Assembly (NCBI GenBank): GCA_964036045.1
Contig: OZ038378.1
Span: forward strand, 164,734,001 to 164,798,000
Direction of reading: 5' to 3'
Source: Eutreptiella sp. 'Long Island Sound 2002'
Taxonomy: Eukaryota > Protista > Euglenida
Length of the DNA stretch: 64,000 bases
In this document: piece by piece, positions 1 to 64,000 of the stretch
Layout: each line of letters starts with the position of its first letter
How positions within the stretch are numbered: position 1 is the first letter of the stretch
Notes under the pieces: model-generated
Seen by the model: only the letters and a program-made list of their open reading frames with translations
Told to the model about the DNA's origin: nothing
Database searches by the model: none
Translations under genes and position numbers: made by a program

Positions 1-679
1 CATGCGGAATGGTCATCAGATTGAGCATCATGCACCTTTGGACCATGTTCTTTTCTCAATCTGCAGCCCTTCTCTAGTGCCCTCAGAGGCCTCTCCAACA
101 CAAGGGTGGTACTGCAGGTCGCGCGCAAGCAGGGGCTTGTCTAAGCACGGGACTTCCTGAGCATTCTGAGTGACGGCTCGTCGCCGGAGGAGCATTGGAC
201 CTTGTCAGGGGGGGACTTGTCATCAGATGAAGCCTTGTCGGGAGGGGGTTCCTCGAGCACCGAGTCAAGATTCAGTACGGATGTCAGTGACCGCCAACGG
301 GTCCCGAAGAGACTTATGCGGGGGGTGGGCCAGCCAGGCTCGTAATCAACAACCCTGATCGCCTAAAGGCGCAGCGACCCTACCCATTAGCCGGATGAAA
401 TGCTGTCTGAAGTTGGCGCCGCCTATTGGCCTCTTACTGCTTACCCTTGTCCTTCCTTGAACCCAGTGCCCATTGGCCTCTCACCAGCTTGTGCCCTTCC
501 TCTCCCTGGTGGCTGCAAAAGTCCACAGTGTTAAAGGCCCCAGCAGATGGAATTTGCCCCCCCCCCCCCCCGCCGCCCTTACGCAAGCACGCTGAAAGTC
601 AGGAAAACGACAGTGACAAGTCCCGTGCTTAGCCATAATCCGACGATGGCCGTCACCCCCGGTATCCCACCCGCAGGAA

Positions 680-2020
680 ATCACTGTTCGCGTGTCCAGC
701 AAACGCGACAGAGCCGCGGCCCACAGTTGTCCAGACGCGGCAAAGCCGCGCCCATGTGTCCAGCAAGCGGCAAAGCCGCCATCATGTGTGCGTGCACATC
801 CTGCAGTTTGAGCAAAGTTTGCAATGAGATCCTGGCCCCCTTGCACAGTTCCCCAAGAAGAGGGTTTGGCATAATAGAAGGATGCAGCAAACCAAATGTC
901 CCACTATTCAACCATCCTGCTGCTGGGATCATCCAACAATAGTTGTAGTGGAAAGGTAATGTTTGGGACAGTACACGATGAGCTAGCTTCAACAGAGATC
1001 TGCTTTGCTATCCATTTTCTATCCCCCTGCGTCCCACTCCCCTTCACCAGCTCGCAGTCCAGCGCCACCAGGAGAAAGCAACACCAACACTGAGACCAGA
1101 ACCTATGGGAACCAAAGGGCTGCTGCCCCAAATAATTTGGTTTGGCAATAGGTTGTATTTCACTAGGGATCTTGTTGGCAATGTCGGCATCCCTGCATAT
1201 CCAAACCAGTGCCAAAATTTGCACCAAAGGACAGAACGAAGAAGCTTGGTGAGCAGTTGCAACTATTTTTAAGAGGTGAGCTACCCCCCCTTGCGAGGGA
1301 AGGTGCCATGCGGTGGTCCATTTTGAGATGAAAATGAGCTCTTTCCCAGCGTGTTCTCAGGGCGGTCATCCTGGAAGTTTAGGACTATCACCGGTGTGTC
1401 GTGTTGGCGTCCCGAACGAGTGTCGCTCTTCTGCCACGGCAGTTGGGCTATCAAATGATTGCAAATGGGCACTCAATAAGGCGTCCCTCACACCATGGTG
1501 CCGTGCAGAGGTCCACTGTGAGGCAGAAGGACCCAGCTCAGTCCTAGTCACACGTCTTGGTTTAGGGTTGTTGGGGTGCAGAGATGAGATGGCTATAGGA
1601 AGCCAGGCAACGAAAGCTGCAACTGTGAGCATCGGGACAAACATTGTACTCTCACCCACATAACTGCAACCCTAACCCCCATCCCACCTGCAATCCCTCA
1701 CACAAATGACCTTCGATCAAGAAGCAGGTCACTCATGGTACTGGAAACTGGTTGTGTTCCCCCTGTAACCAGCCAGCCTTCCGGGAACACCCTAACCTTG
1801 CACGGCAAACCTCCTGCCAGTACTGACAGGCTTCACATTGTCCGTACCCGCGCATGCTTTGCAAGGGCAATAGTGCAAATTGATTCTGCACTTTGGTGGC
1901 AGCAGCATGCCGAGCAATGATGAAGCCCTTTTTATACGGCTCACAGTCCTTTGTTGATAGGGCTTTGAACACATCATCAACGAAAGGGCCAAAGCTGGGG
2001 GCGTCAACCAATTGAGTATA
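680..2020 (-). pseudogene. Highly degenerate non-LTR reverse transcriptase remnant
   Basis: Fragmented minus-strand peptides weakly resembling RT motifs (YDNV..GVPGRLV, NYLG, GGQDL) with many stops and frameshifts. Confidence 0.3.
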
Positions 2021-2127
2021 CAAGCTGATTAGACTGCAAGGGGTGGCAGTGAATGCCCTAATGAGCTACAGCGTGTGCTTGCCGTGCTTAGGTACCCCCA
2101 CCGCCTCCCCGTCTCTGTGCTGTGCAG

Positions 2128-2508
2128 ATGTCTTCATCCCCCAAGGATGAACCAAAGTCACCCCCACCCACCCCACCACCACCACAGCAGCCCCAAGTCA
2201 AGAAGGCTGGCAAAGGTGATGCGTGGCGCGGGTTTGTTGCAGGTGCCGCTGCTGCCGTCTGTGCAGGGGCCTGCACTCACCCCATCGACACGGTGAAGGT
2301 CAGGATGCAGCTGGCTGGCGGGGCAAACGTGGGGATGCTTGCCACCGCGAAGAACATCATCAGAACGGAGGGCTATTTCGCGCCTTTCTACGGAATCAGC
2401 GGCAACGTCATGCGCCAAACCTTCCTCATTGGGAGCCGGTTGGGCTTTTACAACATGCTGAAGAGGCGGTTTGAGGACGACCAGGGGAGGCTGTCCTTCT
2501 GGGGCAAG
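2128..2508 (+). CDS. Mitochondrial carrier (SLC25; dicarboxylate/2-oxoglutarate-malate carrier-like), exon 1
   Basis: ATG directly after tgtgcag; encodes MSSSPKDEP...ACTHPIDTVKVRMQL (PxDxxKxRxQ carrier signature)...SFWGK; GT donor at 2509; 381 nt = 127 codons, phase 0. Confidence 0.9.
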
Positions 2509-2552
2509 GTGGATCTCCTGCCCCTGCCTGCGTCCTGCGTCCTGTTGGGGGA

Positions 2553-2697
2553 TAACCGACGGCGGTTGGGCGGTACCCGACGGCGGTTGGGTCGAAACCG
2601 ATGGCGGTTGGAGGCTAACCGACGGCGGTTGGGGGGTAACCGACGGCGGTTGGACGGTAACCGACGGCCGTTGGGAGGAAACCGATGGTGGCTGGAG
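2553..2697. repeat. Intronic tandem repeat of TAACCGACGGCGGTTGG-type units
   Basis: About 7 imperfect units, each with an AACCG/CGGTT inverted pair, inside intron 2509-2843. Confidence 0.85.
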
Positions 2698-2843
2698 GGT
2701 AGCTGTGTGCATTCTATGTTTATTTTGTCAGTGTGAGAGAGGGGAGGGGGTCTTTCTTTTCCTTTTTTTTTTTTTTTTTTTTTTTTTTTTGCCCTAACGG
2801 ACGGCCTGGGCCCGGTGATACAACATCTCTCCCATGTCCTCAG

Positions 2844-3539
2844 GTGGGTTGTGGTATGGCCGCCGGGGCCCTCGGGGCTGCCGTGGGCAACCCCGCCGAC
2901 CTGTGCATGGTGCGCATGCAAGCCGACGGGCGCCTGCCGGTGGAGCAGCGCCGCAACTACAAGCACGCGATCGACGCCCTGGCGCGGGTGGCCCGCGAGG
3001 AGGGGGTGCTGAACCTCTGGCAGGGCACGCAGGCCACCATCAACCGCGCCATGATCGTCACCGCCGCGCAGATGTCCTTCTACGACCAGGCCAAGGAGGT
3101 CATCATGAAGACGCCGCTGGGCGACACCCCCGCCACCCACACGCTCGCGTCGCTGGTGGCCGGCGGCGCCGCCTCGCTGGCGTCGAACCCCTTCGACGTG
3201 GCGAAGACCCGGCTGCAGAACATGAAGACGGAGGCCGACGGCAGCAAGCCGTACAGTGGGACGTTCGACTGCATCGGGAAGACGGTGCGGAACGAGGGGC
3301 CGCGCGCGCTTTTCAAGGGCCTCACCGCGACCTTCACCCGCCAGGCCCCCCTCAACGTCGTCCGCTTCGTCGCCCTGGAGCAGCTCAACAAGATGTTCGA
3401 CCGCATGGGGCACGCCCCGGTCATTCTGGACAACGTTTCCTTCAACAAACCCGTGCTTTGCCGGTGCGGGAAGGAGCTGCGCAAGTGCGGGGTCTGCCTC
3501 CGCGAGACGAAGCTGGACCTGCTGGGGCTGTCACACTAA
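2844..3539 (+). CDS. Mitochondrial carrier, exon 2 (to TAA)
   Basis: Acceptor cctcag|gtg gives in-frame join K|VGCGMAAG; signatures NPADLCMVRMQADGRLP..RRNY and NPFDVAKTRLQ; high GC3; spliced product 358 aa. Confidence 0.9.
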   Translation: MGCGMAAGALGAAVGNPADLCMVRMQADGRLPVEQRRNYKHAIDALARVAREEGVLNLWQGTQATINRAMIVTAAQMSFYDQAKEVIMKTPLGDTPATHTLASLVAGGAASLASNPFDVAKTRLQNMKTEADGSKPYSGTFDCIGKTVRNEGPRALFKGLTATFTRQAPLNVVRFVALEQLNKMFDRMGHAPVILDNVSFNKPVLCRCGKELRKCGVCLRETKLDLLGLSH

Positions 3540-6500
3540 ACGTCTGCCTCCCCTTGCGGGTGGTGCACTGTGGGTGGTGCTGAGCCTGGCGACTTCGCGC
3601 CGAGCGGGGCATCCCAAGGGGGTGCTTGTCGCTGCGGGCGGTGCGCTGTAGGTCGCACGCTCGTTCGTGCGGGGGGGGGCAGCGGCAGGGGCCCGGGGCA
3701 TTGGCCGTGGTAACGGCCACGCAGGCAGGGGGACCGGGAGGTGGTCGCGGTGGCAGGAGCAGGACCAGGACGGGGATGGCGGTGGCGGTGGCAGTGGGAG
3801 TCCGGGCGTGGGGGCGGGAGGAGGAGGGGCAGAGGGCCTCTGCCCGTGCCCATGCCCCATGCCCCTGCCCCCGTCCCTCCCTCTGCCGCCGCCACCGCCC
3901 CGTGTCCGCGCGACTCGCCAGGCCTCCGCCCCCGTGCACGTGCCCCTGGCTCTGGGTCTGCCCCGTGCCCCTGCCCTCGCCGTAAGACTGGCAGCGGTCG
4001 GCCCCGCCATTTTGGGATGGTGTGGGCCGCAGCGCCACCATTCAGTGCCCATCGCCAGCCCCTCTCGGCGCTTTCCCTTGCAGTCCGCTCGCGGTCGCGA
4101 ACTGTGTTGTCCTCGTTGTTGTGAACGATGAGTGACTGTACGACACCCCCTTACCACGCCCCACGGCCGCGCTGGCCCGCCTCTCTTGCCACCGCGGGCG
4201 TGGGGTGCGTACTGATACTTGGATCCTGTGTCCAACAATGGCGTGTCTACGCAACGTACACTGCCGACACCTTTGCCGCAGAACATGCCCGTGCCCACGG
4301 AGCCAATCAGTGGTCACTCTGCAAAGAGTAGCAACCGGGGCAATGGCTGTCAGCTATTGTGCAGACGCACAGTAGTGAGTCCCACTGCTGCCGCTGGGCT
4401 TCAATGTGGGACGGCCTGTTCTGCGGCGCAATACTCCACGTACTAATGGCCTACCAATACCTTTTGTTGTTTGCTTGTTTTTTGCAGCGGGGCTCGTACT
4501 GATGTCGAGGGACTCTCAGGCGCGGTGCGCGCGCGGTGCTTGCATTTGGGTTGCAGGAGCCAGGGCAGTGATGATGTTGGAGACACCCTCCACCAAAAAA
4601 ATCAATGTAGCCCCCCCCCCCCCCCCGCAGAAGGAGCGGTGAGAGGCCGATAGGCGCCGCCACAGGCAAACAATTATATACCGAGGCCGGCGTTTGTGGT
4701 CTGTTTTCGGTTTCGCAACAGCGTGCCATGTCTTGTCCCAGGGCCATGTGCACTGCAGTGCACAGACTGCCCCTCGTCTGAACGCCGCACGCGGTTGTTT
4801 CCGTTGGTTTTTGGCCCCCGGCTGTTGTTTAGACAAAGGAGGGGGTTGGCTGCGCAGACACGCTGCAGGAAAAACGTGTTGTAGGACAGCAACAGTGCAT
4901 TCCAGATGCCTCCAAGGGGCAGTATTTTTTGAGGGGTCCTGACGGGAGACCGTTGACTCGGAATTTCGTCAAAACCCGCCACCGTGCGCATGGGGCATGA
5001 GCGGCGTGCGCCCGGTGCGGATACTCTCTGACAGGATTGCGCTGTCTGTCACGGTCCTGGCCTCCCATTGACCTGTGCGCGTATGTGTGGCGTTCTCTTA
5101 CTGATGCCTCCGCTTCAAGTCTCTTCCATTGACCACAAATGCCACAGACTCGGATGCACTGTGCGTTCGGATACTCGCAGAGGCATGACCAATGACTACG
5201 TCCTTTTCAATTCCACCCGGGAACGCAGGCCTGGCAAGGTGCTGTGCGGGGCTTGCGGCTGGAGCATGGTCCGATTGCTGGGTGAGGTCCGGCAGTTTGC
5301 CCTTCCTTGTTGGTGGCATCTGCAGTGCACGTACGCCCGAGGACCATGCACACGTCCAAGTCTAGTGTGTTTTTTTTTGTTTGGTAAGGATGCAGTGAGT
5401 AGTGTTTGTGTGACGTATTCATATTCCGTGGACAGCCCACAGCGCCACGCATGCGTGACACCCGTGCACATCCCATGCACCCGTGGCTTTCCGTTAATCC
5501 CACTCAATGGTTGTCATATGACGTAGTCCAGGAGCAGGGGCAGCGCGATGCTGCGTTCCCACCGAATTCACTCATGTTGAGGGAGGGGTCCAGGACTTGG
5601 GAATTGGTGAACTTTCTGGGCAAGGTCTCTTGTGCAACGCAGCTCACAGCAGCACCATGGTTGCAACACAAGGCCCAGGGCTCCATTTTGTTGCCTATTG
5701 TAGCAGCTCACTGAGTGTTTGTTATGTGGAGTTATACAATCCTCTTCTTGATTCACCTTAGGGAGGCTTCATGGATGATCCGTCATAACAGCAGCGAACA
5801 TGGCATTGTACAGGAATTGTGCAAGGGCCATGGTTTATCCTTGGGACCTGCAAATGTTTGCAGTTCACAATCTCACGTTTTATCATCCACCACATGTACA
5901 GGGGTGCTCCGGGACGCACCTTGTGCAGTCACACATCTTCTACATGGTGAACATACGACTGAATTTCTTGGGGTTTCTTTGTTCTGCAGCCTTTTTGTTC
6001 TGCTCAAGGACGGTGTTTGGCTGTGGCACAAATGCTGCACAATTGTGCACGAAGATGCACAAAGGTGCACAAAAAGGGGTGGAGTGGAACGTTGAGATAG
6101 CATCAGTGAGGGATTGGGGGCACACAGGGAGTCAAGGCATTGACGAGTCAGCACTCAGATTTGGAAGGTCTCATAACTGCTAGTTACTGAAATTGCCGGT
6201 GGTGAGGATTGTGATGCCAGACATAGTCAAAGTTTTTGGTGCAAAATGTGACAAGCAGTTGCTAGGCACCGCGCCCCCCGCACCACAAGCTACAACAGCC
6301 CTCCATAAAGCCCTCGCTAGCCCCCGACTGCAGAACCTCAACGACACCTGTGCTCACAGAACTGAGGCCCAGTGTTTGGGCAGGCTCTCAATGGGACACT
6401 GGACCAAAGTTCCGCAGAAGCTCCAGTTTAGCCCCCCTTGTCACAGGTGCAGCTGCATTTTTGAATTTACTGCCAGCGAACCCACTGGTCCTCCCCTAAT

Positions 6501-9500
6501 GTTCTTGTCCAGAATTCCGTTTGCCTGCAGGAGAGGGGCCAGGGAGTGTGAGACCGTATTTACTACCAATCGACCCAAGGAAGAGTGGGACCCGAGGCAG
6601 AAGGGAGGGGAGTGAAACAGGAGGTGGTCAAGCGTGGATGCCCAAGAGCTTTGGGTGTCACATACACTCAGTCCCAGGGACACACTATTGCCTGTTCTCT
6701 GTGTGGGAAATTTGCAGAATCGAGTACTGCGTTGAAGGCCACGTGGTGCAGCATCCGATTGCACCATCACATCGTGGTAACAAAGTAGTAGCAGGAAAAA
6801 CACAGTAAAAACCAATAACAAGAACGCACCAAGAAAAGGTACAGTGTTTTCTGGGGCTCTGAAATTAGATTTTCACCAAAGTTTTAGTTCAACAGCCTGC
6901 AAGATGCATGCGCAGTGCACTTACGGTGCGCGCATGGTGCACTTACAGTGTGCAGACTCTCCTAGGGAGAGCAAAGTTTCGGGCATTTGTGTATTTCTCC
7001 TTCTCCACCATTGCACAAACTTAAGTTTAGCAATAAACTATAGTTTTGACTCAGCAGGTCCAGGCCGGGTCATTGTTTATGTGGAGTGAGATCCAGACCT
7101 GAGCGGGGGGGGGGGGGGATTTGTCACCTCCTCCCGCATTGCAGTTTGATGAGTCGAGCCGCCAGTCGGTTCCAACATGTTCCAATATGGACAGGCAAAT
7201 GATGGACTGCTGGACTGGCCTTGCATTTGTGTATTTGTTTGTTTCAGTGAGCTGTGACTGGTTAGGGTGGGCTGGTCAAGGAGGCACATACAACAAAACC
7301 ATGGTGCAAAAACTCTTGTTCAAATGTGTTCATTGTTTGGCCAATGCATGTTGCCACTCTCCGAGGTCACTCCATGCATCCTCCAGCGGGTACGAAAAGT
7401 ACATGTTTGCTGTGACATGCCCCTGTCCTTAACCAAACTTGGAGGGTGTGGCATTGATTTTAGCAAGGCAGTCCAATCACATGAAATATGATACCTGAGT
7501 ATTATTAGCTGAGAACAAAACCGTGGCGGGTCCCACTGGAGTTGGGGGGCCTGGGTGGTTGGTTCAAGGCTCATGGGCGGGTGTGTGGTTGAATAAGAGA
7601 GCCCCTCCTGATTTTCATTTTCCCCCTCAAGAAAGTTCTTCTCATGTGGCTGGCTGGGTAAAATTTGGGTCAGCCAGGGGGGGGGGGGGGGCAGTGCGCC
7701 TGGCATCTTTTTTGGGTCACCTTTGATACGGAGTGCCCCTTTCTGGTCGGGGAGATGGACCGGCCCCTTTCTAGTTGGGGATATGGACTGGTTGACATGT
7801 TGAATCTTTTCAACCATTGTCCCCATTTTCCGTTCTCTGTGACACATTTCACGAACTCCATGCCTAACAGTTCCACTGGTGGCATATGGAGTGCCGACCT
7901 GTGGAATTCTAAGTATGTGTCACATGTTTAAAAGTGAATTGTTGCCGTTGAAATGTCGGCGGTATAGGCATTACCATTAAATGCATTTGAACGGGTACAA
8001 CTTCTCAACTCTGTGCTCATCCCACGCTGGCTGTATCATACCATGTTCATCCCACATGACCGCATGTTTCAGCACATAGACAAAATATGTTTAGAATTTG
8101 CTGCCATTGCCAAAGGATTAGAACACAACAAAGAGAACATACACAAGGCTCACAATGTTACCCACATCAACTCACTTGTCAAGTATGGAGGACTAGGACT
8201 ACAACAAATATACTGGGCTTCTAGACCTAGGTACGTCACCCTTGTCCAAGGATTACCTCGGAAACCCACTGGTAGATTGTCCAGATTGGTGGCACAACCC
8301 ATAGAACGCGTGATGACGCCTCTTCGGGACTATGTCACAGTCTTGTCTCAGATAGGAGGGAACACTACACTGGTTGTAGCCCCGCGCAGAAGACCCCCCA
8401 CTTCCGCAAATCTCATTGATGAGCAGACATCCGGTGATGAAGAATGGATTACGCAACAAGAAGTGGCAGTGGGCATACCTGAATTAGCCAGAAGGTACGT
8501 AACACGATGCAGTGCAAATGAGGATCCCACGGACGGAGAAGTCCCACCAAGTTTTACCCCCGTGGAGATGGCAGGAATACAATGCTACACCAATGGAAAG
8601 CAGGCAGAAGGCGCAGGTAAATTAACCCGGGAAGTAGGAGGAAGAACAATATACAGAGCAGGAGGAGCCATCACTTGTGGTCCACTACTGGTCATTACCC
8701 GAGTGACCGGGCCACAAACCTCATACAGGGCGGAACTACAAAGTGTTGCGGTTAATTCGACTTTGGCTAGCGCACATCAGGAACTGACTTACGACAACAA
8801 AGCAGTTGTGGACCACGCCCTACAGCCTCCCCATAGGGAACGTTCCGATGTGGATTTACGACTCACCATCCAAGAGGAAACGGAACAAGCCCCTCCGGTT
8901 GAGGTGGGTTCCAAGCCACAGGGATATAGCCAAGGCCAAAACCAAGGAAGAGCGAACGGAGATCAAGCGTAACGATGAGTCGACTGGCTTGCCAAAATGG
9001 CAACTGGCCTACCGCTCCCTGAATACACTCCTACCCACCCAGGTGATATTGCTGTCAATGGGGGTCCGGCGCCTACCCCAGCCAAAAAATGGGTCATAGA
9101 GAGGAGACACTATGACTTGTTTTCGGGAACACATTGAGTGTCTTGGCTCCCGCTCAAAGGGACCCGCCGGATGACATGGGTAAAATGGCCAAGGGGAAAT
9201 GAGCGGTGGGATGGATGTGGCGCGCCATGGGATCACAATGTTGTGAAATGCCCCATGTGCAATACCAAGCATGGCACCACCGTGCACAGACGGCTGATTC
9301 AATGCCCAAAATGGGCTCCCTCCTTCCGGAAGGCATGGGCACACTCATGGGGCACATGAGCTGAATACACAGAGCAATGGTGCAATAATGCGTCCCCGGA
9401 AGACATGCACCATGTTGCGTGCCTCAGAGTTCCCAGTTCTTTCTATGACCAATTGCCCCAGGGATATGGACCTCACTTCCCGGAGCACGTGGCTCATCAC

Positions 9501-9598
9501 CAATACATGATGCTTCACATTGTGTACCAGCTAGGAAAGGAGTTCACCATGCCCCCTAGAGACAATGAAGAAACACAGCCCACCCAGCCAGCCAGCCA

Positions 9599-9778
9599 GG
9601 CGTGGCATTTTTGCCTACCACATCAGAGAGCCCTCTGGTATACGCATGTGAACTCTGGGTCTTTGCCATGTGCCCCGCGTTGCGGGGATCCACTGTATCA
9701 TATGCTAGAGACGCCCACTTTCCCAAGCACAGTCTTGAGTACTCTTTGAACTTTTGGAGTTGGTCAAAAAAAAAAAAA
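9599..9778 (+). mobile_element. Short poly(A)-tailed retroposon (extreme 5'-truncated LINE 3' end)
   Basis: Matches 10312-10529 and ~37880-38095; ends in an A tract; imperfect flanking duplication gaaacac(a/g)gccc..cagcca at ~9570-9590 and ~9779-9796. Confidence 0.8.
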
Positions 9779-10311
9779 GAAACACGGCCCAGCCAGTCTG
9801 CTAGTGCATGGTATGGTAAGGTCAAGCCTAGGGTGTGTACACCAAATCCCACCCCACAAGTGTTGCAACAACAAGTAATGTATAAACCTCGGAACCAAAG
9901 CCGTGCAAAAGTCAAGGCACCTACCACGGCGATACAGGAACATGACAAGGAGTATCACAAGATTCTACAACGCCAAGATTCGTACCATACCAAGGTGAAG
10001 GTGCTAAAATACCTTGAGTTCACCCACAATACAATCGGGCATCAAAAAGTGATGGAGAGATTGTCCGCACCCAAGATTAAGTACCAAACCACTAGAATAA
10101 TGCAGGAGGCACAAGACATGCACAACAATGGGTGCCAAAATGTTCTCAGAGACCGGCACTATGACGGTATTTGGTACGGGAGGGTGAGTAGGTGGCTGCA
10201 TTGTATGGAAAAGATATACCAGGAGTGGCTGCATGAGGCGGACCTATCATATCATTTCCTAGGTCTACGACACACACTTATCCAAAAAGGCTTGCAGCGA
10301 CGCGAGGAAGC

Positions 10312-10529
10312 TTAATCCTTAAAACTTACGCATTATAGGCTTGCCATATGGCGTGGCGGTTTTGCCTACCGCATCAGAGAGCCCTCTGGTATACGCATGT
10401 GAACCCTGGGTCTTTGCCATGTGCCCCGCTTTGCGGGGATCCACTGTATCATATGCTGGAGACGCCCACTTTGCCAAGCACAGTCTTGAGTACTCTTTGA
10501 ACTTCTGGAGTCAGCCAAAAAAAAAAAAA
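10312..10529 (+). mobile_element. Short poly(A)-tailed retroposon with 23-bp TSD
   Basis: Exact direct repeat ggcttgcagcgacgcgaggaagc at 10289-10311 and 10530-10552; A tail; internal hairpin CCCCGC-TTT-GCGGGG. Confidence 0.9.
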
Positions 10530-11397
10530 GGCTTGCAGCGACGCGAGGAAGCACCACACAACACAGCCTGCTCACCGCCACAGGCCAAATGGACATGTAC
10601 CACTAGGAGGATAACAGGGCGAATCAGAGCATCAATGGAGTCACCCATGCACATCCCCGTAGCAAAGAAAACTTGTCATAGGTGAGAAGACGAGGGCCAA
10701 ACAGAGTCGTGGTGACCCTAGGTCGCTTTGCAGGTGTACTCAAGGTAGGAATATAAGTTGCTCCTTCTTTGTCAACCTTGACCCCTGTCCTTGACACGGG
10801 AAGACGCTATGGTATGTTGCAAGAGTGTATTAGATCCCGAGATTGAGTGACGTCATCCCCCCCCCCCCCCACACGTTGGCTGAGCAATGGTCTGGTTTTT
10901 GACCATTCACAAAGCAATTCTCCCAACTCTGCTGGAGGCAAAAGAAGGACAATGTTGGGTCCAACAATCAACGACCGCATTGCCCGCAGTTGTGAATAAG
11001 AGCTGGGCTGTGTGGCAGATCAACCCTGCACGACTGCCCTCTGGCACCAGCACAACCCTCAACGGTCTAAGCCTAACACCAGCACCACGTGGGGGCGAAT
11101 GCCATGTCTGCACACACCCAAAGAGGGTTTCCCGAATCTCTCTTGAGAGCCTGCTGGATTGCAGCATGGCAGATCAAAAGAATTCATTGCTCGCAATCCC
11201 CCTGGACCGAGTGTGGGGGGCAGATCCAGAACCAAACACAGCCTACCAGCCCCCATGCACCCTGTGTCCAACATGGTTTTCAGTTGCATGCTGGCAGGGA
11301 TTCGATCCCTGTGTAGCCACCACAAATAGCATCAGCAACGCGAGGTGTTGTTGTCACTGTCACTGCCATAGTCACTGACACCCATACTAGGGCATAC

Positions 11398-13262
11398 ATA
11401 TAGGGTGGGGGCGACTTTGTGGGGGGATAATTTTGTGGGAAAATTACGTTTTTAAGAAAGGTGGCGAAATTTTCCCCGGCAAAATGGGTGTTGGCAGTGT
11501 AGTGTAGGTGTTGGACCTTGGGGATTCCCAAGGGTGGTGGAATCCCCCCCCCCCCCCCCCACACCCCACCCCCCCGGCAACAACAACCGAAACACATTCT
11601 GACCCACGGAGGGTAAGAATGAGCTGTGGCGAGAGGCCAATAGGCACCGCCAAAGGCAAACAACTTGGTACCGAGGCCCTGGCATGGGCTAACTGCCCGC
11701 CCAGTCTACCCGTCACATGAAAAAAAACACATTTTTTTTGTTTTTTTTTGTTTTTTCCCCGATTTTTCACTCGTTTTTCCCCGTTTTTGGGTGTTGTTCT
11801 GCGTTTTTTTTTGTGTTTTTCATGTCATTGGAGCCCATGTGCATTGTTGCCCATCACCACAAGTGGCATTTTTCCTCATCTTTGGCAACTTTATCACACA
11901 TTTGTTTTGCAGACATCAGCAATTTGGATAGGTCCATCAGGTCACCCCCAAGGTGTGTGGTCGCAATCGTTCAAGTCCACCGGGTGTTGGTTGTGGGAAG
12001 GGATTGGCAAGGGTTGTTGAGCGGTTGGGTTTGAGATACAAGATGTTGTGGGTGTTTCATTCATGGGAAGGGTTAGATAGGTTTGGCAAGGGTTACAATG
12101 GTGGAAAGTGAAACTACATGCGCAGTAGAGGGGGTCAACGGGCTTGTTTGGTTCAACAGGGCTTTGGGAGGGGCAGGGAACCATTTCTTTCTCTTTGCTC
12201 TTTTGTTCACCCTTTTAGTTCTTCCACCGTGCCATGAGTGTGATTACGCCCCGAATCCGGAGGCGACTGGTGCTGGTTTCCAACCGTAGCGTCGGCCATC
12301 GCCCACTTGAAGGACAAGGGGACGGCTATTTGGCCCACCCAAGTGAGCCGTGCCGCCCAGCAGGGTAGCACTAGGAACGGTTGGTGTTTCCGTTCCACGG
12401 ACCCGACCGCTTCGTGTTTGCTTTGTTTGCTTTGTTTGCAAAATTCATGGGACATTGGGACGTATGGCAAACATTAGACTAAAAATTTAAAATTCCCTGT
12501 ACACCAGTAGAGGCCAAGAATGGCCAAAATTGGGACACTGGGACCTATGGCAAACGTCAGCTTAAACATTTAAAATTCCTGGTACATCAGAGGCCAAGAA
12601 GGGCAAAAATTGGGACACTTGGACGTATGGCAAACATCACACTAAAAATTTAAAATTCCTGGTACACCAGCAGAGGCCAGGAAGGGCAAAAGTTGGGACA
12701 CTGGGACCTATGGCAAACATCATACTAGATTTAAAGTTCCTGGTACACCAGCAGAGGCCAAGAACGGCAAAAATTGGGATACTTGGACGTATGGCAAACA
12801 TCAGACTAGATCCTGGTACACCAGCAGAGGCCAAGAACGGCAAAAATTGGGACACTTGGACGTATGGCAAACATCAGACTAGATTCCTGGATTGTAGATA
12901 CAAAAAAAAGCAAAAAAAACCGGAAAAACACAATGTTGTTGTGCAAAAAAAGTCAAGCAAAAAAAAACATGGTACTTTGGTTCATGGCACCCACTCACCC
13001 TAAGCCCCCCCCCCCCCCCCATACCCCATACTCCCCCCCCCTGAAACCCCCCAAAATGGGCTTTTGGCAGCAAGTTGTGCCCGAAAAAACAACAAAAAAA
13101 CACAAAAAAAACCTGAAACTGAAATTTTTTTTTTTGGACCAACCCGTCAACAGCTTTGGTGACGGGCGTTTAGCCCATGCCTGCCGAGGCCTTGTGCCCC
13201 CCCCCCCCCCCTCGCCCCGAAATTTTCGCTGACAAAATTATCCCCGTACAACCCCCCCCCCC
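11398..13262. mobile_element. Composite foldback/TIR non-autonomous element
   Basis: Inverted block pairs ggggataattttgt (~11422) / acaaaattatcccc (~13232) and ggcatgggcta (~11680) / tagcccatgcc (~13171); T-rich left arm, A-rich right arm. Boundaries approximate. Confidence 0.55.
12448..12890. repeat. ~80-bp minisatellite, about 6 copies
   Basis: Repeated ggacacttggacgtatggcaaacatcagact...attcctggtacaccagcagaggccaagaa...aaaattg. Confidence 0.9.
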
Positions 13263-15639
13263 CCCTCCCTACCTGTAGTGATCCTCACATCACCACAAAC
13301 TTGACCACATCAGGAAGCAACTCTCTGCCAAGCATGTAAGCAACCCCTCTATCTGCGCTCCACAAGCCACCAGAGCCCAACCTCCCAAGCCTGGCACTGC
13401 TCACCCTGCACCACAATGAGATGATGCACATTGTCCCATTCAGCCACATGTGACCTACTGTCCCCATGCTAATGCGGTATTACAGTAGTGTTTGGAGGGT
13501 TGTGGAGTGTGGAGGGGCGGCAACATGGGATTATGGGATTGAAGAGCGCAGGGGATTGCGAAGGGAACGGAAACTTCAGAACAGTTGTCCAGGGGTGCCC
13601 CAGGCGGATGGTTGCTGTTATGCTCTGAAATGGCAAAGGGACTGGGTATGTGCACACGCTCCCTCTTTGGTAGACCTCTCGGCTTAAGCTATGGGGAATG
13701 CTTGCATGACAGCCTCGCCACAGCCCTTCCAAGGCATGTCCCTTCGGAACGGCACGCTGACATTCAATCACGAGCCCGTGCTGATCCTGGATTTCACGAA
13801 GACAACTGCAAACCAACCGAGCACGAGGCGCTGCAAAGCCTCGTACCCCCAAAGCGTCAGTTTCGCAACAGACAGCTTGTGCTGCGACTCCAATGGGCTC
13901 TCATCCTTGCCGCACTCCGGCGCGGGCACTGCTACTCGCGATCCGTTCGCCGGAGGATTCGACAGCTTTTTGGAGAGCGAGAAGCAGTTCAAGAACCCGC
14001 ACCTGAAGGACGTCGGCTGCTGGCTGGACGACTACTTACAATCGTCCCTTCCAAGTGCCTTGAATCCCCCTTGAATTTGGGGTCACATGGGGGCCGCATC
14101 CGAGCCGGCCTGCGGGAGGGTTGCAGGCAGGTGAGAGCGCAACGTAGCGCCAGTTGTTCAGAGGCGCTGGCAACAGCCTGGGTGGCTAAGGCTGAGTGTA
14201 AAGCGGAGCAGAAAGCCGTAGCTTGGCCAGATAGCGACAATGGTCGTTACCATCCGGAATCACACCGAGAAGCCACTCCGTTCCTTGTTCAGCAAGGCGA
14301 GGTGCCATCACGGCGTACAACAGCGTGCAATGGTGTGCCCAGAGTGGTAGGCGCTGGGCCTGCGGGAAGACCGTAGCTTGGCTACTCCATGGGGGGGGGG
14401 CGTTGCAGCGTGCAAAATTTGAGCCCCCCTCCCCGCCCGCTCCCCACATGTTTGCCGATTCAATTTCATCCGAGTCAATCATAACGACCATGTCCCGTTC
14501 AACTTCCGGCGTGGATGGCCTACCCACATCAAAGGACTCCCTCCCTGTGAAACTTCCCATCCATTGGAGGGCTGCTTAGGACACGTGCTTTCTTGGGATT
14601 CGGAGGACACGTGCTTTCTTGTTACCCGAATCCCAACAGACGTCGGGACATAAGTGCCCTTGACCGTTCCTACCTGCACTTCAAGTTGCGAAGCCCATCC
14701 CAGAGTCCTGTATGAGAAAATTTATCCTCACTCCCGCTCTGTCCATTCAATTGGGCTTCACTCTATATCTTTCATGCTTTTGATCATGATCATGAGAGTG
14801 CTGCGCAGCCTGCTCTAGTGGGGGGGGGGGGGGCTGCTCGTTGGCGGGCAGAGGCCCAGGTAGTGAGGGGGGAGCCGCTGCAGTTGCAAGCAGGACAGGG
14901 GGGGGGGGGGGGGGGGTTGTAACACAGCCCCGCCACCAGCCCCGCCACTGCCGGCAGGGCTAGCGGGGGAGCGGCGTCCTCCCAGTGCGGCGTCCTCTCC
15001 CACAGGCAGTGCGGCTCACTCGCGCGCGCTGCTCACGTTCATGTGTGTCCGTCGTCATAGCGGCTGGTCATCGCGCGCTGGCATCCCTGGGGGCCGCTTC
15101 CCCAAAGTCCTTAGTGCTGACATTTGCCGCCACAGCGAGGGCTAGACCAGGGGGGGGGGGGGGGGCTCTTGATGCTGGCTGTGCACAACCAGTCATGCCA
15201 AGAGGGCTTGCACCCCCGCCCGTCATTTATGCGGAGCTAGGACACATCGCCCCGGCCCCCTCCATGACTCGACAACGTGGCCATAGCAACGCCGCCACGC
15301 TCATGGCTTGCGTGGCCGGCGCGGCAGCTCTAGCTAATGAGGCTTCCTCAACGCACCGTGCGCTTGCACCACACGCTTTAGCAGACGTGTCACATACCAA
15401 TGTATTGCACAACTTTTTTTAGACAGGGACGCGGTGGCCCAAGGGGTTTTGTAAAATGATAAGTGCAAGTTGAAAATGTTTGGTGTCATCATGCGGCACA
15501 ACATTGAGGCTCTCAGTCTCAAGACAATCCTGAACGTCGGCTGCTCCACACCCGACGGCAGCGGTAGGCGGCGGGGACGGACAACATTTGGAAGCGGGGG
15601 ACTCCGCGTGCACAATGGGGAAGGTGAACCACTCCACAG

Positions 15640-15800
15640 GGCAATCACAGTAAAGCTGCGTATGGCGTGAGCGCTCGTAGCTAATGGCGATACACTCCGG
15701 GAAGGATAACAGGCCCACAACACTGGCAGGCACACGTTCCCTTGTGGTGCATCTCAAGTAACAGACATTACTACCCGGCACCAAAAGGTCAGCATTCATT
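15640..15800 (-). pseudogene. SH3/Tudor-like domain fragment, probably TE-derived
   Basis: LVPGSNVCYLRCTTRERVPASVVG..IAISY..CPVEWFTFPI aligns by eye with LSIGDRVFYTRS..PVTVVG..LHLEY..ISFAIP at ~47785-47960. Confidence 0.35.
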
Positions 15801-16169
15801 GCCCTGTGTCCTGTGAAAAACAAAGGAGGCAAAACATAGTCACACTGATATTTTCGAATGCACAAGGTGCCTTGCTACCCACTCTTACACCCCGACATTG
15901 ATAATTCCACCCAAACACAACAATTGGCCACCCATTTGTGGGGCTAAGGCTCCTATGACCACTTTTGGGCAACAATCCATGGTACCACCATTCTACGCCA
16001 ACCGGGCTAAAATCGCACCGCATGCCCGCACCGCACGCGAGGCACCCTCAATGCCGTACCGCATATGTTGGCACCGGTCACAAGACGGCGCCCAGTGCTC
16101 CAAGCAGCGGGCCCCCACTGATCCCCGACCCTATCCTGGGCCGCGGCACCTGCGATGCTGCCAGGGGCA

Positions 16170-17020
16170 CGCCCTACGCCAGCATCCGCCGGGGGCACCG
16201 CACATACGGTAGCACCACTTGCCCTCCCTCGGTCGGGCGAGAGAAGTAGCCCATCAAGAACCGCTCTCCCCCTACTAGTCGAAGCCGGGCTGGGACCGGC
16301 AGCCGTTTTAGCCACATGTCTTGGCATTGCACCGCCAGGCGGGGTAGCTGCAACACCATCTCCTCCCGGGCCGTGAAGTAGGGGCGCGCCCGTAGCACAG
16401 CACAGAGGCGCCCACCCAACAGCAGGAGAGAGCAGCATCGGTTGGTGGGCAATCCCCTCACAAGTTGGCTCACTGCCCTGTACCGTTGCACCCACGCGCC
16501 GCTTGACGCATCACCTAGGCCCTCCCCCTTCACAAGGAGATGTGCCCCCCGCAACTTGTGATGCTAGGACGCAGGGAGCGCTCGGCCCATGAAGGCCTCA
16601 TAGTCCAAGGCCAGCTCGACCAAAGGCCTCATAGTCTAAGGCCAGCTCGTCCCAAGAAACGTCACCAGGCCCTGCTGCCACGTCACAGCCCCCACTCAGT
16701 GTACCAAGTTGTTGGCAAAAGCAGGCTCCCACCGCGGCCATCCCAACGGCATGCCAGAACGCATGCAGAGTGGAGGCGCCCGCGGCAAACGCGGCACGGG
16801 GCCGCAAAGGTTGCCCCAAGGGTATTGCCCCTGCGCCCCGAGTTGCAGCACTTTTGGGAAATGCGCGCATCCCGAGTTGTTGCACTCGTCTTGGCACGCT
16901 GCCATGCGCTCCGCCTACCACCAGGTACAAGCGATACAGGCGGTAGAGCAAATCGTCCACCAAGGCCTTACCGAGGCCCTCTGAGAGGCGGAACAAACAA
17001 CAACGGGTCCCCAACACAGG
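16170..17020 (-). pseudogene. Degenerate LINE ORF2 C-terminal fragment
   Basis: GC-rich coding-like segments including STLHAFWH (resembles the zf-RVT H-x-FW motif); frameshifted. Confidence 0.3.
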
Positions 17021-17499
17021 GACCAAAAATGGGGAAAGAGGGGGAGAAGTGGGGGAAAATACGAGAAAACTTTGCCCACTGCACTTGGCGCGCTAACGTA
17101 CTCTGTATGTGTGGTGTAGTGGGGCAGAATTTTGCTGTGGCTTGCAGTTTGCTGCACACTTTGGTAATGTCTGCATACTTGCCAGATAGCGAAAACCTTG
17201 AACAATGAGGGCCACAAGAGCACTGGTGCTTCAGGGACAAGATGGAGGAGGAGATTGCAATGTTCACAATTTTTAGCAACAACTTGGTATTGACAAGCAA
17301 TTTTGGTCCTCACGGGGTGTCAGACAGCAACCCCCCCTCTGCTACAGGATCAAAATTACGAACCTGCCACTTCCATGCACAAGCCCAGGTCACAGAAGAT
17401 GATGGTCAGACAAGGCCTTGCTCATGTGCAACAAGAAAGCGTCACCACATGTTCCAAGCCGAATGTCCTCATCGCCAGTCTGGGGGATGGGTCATGTTA

Positions 17500-17600
17500 C
17501 TTAGCGGTGGCGTGGTGGGATTGGAAACAGGTGGCCCACTACGAGGCAGTGAGGGGGTGCAAAGGAATAACGCGGCTGAGTTGTATGCACGGGAACGTGC
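17500..17600 (+). pseudogene. RNase H remnant
   Basis: GGVVG...GVQRNNAAELYA matches the RNase H QxNNxAEL motif. Confidence 0.45.
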
Positions 17601-19650
17601 ACCGAAGCTTTGCAATTAGTAGTGGTGGCCAAAGGCATTGGCATCTAGCATAGAATCGGTGGTGCAGGGGGCAGCCCCACCCCCCCGCCCCAAGAAACAA
17701 GAGCAGCGGCATTGCCCCTGCCGGGATTCTTTTTGTGCATGGGGAGCACCCCCTCCCTCTGTGGCCCAGAGCCAGCCCCCCCCCCCCCCCCTTGTTTAGG
17801 GGGTGGTCAACAGTCCGGTAGACCTTGTGACCGGACACCCGGGTACGGCCGCCCAATCGGGTCCCGTAGGGAAGGCGGCGCGGACCGTGGGTTGGCAACT
17901 AGGTGAGGCCTTGACCCAACCCAACCCAACCCCCCCTTAGGGGGGTTTCTCATCATCTTCTTCTTCCTCATTTTTGAATCCAGTAACTATTGCGCCGCAG
18001 CCGCTAAGCCAACTTGTGTTCGTCAATGCGGGGCGGCCGGCCAATTTATTGGCACTAGGGCTGACCCCATCCTCCCCCTCAGGGGGGGCAACCCATAGTG
18101 GGGGGCGGCCGGATCGGTTCCATAGGAGGGTGAGCACCGAAGAGACCTAGTCCCAACGTGCTCGTTCCTCTTGGCCGCCGTGCCTCATAGGTGGGGAACT
18201 TGTATGGGGGGAGGGGGCGCCCGAACTCTGCTCGGCCCCCTCCCTCCGCCCTCTACCTTTGTACATAGGCCTACGGACATTAAAAGGAGTTGTACCCGGG
18301 TTTCCCTATTTTCACCCCTTTTCACACATTTTTTGCTCATTTCCAGCACATCCATTGCTTTCGAGGACCCCGAGAAGGTAGGGGTCATGTAGCCATATTG
18401 ATCCCTCCCCACCATGGGGACCCCGAGAAGGCAGGGGTGATGCAGCTATATTGATCTCTCCCCACCACCACAGTTTGTGGGCAGTGCAATGAGAAGTATT
18501 GCGCTGAATGTATTGGCCCGCACACTTGTGGGATGAAGTTGTGCATGTTGCACCATGATTCTGAAATCCTTCTTTACCTCTGTGACCTTCCCATGTTACA
18601 ATAAACCCTCTATTATTTCCTTGGAACACAATTCTAGGCAGGGGTTACGGTTGTCAAATAACAATGCATGAGATCTAAAAGGGCTAGAGGAGGGAGTGAT
18701 GTTTGGTGGTAAAGCATTGGGATAGATGGCGGGAACATTGATTTGGATGCTGGGTGCGCGCCGGGCAAACATACCCTCATACTGCCACAACACACGGCAC
18801 ATCCTGCGGCATCACACAACAAATCATGCAACAACACAGGGCTGTGCTATCTGACCGACCTCACCACCACCCCCCCCCCCCCCCTTGCACCAGCACTGCC
18901 TTGTCCAAGCACGGGAGCCTGTCTGACTGTTGCCTTCCTGAGCGCTTTGTCAGGTTTCCTCTTGTGAGCAAGCGACCTCGTCTGACCGTCGTTTTCTTGG
19001 TTTTCAGTGTGGTTGTGCAAGGGGTGGGGGTTAGGGTCCCCTTGAGAGGTCACTGATTCACGCACCCTGATGCACGCAGGGTACACAGATCGCCCTCAGT
19101 CCTGTGTAGGGGGGGCCTTGCCTCCGCTTTTAAGCCCCGCCTTAGGCTGCGGCAAGGACCCCCTCCGGGATAGTGCTTCTGATGATCTATGGGGATATTT
19201 AAAACAATATCCCCGACAAGTGCCACTGCACTCAGTGCCCAGGGCCTGCCATGGCCTGACGCAAAGCAATGCACCCCATAATAAACCCCATGCGACAACA
19301 GAACACCCGCTTGCAGCATTCAAAGCAGCATTTTGGGTAATTGCAGGCTTGCTGTAGGAGGTGTTTGCAGCGTCTAATATTGCCCATGGCTGATGGTGAA
19401 TAGTTCATGGTGGTCACCATGGTAGCCCCCAATGTGTGTTTTGCTGTGCATTCTCAGGCATCACCCCTTTTCCAGCAGGATGCCAACGCTTGGCACACAA
19501 CCGCAGGTCAACGGCCCCGCATCAAACTCGAAACCAATGTGTGGCCCATGTCACCGCCAGTGGTGTATTGAGACTGAATCCTCTTGCAAACCTGCTGGGA
19601 GCGCAGCCGCCAATGCGTTGTCTGGGGTCCAGGACCTTTTTGCTGCGCCT

Positions 19651-19797
19651 CTGAGCGATCTGACTGAGAACCCCCCCTGAGCGATCTGACTGAGTACCCC
19701 CCGTGAGCGATCTGACTGAGTACCCCCCCGGAGCGATCTGACTGAGTACCTCCCCTGAGTGATCTGACTGAGTACCCTCCCTGAGCGATCTGACTCA
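19651..19797. repeat. ~24-bp minisatellite (gagcgatctgactgagtaccccc), about 6 copies
   Basis: Direct tandem units visible. Confidence 0.9.
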
Positions 19798-20370
19798 CCT
19801 CCCACGTTGGTTGTACCCTCGACCCCCTTGTCCTCCAGCCCCCCTTGTCTTTCAGCTAGGATTGACGTCACGAGGCGCTCTCTCTCTCTCAGGACGTCGC
19901 AAGGCCTAGGAGCTTCGTTGCTTGCCCCTTCACGTAATTATCTTACGACTTGCAGCTTCGTTGCTCCCCCCCCCTCTTTTTCTGGCCATGTGAAGGCAGG
20001 CGTGACTGGAGCTAAGTGGTGGGTCCACACCTGACCTTTTGAGGCGTTTTTTTTGGTGGTTGCCGACAGTGAATGTGCCTCCCTCCTTCGAAACTAACGT
20101 TTTCACTGATAGCCTCTGAAATTTGGGCAGAGTCACAAGCCCTCCCAAAATTGTGACAATTTGTGATCTTGTGTGTGGAAGGTGGTGTCTGGCCCGATTT
20201 TGTCTTTGTAAGAGCAGATTTCCTAACAAATGCGCCCTCCATGAATTGGCAGCAAGCATCCAAGCTCCAGGAACTAACAAAAAGCATCCAAAACCTTGTT
20301 GAAACAACACCAAGCATCCAAATCCCCCAAGGCATGCACACCCCCAAGCATCAATTGGCTCATTTACTGA

Positions 20371-21098
20371 GGGAATGCCATGCACGCAGTGCGCACGCAG
20401 TGCACACGCAGTGCGCACAGTGCAAAGTTTTGAATGTCGGCCAATACTCAGATCCTACTTTTGGCCCCTTTTGACAAGTTTTTGGTTCCATACTGGGGTT
20501 TTTTTTAGCTTCCTATGCATTTGGGATGTGGCACATTTGAATTGTTCCCCTTTGTTGCCAATGTCAACCATTTTTACCCATTTTCCATCCCCCATATTGA
20601 ACTCTCCCCACTATGGGGACCCCGAGAAGGCAGGGGTGATGTAGCCATACATAGCCCGCGGACCTTGAGGAGTTTGTGGTACGGCCTTCATCCCCACCAC
20701 ATCACTGATCTCGCTCGCCATCAACAAGTGTGTCGCGTCCACGCTCAGAATCACCACCGCCCTCCCCTTCACCCTATTCGCGGTCCCCATCACCCAAGAG
20801 ACCACGGACAACGCGTTCCCCGCGCTCCGAGGCAAGGGACACCTCATCGCCGCCTCCAAGAGCGAAGCCACGGGCACCGAAACACTCGAAGCAAGCGGAC
20901 TTTACAAGGCTGAGTGGTTTGTTCATAGGGACAGTGGAGTACCAAGTTGAAGGCAGTTTCGTCGTTCTCATGTGGGCTTTGCTGCTTCGCTGTGCAACCA
21001 GTCAGGCGACAGGTATTCTTGGGTGAGTATCCCGGCCTCTGCGTGCGCAGTATGCACGCAGTGCACACACAGTGCGCACACAGTGCAACAACTTGGCC
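20371..21098. mobile_element. Non-autonomous TIR element (PIF/Harbinger-like), paralog of 28470-29693
   Basis: Begins GGGAATG plus tandem GCACGCAGTGC and ends with the same arrays plus aacttggcc; flanked by (c)tga duplication; subterminal blocks shared with 28470-29693. Confidence 0.7.
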
Positions 21099-22572
21099 TG
21101 AGTAATCCGCCCACCCCAACCTTGACGGCACAATGTCCACCCACCGCGGTATGGGACCCTTGGTTTGGCAACTAAATCATCCCCCCCCCCCCCCAGGGAT
21201 GTCACACAAACAACAGAGCATCGGTCATAATGCGATTGATACCGCCATGGAACGGCTGTGAAGTGAGTGCCAGCATTGCGTCATGGAGGTGGCAGTATAT
21301 GTGCATGTACCCACAGGTTTGTGCTGATTGGAATGCACTGGCTGTTTTGACAGCACACCAAACCTGTTCCCTATCCTTGGCTATCACTGAGGCACACTGT
21401 TCAGATTGTTCATACAAAAGATAGTGGAGCACCCAACCAAGAAGGGGCACGTGAATCAATTTGGAACATTCTGGACTAGCAGCTGAAAGTGTCTATGGCG
21501 GGGACATTCAGTCAATCAGTATCCATCATTCATCCCCCTTCCCCAGGGGCCTTGGAGGGGGGGAGGGGGGGGGTGTCACTTGGTCAACACCAAAATTTTG
21601 TTGCGGGTCATTGTGTTGTCTTGAAGGTCAGTGTGTTTTGAGCCGCTGCCACTTGTATCCGCTGTACTTTGGCAGGACACTTTGAATCACTTTCTCTGAA
21701 CTGGAACGTGATAGCACAACCATGTTTACCCCTGGATCAAGGGTGATATTCATCCGCTCTACAGGGCACCTGCTCTGGCACAGGCGGTTAGCTATTTCAC
21801 AAAAGACATCCCCGAAGGCAAGTGGGTTCCCAAAGTGCCAAGCATCCTGCCAAAAGCCAAAGCACCTGCCCAAAGTATTCCTGTGGAAAGCCACCATGTT
21901 CAGGAGTTCAAGGTCAAATGGACCAAGAAATTACACCAAGCCACTCAAGGAGTAAGTTTCACTACACTGGCAGCCCACTGAACGCATGCATGATTTTTGT
22001 ATCGTTGGCACATTTGCTTTTATTTGTCATTGCGTTTTGACCTTGCCAATATCTGCACACCAACGTCTGTTATGCATCGTTGTTTTGTTTTCCGGTCGTA
22101 TGGTTCACCGGACAGGCTGGCAGTTCAGACAGTGGGGTGCAGTACAGCATGGATATCAGTGTTACTCGGCTGTGGGGGCTGGGGGACAGTGATAGTGGCG
22201 GCTTTAGCACAGATGTCAGTGACACCCGCCGCAAGAGGCCAAGAGTTGTGAGGTCGGGTTGGTGAGGGACCTGACGCTTACCCAATACCCAAAGCACAGC
22301 TGATAATTGGTGTGGCGCCTGACGGCGCCTTGCTGTTATGCACAGACAATGTGTGTCGCGGCTTCGCAGCCTGATACATGAAGTGCATGTCTTATGAGAG
22401 GGCATAGGTTTGTCGGTGGGGACCTATCGCGGGACCTGCCACTGTTTTATGGCCAAGCAACGCCTAGCACTGCTTGAAATATCTGTGGCGGCGCCTCTGG
22501 CGCCGTATTCCTGACAACGTGCTGCGAGAGATCCCGGAGTGATTCCAGAGGGTGACGACCATGGTCGTTCTA

Positions 22573-22905
22573 TGGCCAAGCAACGCCTATGTCCAAGCAA
22601 CACCAGGCGTTGGTTCCCTCGATTTTTGCACCGTTGATTTTGGCGGTGCGTTTTTCAATTGGTTCTACTGTGTGCCATGTGTGCTTCCTGATACCTTGGT
22701 TTTGAGAAGCACGAAGTTCATATTTTGTGTCAGGGCAGCTCTGTTGGCCAAGAGGGCATTTGTAGCGTGTTTTACCTCTTGGTTCTCAGAAAAGTACATC
22801 ATGTCTACACGTGTATCAACCAAGTTGCGGAGCGTAAGCAACACCCTTGTCCAAGCAACACTAGGCGTTGGGACCGTCAATTTCTGGTCATTTACCGCTG
22901 CTTGG
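22573..22905 (+). repeat. ~330-bp unit bounded by TGTCCAAGC hairpin motifs, copy 1
   Basis: Near-identical to 25466-25797. Confidence 0.85.
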
Positions 22906-25089
22906 ACGGGGGGGATTCCTTTTCCCTCGTCTCAGCTGAATATTTGTACCTCCTCTTGTTTCAAACTAATCAGCCGCAACGCAGGTCAGGCCGAAGGAGT
23001 ACCGTGCTTTGCAGCCAGGGGAGCGAGTAGTAACAGATAGACGGGACTGCCACAATGACGCTTTGGATTGCTTTTGTTTGGTTTGTGACAGACTGAATTG
23101 TACATATTTTTATTGGATCTTAAGGCCGCAAGAGCGGCTTTACCTATTCACAAAGAATAGAACACCCCAACCTAAAAGGGGCTGTGCTGTTGTACTATGT
23201 TTGCACTATGGGGGGGCGGCCGGGCCCAGTCCTTGTATTCAACACCCCCCAGCCCCCCCTCCCCCCCTCCCCTCTGGACTTTGAGAGATAGTGGTGCGGG
23301 GGCCATGGCGCCAACGTTGCCGATTTTTTTTTTTTTACATACTCAGTTGAAGGGGGTACTATGTGGTTGGTCCTTGTTCTGCTCTCTTTGAAGGGGTACT
23401 ATGCCTTTGGTCCTTGTTCTGCCCCCTTTGAACAGCCCAGTGACACACCATGGCAACACTTGACCTTGAGAAGTTGCTGAAGTGAGGGGATTGCATGGCA
23501 TTCAAGAAGCACCCCCCCAAAAAAAAATTGGGAACCCCCTCCCGGCCATACCGCCAATCCCCCCAGCCCCGCCAAGGCGACATGCTATCCCCCCCCCCCC
23601 CAACTGCCCCCCGCCAGCACTGCACACTGCCAGCCATCTACAGCAACCCCATTTTGAGCCTACACACTACACACACGACATAGCATAGGACTCAGCAACT
23701 GTATGGCCGAATGAGTGCCGGGGTTTACCGACAGAAACTGATTAGGACGGTAGTTTTATGCATGTAGACAGCGAGTATATTATAGGGCTGTCGTTTCACC
23801 ATGATGCCCGCAACTAAATCGCTATGTTTTGGTTTTCTGCCTGAGGTCCATATAACTGTAGTTTCCGTAGAAACTGAAGTTTAATTCGTTCCCGGGAGCT
23901 GCCGTTGACAGTGTGTTTATACAACATGCATTTGTTCCCTTGTTCACACTTAGTCGATTTTCATAATTGAAATGGAGGGTCCCACCCACCCTCCCTTTGG
24001 ACAGTGTCTATCCCTTGAGATGAGGGACGTTGAACTCGACCAGCGGGGCTGCGGGGCCCCGAGTGGACCGGCATCTGTTTTGTTTTGCTTGCATTGCACT
24101 GTGGAAGGGAGTGTAAACTATGAGTCTCCTTTATGTTCATAGATTTATGCATCCTGTACATAGCATCTCAAAGACTTTCCAACTGTTGCAGTGGAATCAT
24201 GATTGCGCAACTGCCCCCCCGCCCCCCAAGTTTTGTCAGATAACGCGGGGCAGGGGGTGGTGGGTTGCATCAGGACCGGTTGTAGTCGCCCCCCCTCCCC
24301 CCCCCCCCCCCCCCTGGTTTGCACATTCAAACTAATGTCTGAAAGTGTCTATGGCTGGGACATTCAGTCAATCAGTATCCATCATTCATCCCCCTTTCCC
24401 AGGGGCCTTCGAGCACCACACAAACCGCCATAGCAAAGCAAGCACCCGACCCCTTTGCTGCTGCGATGAGCAGCATCTACATCTGGCAGCAGGCAGGAAC
24501 CTTGTGTGTCATCCAGGGGCATTTTGCCATACTCCCCGTCACAATAACACACAACGGGTCACCATTGCGGGCAACCAATCCTTTACCATGTTCAGGTGAA
24601 CAATCACGCCGTCATGCAGTCCAAAGCCTGGGACAGTTGGCACACACACTACACATACAACACCTGGTTTCCTGCTTCCATCCTTTCCAATGCCCTTCCC
24701 ACTGCAGGTTGGGATTCCCCAGCCAATGTGTGCCAGCACGTCCAAAATATTGCCCAGTCACTATGCGCAGTTGCTTATGTCCGAGTAGCGGACAAGAGCT
24801 CGACCATGCTCTTTGTGTGTTGCCGGCAATGGGCATGAGATGCGACAGAACAATTTCTGACATAAGGGAACTATCATCCCCAGGCCCTGGACAATGCACC
24901 GCACATCATGGCTTTGCTGCGCCGCATCATTACACAGAATCGGTAGCCGGCCAACACTTCCAGCACCCCTCCCCCTTCTCTATCTGTTCGGCAAAGCCAA
25001 ATCACTCCTGAAATGCATGATACTGTGGCGACCAATTGCCGCTAATGTAGAACCCCAGGTGCAACGTCACTACTTGCGGATGGTGTCGC

Positions 25090-25330
25090 GAGCACTCGGG
25101 GACTGCATGCGCTATTGCAGCGACAAGAGAGTGAGACGTTGGTGATTATCATGCATTCAGAGTATGTGTACAAGGGGAAATTGGAGTGGCGGCGACAGGG
25201 CTGGCGTTGCTCCACTGGGGAGGTGGGACACTGTGACCTGTGGGAGCAGATTCTGTGGCTCAGGGAGGCACAGGGGGGGCAAAGTACAGTTGTGCTGGGT
25301 TCCGTCGCATCTGGGACTACATGGGAAGAC
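25090..25330 (+). pseudogene. RNase H fragment
   Basis: GLHALLQR..LVIIMHSEYVYKG..WRRQGWR..GEVGHCDLWEQIL and, in a shifted frame, WVPSH. Confidence 0.65.
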
Positions 25331-25465
25331 GATCTGTGACGGCGCCTAACGGTGCCTTGCTGGACAGTCAACACAATTTGTGTCGCAGCTCCGCCGCGTG
25401 ATACTTGAAGAGTGTGGGCATAGGTCTGTTGGTGGGGACCTATTGCTGGACTTTCCACTGTTCTA

Positions 25466-25797
25466 TGGCCAAGCAACGCCTATGTCCAAGCAACACCAGG
25501 CGTTGGTTCCCTCGATTTTTGCACCGTTGATTTTGGCGGTGCGTTTTGCAATTGGTTCTACTGTGTGCCATGTGTGCTTCCTGATACCTTGGTTTTGAGA
25601 AGCACGAAGTTCATATTTTGTGTCAGGGCAGCTCTGTTGGCCAAGAGGGCATTTGTAGCGTGTTTTACCTCTTGGTTCTCAGAAAAGTACATCATGTCTA
25701 CACGTGTATCAACCAAGTTGCGGAGCGTAAGCAACACCCTTGTCCAAGCAACACCAGGCGTTGGGACCGTCAATTTCTGGTCATTTACCGCTGCTTG
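25466..25797 (+). repeat. ~330-bp unit bounded by TGTCCAAGC hairpin motifs, copy 2
   Basis: Near-identical to 22573-22905; upstream flanks (~22310-22460 and ~25335-25480) are also homologous. Confidence 0.85.
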
Positions 25798-25867
25798 TAC
25801 GGGGGGGGGGGGGGGCTGGCGGGGTAGCACAGTTCCGCGATACTGTCCCCCCCCCCCCCTGTATAAG

Positions 25868-26300
25868 CTACGCCCTTGTCCAAGCTACAATAGGCGTAGG
25901 GACCGTATCAATTTGGTACTTAATTTTAATTCGGTACCAAATGTAGTGCAGCCACGAGGTGTGTGGGGAACAGCCCGTGTCTTTGATGGGAAGTTGTATT
26001 TTACCGTAGACCACATGCAAGGCAATTTCATTCCCAAGAACTTGAAGTTGCCTCAGCCCAAACCAGCCCCTAAACCTCAGGCAAAGACATCTTCAAAGGC
26101 ATCTTCAAATGGTGATCATGTGCAGTTGTTCCGCATGGTGTATGATCGCAAGAAGGGTTTCCTAGCCGAACATTTGTAGGCCTGTAATGCCTCATTGCTT
26201 GTGAAAACATGGGTGTGAACCTGAATTTCCATGTTTCAAACACTTTCTTGCGTTTACATGCCTTTGGGAACGTGGGCGGAGGTTAAGGTACACTCATACA
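25868..26300 (+). mobile_element. Unclassified element with double-hairpin end and a KP-rich/FRMVYDRKKGF coding remnant, copy 1
   Basis: Highly similar to 31318-31755; starts cgcccttgtccaagctacaataggcgtagggaccgt. Confidence 0.65.
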
Positions 26301-26435
26301 CCCCCCCCCCCCCGTGTCCAGGAACTACCTTGCGCAAGAACCAAACCCTGGTTCCGCGGTCGAATTCTCGCATCACTTTTTTTACCAGGGTAGTGGGTTT
26401 TTCATGTTTCTGGTGGATGTAGAACAGCTATTCAG

Positions 26436-26627
26436 GTGGACATCATGGATGATGATGCAGTCCCCAAGCATTTTAACGTCCCAGAACCCAAGCCTAAGCC
26501 TAAGCCGAAGCCAGCTCCAACAGCGACTGCAGCACCGAAGCCTGGCCCCAAGGGGCAGCACAGACAGGAATTCAGGATGGTGTATCACAGGAAGAAGGGT
26601 TTCATGTCTCAGCCAGTTGAACATTAG
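26436..26627 (+). pseudogene. Diverged paralog of the KP-rich/FRMVYxRKKGF peptide
   Basis: PKHFNVPEPKPKPKP...QEFRMVYHRKKGFMSQ versus PKNLKLPQPKPAPKP...QLFRMVYDRKKGFLAE. Confidence 0.55.
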
Positions 26628-28469
26628 ATCATCCCATGCACGTTGGAAGTCACACTACAGCCCAGTCAGCTGAGATTCACTCCTTTGGTGTTCATTTGTC
26701 AACATGGTTAACTGTGGGAAAGGAGAGGGCACGCATGTCCCGGCGCAACGCGCCGGAAATTTTTTTTTCTGCGGTACGGGGTTGCCCACCGCCGTGCGCA
26801 AGAACCAACCCCTGGTTCCGCGGTCACATTTTGGGGGAAAAGTGTGCGCAAGAACCGACACCTGGTTCCGCGGTCAAACATTGCCGGTTCCTGGACACGG
26901 GGGGGGGGTACCATGCACTCACCCACGTGTGTGTTGGTAGTTGTGTGTGTCGCGTGCAAGCCACGCCCGTGTCCAAGCTACAGTAGGCGTAGGGACCGTA
27001 TTAATTTGGTACTTTGGCGTAGCTTATACAGGGGGGGGGGGGGTACTAGTCGGGGCCTGGGGCCCCACGGCCACCCACGAAATGCAAGAGGTCTGCAGCA
27101 TCATGTCCACAGTCTGGGGTCTCCCTGTACTGTGCGACTGCACGGCTGAAGACGTCCGGATATGTATGCGTCACTGTATGTTCCCATCCCTCACAGTAAT
27201 GCGCTTTACGGTTCAAATCCGTGATACACACACCCCATTAGTGTATGCGCAACCATCTGGGGTCACGCAAACATGGTCCCTCAAGTAGATGGTCACCATC
27301 CAAAGCCCGCCCTCCTATGCATATAAACACATCTCGAGCATCATCGTAACATACATCCATTTTCTGGGTTCCTGGATATGGTGCCTGCTCAGCATCACAT
27401 CTTGTGCGCAGATTGCATGTCTATCAGGATACTCTTGGGCTACTGTTTTGCGCACGGTTGAACTCCGCAGTGCGCCGCATTGTCAGGCCAAGCCCCCAGG
27501 CTGTTGAGAGCACCCTCCTTTGGTGCTGACATGCCGTATGTTCTACCTTGTACTTGAGACACTATATTTTCCCGTCTGCATCGCTGGGTCCAGCACCATG
27601 CCGTGTTGTTGGGGGTTGCATATGCCTCTTGCCTCTTGGCATATGCCCCACGCTGGCCTCTTACCACATTTTATGCAGACTGGTGCTATGTCCCTGACGC
27701 CACTTTTGGGCCCGCTTACTCCCATCGCGTCAGGGCTTGGACCCCGGGGGAGGGGTCACCAGCATTTCCTGTATATGTGAGCTCATTGGTTAATTGATAG
27801 ACAAGTCTGGTGGCCACTGCATGGCGGTGGTTTGGGCTTACCGCTGCGTTGTCACTGCTTTGCTACCGTCAGCGTTCCAACCACTGGCATCTCTGCATCC
27901 CTTGTTTGTGACAGAAAGGTACCTGTTGTCTTCTAGGCCACTGACGAGCCATTTTCTTTCTGCGCTTTGTGCTGACTGCCCCTTGTGCACACGCGCAATT
28001 GCCCAGAGTTCCTTCAGGGGGCTTCACTTGGTCAACACCAAAATTTTGTTGCGGGTCATTGTGTTGTCTTGAAGGTCAGTGTGTTTTGAGCCGCTGCCAC
28101 TTGTATCGGCTGTACTCTGGCATGGCAAAATAAAGGGGCTGGATATTGGCAACAATGAGGACGATTCGGATTCAGAATAATCAGTGGCCACTCGAGCATT
28201 GCTCCGTCTTGTGCATCGTCCAGTTTGCAGCTCCGTTTACTCAACAATGTGACCATCTACCCCCCCTCCCCCCAACCCATACATTTCTGAAAAGGCCTTT
28301 TCTCACAGATTTCAAAAAGTATACACCCGCCCCCCCAAAAGGGACGAAAATTTGGCGCATTGGACCAAAAGTTCACAAAACCCAGGAAAAGTGCCAAACC
28401 CACCGTGTTGGTGCATATTGAATGTCCCCGAGAGATAGAGGTCAATAAGCATGTAAACATGCTACTTAA

Positions 28470-29693
28470 GGGAATGCCGTGCACGCAGTGCGCACACAGT
28501 GCGAAGTTTTGGATGTCGGCAAATACTCGAACCTTAGTTTCGGCCCCTTTTCACAAGTTTTTGGTTCCGTACCAGGGTTTTTTTTCAGCTTCCTATGCAT
28601 TTAGGATGTGGCGTATTTGAATTGTCAACCATTTTTGCCGATTTTCAACCAGTTCCCCCTATTTCCTCCCCCGCATGGGCGTTAGCGCACGGTGCGCGCC
28701 GGGCATCTTTGAGGGAGCGTTATTTTGTGCCTTCAACCTTCCGGTGCTATTGAGGAAACCGGGCCAATTATCCAATCCACGCTTTGTTGCGTGGCCAAGT
28801 GGGCTTTCCCTTGCTACTGAACAAAGCATTGAAGTGGGTTCAAGAATCATGGATCCGGGGTTTGTACAAGCCGGACTTTGTGGAAGAAGGGCATGTTTAG
28901 AGTGGGGATGTGGGCTTTCCCTTGCCACTGAACAAAGCATTGAAGTGGGGTCAACAAGCATGGATTTTGGGTTTTGTCCCAATTGGACTTTATGGAACAA
29001 GGATATGTTCAGAGTGGGCAAGTTGAAGGCAGTTTCGTTGTTCTCATGTGGCCTTTGCTGCTTCGCCGTGCTACGAGACAGGTGACAGGTATTCTTGGGT
29101 GAGTATCCTAGGGGGAACGTTAGCGCGCCGGGCGCGCGCCGGGCATCTTTTTGGACCCGTGCCCCACCGGTGACCTTTTAGGGGGTGCGCTAAGGGGCGC
29201 ACTTAGGACAATCTTTGAATCCACGCTTCGTTGCGTGCTGCATCATGGTGACCCCCGGCGTAGGTTTTGACTTCCGATTTTGTTCCCTTTGTTGGGGACC
29301 CCCGAGAATGCAGGGGTGATGTAGCATTTCCGCCCTCTTTTGGGCCCCAACCGTCCGGTGCTATTGAGGAAACCGGGACAATCTTTGAATCCACGCTTTG
29401 TTGCGTGGTGCATCATGGTGACCCCCGGCGTAGGTTTTGACTTCCGATTTTGTTCCCTTTGTTGGGGACCCCCGAGAATGCAGGGCACGCATTGAGCAGC
29501 TGTTTGCTCGGTTGTGGCATTGGGGTTTGGTTAGGAACATCTGAGGGAGGGTAAATGGGAGGGTAAATCTGGGGCTGAAGTCGGGATAGTTAATACAAAA
29601 GTAGCGCGCCGGGCGCGCGCCGGGCAAACATTCCCCCCTAGCCTCTGCGTGCGCAGTATGCACGCAGTGCGCACGCAGTGCAAGAACTTCCCC
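28470..29693. mobile_element. Non-autonomous TIR element (PIF/Harbinger-like) hosting a nested insertion
   Basis: ttaa|GGGAATGCCGTGCACGCAGTGC...CAGTGCAAGAACTTCCCC|ttaa; shares blocks with 20371-21098. Confidence 0.75.
29111..29637 (+). mobile_element. PIF/Harbinger deletion derivative, CTA TSD
   Basis: TIR GGGGGAACGTTAGCGCGCCGGGC / GCCGGGCAAACATTCCCCC; CTA at 29108-29110 and 29638-29640; empty site in the paralog at ~21030; transposase remnant RIEQLFARLWHWGLVRNI at ~29490. Confidence 0.9.
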
Positions 29694-29824
29694 TTAAGGA
29701 GCGCCAAACCATGCCTTGGTTAGGATCAGGAGAGAAACACGAAACAGGAGCCAAAACAGTGGAGAGAGGGAGTAAAGGGGGAACGTTAGCGCGCCGGGCG
29801 CGCGCAGGGCATCTTTTGTGACCC

Positions 29825-30130
29825 GTGCCCTACCCGTGGATTGTTGCCGTTGATATGTTGGGCAACATTATATGGATTTGCCCCTTGGCCCCCGGGACAT
29901 CAGCAGATGTTTTGATTTGGGATGGGTATGGACCTTCTCGTACCCGAGGTGATTTCTTTGATTTCGAAGTTGGGGGCCATGATGGTGCTTATAAGGGCTG
30001 GATTCATGTCATTGTGCCATTCATTGGAAGAAAGAATGGCACTTTGACAGCCCGCCAACAATGTTACAATGACGTGCACGTGTGGTATAGGGCACGCATT
30101 GAGCAGCTGTTTGCTCGGTTGTGGCACGCA
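29825..30130 (+). pseudogene. PIF/Harbinger (DDE_Tnp_4-type) transposase C-terminal fragment
   Basis: GHDGAYKG..VIVPFIG..LTARQQCYNDVH..YRARIEQLFARL, matching the D-x-x-Y...YN..H..R..IE..F signature. Confidence 0.85.
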
Positions 30131-30149
30131 AGATGAGGCAGAGGATGAG

Positions 30150-30255
30150 GCAGAAGTGTGTGTGTTGTGTTGCCAGAACGCTCCACCGCCGCATTTTGTG
30201 ATGAGTGTAAGGAGCACTATTGTACTGAATGTATTGACACCCACACTTGTGGGAC
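30150..30255 (+). pseudogene. B-box-like zinc finger fragment
   Basis: CVLC..(frameshift)..HFCDECKEHYCTECIDTH. Confidence 0.55.
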
Positions 30256-30261
30256 CAATGT

Positions 30262-30415
30262 TATGATGCAGCTCTACTGTTCGCGATACCTCAATAACGC
30301 CTATCGCTTCTACTGGAGATCAATGCGGTTGTGCTATCCTAACCCCGCATTCTCCCAACTTGCTAAGGTGTTGACCAAGATCGCCCTTAAAGGAGCGAGA
30401 GTGGTACTGTGTACC
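30262..30415 (+). pseudogene. N6-adenine DNA methyltransferase fragment (Dam-like, DIRS-associated type)
   Basis: YCSRYLNNAYRFYW..LCYPNPAFSQLAKVLTKIALKGARVVLCT resembles DA..W..YANPPFS.+..VL.KI..E.A.V+L. Confidence 0.7.
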
Positions 30416-31317
30416 CTAGTTTGCAACTTTCTTGAGCTGGGGCAATTTGGGTCACCTAATTCTAAGGGCGTTTCCAAGGGGTGTGCTTGGGGGCTCTTCG
30501 GGGGGAACATAGTCTAAAAGTAGCGCGCCGGGCGCGCGCCGGGCAAACATTCCCCCAAACACAACCGTCAGGACCCCTGGGGTTCTAGTACGGCCAGACG
30601 CCTCAAGTAGTCGCACTGCGCACGCAGTGCGCTTAAATTCCCCCTAAAAGGGCAGCGGAGGGTGTGCGGAAGTCCGCTGCGTTGTTCCACAAAGGCTGGT
30701 AGGTCGATTGCCATGCCTTTTGGTATGACATGCTTGTTGGTCCAGGTCAGTTCTGGGGGACAGTGTGTGTGTGGGGCGGGGGGTGGGGCTCTGATAGTGA
30801 GAGTGGAACATCTGCCCCACTGCACTGGTCCACTTTTGGTAACCCCCACCCCACCCCCCCACTAGTGATACCACAGGCAAAATGCCTGGAAATGCGGTGC
30901 ACCTTTGATGCATAACACTTGGGAGTCCGGAACCCCCTGGTCCTGAGTCGCAAGTTGGCGTATTTGCGAGCTCCACTTGCCAATACATTAAAAGAATCGG
31001 GATGCAACATTTCATTGCTCGCTGATACAACAGAAGACCCTTGTTCCGCCCGCAGAGCGGGTGTGGCATGGATGCAATCACTACACATTGCCACCCCGTG
31101 CTGTTTGTTCTGATGTGAATTTCAACCATGGTTAACAATGTTATTCCCAGCATGGCTGTCACGTAGGTTCAGAGCACTGGGGAACATGCGTCTGCCACTA
31201 TTGGTCCCTATCGTCACGGGACCCCGCCCCCCTCTTGCACAAGCACCGCCTTGTCTAAGCACCAGGACCCGGTCGGACCGTCACTTTTGCCCCCCCCCCC
31301 CCCCCCTTTGTAACAGC

Positions 31318-31755
31318 CACGCCCTTGTCCAAGCTACAGTAGGCGTAGGGACCGTATTAATTTGGTACCTAATTTTGATTTGGTACCAAATGTAGTGCAG
31401 CCACATAAGACATGGGTTTGGTGACGAATTTGCCAGTTACATAGGGTTGTGAGTGTACTTTACAAGACCACATGCCAGGCAATTTCATACCCAAGAACTT
31501 GAAGTTGCCTGAGCCCAAACCAGCCCCTAAACCTCTGGCAAAGGCATCTTCAAAGGCATCTTCCAAGTGGTGAGCATGTGCAGTTGTTCCGCATGGTGTA
31601 TGATCGCAAGAAGGGTTTCCTAGCCGAACATTTGTAGGCTTGTAATGCCTCATTGCTTGTGAAAACATGGGTGTGAACCTGAATTTCCATGTTTCAAACA
31701 CTTTCTTGCGTTTACATGCCTTTGGGAACGTGGGCGGAGGTTGAGGTGCACTCAT
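31318..31755 (+). mobile_element. Unclassified double-hairpin element, copy 2
   Basis: Paralog of 25868-26300, with the same FRMVYDRKKGF peptide at ~31470-31640. Confidence 0.65.
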
Positions 31756-32669
31756 ACCATGCACTCACCCACGTGTGTGTTGGTAGTTGTATGTGTTCTG
31801 CGCAAGCCACGCCCTTGTCTAAGCTACAGTAGGCGTAGGGACCGTATTAATTTGGTACTTTTACGTGGCTATTTCCGTAGCAAAGGGGTGTGGCTGGGGG
31901 GACTGAATCTTCTGACCACAGCTTTTACGGTCAGAAAGTAGGCAAAGCGTGATTGTGTGCCGATTGTAGAGGGAAAGAGGGGCTATTTCATGCTTGTGAT
32001 ACGTCCTCTTGTTCATAATAACATTTTGCTTGGTACTGCACCCCACTGCTCGTTGTTTGGGTGTGATTTTCAGCCATGACTAATGTCGTTACCCCTGGCT
32101 TGGCTGTCACGTACATCCGGTCCACCGGCGAGCATGCGCCTGCCACTATCATCATTCGTTCTACTCGTGGGGAAGATTCCACAACCGAGGAATTACAACT
32201 TGGGAGCGCCCAGAATTGCCCCCATACCCCACAGCCCCGCCAAAACCGCCCTGTTGCGACTATTGTTCTTAAGGTGAGGTATGGGCAGGTTTTTGAGACA
32301 TGCTTTCTTTTGGTACCGCGCGTCGTGTGGTTGCACCGCCTTGTCTAAGCACCAGGACCGCGTGTGCTAGACACGAGAACATTGATTTCCTGCCGGTGGG
32401 ATACCGGGGGTGACGGCCATTGTCGGATTATGGCTAAGCACCAGGACCCGGTCTGACCATCACTTTCTCGACCTGGCTAGTGCTTGCACAAGGGGGGGGG
32501 GGCGTCCATTTGAAGCCCAGCCTAATGCAAAAATGCAAATTTGCACCCCTATTTTAGCATACACAAAAAACCACCTGTCACGCTTTTTTCCGCTAAAACG
32601 ATAGGGGGCACTATGGGCCTCCTAATTCATGGTCTCCCACTTTCGAGGGTTCCCCCCCCCCCCCCCCCC

Positions 32670-33120
32670 GGGACCTCCCTTATAGATGGCTCATCAGAGC
32701 GCTTCGAGGGGCTTGGTTATGTGGGGGGCTATGGGGTCTTTTCAACCCTCCCAGTTTCGCTGTCTGCCCCAGTGCCGCTGCACATGAAACAAACTATTAA
32801 CGCGGCAGAACTCCTGGCGGCACTGCAGGCCCTACGGCTGCATGCCGATGAGCCTAAGATTGCCATCTGCACGGATTCTGAGTATGTCCTTAAAGGGGCG
32901 CAGGGAGCGGCGCGCCGGTGGCAGGCGAGAGGTTGGGTGGGATCGGCGGGACCTGTGTCAAATATCCCTCTCTGGAAAGAGCTACTGCAGCTTTTGGATT
33001 CCACTTTTCAAGATATTCTGTGGGTGAAAGTTCCCTCCCACGTGAATGTGGAAGGTAACGAGCAGGCCGACACCCTGGCTAACAATGGTAGACTCAGCAA
33101 CCCCCTGTACCCAGCTCGGA
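32670..33120 (+). pseudogene. RNase HI domain (retroelement-type, largely intact)
   Basis: LIDGSS...QTINAAELLAA...ICTDSEYV...WQARGW...LWKELL...WVKVPSHVNVEGNEQADTLA, with all four catalytic acidic residues (D/E/D/D); no convincing start or splice context; frameshifted low-complexity tail to ~33615. Confidence 0.85.
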
Positions 33121-34010
33121 AGACCCCCAGGGTCCAAGCGGCAGGGCAACGCGCCAAACGGGCACGCCAGGTAGCGGCTCGGAGTCCCCCCCCCCCCCCC
33201 CCGGGGTGTGTCCCCCCCGCGCCCAATCGTACTGAATTTTGAGCAGTGTATTGCTTCACCAGGACCAAGAGAGGAAACCCCGGATTTCCCTTCGGATCAG
33301 GGGCATGAGAGTGATGTGTGGCTGCAATTGGGTTTAGTTGAGATGCCAGACAGCCCGAGGAGCGAGGAGTCTACGCACAGCCACCTGTCGAGTGTTCCCA
33401 CAGTCACCAATCACTCGGAAGGGCCGGGGACCCCCACAACCCCATTTTGTGACAGGATCACGCATACAAGGGGGGGGAGGCGCAGCCCTTCAACGTCCTG
33501 CAGCGAGCACGGATCCACAGAGACCCAAACCCCCCCACCGGCGCCTGACACCGCATACAACGGGGACGGGAATCGGAGCCCCTCGACCTCATGCAGTGAA
33601 CGGGGTTTTTCCTAGGGCACTCTGCTTTTGGGTTGTTGTGACGCTGGGCACCATACTTGGTTTTGTTCATTGTGATGCCCTATTTGTTCTGACACGACAG
33701 GTGCCCTATGTGTTTGGCGCTGGCACACGAAGGTTATATGTTATGCTATCAGGCTTGGCAGCTGCCGCCTGCTCCCAGTGTGCACCCGCTTCCAGGAAGC
33801 GGCATGTCGGATGCTCGTGTACATATCAGGCTGTGTCTTAACGACTGGATGTAGCATAGCAGTTGATTGTGGACAACACCTGGAACATTGGCTGGAATTG
33901 CCTGGGCGGGGGCATCCAGTATCTGTGACCGACCATGATTGAGCCCCCCTCCCTAGCCCCCGGGCAACCATCCCCCCCCCCCCGCCTCCTCCTTGATGGT
34001 GCAACATCAG

Positions 34011-34395
34011 GACGCCTTTGCGCCCCCAGAGCACAGACATGACACATCATTACGTGTTAGAAAGTCAGAGCACGACAGGGGCAGGGCCCGCGGGAGGGTG
34101 GTGGGTGCGAGCTGACCTGGATATGTGGGCGGCCAGCGCACACACACAAACCGCTTGGAGTGATACTGAACAGGTAAGCGCAGCAGTACAACAAAGCCCC
34201 TGTTGAAGCGTTATGCTGAACAGTCTGATGGTGAAACATTGGGACGCCTTTGCGCCCCCAGAGCTCGGATATGACACGTCTTCACGTGCCAGAGAGCAAG
34301 AGTAAGACAAGGGCAACAAGAGCAAGACCCGCAGAGCAAGGGTTAGAGACTAACTGGCACTGTGGGAGGGTGGTGGGTGCGAGCTGACCTTAATG
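34011..34395. repeat. Imperfect tandem duplication (~230-270 bp period)
   Basis: ggacgcctttgcgcccccagagc at ~34011 and ~34242; gggagggtggtgggtgcgagctgacct at ~34092 and ~34364. Confidence 0.65.
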
Positions 34396-35870
34396 TACAG
34401 ATGGCCAAGGCCAAAACACAGTCAGCAGCCACCTGGAGTGGTTCAGAACTGGTCTGCGCTGCAGTGCAGCGAGGAAAAACACTGAACTATGTGGTGATGA
34501 CCATGCGCCTGTGACACGGGGGCGTATGCGAGCCCAGTATCTGTTGCCTCATGGCCCACCTCCTCCTTGCGCAAGCATGGCCACATTCCCAACAGTCAGG
34601 TCAAAACGGCGGTTCAACGCCCACCCCGTGCTTAAACAAGGCCGTGCATGCGCGCAACACCGGTGGCAACAAAGCACACGCGGGCCTCGAACCTTACACA
34701 AAGCATGGTACAATTCACGAGCAACTCTCCAAATATTCTGCTTGTCCTTATTCACTGTTGGTGGTATCGGGTGGATCGGGTGCAGAGCCCAGACTAGTTG
34801 TCTAAGTCATTTTGGGCCCCCATATTGCATATTTTAGATTGTTGGGCTCTGTAGAGCCCAGGCTACATGTCATTCCATATGTGCCAACACCCATGGCAAC
34901 ATTTGGCCCATGCATACAGTGGTCGAGTGGCCGCACGACATGGAGCTGGGTGAAATGGTATACCTTTCCCACTACCGTAACATAGTTAGCCTACACGTCA
35001 TCTTAGATCCGTTCAGCATGAACAGGAATCAAGGATACAATCCCTTCATACATGACTTTTGGGCAATAATGAAAGGCATGTGCTGTGATAGGCACCGTAG
35101 CATCCAAGTGAAAATGCCAAACGCACACCAATCAACTGCATTGGTAGGCATTCAGTTAGTGCCCCGGTGCCCCTGCCTCGTAATGTGATACCCCCAAGGA
35201 CTTGCCTCCTGCCACCCCCTCGGCGCACTTCCCTGCCGCCCACTGCCGCTACTTTAGACGATCATCACACCCCGAGGTACTCCTTGTTGCCACACGTGCA
35301 TTTTGCATCATCACGAGGTGCCACTCGATCTGCGTCCCTACTACCATCTACTGTCCTAGTAAAGAGAGATGGTCAGTATCGGTCACGGTGGTCATTGCTC
35401 CTTGACATGCCACCGACAAAATACCGGGAAACTATGTATCTTTTGCAAGCATTAAGTGTTTGGCCTAATTCCCATATGTATGTTATGCACCCCACAATCC
35501 CACTTTTTGGGACTCTAGGTTCTGCAAAGCCGAGCCTGCACAAAATGCTACTTTCAATCCTTCTCAGTCCCTTCTTCGTAGTACAAGTTTTTGCCCATGT
35601 CCCCTACATCTATTACACGTCTCGCCATTACCAATTTCCAAATGCTGGGCTCTGTAGAGCCCAGCCTTATCAACAAGCCTACTTTCATGTCTTATGTGCC
35701 CATTGTTCACAGTGAAAGTCCGTACTTCTTACATCTCACTTCTGAATTTAGCCTCCACTATGTACAATATGTGCTAGTCCACACCCTATTGCTGATGGCC
35801 TGTTACTTGATGGGTCAGTGTTTTGGTTACTGCCTTTTCGTGTTGTACCACTTGGACTGTCTTTTTACAA

Positions 35871-36018
35871 TGGGCCGGCGGCCGCTTATAACACATCCGC
35901 GGGCAAAAAGTGACACACAAAATGTGTTCGCCCGGGCCGGCGGCCGCTTACCGCGTGTCCACGTGCAAAAAGTGACGCGCAAAAATGTGTTTGCCGGGGC
36001 CGGCGGCCGCTTATAATA
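35871..36018. repeat. ~62-bp tandem repeat with GGCCGGCGGCCGCTTA core, 3 cores
   Basis: Three cores with similar aaaaagtgac..caaaa(a)tgtgtt spacers. Confidence 0.85.
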
Positions 36019-36883
36019 AGAAGGTATTGCTGCCAAAACCTGACTCCTGCTGCCAAAGGATCGATCGGTGCACTCTTAATTCGAAGTGTGTGTTTGGATC
36101 TAGACACCCGAGAGCAAAAACCTTGTGTTGTGCCCATGAAGTCTACCAAAGTGTTTGTAACTAGGCAACAAGTGTCCGGAATATCACACTTCGGTTGATC
36201 CTGGGCTGCAGCTAGTGGTATAACACTCAATATTTGCCTGTGCAGGTTCCTCGGTACTTTGCTTTCTCTCGTGGACCAATGGTGCACGAGCTGTGCACAG
36301 TGGTTGTTGGTTTCATTATGCACCACTTGGCACAGATGCATTACCCACGGAAGCAAGCACCCCGTGGTTCCTAGTTATCAGTAGTTCTGTGCAGCTGGCT
36401 TGCAGTCTGGCAGTGCGAATGCCTGTGCCTATAAGTGTTGTCTTGGGTTTGCTGACTGAGCAAGAGTCGGTGGAAGACGCTGGTCCCCAAGTTTGCAGCA
36501 ATTTGCGGATCGCTAATGGGTTGAACCCAGTTTCCTGGTCTATTGTGTTTGAAAACTTCGAGAATTGGTGTCCGGTGGACTTGTGGACTGTATCTGTGTG
36601 CCTCAGAAGGCAGAGGCGGAGCAAGAGTCTGATGACAACGTGGAAATGGTGGGTTCTATCCCTGAGGACGCTGTGTATGGTACCCCCGAAGCAGGTAGCA
36701 ACCCCTCGCAAAAAAGGTGGCTGTACGTCCAAGGGAGACACAGCCAAGGCCTCCCAGTCCCAGTTCAGTGCGGACGTTGAGGCAACAACGACCTCTACTG
36801 AGACCCCTGCTTCCAAGAAGGCCAAGATTGGTTTCCAGGCATGGAAAGACCGGTTCAATGGCACTAAAAAGAACTCGTCTACA

Positions 36884-38095
36884 CTGGGTGTCCCCTCCAC
36901 CACGGTACCACTGTCCACAAACGCCTCACCCACTGCATGCGTTGGAAAGTCGCATTTCGCAACATGTGGCTTAGCACCTGGGGACCATGGCAAGATACGG
37001 TGACGGAATGGTGGAACGGGGCGTCAACGGCAGACCTACACCATGTCTCCTGCCTTCGCATACCACAGTCCCTATGGGCCCACATCCCCCGAACAATGCG
37101 GGTAGACCTCAGGGAGCGTGTGGCCTAGCACCAGTACCACGCCCTACATGGCGTATGCCAACTGCGCGGCCAACTCACCATGCCCCCCCGTGACCCACAG
37201 GTGCCGCCCACGCCCTCCACGGCGGTGCCGGCATGGTACACAAACTTGCGCCCACGAGCTGTACGACCGAACCCCGCGGACTCTGTCCTCCGCAATCAAG
37301 TAGGGTATACAGGGCCCCGGGAGAGAACACGGCGGCGGGATGGCCGCGCCTCTCAAGAGACGTCCCACCGTAGAGCTGCGCGCACATGGGACCGGCCGCA
37401 ATCGTACCACACCAGGTCATGGGCGGTGAAATATCTCGACCAGTGCCTCTGTCCCACTGCCGCGGACCCAGGGGCACAGCACGTAGCTTCGGCAATGCAC
37501 TATCTGGCCTAGCCTTGGTTTCTGCATCAACATGCCGTTCTCGGGGCCTCACTGATGGTTTCGTACCGCGACGTGCTAGATGATCTGGTGCGGCAATCAT
37601 GGCACTGGCACTCCCTTCTGCGACGTGCTAGAGTGTGGACCACCTCCGCAGACCAGCACTACCACCGGCATAACCGAAAGCTTTTCGGTGATGAGCCAGT
37701 TGTGGGCATCCGAGCGCGCGGCCCACTGGGTGGAGCCCCCTCTGCCTAAACGCCACTGCCGCACAAGGCCCGGCATCCTGGGCCAACGCCCGCCACCGGA
37801 CATGGCCCCTACAAAGCGACGAAAGCTTGTCACTCTTGAAGACCTGTGGGGAATGGCACACACGTGATGCAGCATGTTGACCCCTTTAAATCTTACACAT
37901 TATAGGCTTGCCATATGGCGTGGCGGTTTTGCCTACCGCATCAGAGAGCCCTCTGTTATACGCGTGTGAACTCTGGGTCTTTGCCATGTGCCCCGTTTTG
38001 CGGGGATCCACTGTATCATATGCTAGAGACGCCCACTTTCCCTAGCACAGTCTTGAGTACTCTTTGAACTTTTGGAGTCAGTCAAAAAAAAAAAA
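36884..38095 (+). mobile_element. 5'-truncated LINE (~1.2 kb) with poly(A) tail and ~75-bp TSD
   Basis: HGTTVHKRLTHC..W..DLHHVSCLRIP..TMPPRD..AWY..SYHT..KYL is homologous to 9250-10030; 3' end equals the short retroposon; direct repeat 36809-36883 = 38096-38170 with 1 mismatch. Confidence 0.9.
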
Positions 38096-38884
38096 GCTTC
38101 CAAGAAGGCCAAGATTGGTTTCCAGGCATGGAAAGACCGGTTCAATGGCACTAAAACGAACTCGTCTACAGTGGGTTCTGTTTGTTGCTGGTTGAACACA
38201 ATTCTGTTTCCCCTGCTCAGTGGCCAGAGTATTTATTCACACAATATAACAACCGTGGAACCCTGTGTGGGTGCTCCCTGGGCCCTGTAGCCTGTATGCT
38301 CTTGTTCCACATTTTTGTTCTATTTAGGCCGTCCCTGATGTTGAAGTGTCATTTTTTGGTGACGTTATAGCGGGTATGGGGCGTCTCACTGCGTAGTGCA
38401 TCAATTTTTGCACTTTTTCCTCGGCTCGTGTCTGGAACCAGACAGATCGCCCCAATTCATGTGGTGTAGTACACGGTTTGCTTATATGTGTCTGGTTTCA
38501 ACAAACTTTCGTATTTCAATGTCTTCGGAACATATTTTAAAAGACAACTTGCAAATTGACGTGCAATGACATTTTTTGTCTTGTGCTCTGCCAGGTGTAA
38601 CACGCATGCATTTGTTCGGGGCGGGCGGGGGGGGGGGGGGGGCTCAGAATTCGACCATTTTAGGCATATTCCATAGTGTTGAGCATGAAAGTTGTGTTGC
38701 CTTTAACCTAGCAGAAACACATTTGACGGGTGGCAACAATCACCCAAATTTTGCGCGCGAGTCACGACAGTCAAATTCCACTACCCTCAGACCACTTTTT
38801 GAGTGCTACCTTTTGGTGACATTTTCGAAGAGGGTTTGTTTCGGGGCGGCGGGGGGGGGGGGGGGGGGGGCAACTTGCGCCGTC

Positions 38885-39600
38885 TAAGCTTCTCGGGACC
38901 CCCTAGAAGGCATGGGTGATGTAGCCACTTTTGATTTTGTCCCCTCTTTTGGGGACCCCAAGAATAGACGGGTAAGGTAGCAAGTCCGCCCACTTGTGGG
39001 CCACCGAGAAGGAAGGAGTGATGCAGCCACTTTTGATTTTGTTCCCCTTATGGGGAGCCCCGAGAACAAAGGGGTGACGTAGCAATTCCGCCCAGTTGTG
39101 GGCCCCTGAGAAGGCAAGGGTGGTTTAGCCACTTTTTGATTTTCTCCCCTCTTTTGACGGCCCTTGAGAACATTGGGGTGATGTAGCAATTCTGCCCACT
39201 TGTGGGCCCCCAAGAAGGCACAGGTGATGCACCCACTTTTGATTTTGTCCCCTCTTCTGTGGGCCCCGGAGAACACAGGGGTGACATAGCAATTCCGCCC
39301 ACTTGTGGGCCTCCAAGAAGGCAGGGGTGATGCAGCCACTTTTGATTTTGTCCTATCTTTCGGAGACCCCCGAGAACGCAGGGGTGATGTAGCCACTTTT
39401 GATTTTGTCCCCTCTTGTGGGGACCTGGGAGAACACAGGGGTGAGGTAGCGATTCCGCCCAACTGCTGGCCTCCTGAAGGCAGGGGTGATGTAGCCACTT
39501 TTGATTTTGTCCCCTCTTGTGGGGACCCCCGAGAACCCAGTGGTGATGTAGCAATTCCGCCCTCTTTTGGGCCCCCGAGAACGCAGGGCTGATGTAGCCA
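38885..39600. repeat. Dimeric satellite of alternating ~45/~52-bp subunits (ggg(a)ccccgagaa..ggggtgatgtagc core)
   Basis: About 14 cores followed alternately by aattccgcccacttgt or cactttt(t)gattttgtcccctc. Confidence 0.9.
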
Positions 39601-39679
39601 CTTCTGTGTGGGTTCCAGTAATTGCAAGGATGTGTGACATGTTTGTGAATGGGGAAGCGTTTGCCCAAGGGGGGAGACA

Positions 39680-40165
39680 CTGGGTAGTACACACATGGGT
39701 GCCAAAGCGAGGGGGAAGACAATCCATTACATGACATGGCCCCAGGTAGTGCACATAGCGGTGCCAAAGGGAGGGGGGAAACAGTCCATACACCTGAATT
39801 GGGGCCAAGTAGTACACACAAGGGTGCCAAGGGGAGGGGGGGGAAGACCATACACATGATTTGGCGCCAGGTAGTGTACACAAGGGCACCAAAGGGAGGG
39901 GGGAGATAGTCTAGAGACATGATTTGGCGCCAAGTCGTACACATAGGGGTGCCAAAGGGAGGGGGGAGATGATCCATGCCCATGAATTGGCGCTAGGTAA
40001 TGTACACAAGGGTGCCAAAGGGAGGGGGAAGACAGTCCATACACATAAATTGGCGCCAGCTAGTACACACAAGGGTGCCAAAGGGAGGGGACAGACAATC
40101 CATACACATGAATTGGCGCTAGCTAGTACCCATAGGGGTGCCAAAGGGAGGGGGGAGACCGTCTA
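39680..40165. repeat. ~60-bp minisatellite (gggtgccaaagggaggggg...catgaattggcgc.aggtagtacacacaa), about 8 copies
   Basis: Tandem units adjacent to the dimeric satellite. Confidence 0.9.
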
Positions 40166-40987
40166 GAGACACCGTGGTAGTTGTGTCTAGTGATAGTGAT
40201 GAACAAAAGCCACCCCAAAAAGCAAACCCAGTGCACGTCCAGCCACGTGTTTGCAATAGGAGGCTAAGCGTGCTTGGAAGACAACGCCATGCATAGAGTA
40301 GGTTGAATGCTGTTCATAGTATCTCTAACCCTCTGATATGCCTTCAACCCCATGACCGCCCTAGCAAGTAACCCAATTTCTAGTCCCCATTTCCATGAAC
40401 CCTTTCACCACTTGGGGCTGATTGTTGGTACGAGCTGCCAGATTGCAGACCCACTTCTTTGGAGATGCCCAATGCCCAATTCTTATTGCTTCTCGCGCAC
40501 ACAGGAGGTTAGGGGTACGAGGAATTGGTTGGGGTGGCTACACTTAAACCCCCAACATTGTGCAGTTGCTTGTTGATGGGCTGGCACCCATATTGTAAAA
40601 ATGGCTGTAAAATTGCATGCGCCATCCTGGTACGGCACACAACAATACCTGTAAAAATGCCTGTAAAAACGCATGCACCATTTTCATGCAACGGGTAAAA
40701 TTGCCTATGTGATCGCATGCATCCTCGAGCGTGATTCAATTGCCGCTTTGACAAGTGTCAGTGTATGCGGGGGGGGGGGGGGGATAAATGCATGCTGTGC
40801 GTTATGGAACAGAAGCATGCATTTTCAGAAGTTAGCAAGCAATATTCTTGCTGCGCTACCAAGCAATTTGGTCATTACACGCTAGGCGATTCGGTGACAT
40901 GTGTCCCCTTCTTTTTATTTGTCCCCCGCTGTGAAGCGGTTCGCTCTATACTGCTTCCCGTCTAACCTCTGTGACGCAGGATAACTG

Positions 40988-41007
40988 TGAGTGTCTATTT
41001 TTGTTTG
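40988..41007 (+). other. Relic euglenid spliced-leader sequence
   Basis: TGAGTGTCTATTTTTGTTTG matches 18/20 with the 3' 20 nt of the euglenid SL as I recall it (ACTTTCTGAGTGTCTATTTTTTTTCG); ends 43 nt upstream of ATG 41051. Confidence 0.8.
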
Positions 41008-41050
41008 ACCTTTCTTTGCTGTCAAGTTAACCACAGACTTGACACCTTGA

Positions 41051-43663
41051 ATGGTGTATATGCCTTGCAACATGCAGCATTCTTCGGAATCTGCCAAGTG
41101 GTATTACCAACAAACTGGTTCTGGTCACAAAGTTCGTTACCCAATAGCAGTATCCAATGTCTTGGAGAGAGCCTTTCAACGAGGTGACCCGGAAGTGAAG
41201 GTTAATGTTGATGGCCATGAGTACAAAGTCCAACTTGAGGAGATGAGGCAGTTCCCTGTGAGTGCTGCTCGTGGTTCTTGTGAAGGTACTTTGGTGGATA
41301 GGGTCCCTGCCGCACCACCTGCACAATCCACTTCAAGGAGTAGCAGCTTGACCCCACCTTATGCTGGGTCCCCAGTTGTTCATGAAAGCAGTAGCAGTTT
41401 TGACATTGATCCCCGTTCATCAGCGGTTGTGGATGCAACAACAGAAAGCATCAACAAGATCGTAGCCATGCAGAAGACTGAGCAGCATGAGAATTTCTAC
41501 AAAGACATGTTCATGTGCTATGGTTATTCTACTGATGAGGAGCGCGCAGCTGCATTGGCCTCTGCTGAAAGAGATCTTTGTGATTCGCAGCAAAAAGAGA
41601 GGGTACTTCAGTCAAGATGTTCCATCCTGCGGATGGTGCAATGCCAGCTTGAGCTCTCGCACAATGCACAGCAGAACCTTGAAGCAGACACTGAGGAACA
41701 AGTGGCTGAGCTGCTGCAAGGCCTTGACGAGAACGTCACGGACAGCAGAGCGGACGATGACCCGGCCATAGATTTACAAATTTTGCAAGGAGTCTTTAAC
41801 CAACTGGAGAATGTAGGTGATGGACAATTTCTCCAGGAGTTCAAAATTTTGGTGCCGATCCTGAGGCAATCATGTGTCAGCCATGAAGTTCATGTTGAAG
41901 CACTTTCGAATGCGTTGAGCGCACTGCAGCGTGTGCAAGCCTTGCCAGGCACCGAGGCCCTCACAGATGTTGTCGAAGGGTCTCAGGAGCTGCCCATGAC
42001 CGAGGTGCAGGCACTTTCTGAAGCCCTGGCACGACTGAATGGAGAATGGTCCAAAGCTCAAGACAAGGTCCCAATGCGAAACAAAGTGCAGGCATCACTG
42101 GGTACCTATGCTGACATAATTGGACGTGTGAAGGAGCAGTCCCAAAAGGCGAACGAGTGTCTGAGTGCTTGTACCGAGTTGGAGGCAAAAGATGAGGATA
42201 TCAAAGAGATATACAGCCAGGAGTTGGGCCAGGCAAGGAGGACGCAGGCGCTTAGTGATGAGCTCCAAAGCCGTACGGCCACGTTTAAGAGCAAGCGTGC
42301 TGAGTGCACCACAGCAGCTCAGGCCGAAACCAAAGCCCGGCTCCAGCGCATCCACGACAGTTATGAGCGAATTGAGCTGCTGCGACAGCAGCTGGCTGCC
42401 GAACATTGCAGTATCCGCCGGGAAGAGAGAGAGCTACTGCATCATGTCAGTAACATGGTCCTGATGGACGGTGCTTCACACAGCGTTGAGGAGCACATCA
42501 CCAATGCCCTGGCCAATGTCGAGTCTCGCAAGGAACGTAGCCAAGCTGAAGCTGGTCTTGCGGACCTTTGTCTGCAAGCCAACCAAGATATCACAAAGGC
42601 CATCCGTCAGCAGGCTGCAGTTTATCAAGAGCAGTTAAATAGACACCTTGTGAAGCTGCACGTGGACAACTGGACAATGTTCTTGCAGTGTTCTGCATTT
42701 GTGGAGCATTTTCTACGACAAGCACAGAAAAACCGGCACAAGACGCTGTCCCTGCTGCAAGACAAGGAACGGCTGTATCAAGAGTGGAAAGAACTGAACG
42801 AGCCCGAGGATGACGACGTCACGGACGAGGACCACGCGCTCAACCGATCACGGCATGAGCGGGAGGGACAACGTTGGCAACAGGAGCTGACCGATGCCCA
42901 GGTGCACTGCAAGGCCAAAGAGAGGGAGGTTGACAAATGGTTGGCCGCCCGGAAAGTTTTGGACGAGAAAATCACGGCCAGCGGCACCAAAGAGGCACTG
43001 CAAGCGGACCCCCAGTACCAGGCAATGCTGATCAGGGACCCCCGCCTGCGATACCAACAGACCGACAGCCACATGGAGTGTCAGGCTGGCCTGAAGAGCC
43101 TGCTGCTGTCCATGCGCCAGGCCCATGAGTATTTTGGAGAATTCTACGAGGAGGCGAAGGTCGCCGTAGAGGACGTGGAGGAGCCCCTGGACCATTTCCG
43201 GAAGTGCAGTGTGCAGCTGAAGAAGAAAGTGCAGGAGCTGCTGGATACGCAGTCTTGCCCGGCATATGCCGAGCTACTGCCATACCTCCGGAAGAACCCG
43301 TACATGCAGAAGCAGATCCGCAACGCCCAAAAACATCTGGAGGAGGACCTGTCGCTTTACAGCTCCGAAGTGGCGCTTTTTTTGGAGCAGCCTTGTGGCA
43401 GCAGTGGGGAGAGCATTATGTTGACATGGACCTCCGCCTTAAAAATGATCGATGGGTTGCTTGAGCCTGTGGGCCCTCTGCCTTCGATGATATCCAGTCG
43501 GTCCAGTATCAACAGCCAGAGCACGACGGTGGACTTTGGGGACGATGACGAGACTTATTCGGAGACATCGGGAGACAGTTTCTTTGACCTCACCAACCGC
43601 TTGAACAGTGGCTTGACCGAGACTGAGAACACGGAGGAGAGTTGGGTGAAGAGTACACAGTGA
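41051..43663 (+). CDS. 870-aa intronless protein: N-terminal WWE domain plus long coiled coil with a paraflagellar-rod-like region
   Basis: Uninterrupted 2.6-kb ORF; KWYYQQ..RYPIAVSNVLERAFQRG..VNVDGHEYKVQLEEMRQ fits the WWE pattern; E/Q/L-rich heptads; S/D/E-rich C-terminal tail. Confidence 0.9.
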   Translation: MVYMPCNMQHSSESAKWYYQQTGSGHKVRYPIAVSNVLERAFQRGDPEVKVNVDGHEYKVQLEEMRQFPVSAARGSCEGTLVDRVPAAPPAQSTSRSSSLTPPYAGSPVVHESSSSFDIDPRSSAVVDATTESINKIVAMQKTEQHENFYKDMFMCYGYSTDEERAAALASAERDLCDSQQKERVLQSRCSILRMVQCQLELSHNAQQNLEADTEEQVAELLQGLDENVTDSRADDDPAIDLQILQGVFNQLENVGDGQFLQEFKILVPILRQSCVSHEVHVEALSNALSALQRVQALPGTEALTDVVEGSQELPMTEVQALSEALARLNGEWSKAQDKVPMRNKVQASLGTYADIIGRVKEQSQKANECLSACTELEAKDEDIKEIYSQELGQARRTQALSDELQSRTATFKSKRAECTTAAQAETKARLQRIHDSYERIELLRQQLAAEHCSIRREERELLHHVSNMVLMDGASHSVEEHITNALANVESRKERSQAEAGLADLCLQANQDITKAIRQQAAVYQEQLNRHLVKLHVDNWTMFLQCSAFVEHFLRQAQKNRHKTLSLLQDKERLYQEWKELNEPEDDDVTDEDHALNRSRHEREGQRWQQELTDAQVHCKAKEREVDKWLAARKVLDEKITASGTKEALQADPQYQAMLIRDPRLRYQQTDSHMECQAGLKSLLLSMRQAHEYFGEFYEEAKVAVEDVEEPLDHFRKCSVQLKKKVQELLDTQSCPAYAELLPYLRKNPYMQKQIRNAQKHLEEDLSLYSSEVALFLEQPCGSSGESIMLTWTSALKMIDGLLEPVGPLPSMISSRSSINSQSTTVDFGDDDETYSETSGDSFFDLTNRLNSGLTETENTEESWVKSTQ

Positions 43664-43947
43664 TAGGCCAGGCTTTACTGTTGTTTGACGACTGCACTTG
43701 TACGTATTTCTGTGCCGAGGACCGTCCTCTAGGGACATGATTGTTCTATTTCGCTTGCCAGGGACAGGCAAAGGCTTTTGGGGACAGACCTGCGGCAAAT
43801 CGACGGCAGTGCTCCGCTTGTGGTTGATGGCGTACGAACGCCAGTTGGCGGGTCACCGACAGGAGTTGGCCGATCGGCGGTGCCTTTGCTGAGGTGCAGG
43901 CGCGCCAGGGCTCAGCAGTTGTTTGGTTGTGGTGGCAGGGACAGGCC

Positions 43948-44322
43948 CAGACCCGTGGTTAGAAGCGTGCGCACAGACCAGGGTTAAGCGTGCGCAAGCG
44001 TGCGCAGTGTTGGGTGGTAAGTGTGCGTAAGTGTGCGCCATCTCCCCGTCCAAGCGTGCGCAAGCGTGCATTTTTTTTTTTGACCTGAAAGCCCCTTAAG
44101 TGCCTTTTCGGCACACAGTGCTCTTAAACAAAAATTCCACCAGCACCAATTTTTTTTCTGCAGAGAACCTGTGCATGACTATACAAGAGGTCCACCTCTG
44201 TGTCCCCGAGCCCAAGCGTACATAAGCGTGCGGAGAGTTGGGGTGTAAGCGTGCGTAAGCGTGCATAGCCATGGAAAGTAAGCGTGCACAAGCGTACACG
44301 CACGCTTCTAACCACGGGTCCG
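43948..44322. mobile_element. hAT-type MITE (375 bp)
   Basis: 23-bp TIR cagacccgtggttagaagcgtgc / gcacgcttctaaccacgggtccg (1 mismatch); 8-bp TSD gacaggcc at 43940-43947 and 44323-44330; internal aagcgtgcg repeats. Confidence 0.9.
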
Positions 44323-45399
44323 GACAGGCCTGCGTGTGGCTGCAGGCCCCTCGGCTTGTGCCCCTAAACCCTGTGATTTGGCTTTCAGGGGCTGACCGCC
44401 CGTGGATGTGTTTGGTGGCCAGCATTGGTGGGTTTTGGCCTGCCCCTGTGGCGGAGGTTGGAGGTGTATTGTCTCTCGGCAGTGCACAGGGAACGGGTTG
44501 CAATCAGGCCGCGCTCTGTCTTCATGTTTGCTTTCTGGGACCCATTTCCAGGGGGTTCCTCTTCTGTCTCGTTGCGGATGCCGTTTTCTTGATGCGCCGC
44601 GCCCACCGGATCACGGGTACTGCACGGCCCACCACCTTCGATGGCTGCCGAAATTCGAACCGCGCCTGTGTATATCTCTGCACTCCAATGTCGTTAAGTT
44701 GTGTCTAAAATGTCAGTTGTGTACGTGTGATCCATTTTCTTTGACTAGCCCCCAACCGGCTGTTCACTCTCGGGGGCGGGAGTGAGCATGCTTCACTTTC
44801 CCTTGGAGAGTGTGCCCATGCGGTTGCGATCTCCTTGCTGGAAGCATTGGGTAAGGCAATTGCTTATTTATGGCCCAATATGTCACTGCCCCAAAGGATT
44901 GGAGGACTGTAATGTCCGGGGAAGCACAGTGAAGATTGTGCTGATTGCAGTTTGAATGTTTTATTCAGGGGCCCCAGGAGGTAAAGTTGTGGAATACTTG
45001 CAACTGCTGCACACACCGCGCTCCTAACCTGCTCTGTGGCTCGGAATGTGCAGCCGGATCAAATAAGCTGAGCGCCATGAGATTGTTACATAGCCCACAA
45101 TTGTGTTTTAATGACCCGAAGTGCTCATTGATTGTTTTAGCCATGGGAGTTTTCCACTGCTCGTTGGATTTGGGTGCAACATGAGATCAATGCCAAGCCA
45201 GGAGAGGGCGAGTTGCAAAATTACAGCCCCGTGTACCCTCGGTGAATGAATTTATTGAACGGATTCAGTCCATGCGCCAAAAGAAACTGCCATACGGCAT
45301 GGTGGGTAAGCCCTCCACTACTGCTCTCAGGAACATGTGGAACCCTGAATGGTTTGCGCTTGGCAACGCCACAACATGGGGTGCAAACTTTGCGGATGT

Positions 45400-46320
45400 C
45401 TAGGGACCACCGGCTCTAATGGCAGGCGTGTAGCAACCAATAAAAACTTGCCTGCTCTGCCCATTTGCTGCAGGTATCCTGCCTACACATTTGGTACTGT
45501 AGAACGGCAACTCTTAATGTTTCACAGCCCCAAAACACCACGTCTTTGCCTGACTTCGCCCCGATATGGACGTCACCTATCACTGTGCAATCACAAAAAA
45601 AATAAGAGAGTTTATTTTTTGACCATCCAGAACGAGGTGAATGGTGGGACAGTGGTGCAGGATTGTGCACCACATCTCCAGTTGGAGTTTTGCCTCTGCA
45701 GGTCAAAAGATGTACATGATCGCCATAACCATCTAGAAGCGTCCAAGAAATAACAGCAACCATCCAACAGTCTTCTGCATACAGCCACGGGGAAGTACTG
45801 GCAACCCTTTAATCCTCCAAGAAATAATGGCATCTATCCAGAAGCCACCAAGACATAGCAACAGCGCCTCCACCAAATAACGTCGACCTCCAAGAAGCCC
45901 CCAAGAAATAACAGCACCTAAGAGTTTGTGCTGTTGTATTGCTGTTTTGCAGGGGTGCATTGCTGGGATGGTCACCAGTGTTTGGCCCCTACTAATTAGC
46001 ACCACGGTGCAGCAATTCCCCCTCAAGAGGTGGGAGAACAGTCTCATAAGACAGCTGTCCCCATCACCTGACACCAACCACTTGGTGCATCCTTGATCGC
46101 TTGATACCACCCATTGGATTGTGGAGTATGTTGCATGATACATTTTAATGCAGGTGGTCCCTGAGTTGTTTAGGCCAATGTGCCAACCCGATCTGTGTGG
46201 TGCAATGGCCTCACTGAAGGCTACCCACATTGCAAGCTTGCACGCAGTGTTGTTCTCATCAATCGTTTCATGGCTGTATTTGCTATGGTGGAACGATTGC
46301 TATCCTTCTATTGAAAAGGG
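45400..46320 (-). pseudogene. Degenerate non-LTR reverse transcriptase
   Basis: Ordered decayed RT motifs on the minus strand: RSTIANTAMKRL, WVAFSEAI, GVR*..QLS, GYGDHVHLL. Confidence 0.5.
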
Positions 46321-46679
46321 TAGCCAGCCACATGGTGTGATTTCATCACAAGAAGGTGCCCACACAACTACCGGTAGTATTGCCTGCGACCTTGCCACAA
46401 TCAAACACCAAAACTTGGAAGATAATTCAAACCCATTGTGTGCAGCTTGTCTGGCAGTCATGGGTGGACTCAACAAACGAATAAACACATAGAAAGGCGT
46501 AGAAGGCCAAGGAAGACACAAACACTTATATGTGTGGTGGGAGGCCACCATCTGTGTCCACAGAACCCCTGAATAAAGGGGTGGTATTTGATGCAGTGCA
46601 GACATTCAAAGACATTCAAAGGCTGCGTTCAATCCTTAAAAAAAGTACGCTAATAGTAGAGAGGCGGTTGGCACACAAA

Positions 46680-47034
46680 GGGAGTATTAGCGCGCTAGGC
46701 GTGCGCCAGGCATCTTTTTTTGACCATTCCCCACCCGTGCCTGTTTTTGCCCCCACCAACTTGTAGTACCTTCTCGCCGTGTCAAAGAATTTTGCCCGTC
46801 CTTTCCACCCAGTTTATGACGATGGCAAGGGTGGTGATTGGAAGTGGTGGGAGTGACATTTTGTGTTGTTGAATTCTCATATTTTGGCTTATGCAACGTG
46901 CTTTGCAGAGAAGGTTTGCGGTCTAGCGCGGTCTACTTGGGGGACTTCCCCAGGTGAGGATAAACTTGGGGCTAGAGATAAGAAACTTAATGCAAAGGTA
47001 GCGTGCCGGGCATGCGCCGGACAAACATTCCCCC
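46680..47034 (+). mobile_element. PIF/Harbinger MITE, AAA TSD
   Basis: Ends gggagtattagcgcg / gcgccggacaaacattccccc; AAA duplicated; highly similar to 47399-47764. Confidence 0.85.
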
Positions 47035-47103
47035 AAAGCATGCATTGTTCATGGCGAAGCTTTGCGTAGCACATGAGTATTGAGATGGCCACAGGTATAT
47101 TTT

Positions 47104-48190
47104 GGGGGCGCCTTAAGCGCAGGGCGCGCGCAGCACGCGCGCACTGCAACTATTTGGGCGTCTAGCCGTAGTAGAAACCCATACTTTGTGGTACTTTGGG
47201 CATCATTGTTGTTTGGTAGTAGGTTTTGATGCATTGGGGATCTAGCATTTTTGGATGTTCACCCTATTTCACCCATTTCTACCTTTTTGCACACATTTTT
47301 TACCCATTTCCACCACATCTACTCTTTTTCTCGGCTGATTGATATGGTGATACACTTTCAGGGTGCTTGCTACAGGACATCATACTTCCCTCCTCATTGG
47401 GGGAGCGTTAGCGTGCCAGATGCGCGCCGGGCATCTTTTTTGAACCATTACCCACCCGTGCTTGTTTTTGCCCCCACCTCACCAAACAACTTGGAGTACC
47501 TTCTTGCTGTGTCTAAGAATTTGGCCCATCCTTTCCACCCAGTTCATGACGATGGCAAGGGCGGTAGTTGGAAGTGGTGGGAGTGACATTTTGTGTTGTT
47601 GAATTCTCATATTTCGGCTTATACAAGGTGCCTTGCAGAGAAGGTTTGCGGTCTAGCGCGGTCTACTTGGGAGACTTCCCAAAGTGAGGATAAACTTGGG
47701 GCTAGAGATAAGAAACTTAATACAAAGGTAGCGCGCCGGGCATGCGCCGGGCAAACATTCCCCCATTTCTCAGGCCCACTTTCTCCAGGGATCTCAGTAT
47801 TGGGGATAGGGTGTTCTACACCCGCTCCAAGAGCCTGTGACCTCCTGTCACGGTGGTTGGGACGGCTGAAGACGGACTCCTCCACTTGGAATACTACCAA
47901 GATGGGTTGAGAGTGGTGAATCGACAATTCAAGATGGAGTCCATCTCCTTTGCCATCCCAAGTTCAGATTTGCCACCTCGCCGCCCAACACACAGTCAAG
48001 TTCCCCCCCAAAGGCCCCTGTTCCTTCATGGCTGCCACAAGAACCGGGAACGTCCCCCTCAAGGTCCCCTCCAGTCCAAATTGGGTCGCCTAATTCTAAG
48101 GGTGTTTCCAAGTGGCGTGCTTTGGAGCTCTTCGGGGGGAACATAGTCTAAAAGTAGCGTGCAGTGCGCGTGCAGTGCAAGGATTCCCCC
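47104..48190 (+). mobile_element. PIF/Harbinger-like derivative, TTT TSD, with SH3/Tudor-like cargo and a nested MITE
   Basis: ttt|gggggcgccttaagcgcag...gcagtgcaaggattccccc|ttt; right subterminal block shared with 30447-30520. Confidence 0.7.
47399..47764 (+). mobile_element. PIF/Harbinger MITE, ATT TSD
   Basis: att|gggggagcgttagcg...gcgccgggcaaacattccccc|att. Confidence 0.9.
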
Positions 48191-50815
48191 TTTGCTACAC
48201 AGTTGGCATGCAAATGTAGCATCACTATCATCCGTTGACGTATTTGTTGTGTACAATGTTGTTTGGCGTATGCTTGCTGTTACCAAACTTCCAAAAACTT
48301 GCTTTGTGGTGTACACATCCTGAAGTTCCTTGGATGATGACATATACTCCCCCCTACCCCCCCTGAAACTGTCACTCGGCCCAAAAAGCATAGGAAATAG
48401 TAGGCGCGGAAGAAAAATTTTCCTTAGGTTATACTAGGACTGCTGCAGATTTAGTGCTACCATGGTGTGGTGCAACCTGGGGGGGGGGGGGGTCACAACA
48501 GTGCGGGGAAGATTTCAAGGGCAGGGGGGCAGGGTACCATGCATTTTGTGTTGTATTCAAATGGAAGGCTGGGTGAAGTTTCGCCAAGCCTCTTCAACAG
48601 AAATGAAAAGGGTGTATGTTTTGAGCAAGACTGTGCTGGGTCAAGTATGGCCCAATTAGATGAAAAGTGCAAAAATGTATGGGTATCTGATTACCACTTG
48701 TCTTTGCTCCTTGTCTGGGGGGCTAACATAAATGGTTGCATTGGAGTGTTGGAACGCCGGGGCTCCACTGTGGACGGTACAGGCAGGTCAACAAAAGTAA
48801 CTGCAATCTGTAAATTCTACCACATCCTGGTAAGGGGGATAAACAAATTGCACAGAGTACAAATTTTGGAAACAATTGTGTTCACGCACTTTGCACTTTG
48901 CACTGGTACTTTTTTTTTGCTTGTAGCATTCCATCCATGCGAGGGCGTACTGCATCCATCCAGTCATGTTGGTCATGGCAATCCCCACCACATACCACAT
49001 AGTCAATATGCCCCTGGCGTCCATTTCTACACCTTCTAAGGTGGTCTAAGGTGACCTTGTATGCTCCTACTGGCATGTGGGTCCCCGGTGCATATAATAC
49101 AGGCCATCATGGTTGCATAATCTGACATATCTGCATGTGCGAGCCTTGTGGCCCTGTGCCCCGCAGTGGGGCGGATCCCAGTAACGTCGACAGTCGACCT
49201 TGGCATGGGCCCTGCAGCACATACTTGTACTCTTTTTTGTGCCTCAAGCAGTGGTGATGTGGTGTCCTTGTGTTTCTTGCCAGCTTTGGTTGCTTGGGTC
49301 GTATGCTTTTGAGGGCGACAGTGCACTTGTTCTGTGGGTTTTTCTCTGTCACATTGAGATTGACCTTTTGAGCCCTAAGTGCTCCATACCATGCAGAACC
49401 TGAGTTTCCCCCTTCCGGTCCTAGCTCTTGGGCACCATGGGTAATGTGTTACGTAGTTGTGTCACACCTGTCATGGTCAGGTCTCAGATCCCTTTGCATA
49501 ACTCCTTTTGCAGGAGACAAAAGGAATAGTGCAGCAAATATTCCGCAGATGGTATTGCTTGGGTCGGTCATACTTAGCACAATGCAACACCCAAAACACA
49601 ATGTCCACAACCGCCCTGGAATGAATGGGAACAATTGGCACAACACATTTGGAAAGAAAAAGTCTGAGAAAAGGGTACTAGAGTGCACGTACTGTGGGGT
49701 GAAGGAAGAGGTGAGACATTCCATTAGGAAATGTTGGCGGAACATGACATTTACAATTACAAACGCAGTAAATGCCAGCCACAAAGGGCGCCCTAGAGAA
49801 ATGGCTTATCTTGGTGATGAAGAAGCGAGAGCACGCAAGAGGCAGAGGATGGAGCAGAACAGTGTGTAATGCTGTGGTAAGTGGAGGAAACACAGCACCC
49901 ACACAAGCTTGCGCTCTGCCCCACACCACATGTTCAACAAAACAAGGGACAAAGTGAGCTTTACAAACAACACAAGGCCGTCAGGTGTGGCACTGCACTA
50001 GTGCATACTCAAAGGGTAGATCGCAAGTAGCGAACAGTGATTGAGGCTGGAACACACAATGAATGCGGAACCCTTGTTTGTACTATATGCCCTACTCATT
50101 GCTCCAGGCTGTTGCCTGAGAGCTCACATTGCACTCATTGAACTTGTTGAGCCTGAACAAAAGAAAAAGAGGTTTAGCTTTCTGTGCAGTGTGGTACCTT
50201 GGAATTGAGGTGCAAGCAGGCCTGTGTGAGGGAGGGCATGGCACATTCGTAGCATGTTTGGCCACGTAGTGTTCCACGTTGGCTGATTTTCGAAAGGCAA
50301 ACAGTCCGCTAACAGCACCAGACACAGATTCTGTCATTTCTGGGCTCTGGATTGGATTTATGGGGGCATTATTATGCTGCCTGAAATTTTGTCCAAGTGA
50401 ACTGGTGTCCAAGAGATTCAGTACAGGGGGTGCCCATTGCCTTCCAAGGCATAACCCCCACCCCCGCCCCCCCGCCCCCCCGCCCAGTGTCTAACAAATG
50501 CTGTGTCCAACGAACAGTTTCAGTTGGACCGTAAAGTTTTGGGACCCAGTTGATGAGGTTCCGGGTTTAGGTATCGAATTAAGTAGGTACTGAACAGTGC
50601 GTCCAACGAACACTCCTGTTCGGACCGTATTTTTTGAAGACTTCATTGTTCGCTGGACGCAGGGGTGGGGGGGTCAGAGGCAACACCGTTGATCTTGCCA
50701 TGGGTACTGGTTTGAAGATGTTTGCCTTTGTGTTCTTGCTGAATGTGCACAGTGCAAGTGCATGCCACGGAGGCAGAATGCGATGTCTGCCAGAAACACT
50801 TCCTTTTCATCTCAG

Positions 50816-50992
50816 ATGCAGTTCTGTATCCCATTGTTTTGTTTGCTGTTGCTCATTACTGACATTGCTGGCGACTATGGCTTGATTTTGCACCCTGAAG
50901 TTGTGAAGTCTCCAGTTGCAGATTTCCTGGGGGACCACATGTGCAGTCTGAGATTTGTATCAGAGGAGAACGTCCATCGGTACACACTGCAG
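50816..50992 (+). CDS. Putative secreted hypothetical protein, exon 1
   Basis: Polypyrimidine tract plus ctcag|ATG; MQFCIPLFCLLLLITDIAG is signal-peptide-like; 59 codons to the cag|gt donor, phase 0. Confidence 0.55.
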
Positions 50993-53056
50993 GTGCTCTG
51001 CGTGGGATTGATCGTGTTTCTGGCCACCCCTCAGCCATGCAAATGTGTTGCATGCATGTTTGAGAGTTAATATAGCAAAAGAGTGCTTTCCTCTGAAGTG
51101 CCCTGAAACACGCGGGCAAAACTGCACCTGGAACAAGAGGCACTCTGAAACACGCCGTTTCTTTTCGGTGCTTCCTTGAGTGCATGTTTCATCGCAATCG
51201 CAAGAGAACCTACAGCAACCTTTTTTCTTCGAAAATCCATACAGCTGTAGCTCCAACTTTTTGCTAAACATGGCTTGTTGCTGAGGGGATGCATTTACAT
51301 GCAGTGTTAACACAGTGCACAGTGCTCTCGCGACCAGAAGTACTGGGACCCTGTTTTCAGGCTTTTTCAACACCATATGAAACTACTGGGGACATGCGTA
51401 GTGTTGTGTGTTTCTCCGCTCTAAGAGCGCTTCAGGAATGAACGGCAACCATCCAGAAGCCTCAGGGGGGCGCACCGTGCGCTGTGCCCGCTTTGTGCCC
51501 GCGCTGTGCGCGAAAAGTAGGCTACTTTGGACCCGTTTCCCCCGCAGTGACTACTGTGTTCCCATACGCAGCACCACGATTCTTAATCGGTCCAAAAACT
51601 CAGACAATCAGTTAAAACAAACTGTTGTTTCCCACTGAAAATGCCAGATTGCTGTCTAAATCTGCTGTGTTTGCCCTGTGGACGTATGCTTCCCCGGTGG
51701 AGGGGGGTGTTCAGGGTGGTCATGGGAGGCCGACCTTACCATTGGAGGCTGTGCCGTGCGCGGGCCGTGCGGAGATACCCCCGGGGGAATAACACTCCGA
51801 CGCGCATTTCTGAGTGAGGCGTGTCTCGACGAGATTTGTTTGCATTGATCTGTGACCCCACTGTTATGTGCCTCACAATGATTTGCACCACCTGGCAAGT
51901 GTTCAAAGGTCCAACTGCCACTCAAACAAGACAGAAAGGACGGGCCTAGCGGCCAAGTAGTGGCCGCGGGGCCCAGGTAGCCCGAGCCATGGACCCCCCC
52001 CCCCCCGACAGCCCTGACAGCAGCAATCAGCACGCACAACGTGGGGCTGACCACTGACTGGTATGCACGCCTAACCCAATAGAGTCCACGAGTCCAAAGG
52101 CCCAGATCTGACCGTAAAGGGTGAGATGACAAGGGATTGGGCAGGGAGCGAGCACACAAGACACTGGCTGTGAGGACGATCGCCGGACATTGGCTCAAAC
52201 AGTGGACAGTAGGCGGTGAACGCCATGGGGAGCAGGCGCGGCCGGAGCCTAATGCGGACATTGCAACCTGACCCATTGCAGCCGACAGCCCTGAAATTGC
52301 TTTTGCCTGGGCTGCTTAGTGACACTGAATTTTTTTTTCGAAAATTTGACCTTTTCCAAACTCCTTCTGTCGCCTCTGGGATGGGTTTGGATGATCACTT
52401 GGTGACAATGTATATGTTCCCCCCCCCCCCCCCTGCCCCCCAATAACACGAGGAGATCGCCACCCCTGCGTCATTCCTTCGACAAAGTTGAATCTGGCCG
52501 GCCACCCCAAAATTCGTACATCATGTGTAACATCAGTGCTCACACTCCATTCGCCACAAGGAACAACATCCAGCCAGGCCATTCGCTTCCTGTAAAACCG
52601 TCACGGGGGGGGGGGGATTCGGTGGCGAAGGACCCGTTGCTTCAGCCCCCCACCAACACACTCCCCATCGCCACGCACGCCCTGCGGCACGCCTCCGCGA
52701 ACACACCCGAGTGCGGAAGTCCGGACCGTGCAGGCCTCCCCCACTTTTTGGATGGCTCGCCCCCCTTTTTGCAGCGGCAGCCGACATCGTCCCACCCCCA
52801 TCCGTGGAAGATGGACCACCTCCCGCCCCCACTGAAGGAGGTCTCCCAGGGTCTACAGGGTCTACAGTGGGACATGCTCCTGAAGCAGGGGTGATATAAG
52901 GGCGTTTGGAAGGGGTGTGCTTGGTGACTCTTCAAGGGGAACTTGGTCCAAAAAGTAGTGCACGTGCAAAGGGCGCCAATCCTGAACGGCGCTGCGCCCC
53001 CCTGCAGCGCTTGCAGGCCTGCCGGCCCCCGAGCGTTCGTCTGCCCCTGGCTGCAG

Positions 53057-53356
53057 GTGGAAGCTGCCCATGTGGACCGCAAGGGCATGGTCAGGGCTGT
53101 GGATACGGACGGCCGCAGGCGAGAGGTCACGCTGCAGATGAAGTGGCTGGCGGACGGGCAGCTGAAGGTGCACGTGCAGAGCCGCCAGGAGCAGTACACG
53201 GGGGTGGCGGACGCGCAGGTGCGGCTCCGGCCGCACGGCGGGTTCAGCGTGCGGGCGCAGACCTGGACGAGTGGCACGGGCGCCTTTGCCGCGCTGAGCG
53301 ACTTTGTGTACTTCGAGTGCGCTGCCGCATCGCGAGAGGCCGATGGTGAGCTCTGA
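53057..53356 (+). CDS. Putative secreted hypothetical protein, terminal exon
   Basis: ctgcag|gtg acceptor; high-GC3 frame VEAAHVDRKG...READGEL*; joins exon 1 in phase (158 aa total). Confidence 0.65.
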   Translation: MEAAHVDRKGMVRAVDTDGRRREVTLQMKWLADGQLKVHVQSRQEQYTGVADAQVRLRPHGGFSVRAQTWTSGTGAFAALSDFVYFECAAASREADGEL

Positions 53357-54599
53357 CCGGACGCGCTGGAGGCGCGGCGCCGGCGGCGGATGCCGGGCAA
53401 GGCCCTGAGCGGCGGGGGGGCTGTGACTGAGGAGCCGCGGCGCGGGCGGATCGGGGCTGAGGCGGAGAGCGAGTGGGTCTGGCCGTTGGAGCGGAATGTC
53501 TGCGCGCGGGCGGCCACTTGCGCGCGACGGGGGGCACGTTCCGGGGGTGGGGCTGGGGGGCCTTCCCATTGGCCCCGCCGGTCTTTCGCGCCTCCCGAAT
53601 GCGGGCGGAGCGTGGCCCCCCGCGCGGCGTCGGCCTCCGCGCGCGCCGCTGCCGGACTGCGGGTCCGCGTCGGCGGCCTGGCACCGGGCGCCCGTCCGCC
53701 GCTTGTGTGGGCGTCGCGCGGACGCCACTGCACTGGCCAACGGGACGGCGTGGCTGAGGTTTGGGACGGGGCCGTGCGATCAAACTCGTGGCGACGCCGG
53801 TGGGTGCCCCTCAGGCACTGCGGGACTGCCGACGCCGAACCGCCGCCCTGTGACCCACCCACCGCCTGTCGGTCGCAAAGGCCGGCGGCGCGGGGGCCGG
53901 GCCTCACGCACACGGACACGCCGCGAGACATGGACCGGGCGGCGCGGGCGTGACGGAGAGCGGGCGGCAAGAAACCGTCGCACGACCCCCGCAACCAGCA
54001 CAACCCCCCGGCGCGCCAGCTACTGGGCGCCGCTCAGGCGGAAGCGACACCACAAGGGGCACGGGCCGCGGCGGCCGTCAGAACGCGGCGCCCCGACGCA
54101 ACATGCGGAGGGAAGGACGGGTGACTGTCCAGGACCCCGCGAAGAAACAACAACCAGACGGCATGTCACACGGGGGGCGGGGGGGGGGGGGGGGGGCAAA
54201 AGGACCGCCCCATCGCGCGGATCACGTTCGGATGCCATTGTCAGCCACCCGCACCCGCTGCCCGAGACACAGCCGCGCGCACGCGGGGCCTGCGCGGCGG
54301 CGTGCGTGCGTGCACTGGACGCGGCCGGCTCCGAGTGCGCTGTGGGTGTGGCTGCAGCGGACGGCACCGCGTGGCACAGCAGATGGGGCTGGGGCCTGCC
54401 GAGACCCTGTTTCGCTGCCGAATGCATTTGTCTGGCCGCGAAGGTCTCCGTTGAACCCCCCCCCCCCCCCACGGCACCAGTGCGGCGACCTCCGGGCAGC
54501 ATTGGGCGCTGTTCTGGTTTGCGCTGCGTGACTGGGAACACTATATCAACTCGAGCCACACACCACATGCCAATCGGCCGACCGGTCGCACACCTTTGG

Positions 54600-55137
54600 G
54601 CAGGCGGGCTTTCAATTGGAGGGGCGGAGGGGGTTGATAGAGCCCCTAGACCCCCCCTCCCCCCAAAGGGATCCGCACTACTGCGGATGCCCGCAGTAGT
54701 GCGGATGTTTGCGTATCATAGCAGACGGTTCAAGGGCGAGAGGCCAATAGGCGCCACAGGCTAACAGAGCCAATTGCCAAGGCCTGGTGCCAAAAACCCC
54801 CCCAAAAGGGGCTCAATTGACGGGCCCCCAAAATCCTACCGAGACTGACCCCCGGGCCTCGGAGGTGACCCAGACCCAAAAATCGGCAAAGAATGAAAAT
54901 CGGATTTTTGGAATCAGTGCGTCGAGGGGGTTCAGAAAAGTCATCACTTGCCGTATATTTGGGGCAAAAAATTTGACCATTTTTAATGCGCCAAAAAATC
55001 TTCGGCGCCTTCAGCGCCAGATTTCCTCTTAACTGATTAATGGTCCTGTCAATTGAGCCCTTTTCCCAGACCCCCCCCCCCCCCCGTTTTGGGGGGCTCT
55101 ATTGCCCCCTCCCCCAATTGAAAGCCTTTCTGCCCCT
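54600..55137. mobile_element. Foldback element with nested inverted repeats
   Basis: Outer ggctttcaattgg / ccaattgaaagcc and inner aaaaggggctcaattgac / gtcaattgagccctttt inverted pairs. Confidence 0.7.
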
Positions 55138-55192
55138 TTGCACCCAAGGCAAACCGAACACGTGAGTGGATCCCCCCTTCCCTCCACATCAG

Positions 55193-55290
55193 AGTCCTCT
55201 CTTCCTGCTGACCTTGAAAGTGGAGGAGCTGGCGAAGCAAGTCTCGGAGCTCCGCGGTGAATTGGTGGCGACGAAGGGTCCTCACCAACG
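55193..55290 (+). CDS. Possible upstream exon (stem/coiled region), perhaps of the GT61 gene
   Basis: AG/GT bounded; SPLFLLTLKVEELAKQVSELRGELVATKGPHQ; linkage to the GT61 exon not demonstrated. Confidence 0.3.
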
Positions 55291-58038
55291 GTTGTACAAT
55301 CTCAGTGTTGAGTCGTTAATCCTCACACTCAGCCACAGTTGGCCCAGCAGTGTACTCGTCAAGCCGACCACCAAACTCCTCCTCTTGGATCTGTAGGTCT
55401 GTCCAGAGCTGCCGCTGGAAGGGTGCTTGCGGTCTAGGCGCTAGCTGTGGGCTCTGCCCTTTAGAGTTAGAAGCAGTTGGAGACCAGTATTAACGGCTGG
55501 TGGCCAAGGTCGCAGCGCCCAACACGCGTTTCACTGCAGTGGAGGGCTCTCCACGCCATCCATCGGGCACTCCACATTGTAGAACCAGAACGCGAGGTGG
55601 GTTTGTGGTATGTCTCCTCTTTCTCTTTCAAAATTTTGGGCACATTTCTCTGATGGCCGCGTGTTGCAAAGGTCTACACCGAAGCCTGCACGTGCAACAG
55701 CACCTGTGGCACTGAAGGTAGATGCAGGCACACAGTCCACGGGCACGTAGATCAATGCCTTGCTGCCACCTGCGCTGATCCCTGGTCTTCATGTCTGGGG
55801 GGATTTGTAAAGTGGGATCGCTTTTTGGAAGTTGTCAGATAGGCTGCTGCCAAGCCTCAGCCAATGCCACAGCCGAAACGTGTTCTAGGGGTGCGTGCGA
55901 GGCATACAGGCATGATCGAGCAGGGAAAAGCCCGCTGCGAGGGCTACGCCTCAGGCGAAACCTCTAGCCGTGCCGCCGGCTGCGGATGTCATGCCACCTT
56001 TGTGTGGTGGTGACACCAAACCGTCGTTAGTTGTTTTTTTTTTGTAACTTAAAAACCCAAAATGTCTCGCCTCTTGCTTGAGTTTGACCAAAGCCTCAAC
56101 CGGACCTCAAAGTCGACCAAGCAGATGCAGCAGCACAACACAAATCAGTGATCCCCTTGCCGCATATACCCAAAAGTGGCACGTATGGTTCAGACGCGTT
56201 TCGCCTCTACACGAGGCCTCCTCAGTAAAACATCCCACGAAAAAAGAATAGACACTCAGAAATCGAGCGAGTGAGTATTCTCTTCTCCATCTCTGCGTCA
56301 ACGGAGGCTCAAATCCCCACGAACTCAATTACAAAGCAAACAAAGCACATGCAAAAGAGCCAGGTGGCCTGAGCAATGCTGTCTGCAGAGACTCTTGTGC
56401 CCCTCGGTCTCTTTGTGGAGGCCATGGCAGTGATTGTTTTGATTTGTGCATTTGGGCATGCGTTGGAAGTGGGAATGAGAGCGCTTGTGTTCCTCAACGC
56501 AAACGCTCAGATTTTTGTATTTTTCATGCGGATTGAAAAGGAGGCAAAACAATTTCTGAGCAAAGGACATCTGATTGGAGTCGAACTGAGTAAGTCTGGC
56601 AGGAGGTCAGGATCATGCGGGTCATTTCAAATGACATCATGGCCCCTGCACGGGGACAGCGGGGCACACCCTGCGTGAGGTACACCTGGTAAGACCGGCC
56701 CGGGCCGTGTTGGAGTCGGCAACTCATACACTAGTGCAGTAGTGCAGTAGTGCAGTAGGGACACGGTGCTGAGAACCATGACCACTGCCGCGCTTGTGCA
56801 ACCTTTCAACTGCTCCGTGTGTTGAGGCAGGGAGGTGAAGAGGTGCCGAGGGTGCCAGGGGGTGGGGGAGTAGCACTGCATCCTGGTGGTAGCCACTTCA
56901 CCCAACCGTTTGTGTCGGCAGTGGCGGTCACAATGGCCTCACAAGCCCCAAGAGGCGCATGGCACCCGCAGTCCGTGAGGTGCCGTGAGGTACGAGGAGA
57001 GGGACTTTACATACCCATACCCCCCCCCCCCCCCTCACAGTAGCTGGAAATGTTGCCGCAGGGGGAGGCTCCGGTCCAGACGTGTGGGTGGGCGGCCCTG
57101 AACCATCTGAAGTGCACCCGCAGTGTGCTCCACTGCCACACTGTTGGGGAGCAGTGGGCAGTGGATCTCCTTTCGTACACTGCCTCACTGCCTGGGGGCA
57201 GTGGGCAGTGATGCTCCTCCTGTGCACTGCCTCACTGCCTATGGGCAGTGGGCAGGGCCCCGTGACAGCACACTACCTGCACTGTGCCACGTGCTGCACG
57301 GACTGATGGCTCTGTGCAGCGCAGTTCATGACCACTGTCTTTTGTTTCTAGGGTCCATACTCCGGGTACCCCCTATGGGCCGTTGCCGGTGAGGACTAGC
57401 TGTTTTCAGGTTGGCATGTGTCAGCTGAAATCACCTCGCAGAGGTTGGTAGATCAAACCCACGCAGGCCTGTGTTATTTGGGAAAACACCACATACCCCC
57501 CCGTTTTGGGTTTATTCGTTCGGTTCAACCCCTTTGTTTTGTCCAATAGATGCAACACCCCATGAGTTTTTGCTCGGACCCCCCTATCCCCCCCCTCCCC
57601 CCACTTGAAACCCACTAGTTTGAGGGTGGGGCTTGGTGGGGGGCTTGGTGGGGGGCTTGGTGGGGGGTGGGGTTGGGGTCAAAAAAAGACCCCTCTTTTT
57701 CGGTCGAAGACCGCGAATCTTTTGGTTTTCTCGAATTTGAACCGAAAAAGTGTTTCCAGGTCCCGACTCCATAGGGTTTGTGTGGGCAGAGTGAAAGGTT
57801 GTCGGCGTTTTTGTCCGTGGCACATTGTGACAGTATACGCATATTCGGATACAAAAGGACGTTTTTTGCAGCCTCGAGCCTTGCCCAGGGCTGGTCATGG
57901 CCTGTGTAAAGATGCGAAATGATCCTTTCCGCGTGTTGGCTGAAAAATGCATTTTTTCTGGCGACTCTCTATTTCAGAAGTGCGCTAGATGATTGCTGGC
58001 ATTTTATGGAGTCCCCCCCCCCCCCACCCCATCCCCAG

Positions 58039-58407
58039 AAGACGGACGCCGGAACAAGATCTGGATTATGCCGAGGAACTGCGCTTACAATCCGTGCTGC
58101 GAGTGCTGCACAAGCAAGCGCCTTTGGGTGAATAGTTCACAGATTGCACAGCAACTGGTGAAGCGTTATCCCAATCATGAGATCATCAACACCGATTTAA
58201 ACGGGTTGGATCTCAAGAGTATTGTACAGTTGATGAGCAAAACACAAGTTGCCGTCAGCGTGCACAGCTCTGGCCTTTGGAACACCCTTTTTCTGCGACC
58301 AGGCTCTGTGGTTGTGGAGATCTGGCCTAGTGAATACTATCAGGCGGACTACGAGCAGTTTACAGGACAAGGTGGCTCGCACTACATTAAGGGTTCAGCT
58401 GTTGAGG
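58039..58407 (+). CDS. Glycosyltransferase family 61 (DUF563) catalytic exon
   Basis: LKSIVQLMSKTQVAVSVHSSGLWNTLFLRPGSVVVEIWP fits the GT61 HG.GL.N.LF..PG..VVE+.P motif; ccccag| acceptor and |gtcagt donor. Other exons unresolved. Confidence 0.8.
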
Positions 58408-59540
58408 GTCAGTTCTTTGGCCACCACGCTTGGGTAATCACCAGCAGGTGTTGTTTGCACAACATTTGGAGCCATGTCCTCCATTGCCCCTCATAAATAC
58501 GCCCCCTCGTCAGAGCAATGGCAGGTGTTTTTTTGGTGGGGGACTTTGGTGTTGCTCTCGCAAGGGGGGGTGGGTGGGTAGATGCATGCCGTTAATTCCT
58601 AGAGTGCATTTGACTATGGTTGATTCCCGTGCCGGCATGCAGTGTTGGCTGGACAAAAATATGGGATGCGATGTAGAAATCAGAGACCCACTGGAAGCCG
58701 AGAGCACAACAAATAGTGTTGGCAATATTGCCCAAAGTATGTGCCGCGCAGACCAATCAAGTCTTTGGAAAGAATGCTGATACTGTTCCATAGGCCGTTC
58801 CCTGAAAATGCCGCATATTGGGGGTGTTGTAGGCTAGGTGTGGAGGGTCCTTTTTTTTTTTTTTTTCCTTTTCTGTTATCCACATGCCCACTTCCTTCAG
58901 CGAGTGTGTGACTGCATGCCCAAAATTATACATTTTCTTTACAACAGGGGTTCCATTTCCCCCAAACATTGACATGCGCTCCCCATTTTTCCCATTTCAG
59001 GGCTAAAACCAATTGACAAGAAACTGCTGTGCTAACAGTCTGCAAAAGTCCCAACCCCCCAAAACCCAAAAAAAATCGCAACAAAACGCCACAAATCGTT
59101 ACGAAGAAAATAGCAATCTGGATGCTGTGAGCATGTGTTATGGCATGGGAAATAGCTGGGACCAGAGGCAGGAGCTGGGGAGCGGCAGATGCTGAGGCAG
59201 GGGCAAGGGTGAGCAGCTCGGGCGTGCAAGCCAGTGCCAAGCGCTCGCCAGTGAGCCTGCGCGGGGCCGCCTCCGAAGCGGCAGATGCTGAGGCAGGAGG
59301 GGCACAGCAGTGGGCAGCAAGTGACATGGAGTAGGCGGGCAGGGCATGGGCATGGCCTGTAGCATGGAGGGAGTTGCACGGCGCACGCTGCAAAGCTTTG
59401 GTATATTGATTGGCACGGGCATTGCTTTTGTGCCCATCTCAGGCCCATTTCAGGTCTCGTGAGATTTGTTTTTGTGGTTGTCAGTGTGGGCCAGATGGGG
59501 AGTAGTAGACGCCATTGGTTCATGGTGATAAGAAGTACAA

Positions 59541-60039
59541 GCAACCATCCAGGGAGGGAAGAGCAACCATCCAGGGAGGGAAGAGCAACCATCCAGGGAG
59601 GGAAGAGCAACCATCCAGGGAGGGAAGAGCAACCATCCAGGGAGGGAAGAGCAACCATCCAGGGAGGGAAGAGCAACCATCCAGGGAGGGAAGAGCAACC
59701 ATCCAGGGAGGGAAGAGCAACCATCCAGGGAGGGAAGAGCAACCACCCTGGGAGGGAAGAGCAACCATCCAGGGAGGGAAGAGCAACCATCCAGGGAGGG
59801 AAGAGCAACCACCCTGGGAGGGAAGAGCAACCATCCAGGGAGGGAAGAGCAACCATCCAGGGAGGGAAGAGCAACCATCCAGGGAGGGAAGAGCAACCAT
59901 CCAGGGAGGGAAGAGCAACCACCCTGGAGGGAAGAGCAACCATCCAGGGAGGGAAGAGCAACCATCCAGGGAGGGAAGAGCAACCATCCAGGGAGGGAAG
60001 AGCAACCATCCAGGGAGGGAAGAGCAACCATCCAGGGAG
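59541..60039. repeat. 22-bp minisatellite (gcaaccatccagggagggaaga), about 22 copies
   Basis: Near-perfect tandem array with a few accaccct variants. Confidence 0.95.
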
Positions 60040-60287
60040 TACCACCAACCCTCTGGAAGGCTCCAGCAGTTCCCACCATAATGGGTTTCAGAGGGGCTCA
60101 CCACCGGGTAAAACCTCTAGAAAGATCAAAACAGCACCGCTCCGTGTGCGCGCCGTGCGTGCACCGTGCCACAACGCCCCCATGAGTGGGGCAGGGGCGG
60201 CAAGAGTAGTGCCAACGGCAAGAGCGAGCGAGCCAGGGCCCTGCCTTGTCCATCCACCGCGGCGCTGTTCTGTGCAGACGCGTCACC

Positions 60288-60376
60288 ATGGGCATCAAGC
60301 GTGAGAACTTCCTCGCCCCAAACCCTCCCCAGACCTTCGTTGCCAACGGGGTTGGTATGGAATCCTACGTCACCAG
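60288..60376 (+). CDS. PYG-motif (FAM166/CIMIP2-like) putative axonemal protein, exon 1
   Basis: ctgtgcag acceptor 10 nt upstream; MGIKRENFLAPNPPQTFVANGVGMESYVT; ag|gtattg donor, phase 2. Confidence 0.7.
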
Positions 60377-61315
60377 GTATTGCCCTCCCCGTTGTTGAAG
60401 GCAGCGCATTCCTGCAGGCATCCCCCCCCCCCCCCAACCTTCAGGAAGGCAAGGGAGCAGCACCGCTGGGCGTGCTGGAACAGTCCCCGCCACGACGCAC
60501 AAAAGTGGAACGGAGATGGCGATGAAGGCCATGTGAGGGCAGGCGCGGCTGGGGCTGAGTGGCGTTTCCACACGTGACCTTTTGAGGCCCCTGTGCAGCA
60601 CGCCAACAATGTGCACAGTTCCCATCTCAGGTTCACGAAGTGTTGTAGCTGGAATAATGACCCCCCCCCCCCCCCCGCCCTGCCCCCCTCCTCCCTGAAC
60701 TTGGGCCAGAACGGCTCGTCTCAGAGGGCGGCTCGTGCACTGGGCAGCTTTCCTGTAGTATTCCTGGTCAGAATAGGCCAAGGAAGAGCGAACTTCGTGC
60801 TGTCTACACCACAAGCCTTCCATAATGAACAAAAGCCCAACCCCACTTCGCCCCACCCACCCACCCGCCCTTCCTCTCTTGGCCACGTAGTGCCAGCGCA
60901 AGAAAGGTGCATGGTATAGGTGGAAGGCATTTGTATGGTAGCACGCATGAGTGTATCATAGTGATGATCTCACTGGAACTGCCGGACACTGCTGCATATG
61001 CATACGGGGGGGGGTTACCCCCCGCCCCCCCCCCCCCCCCTCCAGGACCATTTTACCATTGATCCCCAGGACGCCCAGCCTATGCCCAGCCACTGTTCCG
61101 CTGACGGCAGGTGCCAGCTTCAGTGGCATTTGTAACCGACAATAACCTCCCCCAACCGCTTTGGCAACCTCCTCCAACCGCCTGTCTAACCACCTCTGGG
61201 GCCGCCTCTGAAGCCCCTTCCCTTCTAATGCATCCAGGGTCCCCCCCCCCCCCCCCCCGCCACGTGGGTCTGCCTCGGACACTCCTTCGGACTGCCCGTC
61301 GGGACCCCTGTGCAG

Positions 61316-61523
61316 GGACAAGCCCGGATGGAGACGCAGTCTCATGGAGATGCAGCCCAAGTTCGATGCCGACAGCCGGAACACCTCCGGGCACCTCCGC
61401 AGTGTCGCGGACAGTCCACGGGCCGGCCAACTGGTGCACAAGGGAGGCCGCAAGTTCGAGACCACCCTGCCGCACATCGACCACGTCCAGGGCTACGCAG
61501 GGCACGTGCCAGACCGACCACGG
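61316..61523 (+). CDS. PYG-motif protein, exon 2
   Basis: In-frame join gives R-DKPGWRRSLMEMQPK...HVQGYAGHVPDRPR; |gtgtgt donor, phase 0. Confidence 0.75.
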
Positions 61524-61671
61524 GTGTGTGACGGGGAGGGCCTTGGAAAAGGGAGGCAAGACCCCACCCGGTCCCCGTCGGATCCCCTCGACCACCACAA
61601 TCGTCCACAACCAGGGCTGTCCTTAAGAACCCAGATTTTGTTTTTTCCTGTTCCGGACAGCCCGCAGGGAC

Positions 61672-61740
61672 CACCAACCGCCAACCGCCAACCGCCAGCC
61701 GCCAACCGCCACCAACCGCCAATCGTCAATCCCCACCAAC
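61672..61740. repeat. Intronic (ccaaccg)n repeat, reverse orientation of the ggcggttgg family
   Basis: Tandem caaccgc units in intron 2 of the PYG gene. Confidence 0.7.
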
Positions 61741-62903
61741 TACGAACCACCAACCGCAACCTTTGAAGTAAAGAAGGTCTCATCTCGAATTTGATGCGCA
61801 ACAGGAATTTTGTGCTGCTTTTGGCGCACAACCCATTGAATCTCAGACCCCGCCTTTGCAAAGCGTTCTTGCCACCCTCATCCTCACGATGACCCCCCAC
61901 AACCCGTGCCAACCCAAGCGGCCACGTGTGGATGATGGGAAGCCGCGGCACAATGTCGTGCGGTCTGTCAGTTGCTGCGGAAAGCAAAGTGTAACACTTT
62001 AAACTTAAGTTCAGCAAACCTGACCCTCACACAGTGTGTTTTTTCTTTTCCCTGGCTCAATGGGGTGCAGGTGTCCGCGGAGCGCCGGGAGACACCGAAC
62101 CTTTGATGTTGTGCCCTTTCCTTGTGCAGGGAGGCAGGGGTGAGGGAGAGCGGAGACGGGAGGGCCGAGTGCCCGCAACAAAGCCAAACCAATCGCCTCT
62201 AAATGGCCTGACATGGGGGCGCTTACCGATGGAGTAGGCTTTCTGAATAGAGCGGTGTGACTGCATCGTGGTCCCCCTGGCACACTTGGATTGCTGTCTT
62301 GGTCCCACATCCGTATCCGACATCAGAGCCTGAGAGGCAGTGGAAACGCGGAGGACGACATACTTCAGGAGAATGGCAGTCACTTTTGGATGCAACAAAA
62401 CAGAGCAAACTTCTGGACTCTGCCACGGCCACCAGGACTGTGTTGAACATTCCACGACCATCCGTCGGCATCAGATTCCACTGCTTGGCCTGTACGTATG
62501 GTCGATTATCCGCCAACTGCCACCGGGCGACCGTCAGCCTTGGCTGCTCCTCAGAAAATGCAAAAAGCTGCAAACTCCTGTCGCCTGAACCGCAAGCAAC
62601 CGCAAAACGCCATCGGCTTGATAAACAACTTACCCAATCCGCTCTATTCCTGGGCCTGAGGGGGAAAGTGTTGGGGCGGGCACACCTGTTTCGCACCATC
62701 CTTCACCCGCACAGAACCGGGTGCCGCCGGCGCTGCACAGAGCGTTTCCGTGGAGCGGAGCGGGACCCGCCGCGGTCCATCGCACGCAGACGGTGTGAAG
62801 GTTTGGTGCCGTAGCACCCACTGGGACGCGTTTCACGCATCACGCCGCCACACGGCCCTGCGCACCTCTGCCCCCGCACGCCCCCCCACCGCTTCTCCCG
62901 CAG

Positions 62904-63383
62904 CACGTGGGGCATGTCTCCCCCCGCAAGTATAATGAGGTCATCGATGCGGACTCCGACAAACCGAACCAGCGGGCAGTCAATACGCAGGACTTCAGCC
63001 TCACCGCCAGCCGAGCGGTGCTGGGCTACAAAGGCCATCAGCCCTCCCTCTACACGTCCGACGCGGGGGAGTTGGGCCCGGCAGCGGCCACCCCCTCCAC
63101 CGCGGCTGCCAGCCCGAGTGCCAGCGCCGAGGACTGCAAGCAACGGGCAAAGGTCGCCTCCCTTCGTCCATCCCGCACATCTCCTGTGCGCCAGCCACGA
63201 CAACAACACACCAGCAACCCCCCGGACGTGGGACACCATCAGGCCTCTGCTCTGGCTTCAGGAATCGAACCCAGAAGGGCTGGAGGAGTCGGGCCGCAAA
63301 TCAGTCCGAACCCCCCCCCCCCCCCCGCTGCTGCTGGCGTCCTCTCTCAGCACCTCACATCCCAGGAATCCCGTGTGGTCTAG
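62904..63383 (+). CDS. PYG-motif protein, exon 3 (3' end uncertain)
   Basis: cccgcag| acceptor; HVGHVSPRKYNEV...AVLGYKGHQPSLY; frame open to the TAG at 63381, but may splice earlier. Confidence 0.6.
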   Translation, partial: HVGHVSPRKYNEVIDADSDKPNQRAVNTQDFSLTASRAVLGYKGHQPSLYTSDAGELGPAAATPSTAAASPSASAEDCKQRAKVASLRPSRTSPVRQPRQQHTSNPPDVGHHQASALASGIEPRRAGGVGPQISPNPPPPPAAAGVLSQHLTSQESRVV

Positions 63384-63444
63384 TGGTTAGGATTTCCGGC
63401 TGCATACTCGGGCGGCCAGGGGTTCGATTCCCCCCGCACGAGAG
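63369..63444 (+). tRNA. tRNA-Glu-like degenerate gene/pseudogene or SINE head (GCA at the anticodon position)
   Basis: TCCCGTG..GGTCTAGTGGTTAGGAT A-box and GGTTCGATTCC B-box; acceptor stem has one mismatch; anticodon and T stems imperfect; followed by TTTTT. Confidence 0.6.
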
Positions 63445-63649
63445 GTGTTTTTGCCTCCTCCTTGGTGCTTTGTGGAACAGCATACACTGAGGGCTTGCGA
63501 TTTGGGGGGCCGGCAACTCCAGCACGGCCCCCGCCCGTCGCCGCCCCCGAACAACAAATAAAGAGGGTCGTTGCTTCAACTCGGAGCTCCCAGAAGCGCG
63601 GAAGCATCACAAGGGCCTTGGTTGGGGCTGGGATGCAGTGAGGGTACAA

Positions 63650-63964
63650 GATACAGGAGGGGTGCACTGGGAAAGACCCTTCTGGTTTGATGCGGGTGAC
63701 TTGAAGGTCTGGGCTGTGCCACTTGACCAGTTGTTTCCATTTTCATTGCAAGATTTTGAAGACACACAACACATGGCGCGCCGTTGGGCGCCGCCATGGG
63801 TGGCAGTCCACGGACACAAAGAGCACACAGATTGCTTTTGGGGGGGTGGGGTATGGACCTTGTGCGGACGTGCCCCAAGGACAACCAAGCCACGGTGCCG
63901 TGGGGAATGGATGGCGTGTGAAGTGTGTGGGTCTGGCCTGTGGCATGACTGTGCGACACGATGA
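63650..63964 (+). pseudogene. PWWP-like plus PHD-finger-like fragment
   Basis: FWFDAGD..VWAVPLDQLFPF (PWWP-like C-terminal half) and LCG..EWMACEVCG..LWHDCA (PHD-like). Confidence 0.45.
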
Positions 63965-64000
63965 CGCAAGGACGACACGGGGATGGGACAGAGGGAATGC

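Follow-up and report, generated by a model that had tools for sequence, protein, structure and literature searches.

The window, a stretch of 64,000 nucleotides from the euglenid Eutreptiella sp. 'Long Island Sound 2002', contains at positions 29777–30556 a complete 780-bp non-autonomous element of the PIF/Harbinger type, whose borders could be read directly from the sequence. The element starts with GGGGGAACGTT and finishes with AACATTCCCCC, and the triplet AAA is found on either flank. The following features were assigned to the element and its target site:

29774–29776, no strand: 5′ copy of the target site duplication (TSD), AAA, read from the sequence
29777–29838, + strand: 5′ terminal region, consisting of the core of the terminal inverted repeat (TIR) GGGGGAACGTT (29777–29787) and a GC-rich subterminal motif
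29839–30126, + strand: internal DDE_Tnp_4 transposase fragment (TVAVD...ARLWH), in the open reading frame 29825–30136 (Pfam PF13359)
30127–30262, + strand: C-terminal tail of the transposase, consisting of the acidic linker QDEAEDEAE and a Cys/His finger with eight ligands (~30160–30250)
30263–30418, + strand: apparently captured 156-bp (52-codon) Dam-like fragment of a DAM-LTR pol gene, in frame with the finger (blastn to L082)
30417–30556, + strand: 3′ subterminal region and 3′ TIR (core 30546–30556), common to other members of the clan
30557–30559, no strand: 3′ copy of the TSD, AAA, read from the sequence

When the TIR core at 29777–29787 is compared with the complement of 30546–30556, 10 of 11 positions match. 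This pair and the AAA on both sides bound a unit which recurs throughout the genome, so that the TIRs and the 3-bp TSD described in the first-pass annotation are confirmed. The extended inverted repeat is imperfect (25 matches in 35 positions), because each end contains a near-palindromic GC-rich motif, TAGCGCGCCGGGCGCGCGC, in one and the same orientation. The pattern of the TIR core occurs six times in the window, compared with 0.14 expected occurrences, and the 5′ end of the element is 92% identical to that of a sister element at 29110–29172 (family D8). In addition, the stretch 30417–30515 is 98–99% identical to L014:814–912 and L006:2474–2572, which are different non-autonomous members of the clan, both devoid of the methyltransferase-like (MT) fragment. 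The region of the window around the 780-bp element is densely nested with other elements.

The transposase pieces and their parent family

The internal transposase fragment aligns to positions 34–127 of the 158 positions of the DDE_Tnp_4 profile (E = 2.2e-5). With 24.6 bits, the window copy falls just short of the cut-off of 24.8, and a copy identical to the consensus scores 26.6 bits; the homology to DDE_Tnp_4 that characterizes the PIF/Harbinger superfamily is present. As the fragment begins in the transposase at TVAVD, it lacks the region of the first catalytic Asp; the regions of the second Asp and of the Glu are retained. The open reading frame of the DDE fragment and the second one (ORF2, 30158–30517) are both located on the + strand in the same phase and are separated by two stop codons. 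The DDE fragment, the finger and the MT-like segment are thus co-oriented, as had been noted previously.

A word search with the frame of L081 as query retrieved transposase open reading frames (P0122–P0134, P0160, P0240) which are 87–97% identical over the DDE fragment, with 88–95% for P0122–P0134; P0122, P0123, P0125, P0126, P0128, P0130, P0160 and P0240, encoded in the same genome, are 92–95% identical to it. L081 itself (199-aa frame as query; 213-aa frame in the genome search) turned out to be a 780-bp copy too, one whose stop is mutated. The long transposase open reading frames of the family pass the DDE_Tnp_4 cut-off with 27.6–27.7 bits, those of the sister subfamily with 33.7 bits, and have the layout ...HFTDSMPISS...TVAVDMLGN...PGTSADVLIW...RARIEQLFARLWHWGLVRNIWRGGPNELHQSVRILLHFTQFCIRRQVRHPPYGPWEHVPPQVWTDQSNSAATQDEAEDEAEVCVLCCQRRSTVAVCDECKEHYCNECIDTHTCGTNVVC, followed by the stop codon. 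In fact, the full 282 aa of P0128 are matched at more than 100 genomic places with open frames of up to 760 aa; long copies of the transposase thus exist. Compared with the long transposase, the 780-bp element has kept the 62-bp 5′ end and the part from TVAVD to ARLWH, skips ~59 codons by a deletion and resumes with QDEAEDEAE in the linker–finger tail. A TIR- and TSD-bounded unit with truncated pieces of the long family open reading frames bears out the earlier proposal of a deletion derivative of a Harbinger-type family. The highest-ranking DDE_Tnp_4 loci found genome-wide (L031–L060) were tried as parents; they are only 24–33% identical, have no finger tail and belong to other lineages. Genome searches that used the DDE fragment or ORF2 as query returned only 780-bp copies.

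The finger (CDECKEHYCTECIDTHTC, within the open reading frame 30158–30517) and its linker match the ends of P0123, P0128, P0240 and others over 30127–30262 (...QDEAEDEAEVCVLCCQRRSTVAVCDECKEHYCNECIDTHTCGTNVVC, followed by the stop codon). In full transposase tails the ligands are spaced CxxC-x9-CxxC-x4-CxxC-x4-HxC, and the same spacing, CxxC-x9-11-CxxC-x4-CxxC-x4-HxC, is found in the sister subfamily (P0186, with 106 members and 71% identity in its DDE part). In the consensus of the 780-bp element, the first CxxC pair is not in frame with the remainder of the finger, owing to a frameshift of 1 bp near 30178. The Pfam matches to zf-B_box and ANCHR-like BBOX reach E-values of 0.18–4.2 and 8–12 bits, to be compared with cut-offs of 24–27. 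The B-box-like finger which had been listed as a separate part of the element does exist, but it is B-box-like in pattern only and represents the native C-terminus of the transposase of this clan and no added module.

Canonical PIF/Harbinger transposons encode a DDE_Tnp_4 transposase and a Myb/SANT-like open reading frame and use a TWA target. The 780-bp family resembles them in its DDE_Tnp_4 homology, its short TIRs and its TSD of 3 bp, the length expected for the superfamily. TSDs of this length flank all 27 other extracted copies, one of them with a single mismatch. Unlike in canonical PIF/Harbinger transposons, the triplets are diverse (TTA, CTT, AGC, AAG, TGT, ACA, CCT, ATG and others) and do not display the TWA (TAA/TTA) preference, TTA and TAA accounting for a minority only; also unlike them, the transposase of this clan ends in a Cys/His finger.

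The methyltransferase-like fragment and its donor

After the finger, ORF2 continues with the MT segment, which reads ...YCSRYLNNAYRFYWRSMRLCYPNPAFSQLAKVLTKIALKGARVVL. Its motif is NPAF(S) in the window copy and NPPF(S) in the family consensus, and the Pro-to-Ala change is private to the window copy. The Pfam profile Dam yields 11.7 bits (E = 0.21) for the window copy and 16.8 bits (E = 0.0056) for the consensus copy, the cut-off being 28.1 bits; with scores below the cut-off and only 52 residues, corresponding to residues 184–235 of the donor pol, the segment does not qualify as a Dam domain (PF05869). At the nucleotide level, 30263–30418 can be aligned by blastn without gaps to L082:5905–6060 with 83% identity (E = 5e-42). 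The differences are located at third codon positions in 21 of 27 cases, and the differing codons comprise 19 synonymous and 6 non-synonymous ones. This bias is the imprint of purifying selection in the past of the fragment inside the retroelement lineage. A word search with an ORF2 identical to the consensus retrieved dozens of proteins of at most 207 aa that match only residues 33–85, with 85–90% identity, and the MT piece has ~90% amino acid identity to the retroelement open reading frames P0059, P0065, P0070 and P0077. In the retroelement proteins, the sequence ...KVLDTDAFDIVIGTDFLRRN...YQLVRPVLENGLAALQVDLNEVQVELFASKEQHMMQLYCSRYLNNAYRFYWRSMGLCYANPPFSQLAKVLTKIALEGARVVLCTPDWGTTGEHAYWRRLLDRM... 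comprises a protease motif and, after it, a Dam-like domain of greater length. The genome of the window encodes P0077 with 100% identity, and relatives are found in frames of up to 1595 aa.

In L082, a gag-like frame of 793 codons is separated by a single in-frame stop from a pol frame, which extends over at least 1548 codons and contains the following domains:

residues 13–100: aspartic protease
residues 164–224: Dam (E = 6e-4)
residues 621–791: reverse transcriptase (RVT_1)
residues 859–1018: RNase H
residues 1198–1296: rve integrase

LTRs could not be identified within the 10 kb read at L082, and no tyrosine recombinase was seen in this copy. DIRS retroelements have a tyrosine recombinase instead of a DDE integrase, and they have no protease. 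Given the protease, reverse transcriptase, RNase H and rve integrase of L082 and their order PR-Dam-RT-RH-IN, the donor is a DAM-LTR of the Ty3/Gypsy order and not a tyrosine-recombinase DIRS element. At 83% identity, L082, the only donor-family copy read, belongs to a subfamily that is sister to the true donor. The top Pfam-Dam loci (L061–L080, motif NAPF) were also considered as donors; they gave no significant tblastn or blastn match and belong to a different DAM-LTR lineage. The first-pass annotation had described the MT-like segment as a Dam-like methyltransferase fragment of a kind known from DIRS retroelements and phages, and the segment does descend from the Dam-like domain of a retroelement. 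It had offered a Pack-type capture from a DIRS element as one explanation. Of this explanation, the Pack-type capture of foreign retroelement cargo holds, but the DIRS donor is contradicted by the protease and the rve integrase.

The homology to the retroelement stops abruptly on both sides of the MT piece. At the upstream junction the Harbinger sequence reads ...GGGACCAATGTT (CGTNV of the transposase), compared with ...AAAGAGCAGCAT in the retroelement, and downstream the Harbinger's own 3′ subterminal region follows. There is no clear microhomology at the two junctions inspected. A second type of derivative (P0019, a cluster of 68 members, together with P0025 and P0039) carries the 170-bp repeat module of the clan followed by a longer piece of the retroelement, which starts 17 residues earlier (VDLNEVQVELFASKEQH-MMQLYC...). 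Its 3′ junction, VVLCTP directly followed by VCNFLELGQ, is exactly that of the 780-bp type, and the derived Glu-to-Lys change (ALKGAR) is common to both types; in addition, the P0019 type keeps the ancestral Gly and Ala of the retroelement (SMGLCYANPPFS). Full-length matches to it were found at at least 110 places with 78–100% identity, many of them with stops. A further class of derivatives begins at residue 26–27. Since an older, more diverged derivative has a longer piece and the same 3′ junction, these sequences point to a single capture followed by a recent burst.

Copy number, divergence and alternative explanations

Searched at the DNA level, the genome from which the window comes (2.28 Gb in 2317 contigs) yielded 2209 first-look candidates for the 780-bp family, and all 40 scored matches are of full length with 98% identity and lie on many chromosomes. 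Twenty-nine copies are 98.2–99.4% identical to their own consensus, the window copy 98.3%; these 29 copies, used for divergence as well as for pN/pS, are the top-scoring matches and thus a biased sample. By these figures, the family is both very abundant and young. Among the 29 top-scoring copies, pN/pS is 1.33 for the DDE segment, 0.97 for the finger and 0.51 for the MT segment, the last value being derived from 30 substitutions (19 N : 11 S) and not significant. The MT segment also has the lowest substitution density in these copies (0.0066 vs 0.011 per site). The substitutions look neutral; we read the low pN/pS and the low density of the MT segment as noise, though they may reflect weak constraint.

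One alternative explanation is that the 119-aa ORF2, composed of the finger and the Dam fragment, is functional as a small protein or RNA, acting as a decoy or regulator of the transposase or of DAM-LTRs, or giving rise to small RNAs directed against DAM-LTRs. In favor of such a function, ORF2 is open in ~144 of the 150 best genomic matches, the fusion of finger and MT segment is in frame, and the MT segment shows the low pN/pS and substitution density just described. Within these 150 best matches the frames comprise 120–155 aa and are never continuous with a long transposase. However, an open frame of 119 codons is expected by chance at ~1% divergence, and the deviation in pN/pS amounts to 30 substitutions without significance. 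Furthermore, the first CxxC is out of frame in the consensus, which leaves an incomplete finger, and the window copy is already devoid of NPPF. A functional ORF2 is thus improbable in our view; if it were true, it could help to account for the success of the 780-bp family. Similarly, we give little credence to the notion that the in-frame fusion of finger and DAM-LTR pol, present in more than 2,000 copies, is not neutral and mediates a cross-talk between the Harbinger clan and the DAM-LTRs by way of protein or of sense or antisense RNA. Such a cross-talk could proceed via small RNAs or via 5mC or 6mA targeting of the Dam-coding region of the retroelements, or a truncated finger protein could modulate transposition.

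The first-pass annotation favored an autonomous Harbinger which encodes its own Dam-like DNA methyltransferase, perhaps as a substitute for the Myb-like helper; the 780-bp element would be an internal-deletion product of this Harbinger. In agreement with this proposal, every copy has the MT piece on the strand of the transposase tail and in its reading frame, and the consensus still shows NPPF. The proteins of the family tell otherwise. Among the 240 retrieved proteins, 59 have transposase-specific motifs which are absent from the 780-bp element, and not one of the 240 combines such motifs with MT motifs; every MT-bearing protein in this set is either a retroelement sequence or a short Harbinger derivative. 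All 17 transposase open reading frames that keep the finger stop 2–32 residues beyond it, the stop codon following directly upon NVVC or NVIC in 13 cases, and none runs into MT sequence. Mostly the family transposases, 93–95% identical to the DDE fragment, end with ...CIDTHTCGTNVVC and the stop codon, two codons beyond the point at which the MT piece is fused in the 780-bp element. In the clusters of P0126 and P0125 (32 and 7 members) another 17 codons follow in a shifted frame (GPMLFVKYTTNDSWSG and the stop codon), and these are unrelated to the MT sequence. In addition, the 52-codon piece is flanked in the retroelement on both sides by in-frame sequence of the homologous domain that is absent in the Harbinger, and the longer retroelement piece of the older derivative adjoins non-coding 170-bp repeats and not the transposase. 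The statement that autonomous copies do not contain the MT piece refers to proteins derived from open reading frames and not to complete elements. We regard an autonomous Harbinger family with its own methyltransferase as very improbable, and the sequences speak strongly for considering this proposal unsupported.

Another scenario for the MT piece is a separate insertion of a DIRS or LTR fragment, local to the window copy and with boundaries of its own; the first-pass annotation had named it as an outcome that would overturn its proposal. The dense nesting of other elements in the region would fit such an event, but all sampled copies, which come from many chromosomes, agree in the position of the fragment and in its junctions, and it has neither a TSD nor ends of its own. 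As position and junctions are the same in all sampled copies, the fragment travels as part of the 780-bp unit, and we consider an independent insertion next to impossible. Similarly negligible is the probability of a chance resemblance in non-coding transposon DNA, as might be suspected from the Pfam Dam scores below the cut-off in both the window and the consensus copy, because the 156 bp match the retroelement pol with differences mostly at third codon positions and the encoded residues are conserved in dozens of retroelement open reading frames.

Proposed origin and comparison with known systems

Thus, we suggest that the stretch is very probably a young, non-autonomous element of the Pack type, which carries a piece of DAM-LTR pol as cargo and belongs to a PIF/Harbinger-like clan that is very abundant in this euglenid genome. 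According to this proposal, an autonomous parent would have supplied four pieces, namely the 5′ end, the middle part of the DDE transposase, the C-terminal linker with the Cys/His finger, and the 3′ end; the fifth component would be the 156 bp copied from the Dam-like domain in the pol gene of a DAM-LTR retrotransposon. The 780-bp element encodes no working enzyme, as the region of the first catalytic Asp is missing, two stops lie between the open reading frames, and the Dam piece comprises 52 residues from the middle of the domain. It would be mobile only with a full-length transposase of the family acting in trans, which would recognize the ends, excise the element and reinsert it with a 3-bp duplication.

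The order of events may have been as follows. In a single capture, at least 210 bp would have been acquired next to the 3′ subterminal region, and the older carrier would have spread. Then a rearrangement would have fused the transposase tail in frame to a shortened fragment, and the resulting 780-bp form would have been amplified recently, its open reading frames being neutral passengers. The capture itself could have come about by template switching or by filler-DNA synthesis during the repair of an excision gap, or alternatively by co-mobilization and a later deletion.

Non-autonomous Pack-PIF/Harbinger elements that carry cargo are known from maize and rice (Gisby and Catoni 2022, PMC8903248), and one maize Pack-PIF cluster has an acquired region of 163 bp (PMC8903248). 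Like these elements and the Pack-MULEs, the 780-bp element is bounded by TIRs and TSDs, would be mobilized in trans and has a foreign coding fragment of ~160 bp amplified along with it. In all sampled copies the 156-bp fragment has the same position between the family TIRs, as expected for foreign sequence that transposes along. Unlike in Pack-PIF elements, the cargo is not taken from a host gene but from the pol gene of a retrotransposon, the host is a euglenid and not a plant, the element keeps two pieces of its own transposase gene, and the copy number is unusually high (~2,200 first-look candidates).

DAM-LTR retrotransposons have been described in Euglena gracilis, and the fold of the eukaryotic DAM domain comprises a five-strand sheet and helices (Fernandez-Moreno et al., bioRxiv 10.64898/2026.05.21.726589). 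As in the DAM-LTRs of Euglena gracilis, the Dam-like domain of the donor lies within a Ty3-like pol and has the Asn-Pro-Pro-aromatic motif; the 780-bp element differs from these DAM-LTRs in being a DNA transposon which holds only 52 residues of the domain. The MT piece and the Dam-like MT domain of DIRS elements belong ultimately to one domain family (PF05869-like, with the NPPF motif). Unlike DIRS elements, the donor copy L082 has a protease and an rve integrase.

In our judgment the 780-bp element probably reflects ordinary transposon biology and is not a transposon with its own methylase. A tempting false lead is removed in this way, as we find no evidence here for a DNA transposon bearing an adenine methyltransferase. 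Instead, the family would offer a clean and datable case of a cut-and-paste transposon that acquires a piece of a retrotransposon and is amplified thousands-fold in a euglenid genome. For this very abundant and unnamed Harbinger-like clan it would also provide a derivation series, leading from the autonomous element via the older cargo carrier to the young burst of the 780-bp form. In the study on Euglena gracilis, DAM fragments in DNA transposons are not mentioned, and 46% of the DAM hits are without transposable element features (bioRxiv 10.64898/2026.05.21.726589). Thousands of orphan 52-codon fragments in Harbinger derivatives would inflate or confuse counts of Dam domains and DAM elements in Euglena.

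Nested arrangement around the 780-bp element

Upstream of the 780-bp PIF/Harbinger-type element (29777–30556) lies a sister element of the same clan, that is, of the abundant transposon group to which both belong, and ends of other clan members are found close to the two elements:

29108–29110 and 29638–29640, target site duplication CTA of the sister element
29111–29637, 527-bp non-autonomous sister element
29641–29693, end of another clan member
30560–30646, − strand, end of another clan member

The 527-bp element contains two 170-bp tandem repeats (29206–29315 and 29376–29485) which are 98% identical, and it has retained a transposase remnant, RARIEQLFARLWHWGLVRNI, that extends seven codons deeper into the transposase than that of the 780-bp element. 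The flanking ends at 30560–30646 (− strand) and 29641–29693 carry a subterminal motif of the GCGCACGCAGTGCGC type and not GCGCGCCGGGCGCGC. In addition, positions 30578–30634 match the opposite strand of the 5′ subterminal region of the clan element in L014, another non-autonomous member. Judged from these flanking ends and the L014 match, the 780-bp and the 527-bp elements are nested insertions in or beside older clan members.

Copies of the 780-bp element in the genome

Two copies on different chromosomes (C17 and C25), L005 and L020, share the target site duplication AAG as well as the flanking sequence; this insertion is part of a larger unit that is itself duplicated or repeated. On chromosome C11 (68231603–68241492), five matches to ORF2, the finger and Dam-fragment frame, are found on one strand with a regular spacing of 2,383 bp among the best 150 matches listed. 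Here a 780-bp copy seems to have become part of a tandem array whose unit measures 2.4 kb.

Dam-bearing retroelements

Among the Dam-positive retroelements of the genome, the most abundant lineage (L061–L080) reads NAPF instead of NPPF (WINAPFSRMQDVVLKAI) and is not the donor of the Dam-like fragment in the 780-bp element. In the DAM-LTR copy L082, from a sister subfamily of the true donor, the gag-like and pol frames (2974–9999) are parted by a single in-frame stop (5353–5355). No LTR pair was found within its 10-kb stretch. As an rve-containing ORF (1032–1973) precedes gag, L082 is suggested to consist of tandem or nested retroelement copies.

Other clan pieces in the window

Further clan pieces are found at 46767–48149:

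47024–47034 and 47754–47764 (− strand), TIR cores (the 11-bp terminal inverted motif)
47790–48023, encodes a homologue of the N-terminal Tudor/SH3-like stretch of transposase protein P0240 (53% identity)
48077–48149, 90% identity with the 780-bp element's 3′ subterminal region

An isolated transposase fragment at 7791–7955 is 73% identical to residues 64–118 of transposase protein P0126. At 18462–18571 the Cys/His finger occurs on its own (77% nucleotide and 44% amino-acid identity).
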